Source: a virus
Lineage: Duplodnaviria > Caudoviricetes
Strand: one strand, 5' to 3'
DNA length: 28,467 nucleotides
IMG/VR virus record: IMGVR_UViG_3300033067_000650
Span: 1-28,467 of that record
Below the pieces are notes generated by a model that made no database searches, was not told the DNA's origin, and saw nothing but the letters and a program-made list of their open reading frames with translations. Made by a program: the position numbers and the translations under genes. Shown one piece after another: positions 1 to 28,467 of the stretch; within the stretch, counting starts at the first letter, position 1, and every line of letters starts with the position of its first letter.

Positions 1-32
1 GTGTACCGAGGTACACCGCTCCCACTGTCCGT

Positions 33-203
33 TCACTTGTCCTCCTCCATGTCTCTGATCCGCTGGTCGTAGTAGCGGCGTTCCGCTTCCCGCTGCCGCT
101 CCTCGTCGATGCGGGCATCCGTTGAGCGGGTCAGCAGCAGCCAGATCCCGCCCGCAAGGGCGGCCATGATCCCGGCGACGGCGACGATGTCGACGGCTCT
201 CAT
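33..203 (-). CDS. small membrane protein (early region), 56 aa
   Basis: Start re-assigned to ATG at 203, which overlaps the upstream stop (ATGA). N-terminal hydrophobic helix VDIVAVAGIMAALAGGIWLLL, then a charged tail. Confidence 0.7.
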   Translation of the reverse strand: MRAVDIVAVAGIMAALAGGIWLLLTRSTDARIDEERQREAERRYYDQRIRDMEEDK

Positions 204-439
204 TCGCCCTCCCCGAAGTCGTGGCCCCGGTCGGCAGAGCAGAAGTGCGGCCCGTCGTGTCCCGGCACGCGGGAACAGGTACAACCGCCGTCGTAGAAGT
301 CGCAGTACACGTCGAACTCGTGGCTGTAATCGCAGGCGACACACCAATGTGGATCGGGGTGACCCAGTTCGCGGAGACACTCACAGCCGTCGTCTAAGTA
401 GGCCCCGCAGCGCAGCGGGATAACGTCGTCGGCGCTCAC
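200..439 (-). CDS. small Cys/His-rich putative Zn-binding protein with two tandem motifs
   Basis: GTG start after GGAGG, overlapping the upstream stop. Two copies of C-x7-CxC-x4-GH-x2-PH-x-C. Confidence 0.7.
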   Translation of the reverse strand: MSADDVIPLRCGAYLDDGCECLRELGHPDPHWCVACDYSHEFDVYCDFYDGGCTCSRVPGHDGPHFCSADRGHDFGEGE

Positions 440-735
440 TTGTCCTCCGTGATGAGTCGCACTAGGCCCATTCGCACCAGGACGTCCGCTACCTGTTCTC
501 CGACGTCGGCGGCGCCGACCTTGTACCCGGCGTCTGTCGCCTCCTGCGACAACTGCGCGAGCCGCTCCTCCGTGTACGCCTTCACCCCACCCAGGGCTTG
601 CGCGGCGTGCGAGGGGCAGCAGTAGACGCCATCCCCGTCGCAGTCAATGACGGACACCCATCCGGCACGGACCGCCTCCGCCTCAGGAACCGTCTTGCTA
701 CAACCGTGTAGGTCGCATTCGTAGAGAGCCGCCAT
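436..735 (-). CDS. hypothetical protein with Cys motifs (CDLHGC...CCPSH)
   Basis: Start at ATG 735 (or GTG 738) after GGAGG, coupled to the upstream TGA. Confidence 0.7.
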   Translation of the reverse strand: MAALYECDLHGCSKTVPEAEAVRAGWVSVIDCDGDGVYCCPSHAAQALGGVKAYTEERLAQLSQEATDAGYKVGAADVGEQVADVLVRMGLVRLITEDK

Positions 736-760
736 CACTGGTCCTCCGTGATGAGTCGCA
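436..760. repeat. 26-bp direct repeat at gene junctions (436-461 and 735-760; 13-bp partial copy at 33-45)
   Basis: tcact(t/g)gtcctccgtgatgagtcgca, one mismatch between copies. It encodes RLITED(K/Q)* plus the SD and start of the next gene. Confidence 0.85.
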
Positions 761-1025
761 GAATGGGGTGGGTGCGGTCGCGCGGATATTCGGCCCGCCA
801 CAGCCCGGCAACCGAACGGCGCTGACTGATCGGATGCCGGCCGAACGCGACCAGCTGCTGCGCGTCGGCGACGGCCGCGTCCCACTCGTCGGCCGCATCG
901 GCCTGGGCGACGTCGCGGCGGTACCGCTCGACCGCGTGGTACGCCTCACGCAACCCTCGGGCGGCGAGGAAGGTTCCGGCCAGGATCACGACGGCCAGCA
1001 GAGCGATCTGGGTGAGCGGGGTCAC
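735..1025 (-). CDS. membrane-anchored hypothetical protein
   Basis: GTG at 1025 after GAGGAG, GTGA overlap. N-terminal TM segment IALLAVVILAGTFLAA. Confidence 0.65.
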   Translation of the reverse strand: MTPLTQIALLAVVILAGTFLAARGLREAYHAVERYRRDVAQADAADEWDAAVADAQQLVAFGRHPISQRRSVAGLWRAEYPRDRTHPILRLITEDQ

Positions 1026-1147
1026 GGTGTCTCCTCGTGTCGGACGTAGTCGGGTGCGGCGTGCAGGATGCCGATGAACCGGCAGCGCTGGCTGAGATAG
1101 ACGAGGGCGCCGCACTGGACACAGCGGCGGAGCGGTTCCGGGGTCAT
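1022..1147 (-). CDS. 41-aa hypothetical protein with CxxC (MTPEPLRRCVQCGALVYL...)
   Basis: Read by hand (below the ORF-track cutoff). Fills the gap exactly, with 4-bp overlaps at both ends. Confidence 0.6.
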   Translation of the reverse strand: MTPEPLRRCVQCGALVYLSQRCRFIGILHAAPDYVRHEETP

Positions 1148-1638
1148 GCGCTATCCCGCGCGACGTGACTGCGGTAGAGCCGGTAGTTCGAGAAGGCCTT
1201 GAGGATCGGCACGTCGTGCGCGGCAGCCATCTGGAGCCGGTCGTCGGCCTCATGGCGGTGACCCTGCGGATTCGTGTAGGTGTTGTCGTCGCTGTAGAAG
1301 TGGCCGGCGGGGCAGGCGATCTTGGCGGCGTTGGTTCGTGACAGCGGCGACGGTGCGGCAAGCCCGGTGTCGTGGGCGTGCTGGTTGTTCTCGGCGTAGG
1401 TGACCGCTTCGAGGTGGTCGGGCCGGACGCACCGCTTCACGCCGCAGATGTGATTGATCGTCAACCCGACCGGGATGGGTCCGACTTGCGTTAGGTACGA
1501 GAACTTGTGGGCGGTCCACGGGGCATATCCGATTGCCCCGTAGCCGCGGGACTGAGTGCCGGCGGTCCACAACCAGCACCCATCGGTCTTGTCGACCTTG
1601 GTCCAGAATCGCGAAATCTCCGCGTCGGTGAAGATCAC
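1144..1638 (-). CDS. HNH endonuclease
   Basis: RFWTKVDKTDGCWLW...AHKFSY...INHICGVKRCVRPDHLEAVTYAEN. GTG start at 1638 overlaps the upstream stop. Confidence 0.85.
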   Translation of the reverse strand: MIFTDAEISRFWTKVDKTDGCWLWTAGTQSRGYGAIGYAPWTAHKFSYLTQVGPIPVGLTINHICGVKRCVRPDHLEAVTYAENNQHAHDTGLAAPSPLSRTNAAKIACPAGHFYSDDNTYTNPQGHRHEADDRLQMAAAHDVPILKAFSNYRLYRSHVARDSA

Positions 1639-1817
1639 GCGGAACGCTGCCCGGCGATGAAGTCCTCTACGTCTTGCGGCCGGTATCGAATCAGCCCCTC
1701 CATGCGCACCGGCAGAAGAATCCCGGATTGCTCCCATCGCTCCAGCGTCTTGCGGGTGACCCGGAGCCGTTCGGCGACCTCATTCCGCGTTAGTAGCGGT
1801 TCCTGTGTTGGTGTCAT
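1635..1817 (-). CDS. Cro-like / excisionase-like MerR-type HTH protein
   Basis: LLTRNEVAERLRVTRKTLERW...IRYRPQDVEDFI. First gene of the leftward operon, divergent from the repressor. Confidence 0.85.
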   Translation of the reverse strand: MTPTQEPLLTRNEVAERLRVTRKTLERWEQSGILLPVRMEGLIRYRPQDVEDFIAGQRSA

Positions 1818-1823
1818 GGCTGA

Positions 1824-1853
1824 AACGTAGTCATACCTACGGTGTCACGTCAA
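1824..1853 (-). promoter_or_regulatory. SigA-like leftward (lytic) promoter, predicted leaderless transcript
   Basis: -35 TTGACG (1853-1848), 18-bp spacer, -10 TACGTT (1829-1824), 6 nt before ATG 1817. No SD. Confidence 0.7.
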
Positions 1854-1899
1854 GTCTCTCCCAATACCCGCGTGTCGTATAGGATTTCGAGGCGTCAGC

Positions 1900-1972
1900 G
1901 CCCCCGTAGCTCAGTTGGTAGAGCAGTGGACTTTTAATCCATGGGTCGTCCGTTCGAGCCGGACCGGGGGTA
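1900..1972 (+). tRNA. tRNA-Lys(UUU)
   Basis: Full cloverleaf: acceptor GCCCCCG/CGGGGGT, D arm GCTC-AGTTGGTA-GAGC, anticodon arm GTGGA-CTTTTAA-TCCAT (TTT at 1933-1935), T arm GTCCG-TTCGAGC-CGGAC, discriminator A. Followed by CCG, so CCA is not encoded. Confidence 0.95.
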
Positions 1973-1977
1973 CCGGG

Positions 1978-2020
1978 TTGCGAAATGTCGCATGATGTCG
2001 CATGATGTCGGTATGACCAC
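1978..2020 (+). promoter_or_regulatory. repressor promoter (leaderless) overlapped by phased ATGTCG repeats / putative operators
   Basis: -35 TTGCGA (1978-1983), 17-bp spacer, -10 CATGAT (2001-2006), 6 nt before ATG 2013. ATGTCG at 1985, 1995 and 2005. Confidence 0.6.
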
Positions 2021-2318
2021 AATGCAGAATGCAAGCGAATCGCTGCATGTCACCTTCGGGGACCGACTGCGACGTCTCCGGCTAAGTCAGGGGATGGACC
2101 AGAAGCAGTTCGGGGACGCCATCGGCGTCTCGGGGGCCACCGTGGGCAAGTACGAACTACAGCTACACGACCCGCGCCAAGCCAGACTGGTCCTGAACAG
2201 CATCAGGCTCGTGTACGGAAAAGACGCGGCAGCCTTCGTGGCTGGCGCAGACCCGCAACCTACGGGTTGTCGACCTCGGCACCTGGTTCTGGTGCCGCAA
2301 CTTTCGGAGGTGGCGTGA
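2013..2318 (+). CDS. immunity repressor, XRE-family HTH
   Basis: TFGDRLRRLRLSQGMDQKQFGDAIGVSGATVGKYE is an XRE HTH. Start placed at ATG 2013 because longer starts overlap the tRNA or promoter. Confidence 0.88.
   Translation: MTTMQNASESLHVTFGDRLRRLRLSQGMDQKQFGDAIGVSGATVGKYELQLHDPRQARLVLNSIRLVYGKDAAAFVAGADPQPTGCRPRHLVLVPQLSEVA
2250..2269. other. putative attP common core within the repressor gene
   Basis: ACCCG-caaccta-CGGGT is an inverted repeat with a 7-bp spacer. The reverse complement AACCCGTAGGTTGCGGGT resembles the tRNA anticodon-stem 3' strand, variable loop and T-stem 5' strand. Confidence 0.55.
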
Positions 2319-2551
2319 TGAGTGACGCGGGTCGAACGTTGGCCGTGACCGAGGCCTACGAGTGGGCTATCGACGTGTTCGAGTCGATGGACCGGGAGGA
2401 GGCGCTGGACTATTTGCGCCGTGTCGCTGCCAGGCAGCGGCAGAGCTACGAGCGAGAGATCGAGTATGCGCGGATCGCTCGGTTGCTGGGTCCTGCCTAT
2501 TCGGCTGAGTCCCGTGTCGTTCCGACGGTTGAGCCTGACCGGGTGACGTAG
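2318..2551 (+). CDS. hypothetical helical protein between repressor and integrase (77 aa)
   Basis: GGAGG then a TGATG overlap with the repressor stop. Confidence 0.7.
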   Translation: MSDAGRTLAVTEAYEWAIDVFESMDREEALDYLRRVAARQRQSYEREIEYARIARLLGPAYSAESRVVPTVEPDRVT

Positions 2552-2588
2552 CAGCGGAAAGTACAACGGGGGGTCGGAGGTGGTGGCA

Positions 2589-3404
2589 ATGATTCCGTCC
2601 GTGACTAATCGGGGTAACGGTAAGGCGCTGGACACGTGGGCGACGCATTGCGCGGCGGGAGACATGTCCGAGGGCAGCATCTACCTGTATCGGCGCTATC
2701 TGGTGCGGTTCCTGCGCGGCCGGGCGGTGTATGCGGTGTCGGTGGAGGATTGCGAGGCGTGGCTGTCGGAGCATGATTGGGCGCCGTCGACGCGCCGCTC
2801 GGCGATTAGTGCGCTGCGGTCGTTCTACCGGTGGGCGTTCGTCCGAGGGTTGATGGCGGAGGATCCGACGGCGGGGTTGCATCGGCCGAAGTTGCCGGAG
2901 CCGTGTCCTAAGCCGTGCCCGGATGCTGCGTTGGCGCAGGCGTTGCTGGCTGAGGGTGACGTCTGGTGGCTGGTGCGATTAGCGGCGACGACTGGTCTGC
3001 GGCGTGCCGAGTTGGCGCGTGTCGCCAGCGCCGATGTGGAGTTGCATCGGGACGGGTATTGGTTGCGGGTCGCGGGTAAGGGTGGCCGGGTGCGGATGGT
3101 GCCGTTGGATCGGGCGGTCGCAGAGTGGGTGATGGCTCGGCATGGGTGGGCGTTTCCGTCGCCGCGTAAGCCCGGCGAGCATGTCACGCCGGATTGTGTG
3201 GCGCGGAGGTTGAAGCGGATCCTGTCCGGCTACTCCGCGCACACGCTGCGCCACCACTACGCGACCGAGGCCTACCAGGAGTCCGGGGATTTGTTGGCGA
3301 CGCAGCTCCTCCTCGGGCACCGCTCGCCGGTGACGACGATCGGCTATGTGCAGCAGGATCCGGCTAGATTGAGGAAGGCTGCCGCGGCAACGTGGGTGGT
3401 GTGA
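2589..3404 (+). CDS. int: tyrosine integrase lacking an N-terminal arm-binding domain
   Basis: Catalytic set GLRRAE (R), GKGG (K), HTLRH (HxxR), LGH, GY (Y). Core-binding domain WAPSTRRSAISALRSFYRW. About 270 aa. GGAGG precedes ATG 2589 (GTG 2580 is an alternative start). Confidence 0.93.
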   Translation: MIPSVTNRGNGKALDTWATHCAAGDMSEGSIYLYRRYLVRFLRGRAVYAVSVEDCEAWLSEHDWAPSTRRSAISALRSFYRWAFVRGLMAEDPTAGLHRPKLPEPCPKPCPDAALAQALLAEGDVWWLVRLAATTGLRRAELARVASADVELHRDGYWLRVAGKGGRVRMVPLDRAVAEWVMARHGWAFPSPRKPGEHVTPDCVARRLKRILSGYSAHTLRHHYATEAYQESGDLLATQLLLGHRSPVTTIGYVQQDPARLRKAAAATWVV

Positions 3405-3420
3405 GGGTGAGGGGTGTGAG

Positions 3421-4137
3421 ATGAGTTTCCAGTATGGGCAACTCTCCGATGATGGCCGCTGGTGGTGGGACGGCTATCAGTGGCAGCCGGCCCAGCCCCA
3501 ATGGCCGCAGCAGCCGCCAGCGGGCCAGATTCCCGGCCCAGGTCCCGCATGGGGTCAGCAGCCACAGGTTGTGCCGGGGTCGTTGTCTGCGGACGGCCAG
3601 TGGCGGTGGGACGGGCAGCAGTGGATCGCCGCGACACGACCGCAGGTCAAGGGTAAGTCGCACACCGGCGTGATTGTTGGTGTTGCAGTGTTAGGCGGGG
3701 TGTTGCTGCTCGGCCTGGTGGCGGTCGCGTTCGGCAGTAATCAACCGCAGCCGGGTAGCGCGGCCTCGTCCGCGTCGCCTCGCACGTCATCGGCACCTAT
3801 TGCTCCGGGCGCGACGCCGACTCGATCTGTTGAGAAAGGCATTGGGTCGCAGGACGCGTCTGGGGACGTCACGCTCGGACCGATCAAGAAGAGCGAATTC
3901 GGCGGCGTGACCGTCGTAGTCATGGCGAAGAACAGCAGCCCCAAGCGGTCGAACTACGCGGTTGATCTGGCAGCTGAATCGCCGGACGGTAAGACTCAGT
4001 ACGCCACGACGCTGGCCTACATCGAGAACGTCGAGCCAGGGCAGACAGCCAAGGACGAAGCAGCGTTCATCGAGGACATCCCGGCAAACGCGAAAGTCGT
4101 CGTGCAGACAGTTGAGCGCACGTCTGCCGTCGGTTGA
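3421..4137 (+). CDS. membrane protein with two Trp-rich repeats, one TM helix and an extracellular beta domain (candidate prophage-expressed exclusion protein)
   Basis: LSDDGRWWWDGYQW and LSADGQWRWDGQQW repeats, Q/P linker, TM VIVGVAVLGGVLLLGLVAVAF, C-terminal NVEPGQTA (FxLYD-like) domain. Confidence 0.8.
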   Translation: MSFQYGQLSDDGRWWWDGYQWQPAQPQWPQQPPAGQIPGPGPAWGQQPQVVPGSLSADGQWRWDGQQWIAATRPQVKGKSHTGVIVGVAVLGGVLLLGLVAVAFGSNQPQPGSAASSASPRTSSAPIAPGATPTRSVEKGIGSQDASGDVTLGPIKKSEFGGVTVVVMAKNSSPKRSNYAVDLAAESPDGKTQYATTLAYIENVEPGQTAKDEAAFIEDIPANAKVVVQTVERTSAVG

Positions 4138-4211
4138 ACAGTTGACGCACGCGGCGGAGGCGGCATGGGTGGCCTAGGCGGGGGATAGAGTATTTCGATG
4201 GAAGATCAGCC

Positions 4212-4475
4212 ATGACAACGATGGAAGTTAGACCCGCGAGCCGCCCCAGGGGAGCGCTCAACCTGCGGCGTAGTCCGGCCTTCCTCCTGATCCGCAATGG
4301 TCAGCCGTGGGCATGGGTCGGCAAGAATCGCGTCAGCGAATCCGAATGGGCCGATGCGGTTGAGTCGGGGTGCGCCAGCGATCTGTGCGCGATGGCGCTG
4401 GAATCTGACACGGTCAGCGCGCTCGACGTCATAGTCCGATTGACTTGGGACGGATACCGCGCGAGTCCCTGCTGA
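4212..4475 (+). CDS. hypothetical protein
   Basis: Best ORF filling the gap before the terminator. Possible -10 TAGAGT at 4186-4191. Confidence 0.5.
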   Translation: MTTMEVRPASRPRGALNLRRSPAFLLIRNGQPWAWVGKNRVSESEWADAVESGCASDLCAMALESDTVSALDVIVRLTWDGYRASPC

Positions 4476-4496
4476 GTCGGATCGATCCTAGACATG

Positions 4497-4543
4497 ACGA
4501 ATCGCCCCCACCTTCACAGAAGTGAAAGCGGGGGCATCGTCGT
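4497..4543 (-). terminator. hairpin between the convergent late and lysogeny operons
   Basis: Minus strand GCCCCCGCTTTCAC-TTCT-GTGAAGGTGGGGGC: 14-bp stem with 2 G-U pairs on this strand. Weak U tail. Confidence 0.65.
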
Positions 4544-4548
4544 GCAGG

Positions 4549-4761
4549 TCAGTCGGTCTGGCGTTGGTCCACTATCTGGGCTATCTCATCGTCTATGCGC
4601 TTACCCCATTCGGCGAAGCTGAGCCCGCACCGTTCGCAGTGGGCGCCATGGAAGGTCTGACTCGGATTCCTGAACACATGGGCACAGTCAGCTGCGCCAG
4701 CGGTCTCGGAGGTAGCGCAGCCACAGCCGAAGCCATGACCCGAGCAAGGTCCGCGGTTCAC
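4549..4761 (-). CDS. small Cys-rich hypothetical protein
   Basis: GTG after GGAGGA, GTGA overlap. CAH...CERCG motif. Confidence 0.6.
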   Translation of the reverse strand: MNRGPCSGHGFGCGCATSETAGAADCAHVFRNPSQTFHGAHCERCGLSFAEWGKRIDDEIAQIVDQRQTD

Positions 4762-4916
4762 TCGTCCTCCTCCTCGTCGTCGTCATCGTCGTCCTCGTCT
4801 TCGACCAGCCAGCGGTCCATAAATCGGAAGTGGTGGCCCTTCGGGAAGATGGCGTCCCACAGTTTGATCCCGAGGGGCACCAGGACCATGACCGCGACGG
4901 CCGCCCATTCACCCAC
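4758..4916 (-). CDS. 52-aa single-TM protein with a poly-acidic tail (lysis cassette)
   Basis: Read by hand: MGEWAAVAVMVLVPLGIKLWDAIFPKGHHFRFMDRWLVEDEDDDDDDEEEDE. Overlaps both neighbours. Confidence 0.7.
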   Translation of the reverse strand: MGEWAAVAVMVLVPLGIKLWDAIFPKGHHFRFMDRWLVEDEDDDDDDEEEDE

Positions 4917-5295
4917 CTCGCAACGCCCTGCGCTCTTCGCGCCAGGCGCCCCCGGACATGACGACGAAACAGGCGGCGAGGAGTGTGTTCACGTTGGTGG
5001 CGCCGACATCGACGGCGAGGATCGTGGCGACGGCGGCCCACACTCCCGTCGACCAGAGGAGTCCGTGCAGCATCCACGTGTTGCGTTGCCACGCCCACCC
5101 CGCACACAACACGCCGACGGTCGCGACCGCGGCCAGGCCGACGATGACACCGGCGGCACCGTCGAGCAACTTGCCGACCGCGATGCCGGTGAGGCACGCC
5201 CATGCGATGACGGCGGTCGCGATGGACACGCCGAACACGTACGGCCGGAACCTTCGGGCCCGCCGCGGCGGGAAGGGCAGATGGGTGCCGCTCAC
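4909..5295 (-). CDS. 4-TM membrane protein (holin/accessory lysis)
   Basis: Four hydrophobic segments. Directly downstream of, and coupled to, the endolysin. Confidence 0.75.
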   Translation of the reverse strand: MSGTHLPFPPRRARRFRPYVFGVSIATAVIAWACLTGIAVGKLLDGAAGVIVGLAAVATVGVLCAGWAWQRNTWMLHGLLWSTGVWAAVATILAVDVGATNVNTLLAACFVVMSGGAWREERRALRGG

Positions 5296-5981
5296 TTGGT
5301 GAAGGCGGCCTTGATCGACGCGAGCTGCTGATCGGACACGTCGATGCGGACCGTGTTCCGTTCGACGTCGGTGCGGACCATGTTGAAGTCTTGACTGCCG
5401 CCGACGGGGATGAGCCGGTCGCCCATCACGACGTGCCAGCCCTTCGGGTTGCGCAGGATAATCATGGGGTCCTCCTCGGACGTCGACACGGGTAGCGGGG
5501 TCGGTGCGGTCTGATAGTCGGGCATCCCGAAACCGGAGATGACCGACGCGGAACGTTGGAAGATGCCCACGGACGGGTTACCGCCCTGGGTGATGTTGCC
5601 CTCGATGGTGGTGATCCAGCCGTCCGGCCAGGTCGACGCGTCGAGGACGAACCCGATGTGGTCGATCAGCCCTACGTCGGACCCGAGCGAGGCGCCGCCC
5701 CAGTCGAAGAACACGTGCGCGCCGTACTGCGGCTCCAGCGACCAGGCGCCGCGGTCCTTGTAGCCCTGCGCGGCGGCCGGGGTGTAGTGCAGAAGCGGGA
5801 AGTCAACTCCGCGCCGTCCGCCGACCTGCGCGGCGGTCCACTCTTGGAATATGCCGCACCACTGCGAGAACACGTCCCAGCCCATCGCCGGGCAGTAGCG
5901 GCGTTCGCCGCCGTCGTCGTCCTCCTGGTAGCCGACCTGGGACGGGATGACGGCTCCGGCCGCGGCGTCAGCGGTGAACAT
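5292..5981 (-). CDS. endolysin, CHAP-domain amidase/peptidase
   Basis: SQVGYQE...WCGIFQEW (Cys), VFFDW...DHIGFV (His), TIEGN. Pro/Thr linker and short C-terminal domain. Confidence 0.88.
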   Translation of the reverse strand: MFTADAAAGAVIPSQVGYQEDDDGGERRYCPAMGWDVFSQWCGIFQEWTAAQVGGRRGVDFPLLHYTPAAAQGYKDRGAWSLEPQYGAHVFFDWGGASLGSDVGLIDHIGFVLDASTWPDGWITTIEGNITQGGNPSVGIFQRSASVISGFGMPDYQTAPTPLPVSTSEEDPMIILRNPKGWHVVMGDRLIPVGGSQDFNMVRTDVERNTVRIDVSDQQLASIKAAFTK

Positions 5982-6324
5982 CGACGTCCGGCCCGGCTAC
6001 GAACTGGTCACCGGCGAGGTAGTCGGAGATGCGTTGCCGCTCGGCGCGGTCGTTTCTGGCGGGCGGGTGAACCTCGAGCTCGGGTTGCGCCGGTTCGGGC
6101 GCCGGCGCCGGGATGGGCTCGGCGACGTCGACGGTCGGGGCCGCTTCGGAGGTGAGCGTCTTCCCGACCCAGCCGCCGACGATGCCGGCCAGAGTGGAGA
6201 TCGCAACCCACGCCTCCGCCGGGACGGTCTTGCCGAGCGCGGAGAGGATGATCCACCCGAGGACGAGTAGGCCTGCGAGTCCGATCAGACCGAGGATCGC
6301 GGGGGTGTCGGGTCGTTGTCTCAT
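5968..6324 (-). CDS. holin-like 2-TM protein
   Basis: Two TM helices then a Pro/Glu-rich tail. Immediately upstream of the endolysin. Confidence 0.7.
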   Translation of the reverse strand: MRQRPDTPAILGLIGLAGLLVLGWIILSALGKTVPAEAWVAISTLAGIVGGWVGKTLTSEAAPTVDVAEPIPAPAPEPAQPELEVHPPARNDRAERQRISDYLAGDQFVAGPDVDVHR

Positions 6325-6626
6325 CAGCGCACCTCAGTCCAGGACAGGGCCCCGGACGTCGCCACGGTGCCGGTGACCATCACCAGCTGCGACTTGCCGG
6401 GCCGGTAGGTGATGTAGCGGGACTGGCGCACCACGGCGTCGCCGGACGTGGCAACACTCAACCGGGCTGCGGATTCGTTGGGGAGATGGGTGCAGGTCCC
6501 GGTGCCGACACTGGTTGTTTCCCACAGCAGCGGCGCCAAGTCGTAGGTCAGGCGGGAGTCGTGCAACGTTTCGGGGAGCCCGACCCGCAGCCTTCCGAAC
6601 GCATCGTTCGCCACCGTTGTTGCCAT
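6324..6626 (-). CDS. phage virion-associated protein of the 'DAFGRLR' type, probably internally deleted
   Basis: NDAFGRLRVGLPETLHDS...YRPGKSQL joined directly to GALSWTEVR. Coupled to both neighbours by TGATG. Confidence 0.6.
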   Translation of the reverse strand: MATTVANDAFGRLRVGLPETLHDSRLTYDLAPLLWETTSVGTGTCTHLPNESAARLSVATSGDAVVRQSRYITYRPGKSQLVMVTGTVATSGALSWTEVR

Positions 6627-6925
6627 CAGGAGACCTCTTCTTCGGTTGGGGTGCGGAGCATGACGACCTGTTCGACGTCTTTCGCGGACACCTCGACGTC
6701 GATCAACACCTGCGTGTAGTCGGCGACGTCGGCTCCGGCTTCGACCCGGTCCGCAACCACCGCGGCGACGGCGTCGCCGATGTTGTCGGGCTGCTGGTCC
6801 GGGTGCAGGTCGGCAACCTTGGCGGCGGGCAGGATGCCGTCGACCACCATTGCGGTGACCTCGTCGACGGTGGCAGGGACGCCACTGGGGATGAACGGAT
6901 CTGAATCAATGATGAAGTCGCTCAT
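6626..6925 (-). CDS. acidic hypothetical protein
   Basis: ATG 6925 overlaps the tail-fibre stop (ATGA). Confidence 0.65.
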   Translation of the reverse strand: MSDFIIDSDPFIPSGVPATVDEVTAMVVDGILPAAKVADLHPDQQPDNIGDAVAAVVADRVEAGADVADYTQVLIDVEVSAKDVEQVVMLRTPTEEEVS

Positions 6926-8421
6926 GCTGGGATGCTCCCTACGGCTGAACCGGGCAATGTGGTGGGCCAAGCGTCACTCGTGACCCAGGTCGCCTGTATG
7001 AACCAACCGGGATTAGGTGTGATGCCCCCTCTGTCGGCACTTATATTTCCGGCGGACGACACCTGGAAAAGCCGAATCGCGTTTGCGGGAGCCAAGATTC
7101 CCAGTCCGAAGGATCTATCGGGACGGAATCCAGACGGGATTGTCCCAATAGTGTCCGACGATGCGCTTGTGGAATCCAGCCACAGGTTCAGCGAGACAAC
7201 GTTTCCCACGCGCCGAATGTGGTTGTACCCACCATGGATAGCCCACGAGTTTGCAACCGTGACAGCCGTATCACGCAGACCAGAATCTGAATACGTTTGC
7301 TGCCAGCGGGCATTGTTGGCATCCCACTGGAACAGTCTGCGACCCACAGACTCGTCGGTGTAGAACCCGAGGTTGGTGATGGGGGTGCCGGGGAGCGCCC
7401 ACTGGCCGCCAGCACCCTCCCAGAAACCGAAACCATCGAAGTAATGAACCTCATTCGCCACCGATGACACAATAGCTATGACTGGTTGAGCATGAACGGT
7501 CCCAGCGGGGGCAACGCCGGTGACCAACACCCGTGTCCACCCCGAGGTAGTAGTGGTTACGGCGGTGCCTGTAGCGGTGCTGATACCCGACCCACCAGCG
7601 TCTCGCCAAACAATCACGGCAAGGGCGCTCCGTGGCGTGGCAGCAGACTTGACATACACCGAAAACGTGTACGTTTGCCCCGCTGTGGCAGGCACGTCAT
7701 ACGTGTATAGACCTGAACTGAGTTGAATCTTGGTGTCATCAGATCCAGTGGAAGTAACGGCGAGAGACTTCGATCCGTACAGCGCCGCATCGGTAGACGC
7801 CGACATGGACGCCACGTTCTGGAACCCAACGAATCCGGTCGTGTCCGTTTCGATACTGGCCTGGTTTGCGGTGAGCAGGTTACCGACCGTGGCGGTGTTC
7901 ACCTTCAACGCCATCGCCGCAGTAGTCAACGGGTTCGCTGTCGGGTCTTCCCAACCGACTTTGGCGACACCTGACCCGGCAGTGTCCACGGTCAGCACAT
8001 GATTGTCGGTGCCCAACGCGAGCCGTCCGAACGTGTCCGCCGCGGAGCCGACAACCAAGTCGCCAGCAGCATCAGCCACAGTTTTCAACACGGCGTCGTC
8101 TGCAATCTGGGCCACCGTGAACGCAGTCGTCGCCACCTGAGTCGTGGACGTGTCGACGGCGGCGGTGGGTGCGGCTGGGACGCCGGTGAACGTAGGCGAC
8201 GCTAGTGGCGCCTTAGCGGATAGGTCGGTGGTCAGGTTCGTGACCTGTGACTGAGCCACGGTCAAAGCCGACTGAGCCACCCAAGCGGCGTCGTAGTCAG
8301 TAGCGGAGGACTTGGACAGCACTGTGCCAGTAGCGCCACCAGCAGGAACGTCGTGGGCAATCGTGTAGCCGACTTCGTCCCACGTGCTCCCATTGAACAC
8401 GTACATAGATCGGGTCGTCAT
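6922..8421 (-). CDS. tail fibre / receptor-binding protein with a carbohydrate-binding (CBM4/9-like) domain
   Basis: KAPLASPTFTGVPAAPTA...TQVATTAF fibre motif; AGQTYTFSVYVKS...WTRVLVTGVAPAG...YFDG CBM-like fold; RRVGNVV...IPSGFRP tip motif. Confidence 0.85.
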   Translation of the reverse strand: MTTRSMYVFNGSTWDEVGYTIAHDVPAGGATGTVLSKSSATDYDAAWVAQSALTVAQSQVTNLTTDLSAKAPLASPTFTGVPAAPTAAVDTSTTQVATTAFTVAQIADDAVLKTVADAAGDLVVGSAADTFGRLALGTDNHVLTVDTAGSGVAKVGWEDPTANPLTTAAMALKVNTATVGNLLTANQASIETDTTGFVGFQNVASMSASTDAALYGSKSLAVTSTGSDDTKIQLSSGLYTYDVPATAGQTYTFSVYVKSAATPRSALAVIVWRDAGGSGISTATGTAVTTTTSGWTRVLVTGVAPAGTVHAQPVIAIVSSVANEVHYFDGFGFWEGAGGQWALPGTPITNLGFYTDESVGRRLFQWDANNARWQQTYSDSGLRDTAVTVANSWAIHGGYNHIRRVGNVVSLNLWLDSTSASSDTIGTIPSGFRPDRSFGLGILAPANAIRLFQVSSAGNISADRGGITPNPGWFIQATWVTSDAWPTTLPGSAVGSIPA

Positions 8422-9104
8422 ACGATCACCCAGCCTGTTCCGGTTGAGACGATGGTGACCGCGTCGGACGGTCCGAGGATCTGCGTCAGCGAGCCGTCAA
8501 TCGTCTGCGTCGAGTAGCCGTCGACGGTGACGGTTCCGGTGCCGGAGTTCTTGACGACGAGTTCCTTCCCCGTCAGACCTGCGGCGGTCGGGAGCGTGAT
8601 CGTGAGGGTCGCGGTGCAGACGATGAGCCAGTCCGTCGCGGTCGGGGTATAGCCGATAGCGGTCGTGTGGACGGCGGTCGACAGGGTCACCGGAGCCGAG
8701 TCACTGTCAACCCAGAAGTCACCTTGCCGCGGGGAGACCGGAGCGGTGGCCTGGTAGGAGATGTACGCCGGCGGGGTCGGTGTCGAATCACTGTCGACCC
8801 AGACGTCTCCCGCGTTCGGACTGGTCGGCGCGGTGGCCTGCTCGTAGATCCTCGGCAACGTCACCCAGGACGCGTCGAAGTCGGTCGCCGAGTCTTTGAC
8901 GAGCAGCTGCGCGATGGTCCCGCCGGGTGGAAGTCCGTCGGCGCCGGCGTCGTCCACCCACGGAAGATCGGCCCACGCCGAGACCCCATCCCCAACTTTG
9001 AGCCGATGGGTGTCGGTGGTGACCCCGATCTCGCGTGCGCGCAGCGTCGGCCCGGCGGTGTCCCACTCGTATTCGGTGCCACCGCGTAACCGGATCAGGC
9101 TCAC
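8418..9104 (-). CDS. minor tail/fibre protein with Mtd-N/hyaluronidase-N-like anchor
   Basis: IRLRGGTEYEW...REIGVTTDTHRLKVGDGVSAWADLP, two QATAPxSPxxGDxWVDSDS repeats, C-terminal TITLPTAA...TIDG domain. Confidence 0.8.
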   Translation of the reverse strand: MSLIRLRGGTEYEWDTAGPTLRAREIGVTTDTHRLKVGDGVSAWADLPWVDDAGADGLPPGGTIAQLLVKDSATDFDASWVTLPRIYEQATAPTSPNAGDVWVDSDSTPTPPAYISYQATAPVSPRQGDFWVDSDSAPVTLSTAVHTTAIGYTPTATDWLIVCTATLTITLPTAAGLTGKELVVKNSGTGTVTVDGYSTQTIDGSLTQILGPSDAVTIVSTGTGWVIV

Positions 9105-10204
9105 GGGGAACCTCCGTCGGGACTGACCGACATACCTAGCCTGACCCGGCTTCGCGGTTCGGCCGTTGCCGTCAGGACGCCACCGGGGGAAGGTGCGAGG
9201 TTCACTGTTCCGGGTTCCCTATGACTCGGCTCCGAATACAGTTTCACCTTTGAATAGAGCGCGGCGGTGGCGTGTCCGTCGACGGTGCGGTTGATCCCCA
9301 GCGCCACGGTCGCCACCGATGCTGCGCCAGTGACGGCAGCAGTCGCGACCTCGACGTTGTCGACTTCCACCGTCAAGGTGTCGGCGGACCGCGATACCCA
9401 GTAGGTGTGCCACTGGGTCGGGTCGATCGGGTTGGCGGACGTCGCCGTGAATATGTTTCCGACCGCGTCGCGGGTCTTCGCAACGACGTGATTCGTACTG
9501 TTGATGGCGAGGTAGACGGCGCTGGCTACGTCTCCGGCGGTGCCAGCGATGTCGTGCGCGACGTCGGCCGCCGTGAACTTGGCCCGGACGATCAGCGTCC
9601 ACCATGCGCTTGATGTGAACGTAGATGTGACCAGGCTACCCGCACTGTCGAAAGTGACCGCCTGGTCTGCAGCGACGTATTCCATCGTCGTATTAGCCGA
9701 GGACAGGATTGTGTGGGGGTAGGACGTGTAGGCGGTGCGCTCATTGCCTGACAGGTCACGGCAGTACCGCAGATTCGTGCCGTCGGGGTAGGTGCCACGA
9801 CCGGACGGATTCGACCAGTCGAAGAACGCCACCGCGAACGTGTCGCCACCAGTGAGGTCGTCGCCGGTGTTCGCCTCCGACCATTCCGCGTCGAGATATG
9901 TGTCGCGCTCGGCGTAGTCGATCCCGACCATCGTCCGTACGATCTTCGGACACGCGCCGGCATCATCCTGATACGTCGGCGGTGTCAGTAGCGCCCAGTT
10001 GTACTGGTAGGACCCGGATATCCCGCTGTTGTAGAGCGACACGGGATAGGTTCCGTCTTCGGCTGTCAGCGTCCACCGGAAGTCGGCCACTCCGCCGGGG
10101 ATGGTGATCGTCCACGTCCAGGTACCCGTACACGGATTGTCCTCGCCGAACTGGTCTTCGTTCAGTGACCAGCCGGCCTCCTGATGCAGGTAGACGGTCG
10201 ACAT
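9101..10204 (-). CDS. minor tail protein with a LamG/concanavalin-like domain
   Basis: ATG 10204 (TGATG overlap). DLSGNER and QWHTYWVSRSADTLTVEVDNVEV motifs. Confidence 0.75.
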   Translation of the reverse strand: MSTVYLHQEAGWSLNEDQFGEDNPCTGTWTWTITIPGGVADFRWTLTAEDGTYPVSLYNSGISGSYQYNWALLTPPTYQDDAGACPKIVRTMVGIDYAERDTYLDAEWSEANTGDDLTGGDTFAVAFFDWSNPSGRGTYPDGTNLRYCRDLSGNERTAYTSYPHTILSSANTTMEYVAADQAVTFDSAGSLVTSTFTSSAWWTLIVRAKFTAADVAHDIAGTAGDVASAVYLAINSTNHVVAKTRDAVGNIFTATSANPIDPTQWHTYWVSRSADTLTVEVDNVEVATAAVTGAASVATVALGINRTVDGHATAALYSKVKLYSEPSHREPGTVNLAPSPGGVLTATAEPRSRVRLGMSVSPDGGSP

Positions 10205-12480
10205 CAGACGGAACTGACTTCCAGCGCGAACCATCCGGCAGGAATGTACGGCGCCTCATTCGGTCCGACGGAGATCGGCGTCGGCAACGTCACCACGGAC
10301 TGAATCGCAGAGTTGGTCGTATCCCACACCGCGATATGGGTCACGGTCCACGCGGTCGCGCCACTGTTCGACGCGAAGGTGAGGTCAGTGTTTGTACTGC
10401 GCGTCACCGGATCGTTACCGGTGTAGACAGCGAACGCCGTCAGTGGGACCAATAGCCGCGCATAGCCGCTGCCGGCGAGCTCATTTGCGTTCGTCCATTC
10501 ACCGTCGGTTGCGGTGAGTTCGCCGGTGTGCAGTGACAGGTAGATCCTGTCGTTTGCGTCGTTGAGAGTGTTCCAGGCGAGCATCATCTCTTGTGCGACG
10601 GTCGCGCTCACGTCACCCATGCCGTACTCCACATCTCCGCTGCCGGGGTCGTCGGGTGGAACGTCTGGATTAGCCGGATCACCTGTCGGTGGCGCGGGTC
10701 CGGCGGGCCGGGACGGGTTCGGTGTCCACCCGTTGCCGCCGTTGCCGCCGTTGCCGCCGCCGGGTCCGGCCTGGTTCGGTGCCCCGCCGCCGGCCTGGTT
10801 CGGTGCCCCGCCGCCGGCCATGCCGGAGGCGATCCTCGCGTTGTCAATGATCCTCTGCAGCCGATCCAGCTGCTCCCGGCTGAGCGCGTCGAGTTCGATC
10901 GTGTAGTCGACGGCCCCGGTCTGGCCGTTGGCTCGCATCGCGATCGAGATCACGCGGCGATCGGTCTGGCCGTCCTTCGTCGCCACCGAGATCCGGTCCC
11001 CGACGTTGAAGTCGGCCCACGGGGTATTGCTCGCATCTGGGTAGTAGGTGACCGTGACGGATTCTGCGGGGATGGCGGCGCGCTGCAGCGTCGCCGTCGC
11101 AACCGTGGTCGCCGAGGCGCCTTCGAGTGAGCCGATGTCGAGGTAGGCCTCGATCCGACCATAGGCCGACACGGAAGCGGAGTATTGCCGTGTCGACCAG
11201 CCGTCGTCGGAGGCGACCAGGAGCAGGTTGCGGATCGCGACGTCGACCTCTTCAGTCAACTCCTGTACGTGCTCGGCGGCGGTCAACTCCACCGTGGCGG
11301 ACAGGTCCGTTCCACGGCTGACCCACGCGTCGAGGACGTGGGTCTGCGGGTGCACCCGGATATCGGTTCCGGTGCGGTCGCGCATCGACTGCACGACGGT
11401 CCAGTAGGTGTCTCCGACCCCGAAGCTCCAGAAGTAGCGGGTCCAGTCGACCCCGTCGGAATCGACGTCGTCAGTGAACCCGGCAGTGAGGTAATCCGCG
11501 GAGACGACGTTACGGGTCTGCGCTTCGTCGAGGAGCGCTCCGAGGACTTCGCCGGCGGTCCAGCCAGGCTCCGACGCGGGGTAGGCGAGCATGTACCAGT
11601 TCGGTCCGCCAGTGCGACTGACAACGGTCTCGACCTCGTCGCCTTGCGCGTTCTCCGTCACCCGGACCAGGACCGCGATGACGCCGGCGAATCCGCCACC
11701 GTTACGGGTGCGGAGTGCGATGAGATGCTGTCCTGCGTCAAGGGTGAAGTCCGCGACATAGGTCCGGCGGTAGCAGCCGACGTCCCTGACTTTGACGAGC
11801 GGTTCCCCGTCGAGGAGGACGTCCACCCGTGACTTGCCGGTGAAGTAGAGGCGGTAGTTCGTGTCGTTGGCGACGACGGTCCACGGGTAGCGCAGGTAGA
11901 CATCCCCGGCGGGTGCGCCTTGCCATGCCGTAGCCCTATCCCAGACCCACCAGACGTTGCCGTCGGCCGACGTCGGCCAGTTCGTGGGACGGTAGCGGAA
12001 CGGGTTAGACGGTTGGGTGAAGTCGGATCCGCCGCGCTTCTTTACCCGCGTCGGTGAGCCCCAGTTGAACGCCGAATACCAGGCGCCAGCCTTCGAGCCC
12101 CAGTTGAACCAGCGGGTCGACCCGGAGTACGGATGGGTGAACTCGTGGAACAGGACGCTTTCGTCGAGCCATGCGTTCAGACCCGGACCGCTGACAGTCC
12201 ACGCTTCCGACGCGGCGGCGCCTTCCCCGACGACCGTAGTCGCCTTCTTCGTGATGAACCACGCGGCGACGACATCGGAACCGATCTGCACCTTGACGAC
12301 GTTCCGGTAGTCGAGCAGATGGGGGTACGCGGCGAGGGTGTCGTTGTCGAACGCCAGCGTGAGCGACCCGCCACCTTGGCCTTCGAGCTCTTCCATTGCG
12401 GTGAGGTCGAGGTAGTCGGCGACGAACGCAACGAAGGTCGTTCCGTCGGGTTCGTAGACCTTGACGTCGGCAACGGTCAT
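10204..12480 (-). CDS. baseplate hub / large minor tail protein
   Basis: Start re-assigned to ATG 12480 (ATGA overlap with Dit). Hub motifs GGGSLTL, SAYGRIE, DFNVGDRI. Beta insert, Gly/Pro linker and C-terminal YLSLHTG..NELAGSGYAR domain. Confidence 0.8.
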   Translation of the reverse strand: MTVADVKVYEPDGTTFVAFVADYLDLTAMEELEGQGGGSLTLAFDNDTLAAYPHLLDYRNVVKVQIGSDVVAAWFITKKATTVVGEGAAASEAWTVSGPGLNAWLDESVLFHEFTHPYSGSTRWFNWGSKAGAWYSAFNWGSPTRVKKRGGSDFTQPSNPFRYRPTNWPTSADGNVWWVWDRATAWQGAPAGDVYLRYPWTVVANDTNYRLYFTGKSRVDVLLDGEPLVKVRDVGCYRRTYVADFTLDAGQHLIALRTRNGGGFAGVIAVLVRVTENAQGDEVETVVSRTGGPNWYMLAYPASEPGWTAGEVLGALLDEAQTRNVVSADYLTAGFTDDVDSDGVDWTRYFWSFGVGDTYWTVVQSMRDRTGTDIRVHPQTHVLDAWVSRGTDLSATVELTAAEHVQELTEEVDVAIRNLLLVASDDGWSTRQYSASVSAYGRIEAYLDIGSLEGASATTVATATLQRAAIPAESVTVTYYPDASNTPWADFNVGDRISVATKDGQTDRRVISIAMRANGQTGAVDYTIELDALSREQLDRLQRIIDNARIASGMAGGGAPNQAGGGAPNQAGPGGGNGGNGGNGWTPNPSRPAGPAPPTGDPANPDVPPDDPGSGDVEYGMGDVSATVAQEMMLAWNTLNDANDRIYLSLHTGELTATDGEWTNANELAGSGYARLLVPLTAFAVYTGNDPVTRSTNTDLTFASNSGATAWTVTHIAVWDTTNSAIQSVVTLPTPISVGPNEAPYIPAGWFALEVSSV
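10730..10819. repeat. in-frame tandem repeats in the hub linker
   Basis: 24-bp ccggcctggttcggtgccccgccg x2 (10766-10813) and 9-bp ccgttgccg x3 (10730-10756), encoding (GGGAPNQA)2 and (GGN)3. Confidence 0.85.
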
Positions 12481-12962
12481 AGGTACGGGGTCGTGCCGTC
12501 GTAGAAGTACGGATCGGCCATGAACACATCGGCGGAGAACCGTAGGCCTTGCATCCCAAGATTGACCGGCTCGAGGCCGCCGGCGAACACTCCATACCCG
12601 ACAGCGGTCAGCGCGCCGACGGACATAATCCCGGCGCGGGACCGCTTCGTGATCGCCAACTGACTCGACCCCGCACCCCAGAACAGCGCGCGCAGCTGAA
12701 CCCAGTTCTTCTTGAGTTGAGTCTCGGACGGGTTCGCGCCGGCAGAGTCGCAGTTGAAGACGACCATGTTGAACGTGAGTGTCCGGGAGTCCACGACGCG
12801 CTCCCGCCACACCTGACCGCTCTTGTACGGGACGGTGATCGTGTCGCCACGGTACGGCGGGGGAGCTTCGAGCGGGCCGAAGTCCTCGATGGTCCAGCGC
12901 AACGTCTGCAGGCTGGTCCCGTTGATCGACCAGTACTCGGAGGTCGTGTTCGTATCGGTCAT
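12477..12962 (-). CDS. distal tail (Dit-like) protein
   Basis: Follows the TMP. PPYRGDTITVPYKSG...SRTLTF...ADPYFY. Confidence 0.75.
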   Translation of the reverse strand: MTDTNTTSEYWSINGTSLQTLRWTIEDFGPLEAPPPYRGDTITVPYKSGQVWRERVVDSRTLTFNMVVFNCDSAGANPSETQLKKNWVQLRALFWGAGSSQLAITKRSRAGIMSVGALTAVGYGVFAGGLEPVNLGMQGLRFSADVFMADPYFYDGTTPYL

Positions 12963-14776
12963 CGCGCGCTCACGTGCTGCAGTTTGCGGATCGACCTCGG
13001 CAGCGAGTCAGAGGCCGACTCGGGCTTCGGATTGTTGATGATGAGTTGTCCGACCTGCACGCCGCTACCGCCGCCGGGTGGCGGTCCGCCCTGGCGCCAC
13101 GCCTCCAACCGTGCCGGGGAGACCTGCGCGACCTGGCGGCGGGTCAGCACCCATTCGCCGGGGGTCGTCAGGACGGGTGTGGTGTCGCGTGTGCCGGTGC
13201 CGGGGATCATCCCACCGGAGGCGAATCCGCCGCCTCCACCGTTGCCGGTCGAACTAGCCTCACCGGGGAGCGTTATCAGGCCTCCGAGCGGTGTGCCGTT
13301 GAGGAACTCGATGAAGGCCTTGACCTTGTCCCAGGTGAACTGGATAACCCCGATGACGACCTTCATCGCGCCGGAGATCAGCTGGAACGATGCCACCATG
13401 ACGCCGGCGAGGATCGGCACGACGTCCTTGAGCGTCGGCCAGATCTCGGCGTCCCAGTAGGCTTTGAAGTCGGTTAGCGTCTTCTTGAGGTCGGTCCAGA
13501 TCGCAGTCATGCGCTCCCGGAACTTCTCATTGTGATTCCACAGCCACCACACGGCAGCGCCGAGCGCGGCGACAGCAACGACGACGGCGAGGACGATCCA
13601 CGTGATCGGGTTCGCGAGTAGCGACAGGTTGAGCGCGCCGAACGCGCCGGCCAGACCTCGGATCGCTCCGGCGAGCGCGCCGATGACGCCAAGCTTCGTC
13701 AAGACGATGAGCGCCGCCGTGAACTCCTTTACAGGAGCCGGGAGTTTGCTGAACCATTGCCACGCCAGCCCGAGCCACGCGGAGACGCGCTGGAACGCGC
13801 TTGCCACCGAACTGACGATGTCTCTAATCGTCGGCCAGTTCTCCCGGATCTTGTCGGCGAAGGTCTTGATCGTCACCGCGAATCCCTGCACCGTCGCCAC
13901 GACCTGCGGCATGTTCTGCGACAACTGCTGGACCATCCGAACCGCTATGTCCCCTAGCGCCTTCAGCGCTGGCGTAATCGCCAGTGTCAGCGGCGGGATG
14001 ATCTTGACCAGCGCTTGCTGGATCTGAGTCAGTGCGGGGAACAGCGCCTTCCCGAGGCCGACCTTCGCGCCTTCGGAGGCCATCTTCAGTTCCCGCTGAG
14101 CGGCGACGAACTTCTTGATGTTCTCCTGGTCGACCTTCGACAGGGTCATGCCGTACTTCTCGGTCTGCTTCGCGAGTTCCGCGATCCCCTTGCTGCCACG
14201 GTTCAGCATCGGCAGCATTTCAGTCCCGGATCGGCCGAACAACTTCAGTGCGAGAGCGGACTTCGCTGCGCCGTTCGGCATCGCCTTGAACTTGTCGGCG
14301 ACGTCCATCAGGATGTCATTCGTCGGCCGGATCTTGCCGTTCGCGTCCTTCGTCTTGATCCCGAGCGCCTCGAACGCTTTACCGCCGGCGTAGACCTGAC
14401 GGGACAGTGTCCGCATCCCCATCGCCATAGCGTCAGTCGAGACGCCGCCGAGTTGCGCCGCACCCCGCAGGGTCGACATCTCCTCGATCGTTCCGCCGAG
14501 GACCCTTTGCAGACCCATCGACTCGGAGCCGACATCGCGGAACGCCTGCACCGACGCGGTCGCGAACTTCTTGACCCCGACGGCCGCGGCGATCAGTCCT
14601 CCGGCGGCGGCGAGTCCGCCGAGTGACTTCGTGAACCCCGACGAGAACGACTTGCCAGTCGTCTTCCCCATCGCGTGACCGGTGGCGGCAGGCTTGACGT
14701 CGCGCTCGATGGCCTTAGCGAATCCCTTGGTGCTCGGGATGATCGAAACGTAGGCGGTCCCCACTGATACGGCCAT
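12959..14776 (-). CDS. tape measure protein
   Basis: VGTAYVSIIPSTKGF N-terminus, ALKLFGRSGTEMLPML, ANPITWIV, FASGG...PGEWVL. Follows the chaperones. Confidence 0.92.
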   Translation of the reverse strand: MAVSVGTAYVSIIPSTKGFAKAIERDVKPAATGHAMGKTTGKSFSSGFTKSLGGLAAAGGLIAAAVGVKKFATASVQAFRDVGSESMGLQRVLGGTIEEMSTLRGAAQLGGVSTDAMAMGMRTLSRQVYAGGKAFEALGIKTKDANGKIRPTNDILMDVADKFKAMPNGAAKSALALKLFGRSGTEMLPMLNRGSKGIAELAKQTEKYGMTLSKVDQENIKKFVAAQRELKMASEGAKVGLGKALFPALTQIQQALVKIIPPLTLAITPALKALGDIAVRMVQQLSQNMPQVVATVQGFAVTIKTFADKIRENWPTIRDIVSSVASAFQRVSAWLGLAWQWFSKLPAPVKEFTAALIVLTKLGVIGALAGAIRGLAGAFGALNLSLLANPITWIVLAVVVAVAALGAAVWWLWNHNEKFRERMTAIWTDLKKTLTDFKAYWDAEIWPTLKDVVPILAGVMVASFQLISGAMKVVIGVIQFTWDKVKAFIEFLNGTPLGGLITLPGEASSTGNGGGGGFASGGMIPGTGTRDTTPVLTTPGEWVLTRRQVAQVSPARLEAWRQGGPPPGGGSGVQVGQLIINNPKPESASDSLPRSIRKLQHVSAR

Positions 14777-15452
14777 TAGGCGACCCTCACCTTCGAGTTG
14801 AGTAGCGCACGTTGCTCGGGAGTCAGCCGCTTCACCGGCTTGACGTCACCGGGTCTCGGCATCAGGTCCGGCGGCTGGAGGCGTTCCTTCGAGTTGACCT
14901 GGCGCAACGTCCACGTCAGGACCACGACCGCGTCAAACACGTTCGCAAGGAGTTGCTGATCGAGCGACCACTGTCGCGGGACCGCGTTAGCCGGTGACTC
15001 GGTCGCCATCTGCGGCGCCAGTTTCGACATCGTTGCCGACTCCGGCGGTAGCGCGGCGACGAGAACCCCGAGCCGTCGGAGTGTCAGGTCGCCGCGCCAC
15101 AGGTCCCGCAGGTCGATCCGGTAGAACCGGGCGAGGTCCGCCTCTACCTCGTCCGCGCAGTCGCGCAGCAGCCGGCAGAGGCTGACTATTCCCCCGAGGT
15201 CATCCCGTACGCCGAGTGGATCGTTTCGACCAGAACCTCGAGGTCCGCCGGCTTCGGTTTCGCCGCGCGGAACTCCTCGTACTGCTCCGGTCCGAGCATC
15301 TGCTCAACTGCGAGCGTGGGACGGTCGCGCTCCCAGTAGTGCAGGAAGTCCATCATCCACGTTTCAGGCGGTGCGATGGTGAACTTCTTGTCTCGCCAGG
15401 TGACGGTCTGCGACTCGCTCAGAGCCTCCGACCGGACGGCCTCTACAGACAT
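14776..15452 (-). CDS. tail assembly chaperone, long form (-1 frameshift at 15195-15189)
   Basis: Slippery GGGGGAA just before TAG. The -1 frame continues EADLARFYRIDLRDLWRG...LPPESAT and runs into ORF 14776..15030. Confidence 0.85.
15186..15452 (-). CDS. tail assembly chaperone, short form
   Basis: Lies between the major tail gene and the TMP. MLGPEQYEEF motif; ends SGE*. Confidence 0.85.
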   Translation of the reverse strand: MSVEAVRSEALSESQTVTWRDKKFTIAPPETWMMDFLHYWERDRPTLAVEQMLGPEQYEEFRAAKPKPADLEVLVETIHSAYGMTSGE

Positions 15453-16009
15453 CAGCTGGTCAGGTCGTTATCGAACAACTTGTTGACAGCAGCGGCGAGC
15501 GTGGTGTCGTACAAGGCGGTGATGGTCACCTCGAACTTGGACGCGTCGCCGGACTGCTCGACGACCGCGCCACGATCGGTCACGATGCCACGCGGAATGA
15601 CGTAGGTCGTGATCGAGTCGTCGCTGGAGTCGATGCAGGAGATCACGAACGACTGAGCGGTCGAGTCCGGCTGACCGATCAGCGCGTGCGACTGGTTGCC
15701 GAGCTGGCTCGTCACGGTGGTGCCGTAGTACAGGTTCTGAACTGTCGCGGCGTCAGCCTCCAAGAACGTCAGCTTGAACGTCACGCTGTTCTCGGTGTTG
15801 AAGGCGCGGATCGGCTGACCCTGCCAGTTCCGGACCACGTCAGACGAGACGCTGAACGCGACCTCGAGACCGTCCTGGCTGATCTCGCCGCAGTCGACGA
15901 ACGCGACATTCAGCGAGGAGACCTCGGAGGCCTTGCTCGGCAGGGTCGTGCCGTAGGGAGCGACGTGGCATGTGCCATTCGTCGCGACGTTCACATTGGT
16001 TGCACCCAT
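15452..16009 (-). CDS. major tail protein
   Basis: VAPYGTTLP...GEISQDG...RNWQG...TFKLTFLE...FEVTITA. Confidence 0.9.
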   Translation of the reverse strand: MGATNVNVATNGTCHVAPYGTTLPSKASEVSSLNVAFVDCGEISQDGLEVAFSVSSDVVRNWQGQPIRAFNTENSVTFKLTFLEADAATVQNLYYGTTVTSQLGNQSHALIGQPDSTAQSFVISCIDSSDDSITTYVIPRGIVTDRGAVVEQSGDASKFEVTITALYDTTLAAAVNKLFDNDLTS

Positions 16010-16043
16010 GAGGGAGTAACTCCAATCTGGGGACGATACCCCG

Positions 16044-16442
16044 TCAGGATGTGCCGGCTGAAGGCTTCAGCAGGACAGTGCAGGTGAGCAGCACACGAGG
16101 CGTGTCGCTCAGTTCGTCGGGGAGGAATGATGCGGTGTCCTCCTCGACGTCGCAGACCCCGGCAGCGGTGTCGGGGAGCATCCGCACGATCTCGCGGATC
16201 GTGTTCGCCAACGTCCACGCGGGAACCTGGGACGAGTTCGGCTCGCCGGACCAGCACTCGATGTCGATCGCGGCAGAATCCAGCACCCCGTCATTCGACC
16301 CGCCGACGCGTTGCACGACCACGAACTCGTCAGGTCGGTCGGTCGGTACGGCGGGGACGACAGTCCCGGCCCACTCGGCAGAGATGCCGTCGATCACGAC
16401 CTGAGTCGCGTCAAGCCAGACGCGCGAGGTTCGGAAGCTCAT
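16044..16442 (-). CDS. tail terminator
   Basis: PDEFVVVQRVGG...LDSAAIDIECW motif and synteny. Confidence 0.82.
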   Translation of the reverse strand: MSFRTSRVWLDATQVVIDGISAEWAGTVVPAVPTDRPDEFVVVQRVGGSNDGVLDSAAIDIECWSGEPNSSQVPAWTLANTIREIVRMLPDTAAGVCDVEEDTASFLPDELSDTPRVLLTCTVLLKPSAGTS

Positions 16443-16960
16443 GCGTTACCCCCTGCTGCGGCCATGAATGCGGCGCGGCGCTTTTCGTTGGCCTTGGCGA
16501 TCCTGGCGGCGCGTCTCGCCGGCGCGTTCGCTTTGCGCTTCGCGGCGGCCTTCGCTCGGCGTTCTTCTTTCGCCGCAGCACGAACCGCAGGAGCGGGGTC
16601 GGGGACTGCTCGGCGGAGTGCTTCGCGTCCGGCTTTACGTCCGGCGGCGAACGGGTGCTGCACGATGACGACCCCGCGGAACCGCTTGGGTCGGCGCGGC
16701 TTGCCTTTGTTCTTCCCGGACTTGGCTGGCTTACCGTCGGTGGTGTCGAACTCGACGCGCATCGCAGCAGTCGGAGTAGTGGACGAGTCCCAGGTGCCGC
16801 CGGGTTGCGCGACATTCCACGACGGGAACTTGGTGCTGCCAGTTGCGCCGGCAGCGGCGGAGCGTGCGAGCGATTCGGTGGTCGCGCGGATGACGGCCTT
16901 CGTCCCCGGCAGGAGCAGCAGCTCAGCAATCCCGCCGTAGTCCGGCTCGAAGTCCTTCAC
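16439..16960 (-). CDS. neck/tail-completion protein with a basic C-terminal extension
   Basis: GTG 16960 overlaps the stopper stop. DYGGIAELL N-terminus and syntenic position. Confidence 0.65.
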   Translation of the reverse strand: MKDFEPDYGGIAELLLLPGTKAVIRATTESLARSAAAGATGSTKFPSWNVAQPGGTWDSSTTPTAAMRVEFDTTDGKPAKSGKNKGKPRRPKRFRGVVIVQHPFAAGRKAGREALRRAVPDPAPAVRAAAKEERRAKAAAKRKANAPARRAARIAKANEKRRAAFMAAAGGNA

Positions 16961-17286
16961 CCTGTCACGACCCGGAGCGTCGCCTCGTAGTGATGCACAG
17001 CCGAACCCGCATAGACCGGCCACGGAGGCCCTTCGACCTCGTAGGTAGTGCCACCATCCACGATGCGGTTAGAGGCGCTCACGGTGGCGCTATTCGTCAT
17101 TAGCAGCCATTGGGAGACCGAGGCATCCCGGCCGCGTGACTGGTCCTCGGTCCGGGACTGCTGATCCACCCTGCCGGTGATCGTTGAGGATGACCAGACG
17201 CTCGGCACGGTCGCGCCGTACGCGTCGGTCGTGGTCGTCTGCGTCTGTAGCGTCAGTGTGCGTAGGAGGCCGGCTGGGATTCCCAT
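16957..17286 (-). CDS. head-to-tail stopper (head closure)
   Basis: TDAYG...NRIVDGGTTYEVEGPP...HHYEATLRVVTG. Confidence 0.85.
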   Translation of the reverse strand: MGIPAGLLRTLTLQTQTTTTDAYGATVPSVWSSSTITGRVDQQSRTEDQSRGRDASVSQWLLMTNSATVSASNRIVDGGTTYEVEGPPWPVYAGSAVHHYEATLRVVTG

Positions 17287-17948
17287 CGTCTCGCCTCCTC
17301 AACTAGTTCGCGCATCAGGTCCGGGTCACGTCTGGCATCGCGGTAGCGCTTGTCGAGCCAGCGGTTGTTATCCGATGGCCGCCGGCAGTTCGGTGCCTCC
17401 GGGTGCCACAGGTGGATCAGCGGACAGATCCGACGCGGGTTGATCTCATTACCCGTCAGGCAGCGAAGCGCGAGGCCGATGCAGTGGTCCTCGCCACCCC
17501 ATCCGCGGAACCTCGGATCGAACCCGCCGACCATGTCCCACGCCTCGCGGGTGACGACCAGAATCCCGCCGCCGGGTAGAGCCGGGTAGGCCGAGCGTTC
17601 CAGCCGTTGCCGGCCAGGCATCCCACGGATCAGCCGGTCAGATGACTCCCGGTCGAGACGTTTCACAACCGAGTGAGGCATGGCCCAGCCACGGATGCCG
17701 GCCTGACCGATGGCACGGTCGAGATGTTCCGGTGCGACGAACGAATCGGCGTCGGCGAGGACCAGGACATCCCCGGTCGTCTGATTCGCCACGGGATTGA
17801 CCGCGGCGCCTTTCGACCACTCCGGAGCTGGGCATTGCGCGAGATGCACCCGGTAGCCCTGCGATTCGTACAGACCTGCGACGTATTGCCGTGCGCGTAT
17901 CCGGATCGGGTCGTCATCGTGTCCGTGGCCGATGACGACGTCGATCAT
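17253..17948 (-). CDS. glycosyltransferase (GT-A, GT2/GT7-C-like)
   Basis: WSKGAAVN, LADADS (DxD), GGFDPRFRGWGGED, HLWH. Confidence 0.9.
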   Translation of the reverse strand: MIDVVIGHGHDDDPIRIRARQYVAGLYESQGYRVHLAQCPAPEWSKGAAVNPVANQTTGDVLVLADADSFVAPEHLDRAIGQAGIRGWAMPHSVVKRLDRESSDRLIRGMPGRQRLERSAYPALPGGGILVVTREAWDMVGGFDPRFRGWGGEDHCIGLALRCLTGNEINPRRICPLIHLWHPEAPNCRRPSDNNRWLDKRYRDARRDPDLMRELVEEARRWESQPASYAH

Positions 17949-18697
17949 GGCGCCGGGTCGAAGATCAGGTCAGGGTTCGACTCCGGCTCACCGGACCAGA
18001 ACCACGTGCGGAACACCTCGTGTAGTGCTTCGTCCCCGCCAGCCTCGTGCAGGTCGGCGTATTGGCGCCAATGCGCGCCAGCCGACTCGGGGAGATCCGT
18101 GCGCCGTAGCGCCTCGGCGCCTTGCACGGCCTTCCGGACGAACTGTTCCGGTGACCTGTAAGGGAAGTGACGTGTCACCAACACTCGCCTCGCAGTGCGG
18201 CCTGTGAACCTTCCGTAGTCGGCGGCGTGATTCCCCATCTGAATCGTGAGGTTCTCATTCACCCGACAAGCGATCTTCGGCAACCGGACAGGTCGCCGGT
18301 TGCGCCACCCCATCGTTGTAATCGGGTTGTCCCCGTCCGGGTCGAGCGCGGTCGGAAGATGGTTGTAGAGCTCGGACTCGACGATGGAGTAGCGGTCGAT
18401 CTCGTTGAGGCAGTCCGCGATCGTGTCGTGGTGCGGCGAATAGATCCACTCGTCCGCGTCGAAGGGGACGACCCACTCGGCACCCATCGACCTCGCGACG
18501 CCGGCGAGATGGGTCATCTTCTCCGACTGCCGGTACGCGGGGTCGGTGTCGGCCAGGAGCGTGATCTGCGACCCGAACGATTCGAGGACGTCGTAGGTGC
18601 CGTCCACGGAGAGATTGTCGGCGACGATGACGTGGTCGACCTGGTCAATCATGTGCGCCACGACCGGACCGACGATGTCGACCTCGTCGCGGACCAT
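17945..18697 (-). CDS. glycosyltransferase family 2-like (true start may be about 18718)
   Basis: MVRDE, VADNLSVDGT, PFDADE (DxD), HFPYRS. Confidence 0.9.
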   Translation of the reverse strand: MVRDEVDIVGPVVAHMIDQVDHVIVADNLSVDGTYDVLESFGSQITLLADTDPAYRQSEKMTHLAGVARSMGAEWVVPFDADEWIYSPHHDTIADCLNEIDRYSIVESELYNHLPTALDPDGDNPITTMGWRNRRPVRLPKIACRVNENLTIQMGNHAADYGRFTGRTARRVLVTRHFPYRSPEQFVRKAVQGAEALRRTDLPESAGAHWRQYADLHEAGGDEALHEVFRTWFWSGEPESNPDLIFDPAP

Positions 18698-18713
18698 CGC
18701 AATCCCGACGACG

Positions 18714-19385
18714 CTAATAGCCGACCCCGACCCGTGACGTGCCGATGTGTTCGACCCATTCCCCCGAATCTCGCGATCCCCAGAAGGCGGCGCGCGCGTT
18801 CGGCTCGGAGCGGTACAGGTTCACGCCGAACCGTCCTTCCGAGTTGCGGCCCTTCGGCCAGCCATGGGAGGCGATGAAGGAATGCCGGACCAGGTGAGGA
18901 TTCGTAGTGAAGAAGGCGCGATGTTCCAGCCACTGCGCCTCGGCGTCAGCAGCGTCGGCGTACCAGTCCGGGTGGGACTCGACGATCCCGCCGGCGGCGC
19001 GCTCTTCGGCGTTCCACGGTTGACGTCTCAGCGCCATCTGCACGAGGTACGGGTGGCGCCGCATCACCCCGGCCATGTCGGCAAGGTTGACCGGACGCGT
19101 GAACACGAAGTCATCTTCAGTCGAGGCGACGTACGGGTTGCGGTCGTGCTCGCGAATCCACTTCCACATTGATCGGTAGGCGCCTGCGAACCCCGAGCGG
19201 TGATCGGTCGAGTGAATCGTCCAGCGGTCCCCGAACGTGTCCCAGAGCCAGTCGGTGTAGTCGACATCGCCGGAGTCGTCGTGGATGAGCCGCACTGAGA
19301 TCGGTCCGGACAGGTTCGTCATGGACTCGATCGCGCGGCTCAGGCAGTCGCGGCGGCCGTCCGTCATCACGACCAGCGAGATCAT
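18714..19385 (-). CDS. glycosyltransferase (GT-A fold)
   Basis: LVVMTDGR, IHDDSGD, TEDDF, VEHIG. Confidence 0.82.
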   Translation of the reverse strand: MISLVVMTDGRRDCLSRAIESMTNLSGPISVRLIHDDSGDVDYTDWLWDTFGDRWTIHSTDHRSGFAGAYRSMWKWIREHDRNPYVASTEDDFVFTRPVNLADMAGVMRRHPYLVQMALRRQPWNAEERAAGGIVESHPDWYADAADAEAQWLEHRAFFTTNPHLVRHSFIASHGWPKGRNSEGRFGVNLYRSEPNARAAFWGSRDSGEWVEHIGTSRVGVGY

Positions 19386-19942
19386 GCGGCGGCCTTGATC
19401 TGCGCCATCAGCTGCCGCGGATTCTTCACGCTTTGGTTGCGCGAGTGCGGCGTCACCCAGGCCCGGTAGACCGCGTCAGGTACGTGCTCGATCACGGCAC
19501 CCGCACGGGACGCCCTCAGGAAGAGGCAGTAGTCCTCCCACGCCGGCCAGTCCTTGAATCCTCCGAGGTCCATGAACAGATCGCGACGGATCGCGGTTCC
19601 GATCACACACGGGTTCATCGTCTCGATGTTCCGGTCGGCGAGGGTCCGCGGTGCGGTAGCTGAATGGTCGGTCACCCATGAGACAGCGGGTGCGCGCAGA
19701 TCACCGGAGGCGGCGAGGATGGCATCGACGTATCCCGGCGTCAGTTCGTCGTCGGCGTCGAGATGAATGAGCCAGTCGCCGGTCGCCTTCGCAGCTCCCC
19801 GATTCCGGGACTCGTGCAACGTCTGCGCGTGGGTGTGGATCACTTCGGAGCATTGACCCAGAGCGGAGGGAAGTGCCCGCGTCATCGCGAGGTTCTTCCA
19901 CGACGGGTCGCCGTAGGTCGAGATGCAGATGGTCACGTCCAC
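19382..19942 (-). CDS. glycosyltransferase family 2
   Basis: VTICISTYG, SRNRGA, HLDADD, GGFKDWPAWED. Confidence 0.9.
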   Translation of the reverse strand: MDVTICISTYGDPSWKNLAMTRALPSALGQCSEVIHTHAQTLHESRNRGAAKATGDWLIHLDADDELTPGYVDAILAASGDLRAPAVSWVTDHSATAPRTLADRNIETMNPCVIGTAIRRDLFMDLGGFKDWPAWEDYCLFLRASRAGAVIEHVPDAVYRAWVTPHSRNQSVKNPRQLMAQIKAAA

Positions 19943-20595
19943 AGGACGCGCCTCGCTCGGAACCGACCCGCCGATGCTCGCATCCGTTCCTGTTGCGCGC
20001 GGTAGTTGTCATCCCATTCGGCCTTACCCCACATCGGATGCAGATGCTCGATGACGGCCTCGGGGCAGTGAACGTAGACCCCGCGCTGCCGTGCCGTACC
20101 GACACATTCGTCGTCAACGTACTCATGGGCGTAGCCCTCATACAGCGGTCCTGGTTCGCCGTTGATTGTCGGCAGCTGCGCGTACACTCGAGTCATCAGC
20201 GTGTGCGTCGAATGACCCTTGGCTGTGCGAGGATTCCCACCATCGTTGGTCCCGACGACCTGGACCGTGTCGGACAGTTTCGACGTGGCAGCCTCAAACC
20301 ATCCCGGCTTCGGTGCGATGTCGCACGCACCCAGAAGGATCAGCGGGTCGTATGTTGCTCGGACGCCGGCGTTGATCTTGTGCGCGTAGTCCCCGGACCG
20401 TCGAGGCCGGAACGTCATCAGGTCCGCCTTGCGACCCTTCAGATCAGACAGAACCTCGTCGTCCCCATCGGTGCACAGCCAGAGCATGTGTGCGTTCGGG
20501 GTCGACTTCTGTACTGCTTCGATGAGCGGTCCGATGGTGTGCGCTCGGCCCAACATCGGAACGAGGATCAGCAGGTCAGTGTAGGACCAGGTCAC
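19933..20595 (-). CDS. glycosyltransferase family 2-like
   Basis: ILVPMLGR, YAHKINAG, LGACD, HEYVDDE, IEHLHP. Confidence 0.82.
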   Translation of the reverse strand: MTWSYTDLLILVPMLGRAHTIGPLIEAVQKSTPNAHMLWLCTDGDDEVLSDLKGRKADLMTFRPRRSGDYAHKINAGVRATYDPLILLGACDIAPKPGWFEAATSKLSDTVQVVGTNDGGNPRTAKGHSTHTLMTRVYAQLPTINGEPGPLYEGYAHEYVDDECVGTARQRGVYVHCPEAVIEHLHPMWGKAEWDDNYRAQQERMRASAGRFRARRVLWT

Positions 20596-21188
20596 AGGAT
20601 CGAGATCATCGTCGACGTGTGCGGACGGTAACGGTGAGCGATCTTGACCTCATCCGGGGTCATGGACGCGGCGAACGATGCCGTCCCCAAGCCTGTCCGG
20701 TATGAGTAGGCGCCGATCGTTTCCCCGGTCACGCCAGCCGGAGCCGGTGAGGAGATCGCGCGAGCGGCCATCGACGCGACAGCCCAGCGAACATCCTCGG
20801 GGACGTCGGTGAATCCGTGGTCCCAGGTGACCTCAACCGTGTCGGTGCGGTACAGGTTCGGACCGTTCAGCACGTACCGCTGATCGTCGACGGAGATCGT
20901 CGATATCCCGTCAAACAGCCAGCCGACCAGGGACACCCCGACGGTGCCGTCCGGGTTCACAGCCTTGACCGACGTCACCTCGGTGACAGGCCGCTTCGGC
21001 AGGCTCACGGTCGCGCCGGCCACCCGAAGGATCACGGTCGACGTTTCGGCGGTGAAGTCGCACAGCGCCTCGGCGCGGAACTTCGCTGAGGCCTGCGCGA
21101 GCATCGCCGCGGCCTGGGACGCGTTGAGGCCGACCGAGTCGAGCCCGAGCAGGTCAGCGACGTCCTCCACAGATGCGAGGTCGGTCAT
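20592..21188 (-). CDS. head-to-tail adaptor
   Basis: ATG 21188 (ATGA overlap). LASVEDV...LPKRPVTEVTSV...VTWDHGFTDVPEDV...ETIGAYSY. Confidence 0.85.
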   Translation of the reverse strand: MTDLASVEDVADLLGLDSVGLNASQAAAMLAQASAKFRAEALCDFTAETSTVILRVAGATVSLPKRPVTEVTSVKAVNPDGTVGVSLVGWLFDGISTISVDDQRYVLNGPNLYRTDTVEVTWDHGFTDVPEDVRWAVASMAARAISSPAPAGVTGETIGAYSYRTGLGTASFAASMTPDEVKIAHRYRPHTSTMISIL

Positions 21189-21913
21189 GCCAGGCCCGCC
21201 GCTTGCGCGTGAGCCAGCAGTCGAGCATCGGACAGCGCCGACCCGTAGTAGGCGGCGAAGGCGATCTTGCCCTGCCACCCGTATTGTCCGGCCCGGCAAT
21301 CCCCGAGGAGTAGCCCGACCGTGTCAGGTGTGTCGGCCGAGTCACCGTTATTGCTGACGGACGCGACAGATACCCCATTGCGCCACATCGAACATGTGGC
21401 ACCGGCTTTGTCCCACCGCGCGGCCAGGAGGTACGGCGTGGTGTTCGACAAGCCAGTGGAACCGTTCGGGCTGTAGTAGCCGGCGCCGTTGGTGTTGTAC
21501 CAGTAGTTGACGCCGCCGGTAGCGGTCCACAGCCACAGGATTCCCCGACCGGACGAGTTGCGGCCCATCGGGGAATAGGACCCGACGGTCGTCGGATAGA
21601 CCAGGATTTCGCACGTCCATGACGTCGCGTCCAGCCACGACGCGTACGGGATGGTGACCAGCCCCGCTGTGTAGGAGGCTGACCCGTTGCCGCCGATCGC
21701 TGCCGCACCTTGCGTTCCGCCGGAATAGGTGCCGTCACGTCCGTTGCCGGAAGCGTCAAACGCGGTAGCGCCTGACGTTTCCTGCAACGGCCACAACCCA
21801 CGGGGAGCATCAGTGAGCTGCGCGGACTGCAGTGCCGGCAGCAGCGGCGTGTTGATGACCCGCGGCGGATTACACCCGCCCGCACCCACCACCCCGGCGC
21901 GACGGACGCTCAC
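21185..21913 (-). CDS. LamG/concanavalin A-like lectin-domain virion protein
   Basis: LWPLQETSGATAFDASGNGRDGTY, WTCEIL, MWRNGV, AYYGSALSDARLLAH. Confidence 0.82.
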   Translation of the reverse strand: MSVRRAGVVGAGGCNPPRVINTPLLPALQSAQLTDAPRGLWPLQETSGATAFDASGNGRDGTYSGGTQGAAAIGGNGSASYTAGLVTIPYASWLDATSWTCEILVYPTTVGSYSPMGRNSSGRGILWLWTATGGVNYWYNTNGAGYYSPNGSTGLSNTTPYLLAARWDKAGATCSMWRNGVSVASVSNNGDSADTPDTVGLLLGDCRAGQYGWQGKIAFAAYYGSALSDARLLAHAQAAGLA

Positions 21914-22230
21914 GCCTCATTCCCCCACAAGCCGAAGGAGAACGATGCAGACGACGCGTACACGGTCACCACGTCCGTCGCGGCCAACGTCAGTCCGATT
22001 GTGTGCTCGTCGGTCCCATTCGCGGCGAGGCCAACGTCGTAGACGATGTAATGCTTCGCTGCGAGGCTTTCCCCCGCCGGTCGGATAGCGATCCGGTAGG
22101 ACCCTGCCGCACCAGCCTGGTTGCACACGGCCAGCGTCGACGTAACCGTGGATTTCCCACCGGGCACGGTGTAGAGGGTTGTTGCCGTTGTCGCGCCAGG
22201 GTTGACCTGGCCCAGGGTCTTGTACGTCAC
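21910..22230 (-). CDS. small virion structural (fibre/decoration module) protein
   Basis: YKTLGQVNPGATTATTLYTVP...VCNQ...LTLAATDVVTVYAS...FGLWGNE, a motif set I recall from actinophage structural proteins. Confidence 0.75.
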   Translation of the reverse strand: MTYKTLGQVNPGATTATTLYTVPGGKSTVTSTLAVCNQAGAAGSYRIAIRPAGESLAAKHYIVYDVGLAANGTDEHTIGLTLAATDVVTVYASSASFSFGLWGNEA

Positions 22231-22232
22231 GT

Positions 22233-22583
22233 CTACGCTCCCATCAGCAGGAAGATGTCAGATTGTGTGAGGCCACCGGCGGCGGCCGTGCCCCATGTCG
22301 GTGTAGTGCCGGATGTGGTCAGGACTTGACCATCCGTGCCGGCAGCCAACTTCGACACGGCAAGCGCAGCATCGGCGGCGACCTTGACGTTGGTCACGGA
22401 CCCGTCATCCGGCGTGCCGCCACCGCCTCCGCCGGTATCGGGTCGGATACGTGGTGCGGACGGATAGTTCAGCGCCGCAATAACGCCAGGGTCGGCGCTG
22501 TCGAGAGTGACGACTTGACCACGCTCGTATTCGGTCCCGTTGATCCGACATCCGAACCACACGCGATAACTGGTAGCAGCCAC
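22233..22583 (-). CDS. putative head fibre/decoration protein
   Basis: Directly after the MCP, with GAGGAGG SD. DGSVTNVK and GTDGQVLT fibre motifs; FLLMGA C-terminus. Confidence 0.7.
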   Translation of the reverse strand: MAATSYRVWFGCRINGTEYERGQVVTLDSADPGVIAALNYPSAPRIRPDTGGGGGGTPDDGSVTNVKVAADAALAVSKLAAGTDGQVLTTSGTTPTWGTAAAGGLTQSDIFLLMGA

Positions 22584-22610
22584 GGCGGCCTCCTCTCAGA
22601 TGGGGTGGTG

Positions 22611-22652
22611 CTCCGGCCCGCGGCGAGCCATGACGTTCGCCGCGGACCGGAG
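22611..22652 (-). terminator. hairpin just downstream of the major capsid gene (attenuator/stabiliser)
   Basis: CTCCGGTCCGCGGCGA-acgtcatggc-TCGCCGCGGGCCGGAG, no U tract. Confidence 0.55.
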
Positions 22653-22656
22653 TCGA

Positions 22657-23610
22657 TCAGGTGCCTGGCGTCAGAACCGCGAACGGCGCACGCTCGAGCG
22701 CGGACGACTCGACAGCGGTCACCGGATTGGCGACCGAGAAGCCGAGGCGCATCGTCACCCGGAGAGCGACCGAGTCCTGCTGCATCAGGTTCAGGACCAC
22801 GTTGCCGGCGCCATCGGACACAACGCCCTGGTCGAAGACCTTGAACGAGATGTCCTGACGGATACCGACGATGGCCTTCTGCCAGTCACCGGCGATGAGG
22901 CTCGCACTGGTCGTGTCCCACGCGCCATTGGCGACCTCGTTGAGCGGGAACCCGAACAGGCCGCCACCCTGGCCACCCTGCAGATTGGCCTGGTAGATCG
23001 GGATGCCGTCCGCGGACCGCAGACCGGCCAACTGCCACTGGAATCCCGGCTTGGAGGCGAACCCGTTCACGCCGTAGCCCTGCTCGGCGAGCAGTTGGCC
23101 GATCGCAGCGACATCGGCGGCGAGATCGTCACCGGTGCCGGCCTGCACGGTGTTCCCCACGCCATCGGCGGTCTCGAACACGGAATCCCCGAACGTGGTC
23201 GGAGCGCCGGTACCGAAGAGGCAGGCCTGGTCGATGAGGGTGCCGATGGCCTGCCCGAGGAGCGGCTGCACCTCGGCCCAGATCGGAATGCCAGAGTCGG
23301 CGATGTACGCCTCGGGGACCGGCACGATGGTGGCGATCTCCTCGGCGACGAGGTCGACGTTGTCCCACTCGGCCGCGGTCGTCTGCTTGAGGCCGGTGTC
23401 ACCGGACACCCAGTAGGCGGTCGGCAGCACGGACAGGACAGGCTGACGGCTGGTGCCGGCGGCCATCGTGACCCGACGTGCCAGCGACAAGGTCGCGGAC
23501 GACTTTGTTGCCTCCTGGATCACGGAGGCGATCATCGGCTCCGGGACGAGCGGATCGGTGTTGGTTCCCAGGGTGCCCGTACGGGCGATTGCCGCGTTGT
23601 ACACGGTCAT
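22657..23610 (-). CDS. major capsid protein (HK97 fold)
   Basis: LVPEPM...AYWVSG...EEIATIVPV...LIAGDW...NLMQQDSVALRVTMRLGF. AAAGGAA SD. Confidence 0.93.
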   Translation of the reverse strand: MTVYNAAIARTGTLGTNTDPLVPEPMIASVIQEATKSSATLSLARRVTMAAGTSRQPVLSVLPTAYWVSGDTGLKQTTAAEWDNVDLVAEEIATIVPVPEAYIADSGIPIWAEVQPLLGQAIGTLIDQACLFGTGAPTTFGDSVFETADGVGNTVQAGTGDDLAADVAAIGQLLAEQGYGVNGFASKPGFQWQLAGLRSADGIPIYQANLQGGQGGGLFGFPLNEVANGAWDTTSASLIAGDWQKAIVGIRQDISFKVFDQGVVSDGAGNVVLNLMQQDSVALRVTMRLGFSVANPVTAVESSALERAPFAVLTPGT

Positions 23611-23670
23611 TGTGGTTCCTTTCGGTTAGCCCATGCGGGCGGGTGGATGCCCGCCTATGCGGGGCTTGGA

Positions 23671-24162
23671 TTAGCGGCTCTGTCGAGCAGCTACGGCGTT
23701 GCGAATCCAGTCGTCGGGGGAGGACCCGGACTGATTCGCGGCCGGTACGGCGCCGGACTGCAGCTGCTCCACGGGTCGACCGGGAGGCCGCTGCTGCTCC
23801 GGCATCAGTGCGAGCAACTTGTCCGCCGATGCCTCGATCTCCTCCGGCGTCGTGCCGGTGAGGAACTCGGCGGCCTCGGGTTTGAGGCCTTTGGCGGCGG
23901 CGATGTCCTTGCGGACGAGTTGTGCCTCTGCGGCGGCGGCTCGTGCTTCCGCTGCGGTGGCACGTTCGGCGGCCTTGTCCAGTTCGGACTTGGAGGCCTC
24001 CTCGATGGCGGCCAACTTTTCGGCAGCCTTCGCGTTGGCTTTCGCCTCGGTGCGGTACTTCGCGGACTCGGCGCGCAACTTGGCGACGTAGTCCCGGTCG
24101 AAGGTTTCCGGGGTAGCCTCCTGGGCCGGTTCCGGAGTTTCAGGTGCGTCCTGATCGGACAT
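23671..24162 (-). CDS. capsid scaffolding protein
   Basis: ATG 24162 after AGGAGG. FDRDYVAKLRAESAKYR, KSELDKA, LTGTTPEEIEASADKL. Confidence 0.88.
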   Translation of the reverse strand: MSDQDAPETPEPAQEATPETFDRDYVAKLRAESAKYRTEAKANAKAAEKLAAIEEASKSELDKAAERATAAEARAAAAEAQLVRKDIAAAKGLKPEAAEFLTGTTPEEIEASADKLLALMPEQQRPPGRPVEQLQSGAVPAANQSGSSPDDWIRNAVAARQSR

Positions 24163-24164
24163 GA

Positions 24165-24207
24165 GCCCTCCTGGGGCATGAATGACGACCGGACCGTCAG
24201 GGTCCGG
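24165..24207 (-). promoter_or_regulatory. tandem pentaloop hairpins over the scaffold RBS
   Basis: CCGGACC-CTGAC-GGTCCGG (24207-24189) and GCCC-CAGGA-GGGC (24177-24165). Confidence 0.55.
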
Positions 24208-24232
24208 CAACCGACGGACGTCGGAAGATTGG

Positions 24233-25018
24233 TTAGGCCTGCTCGGCGGCCTTGGCCGCGGCGTATTCCTCGCGGCGAGCAGCGTTCAGTGCCGTGTTGT
24301 CGGCCGCGGCGTAGAGTTCGCGGCGCATCGCGTCGATGTCGCCCCCCGCGCGGGCGTACAGGTCGCGAGATTCGGCGGCCTTGTCATTGCGGTACTCGCC
24401 GGTGTCCATCACTGGCTCCGGGGAGCATCCGCAGAGCAGATGAGGCAGGAAACTGGCGGAGTCGATCGACTGGTAGACGGGCCCGCGCGACTCCAGCATT
24501 AGGCAGAACGCGCAGGCGTTGGAGGAGGCGACCCGCGCGAACGTCGTCGCCTGCGGATCGCTTTCCGTACTGGCGAGGATTGACTCGGCGCTCGCGCCGG
24601 CAACCATCGACTCGGTTTCGGCCAGTGCTGCGGCCTCCGCTCGCTGGTCGCGCAGTTGCTGGACAGCGCGGGAGTAGGCGGCCTCTTTCGACCCGTCCGG
24701 GATGATCGCTTTCGCCAGATTCTCGGCGACCACGATCTCGTCGAGTGGTTCGGCGGCGATCGGCACGAACAGCCCCGTCGCGCCTTCGGCCTGGCGAAAC
24801 TGCATGTAGTAGGACATCGCTGCACGCGACGCCAGTCCGCGACCCTGGTTGATCGTTGCAGTCATCGCGCGAGTCCACGGACCCCACGTGTTCGCGGGAT
24901 TGTGGCGGTCGAACAGCGGCACCAGCGAGCGCGCCTGCTGCACTGCTGCGATCCGGATGCGTTGCTGCTGCACCCGATGCGCTCGGGTCAGAGCATCACC
25001 CTGGCGGGTTATTGCCAT
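24233..25018 (-). CDS. MuF-like / capsid maturation protein
   Basis: Between portal and scaffold. FARVASSNACAFCLMLESRGPVY...HLLCGC. Confidence 0.8.
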   Translation of the reverse strand: MAITRQGDALTRAHRVQQQRIRIAAVQQARSLVPLFDRHNPANTWGPWTRAMTATINQGRGLASRAAMSYYMQFRQAEGATGLFVPIAAEPLDEIVVAENLAKAIIPDGSKEAAYSRAVQQLRDQRAEAAALAETESMVAGASAESILASTESDPQATTFARVASSNACAFCLMLESRGPVYQSIDSASFLPHLLCGCSPEPVMDTGEYRNDKAAESRDLYARAGGDIDAMRRELYAAADNTALNAARREEYAAAKAAEQA

Positions 25019-26354
25019 CCGTCACCACTTGCAGATCCGGCGGACCCATTAGCGCTGCCAACTGGCCGAGCGGATCGTTGACGATCGCCTCGCCCTTCCA
25101 CCGCTCCACGTCCTGCTGGGTCACGCCAGGGATGCGCTCCCACAATGCCTGCGGAGGTACGCCGAGCATCGTGACCAACTTGCCGAGCGCGTCCACCGTC
25201 GACGCCAGCGAGCGGGCTTCGGTATCGCGCCAGATCACCTGCGCGGACGTGTCCGCCATCGCCTCGGAATCGCCGGCGACGAACTCGGACAGTCGCAGCG
25301 TCTGCTCCCACGCCTCCCCGAAGAGAGACTTGCGTTCGGCGACCTTGCGCGACTGCTGCACTTCCAGCGATGCCAACGCTTCGGCTGAGAGGTTCGCGAT
25401 CGTCGCGCCGCCGAGATGGTGCGGCGGCACCTGGGCGATGGTCGCCATGATGCGCAGCACGGACTGGCGAGCGTCGACGTAGCCGTTGAGATCGGCGGAG
25501 TTGAAATCGCCGAACCTGGTATCGGGTGACTCGCCGATGAACAGCTTGTCCACTCCGGACTTGAACGGCTCGACCGGACGTCCGGCAGAGTCGCGCTCCA
25601 GTTCGAACCCGGTTACCCACTTCTGCCGGAAAGCGGCGAACTGCGCCGCCATCCCCAGCCCGAACGTGAGCGAGTTGGCTTGACCCTGCAGCGGGATGAG
25701 AGGTTCGATCTCGCCGCGAGGATCGTCGTCGAGCGTGTACTGGTTGACGAACCTCACCACGGGAGTCCAGGGAACCCCGTGGACCTGGGACCCCATGAAC
25801 TCCGGAGTGCTGTCGACGTTCTTCGCAGTGAACAGGTACCGCTCGTACGGTGCGACGACGACCAACTCCAGGGCGTCGCCTGCCTCGCGGACGATCAGCG
25901 CATACTCGGGCCATTCGTCATTGACGGCGTCCTGATAGACGCACGTCATGTCACGCGGGGAGAACGGCGACCAGGCCGGTCCCTGATCACCAGGAGTGAC
26001 CATCACGTAGGCCGCGCCATACGTCAGCGCCGCCCGGTGAACTCCGGTCTGCCGGGCGTCCATCCGATTCGCCTGCCACTGATCCCACGCCGGCGCGTTC
26101 TCCTCGGACTGCTTCGCACGATACCCGTCGACGTAGAGGCTCTGCGCGATCGTGTCCACGACCAGCGGAAGCACGTTGACCCGCGACTGGCGCACGATCT
26201 GGCGGAACTCCACCGCGGCGTCACGTGGCACGTACTGCGGGTCGATCTCGCCCTCGACGTAGTCGTGAATCAGGTCCAGGGATCGGTATTCGGAGTTCCG
26301 GACCTTGAGCAGGCCTGCGGCGATAGTGTTCGCCTCTTCGGGGTCGATCAACAC
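24996..26354 (-). CDS. portal protein (SPP1-like)
   Basis: NVLPLVVD, WQANRMDARQ, AAFRQKWVTG, NLSAEAL, WRDTEARS, LWERIPGVT. Confidence 0.93.
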   Translation of the reverse strand: MLIDPEEANTIAAGLLKVRNSEYRSLDLIHDYVEGEIDPQYVPRDAAVEFRQIVRQSRVNVLPLVVDTIAQSLYVDGYRAKQSEENAPAWDQWQANRMDARQTGVHRAALTYGAAYVMVTPGDQGPAWSPFSPRDMTCVYQDAVNDEWPEYALIVREAGDALELVVVAPYERYLFTAKNVDSTPEFMGSQVHGVPWTPVVRFVNQYTLDDDPRGEIEPLIPLQGQANSLTFGLGMAAQFAAFRQKWVTGFELERDSAGRPVEPFKSGVDKLFIGESPDTRFGDFNSADLNGYVDARQSVLRIMATIAQVPPHHLGGATIANLSAEALASLEVQQSRKVAERKSLFGEAWEQTLRLSEFVAGDSEAMADTSAQVIWRDTEARSLASTVDALGKLVTMLGVPPQALWERIPGVTQQDVERWKGEAIVNDPLGQLAALMGPPDLQVVTDGNNPPG

Positions 26355-26366
26355 CTACGGCCCCTC

Positions 26367-28013
26367 TCAGAAGGAATAGACGCGCCCCGGTTGGCGGCGC
26401 TTCGGTTCAGGTTTCGCCCGTGCTTGCTCGGCAAGTACCAATCGGCGCACCATGCGGACTCCGATCACACATACGGCGGCGTCGATCTTGTGAGGAGACC
26501 CGCGCGATTCCTTGCCGATCGAGACTCCGTGCCGATTCGGTCGCCGGCGAGCGTTTGACACGTGACGCGCGACTCGGGAATCCCCGTCATGGGTGAACTG
26601 CTGATCCGCGATCTCGGCCTCGGTCAGTTCGGCGGCTTTCGTGAACTCCATAACGTGCCCGCGCATGTCCCAGGCGATCGGTTGCGGGTCACGGCTAGAT
26701 CCGGACTCGGCCCAGACCGTCATCCGGTCGCCGTACTCGGCCGGCCAGGAGACCTTGGCGAACGATTCCCACTCGCGGACGTCGGCGAAGAATCCGACGA
26801 CAGTCCAGCGGGCCATCGCCCACGACACGGCAGCATCGACCTCGGTCGCAGAGACGATCTCGTCCTGGCCGGGTTCCCATACGCCGATGGTGAAGACATG
26901 CCCATCCGACATCCGGCAGCCGATCAGTGCCGTGGCGTCGCTGGACTTCGATCCGTCGAAGAACATCACGATCTCTTCACCATCGGCCACGGTCACGCTC
27001 GGGTCAGCGCACGCGCCCCACAGTTGCGGGGTCGTCCACGCGTCCACGGCAGCGGTCGGTTGGTTCAGGTAGAACCGGCGCGAAACGTCCGGCTTCGTGC
27101 GCGGGTCCCAGATGCGGTCGCGGATCACGGTCTGATCGACCCACGAACAATCCCCGTAGACCCATTCCAGCGCGGCCATCAGCGACGCCTCGTCAGTTAG
27201 GTCCGTATCCGGTGGCGCGATCAGCGCGTCGTACAGAATCCGACCCTCACCACGCGTGCGGCCTTCCTGCTGCGCAACCCACGCGTCCCATTCGGACTCA
27301 GCCACCGACCCGATGCCGGGTTCCCACGCGTTCGCGGTCGACAGCATCCGAGACCCGGACTTCGCCAGGTTGCGGTCAAGGACGTCGGCCAGGTCGGTGC
27401 CGCCGTTGTTCGGCAGCCAATGCTCGACCTCGTCGCCAACTACGAACGATGATTCCGAACCCTCCGCCGCAGTAGCGGAGGACGTGATGACGTGCAACTC
27501 GCCGCCGGTGTCGAGTTTGTAGTAGATCGTCTTGCCTGGGTCCAGTGAATGCTCGGTGACGACGCGAGAGCCTTTCGGCGCCATCGCCCGGACCATCCGC
27601 ATCGTGTTAGCGGTTTGAGATTCGGCAGTCGCCGCAACCTCCACGAGGGGAAGGTGGACCGGCTCAGCAATGACTCGGTCCCCGTCAATGTCCTTCACCC
27701 GGCACGGGCCGGCGAACTCGATGAGCGACATCACTGCGGCGAACGGCGACTTGCCCGAGCCCTTCGCCAATCTCCTGACGCCGTGGTTGTACAGCCACCG
27801 ACCGTCAGGGTCGACCGCATACCACCACAGCAGGAATCGGGCCTGCCGTTTCGTCGGCAGCCATGACTGCTTGGCGCGCAGACCGTTCGGCTGGACAAGG
27901 AACTCCGCAGCCCACGCGAGCGCCGCCGGCGCCAACGTCAGGCGAGGACGACCGGGTGGGAGTGTGTCAAGCGCCAGCGACGGCGAGAGCGATGATGTCT
28001 GCGACATCGTCAC
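26367..28013 (-). CDS. terL: terminase large subunit
   Basis: Walker A RLAKGSGKS, Walker B VVGDE, RRFYLN, FFDGSKSSDATAL, KIDAAV. Exact start uncertain. Confidence 0.95.
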   Translation of the reverse strand: MTMSQTSSLSPSLALDTLPPGRPRLTLAPAALAWAAEFLVQPNGLRAKQSWLPTKRQARFLLWWYAVDPDGRWLYNHGVRRLAKGSGKSPFAAVMSLIEFAGPCRVKDIDGDRVIAEPVHLPLVEVAATAESQTANTMRMVRAMAPKGSRVVTEHSLDPGKTIYYKLDTGGELHVITSSATAAEGSESSFVVGDEVEHWLPNNGGTDLADVLDRNLAKSGSRMLSTANAWEPGIGSVAESEWDAWVAQQEGRTRGEGRILYDALIAPPDTDLTDEASLMAALEWVYGDCSWVDQTVIRDRIWDPRTKPDVSRRFYLNQPTAAVDAWTTPQLWGACADPSVTVADGEEIVMFFDGSKSSDATALIGCRMSDGHVFTIGVWEPGQDEIVSATEVDAAVSWAMARWTVVGFFADVREWESFAKVSWPAEYGDRMTVWAESGSSRDPQPIAWDMRGHVMEFTKAAELTEAEIADQQFTHDGDSRVARHVSNARRRPNRHGVSIGKESRGSPHKIDAAVCVIGVRMVRRLVLAEQARAKPEPKRRQPGRVYSF

Positions 28014-28392
28014 GAGCCTTCACTGCAGGATCGGCCACCTGGGCATCCCGTAGAAGTTCCAGCCGCATCCGGCGACGTTGGCCCTCGGTGGTCAACAGAT
28101 CCCGAGACGCGCTCATGATCGCCCCGACGAGTGCCGCGTTCGGCTTCTCGTCGTACAGGCAGCGCGACATCTCCGAGGCGAGGAAGTGCGCGGTGAACCA
28201 GTCGGACGGTTCGTAGAACTGGGACTGTCCCGACTTCGCGAGCGAGTTGAACCAGCCGCGAGCGGTCGGATGCCAGTCCTTGTCCGCGCGTGGCTTGCGC
28301 ACGACTGCGGCAGTTGGTGCCTGCTCGAAGCCTTCACGCTTGCGCATGTTGCGTCGCTGGCTTGTGTGTTTCGGGATGGGACCGGGTGGCAT
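27967..28392 (-). CDS. terS: terminase small subunit
   Basis: MPPGPIPK...WHPTARGWFNSLAKSGQSQFYEPSDW...LLTTEGQRRRMRLEL. ATG 28392 after GGAGG. Confidence 0.88.
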   Translation of the reverse strand: MPPGPIPKHTSQRRNMRKREGFEQAPTAAVVRKPRADKDWHPTARGWFNSLAKSGQSQFYEPSDWFTAHFLASEMSRCLYDEKPNAALVGAIMSASRDLLTTEGQRRRMRLELLRDAQVADPAVKARDDVADIIALAVAGA

Positions 28393-28395
28393 GGC

Positions 28396-28432
28396 GACCT
28401 CCAGGGTCAACTGCCGAGCCCCTCCTGGGGGC
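28396..28432 (-). promoter_or_regulatory. tandem pentaloop hairpins over the terS RBS
   Basis: GCCCC-CAGGA-GGGGC (28432-28418) and GACC-CTGGA-GGTC (28408-28396). Confidence 0.55.
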
Positions 28433-28467
28433 CGGATGGTCGGATCATGTAGCGGATTTCCGTGGCT

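Follow-up and report, generated by a model that had tools for sequence, protein, structure and literature searches.

The two described systems closest to the locus presented here, integration-dependent immunity and tRNA-dependent lysogeny, are handled separately in reviews and in PMC10865867. In integration-dependent immunity, as described for BPs and for clusters G, I, N and P in PMC9262239 and PMC4557955, a cro gene is divergent from a rep-int unit, attP lies within the repressor ORF and antisense to a tRNA, the stop codon is supplied by the host, the integrase is armless, and both repressor and integrase have small hydrophobic C-termini. The core spans ∼35 bp in this group, and according to PMC9262239 it 'must' contain the tRNA 3' end and rebuild the host tRNA. 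tRNA-dependent lysogeny, reported in PMC10865867 for Fionnbharth (K4), cluster L, Cain (K6), Gaia (X) and the Gordonia CQ2/DL phages, combines cores of 8–17 bp, which do not rebuild the host tRNA, with a phage tRNA of the disrupted isotype, most often Lys-TTT. These phages encode lambda-like integrases that have both an arm-binding domain and arm sites; their attP is located beside int, and immunity is established without integration; close relatives with long and short cores as well as natural tRNA-less variants occur, and the order of tRNA gain and core shortening is left open there.

A partial precedent for joining the two, speculation according to its authors, is prophiT36-2 of the M. abscessus T36 tandem prophage. 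In PMC9934374, integration-dependent immunity at a tRNA gene is accompanied by an impaired rebuilt tRNA, which an isotype-matched tRNA encoded by a prophage is proposed to complement. The core there is 40 bp long with two acceptor-stem mismatches, the tRNA belongs to the second prophage, ∼2 kb away from attR, and would rescue damage caused by the first, and other MabB prophages are without this tRNA.

The window (the whole stretch of DNA analyzed, a 28-kb phage contig of 28,467 nt, IMGVR_UViG_3300033067_000650) belongs to a phage whose host group is likely sludge actinobacteria. Its lysogeny cassette is probably an integration-dependent immunity switch in which integration would break the host tRNA and hence would need the phage copy. 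The features of the cassette are as follows.

1635–1817, minus strand: Cro-position gene, MerR-type HTH, 60 aa (PF12728, E 2.2e-10; phrog_66, E 9e-11)
1824–1853, minus strand: predicted early lytic promoter, read by eye
1880–1885, plus strand: predicted -10 element of the tRNA gene, retained with one change in the divergent sister L184
1900–1974, plus strand: phage tRNA-Lys(UUU) gene, of the isotype of the predicted attB (ARAGORN; Rfam RF00005, 68.1 bits)
2001–2006, plus strand: predicted -10 element of a leaderless repressor transcript
2013–2318, plus strand: immunity repressor, viral form, 101 aa (HTH_3, PF01381/PF13560; phrog_2328)
2251–2265, no strand: predicted attP common core, 15 bp, antisense to tRNA-Lys(UUU)
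2251–2267, no strand: inverted repeat in the sequence, 5-bp arms (2251–2255 and 2263–2267) around a 7-bp spacer (2256–2262)
2265–2318, plus strand: repressor tail ending LSEVA, 17 codons that integration is predicted to remove
2318–2551, plus strand: 77-aa ORF (orf77) between repressor and integrase, no family
2589–3404, plus strand: tyrosine integrase of the BPs/Gordonia GMA5 type, 271 aa, without arm-binding domain (PF00589 and PF02899)

The observed order, an HTH gene on the minus strand followed by tRNA-Lys, repressor, 77-aa ORF and integrase all on the plus strand, is the one given by a first-pass annotation made from the sequence, and ARAGORN, Rfam, Pfam and PHROG agree with it. Repressor and integrase thus share one strand with the cro-like gene divergent, which is the layout of integration-dependent immunity. 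Compared with BPs, the cassette differs by the tRNA between cro and rep, the ORF between rep and int, the reading frame of the core (DPQPT in the window repressor, GFEPPT in BPs) and a 15-bp core without the tRNA 3' end. It resembles the phages of PMC10865867 in core length, in not rebuilding the host tRNA, in the isotype of its tRNA and in the variants found among its sisters, but its integrase is armless and its attP lies in the repressor. In contrast to prophiT36-2, both parts reside in the cassette of one phage and are conserved across three repressor types. Both halves are already published. The first-pass annotation knew of no description of their union; no published description of one cassette joining both mechanisms was found in the text searched, although M. 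abscessus T36 qualifies the claim as a partial precedent.

The position of the gene at 1635–1817 matches that of BPs cro, and PHROG also lists it as an excisionase-like gene/regulator. Its predicted promoter comprises a -35 element at 1853–1848, an 18-nt spacer and a -10 element at 1829–1824, six bases upstream of the ATG. Likewise, the predicted repressor -10 element lies six bases 5' of the ATG at 2013, with equal spacing in L184. A sigma-70 promoter scan listed none of the predicted promoters. The repressor, for which 1992 and 2022 are alternative possible starts, is 32% identical to annotated Gordonia phage immunity repressors. No match to orf77 was returned by Pfam, PHROGs, PADLOC or Atlas; six of the nine sister contigs carry the ORF, two of them in truncated form.

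The repressor gene matches host tRNA-Lys(TTT) exactly over 15 nt, a length observed with all four host tRNAs compared and the only match of at least 12 nt in the window outside the phage's own tRNA. Shuffling gave at most 12 nt in 2000 gene shuffles and at most 14 nt in 60 whole-window shuffles, which places the match beyond chance; the test is not fully independent, because the core itself contributed to the pattern that located the host tRNA. Independent support for the core comes from the 35-bp core of the sister L180 and from real prophage junctions. The core, which lies inside the repressor ORF and was assigned as attP by homology, covers the 3' side of the anticodon stem, the variable loop and the 5' side of the T stem, and all 10 of the 10 candidate host genomes, selected for tRNA-Lys(UUU), contain it without a mismatch. 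Nostocoides vanveenii is an example of an actinobacterium in which the single tRNA-Lys(UUU) has the core. As had been noted from the sequence, the core is continued in tRNA orientation by neither a T-loop nor an acceptor stem, and a 5-7-5 inverted repeat is present at the DPQPTGC codons (2250–2270). This repeat, whose spacer is identical in the host tRNA and whose arms are perfect and 6 bp long in L180, may represent the integrase binding sites and strand-exchange region. A host tRNA exactly matching the phage-side arm was absent from genome_contigs, the hosts differing from attP by one base there.

A tyrosine integrase is combined with an attB that would overlap a tRNA gene, the target being deduced from a sister phage. 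L180 shares its tail with the window and keeps 35 bp of tRNA-Lys(UUU) in the same frame, compared with 26–28 bp (at most 28) for the other called isotypes, which indicates the attB target and bears out the target anticipated earlier. By itself the 15-bp core does not discriminate between isotypes: matches to it also occur in 4 of 36 Asn, 7 of 22 Thr(TGT) and 7 of 15 Lys(CTT) rows. Two other locations were rejected: the segment at 2552–2588 or downstream of int as a tRNA-Lys site, since no match of at least 12 nt to the host tRNA exists there, and the phage's own tRNA as attP, with 7–10 mismatches in 16 to the core.

Downstream of the core, 16 residues ending LSEVA follow DPQPTG, in agreement with the first-pass annotation. 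This tail is kept in 13 of 14 homologues (best-alignment identity 35–100%) and in 68 of 69 family sequences, and core and tail stay constant while the repressor HTH diverges to 55–60%. The tail is predicted to act as a degradation tag; repressor and integrase end in EVA and WVV (WVA in relatives), small hydrophobic C-termini like those of the BPs group, which is a resemblance only, and the window integrase ends VV rather than VA/AA. The integrase opens directly with its SAM-like domain (from residue 15–25), consistent with the short, armless, BPs-type enzyme that had been proposed. Its closest phage matches are GMA5/GRU3, at 43% identity, and cluster G; identity with BPs Int is 38% (E 3e-23). 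All catalytic residues are present, R138, K164, H218, R221, H244 and Y253 being invariant.

When integration was simulated, all 20 junctions stopped after D (DPQPTD or NPQPTD and a stop). The expected ACG GRT TAA was recovered as ACG GAT TAA, giving a repressor that lacks the predicted tag and ends DPQPTD, and a real long-core prophage ends NPQPTD in the same way. A host tRNA was rebuilt at none of 12 short-core junctions, as had been predicted, compared with 8 of 8 long-core junctions; here the cassette departs from integration-dependent immunity as described. Real junctions were observed in the prophage of genome G239, a distant, long-core relative with both junctions at tRNA-Lys(UUU): at one the repressor ends WAPWGSNPQPTD followed by a stop, and at the other lie a tail ending AAA and an integrase 44.5% identical to that of the window. 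Three further prophage ends (L261, L264 and L272) likewise terminate in NPQPTD and a stop, giving four real long-core ends in all.

Prophage relatives with junctions at this point were found only as long-core forms. No short-core prophage was present in six genome samples of 241–401 genomes (family, order and phylum level), no short-core junction among 120 viral loci with a host tRNA 5' half, and no truncated close repressor ending at PQPTD among 69 sequences. Logan contigs of seven runs contained no short-core attL/attR junction, which is not proof of absence because contigs drop rare variants. As no integrated short-core prophage was found, integration of this phage and its need for the tRNA are inferred. 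Four genome-sample matches with two mismatches were at control level, and separate matches in G301 were stacked tRNA 3' repeats without a match to cassette proteins. Two distant clade members seen as protein sequence (P0295 and P0394) stop directly after TD and lack a T-loop motif ahead of it, the form expected of short-core prophages.

The phage tRNA keeps every stem pair in its three complete copies (window, L184 and L186) through paired, two-sided changes, and all three are Lys(TTT) with an anticodon loop identical to the host's. We compared nine metagenome contigs (L180–L188), a tenth match (L179) having been dropped as an unrelated chance match. In L180 the tail is near-identical to that of the window, and the integrase N-terminus shows 90% identity across 31 aa; a restored T-arm like its own was also seen in run X2. 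The cassette tRNA is missing from all three long-core contigs, which are one lineage (L180, L185 and L187); in the 3-kb contigs L185 and L187 the T-loop is non-canonical and a tRNA is lacking, and although ARAGORN calls the L185 junction a tRNA, its function is uncertain. Among short-core contigs, tRNA-Lys(UUU) is complete in L184 and L186 and visible by its 3' end in L183, the region lying outside the contig in L181. The exception is one lineage (L182 and L188) with a 25-nt tRNA deletion and loss of the cassette integrase, both also seen in run X1 on two overlapping contigs; 1.8 kb downstream it retains another integrase, which is truncated at the N-terminus. The joint loss is an indirect pointer to a need for the tRNA. 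The correlation between core length and tRNA rests on few lineages, a single repressor being common to the three long-core contigs and L182 being 99.9% identical to L188. No close relatives were found in viral_contigs, where one search gave just an unrelated tRNA array, and a tRNA between cro and rep occurred in none of 57 viral loci with related integrases, many of them cut close to int.

These observations suggest a model in which, after infection, the 101-aa repressor would be degraded via its C-terminal tag until the armless integrase recombines the 7-bp attP spacer with the host tRNA-Lys(UUU) gene in its variable-loop region. An in-frame TAA from the host anticodon loop would then yield a stable 85-aa repressor ending DPQPTD, with the tail, orf77 and int displaced to the opposite prophage end. 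As T-arm and acceptor stem would not be supplied, the host gene would stay broken, and the phage tRNA, remaining beside the repressor, would assume AAA decoding; its mismatches to the core, at 7 of 16 positions, would prevent it from becoming a target itself.

Alternatively, short-core phages may largely have ceased integrating, with core and tail as relics on a shared module and the tRNA serving lytic growth or counter-defence. This is consistent with detection of the free (attP) form only (no truncated repressor among the 69, no junction in the seven runs), with summed contig depths in the hundreds in runs X5 and X11, and with the existence of the lineage lacking tRNA and cassette integrase, the deeper form in X1. 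We nevertheless regard it as unlikely, since the integrase is intact, core and tail remain fixed despite HTH divergence, and the tRNA is broken in the one int-less lineage, the opposite of what a lytic role predicts. Moreover, AAA is a rare codon here, with 26 occurrences among the 7150 codons of the phage and none in its capsid gene, which makes a need for the tRNA in lytic translation unlikely.

Integration-dependent immunity could also operate with a dispensable phage tRNA, if attB were another tRNA carrying the 15-mer (e.g. Asn-GUU) or if the host had two tRNA-Lys(UUU) genes. The 15-mer does match some Asn, Thr and Lys(CTT) genes, and two tRNA-Lys(TTT) genes occur in the candidate host MAGs G002 and G004; but a single copy is present in four of six candidate genomes checked (G001, G003, G006 and G239), the long core of the closest sister fits Lys(TTT) best, the phage copies are consistently of this isotype, and such a tRNA would not rescue a broken Asn gene, so that this explanation appears quite improbable. 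The tRNA might instead have been gained against host anticodon nucleases cutting tRNA-Lys(UUU), with later core shortening and counter-defence still its main role, an idea raised in the discussion of PMC10865867, which names PrrC, and in line with Lys(UUU) genes being common in actinophages. Identity of the anticodon loop with the host's indicates no evasion change there, and the gene shares its strand with the repressor and has been disrupted in the int-less lineage, which leaves very little probability for this account as present function; as history, it can be compatible with the immunity switch proposed above.

By carrying its own tRNA, the switch appears to escape the constraint stated in PMC9262239, under which the repressor gene has to encode a whole tRNA 3' half, and if true it would offer an armless and very compact system for integration in sludge actinobacteria, with the tRNA as built-in selection. 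More tentatively, and with somewhat less than even confidence, the window may represent a widespread uncultured actinophage clade with a fused switch, in which one recombination activates the repressor and creates dependence on the phage tRNA. Gain of the tRNA would have freed the repressor from the tRNA 3' half, letting immunity types swap onto one module of 15-bp core, tail and integrase, with the sisters as transition stages and distant xTDY-plus-tail repressors as further members. Long-core, T-loop-damaged, short-core-plus-tRNA and tRNA-less/integrase-less forms are the sister states in such a clade. As all states occur on a shared tail/attP module, with integrases ∼90% identical where covered, the order of tRNA gain and core shortening is testable by simple swaps. 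Many distant repressors end xTDY plus tail, and three sequences (P0213, P0218 and P0270) read PQPTDY, nearer to the host tRNA.

The lysogeny cassette described in the first-pass annotation was recovered in full, with every element at its expected position:

1635-1817, minus strand: Cro-position HTH gene
1900-1974: tRNA-Lys(TTT)
2013-2318: repressor gene
2318-2551: orf77, a 77-aa ORF
2589-3404: integrase gene

The integrase had been described as short: its N-terminus opens with the core-binding domain, the catalytic residues are retained, and among phages it most resembles the integrases of Gordonia GMA5/GRU3/Emperor and of cluster G phages such as BPs. BPs shares the layout of the window cassette, with attP annotated within the BPs repressor, of which forms are described in the available part of PMC4557955. 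Promoters within the cassette are predicted, and an inverted pair (I15, 76% complementary, 1820-1840 and 2007-2027), located where the cro-position gene and the repressor gene begin, possibly represents operators.

As for the proposed tRNA-Lys(UUU) target of the repressor-gene segment, the 15-bp core of the window (2251-2265) matched 12 of the 14 rows for Lys(TTT) among the matches listed, and a part of those for Asn, Thr and Lys(CTT) as well, so that the isotype call rests on the sister contig L180 rather than on the core alone; no shuffle reached the 15-nt match level. L180 retains the full antisense tRNA 3' half, read as WAPRDSNPQPTG, and its site matches tRNA-Lys(TTT) over 35 bp, compared with at most 28 for other called isotypes and 32 for an uncalled fragment among the matches listed, which agrees with the proposed target. 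In contigs aligned on the cassette, one from run X2 is identical to window 2251-2380 but has a restored antisense T-arm before it. When metagenomes were scanned with the att motif, 10 loci were obtained, of which 9 are the sister contigs; a pattern built on the tRNA-half shape of L180 gave at least 121 matches, at no fewer than 120 genome loci. Candidate hosts among the pattern bearers in the matches listed include Nostocoides, Nanopelagicales MAGs, a Jatrophihabitans MAG and Arcanobacterium; candidate host genomes hold one tRNA-Lys(TTT) copy in four cases and two in two. Additional tRNA-Lys(TTT) 3'-half copies in host genomes (L197/L200 in G008:C3, L279/L280 in G301, L201 in G007) mark other elements at the same insertion site.

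Using a repressor profile, we searched 301 genomes of the Nostocoides family, of which 104 gave HTH matches, mostly weak. This search yielded, in G239, an element of 16.7 kb whose two ends could both be read: at the first, the host tRNA 5' half is fused to a repressor ending WAPWGSNPQPTD*, and at the other lie the host tRNA 3' half, an AAA-ending tail and an integrase 44.5% identical to that of the window. A viral scan gave 31 loci, for the most part ordinary tRNA genes. They include three prophage ends (L261, L264 and L272) whose repressor ends NPQPTD*, as well as two free forms, L245 and L249, that carry both the tail and an integrase. The G239 element and these viral forms all have a long core and are only distantly related to the window phage; the switch thus operates at tRNA-Lys(TTT) in long-core distant relatives. 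The expectation of prophage relatives with junctions at this point held for the long core; for the short core, no junction was found in 7 runs, in six genome samples or among the at least 120 viral loci listed with a host tRNA 5' half. Two distant proteins (P0295 and P0394) end at TD, as expected of short-core prophage forms, a protein-level observation that may reflect cut genes.

Two further cassettes were encountered. Locus L009 (2545-2919) carries a mirror-image switch, in which the repressor ORF holds the sense-orientation 5' half of tRNA-Lys(CTT) (~2824-2862), followed by an RRAA-ending tail and a related integrase. L282 (G420:C120) is a cro/rep/armless-int cassette in a MAG that belongs to the same taxonomic order as G004. 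Its repressor ends LRLVA; no tRNA was called there and no tRNA-like core was recognisable by inspection.

Integration was simulated with five att sites (three short-core, two long-core) and four host tRNA genes, giving 20 products. All 20 carried a stop after D, in line with the in-frame stop and tag-less repressor that had been predicted, and the window repressor would therefore shorten from 101 to 85 residues. The tRNA was rebuilt in 8/8 long-core products and in 0/12 short-core products, where unrelated pseudo-calls alone appeared, at the most relaxed setting; the suggestion that the short core leaves the host tRNA unrebuilt is thereby upheld in simulation. Judged by sequence comparison, the repressor tail is a conserved module, being common to 13 of 14 homologues despite best-alignment identities of 35-100% (some homologues resemble assembly mosaics), and to 68 of the 69 repressor-family sequences listed, among which no truncated form occurred. 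The tails are predicted to be degraded.

Among the sister contigs, tRNA presence tracks the short core. In the long-core contigs L180, L185 and L187, which belong to a single repressor lineage, the interval from cro to rep is free of tRNA genes, and so is the rest of their 1-3 kb. Of the nine sisters, six are short-core: L184 and L186 hold a complete tRNA-Lys(TTT), L183 has a tRNA 3' end at the contig edge, L181 stops short of the tRNA position, and in L182 and L188 a 25-nt deletion takes out the anticodon arm. Loss of the cassette integrase is a further trait of the latter two, which are 99.9% identical to each other; their orf77 is joined to the final codons of an int gene and followed by IetA, by IetS in broken form and by a second integrase that is truncated at its N-terminus. 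The deletion recurs in both X1 and X2, the fusion in X1, and the joint loss of tRNA and integrase represents one lineage. In an alignment including two host tRNAs, the three complete phage tRNAs keep every stem pair via two-sided changes, mismatch the core in 7-10 out of 16 positions and have an anticodon loop unchanged from the host. AAA accounts for 26/7150 codons (26 genes). The att site of L185 and L187, on contigs with no tRNA, is a long core with the two-base T-loop swap common to short-core phages, possibly a recombinant or intermediate state.

In the available parts of the literature, PMC10865867 defines tRNA-dependent lysogeny, describes Fionnbharth-related integrases as arm-containing and regards integration-dependent immunity as a different system; PMC12582341 gives the two as separate examples. 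According to the part of PMC9262239 available, the tRNA 3' end must be in the core of integration-dependent systems, and tags, gene spacing and attB types vary according to that of PMC8092301. The window cassette departs from integration-dependent immunity, in which the tRNA is rebuilt, and from tRNA-dependent lysogeny, with its arm-type integrase. Because one published feature of each is lacking, we file it as a hybrid and a plain member of neither, which probably works like both systems at once. A partial precedent is the tandem prophage of PMC9934374, the available part of which speculates that a tRNA-Thr on one element complements a mismatched tRNA from the other. No tRNA is reported in the available parts of PMC12243558 and PMC12160441, and a search of main texts, mostly of open-access papers, found no description of both features in a single cassette.

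The window, an entire virus record (28,467 bases, 65% G+C), has its head-tail-lysis block on the minus strand, and its capsid protein is nearest to those of actinobacterial phages; runs with the cassette derive from sludge, wastewater, soil, biofilm and river metagenomes. Five successive ORFs in the head-to-tail gene interval (17253-20595, minus) appear glycosyltransferase-like by eye. A 26-nt repeat, D1 (33-58, 436-461, 735-760), lies at small early gene ends and overlaps ribosome-binding sites. An HNH endonuclease gene (1144-1638, minus), common to several sisters, lies immediately downstream of the cro-position gene. After int, the stretch 3421-4180 has a gene for a membrane-anchored 238-aa product, then a relic int 3' end reading EQLTHAAEAAWVA (repeat D7). 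The content of this slot differs between sisters, which suggests that cargo is exchanged between int 3' ends; in L188 (860-2577, minus) and L182 it is occupied by an anti-phage defence pair of IetA and interrupted IetS.
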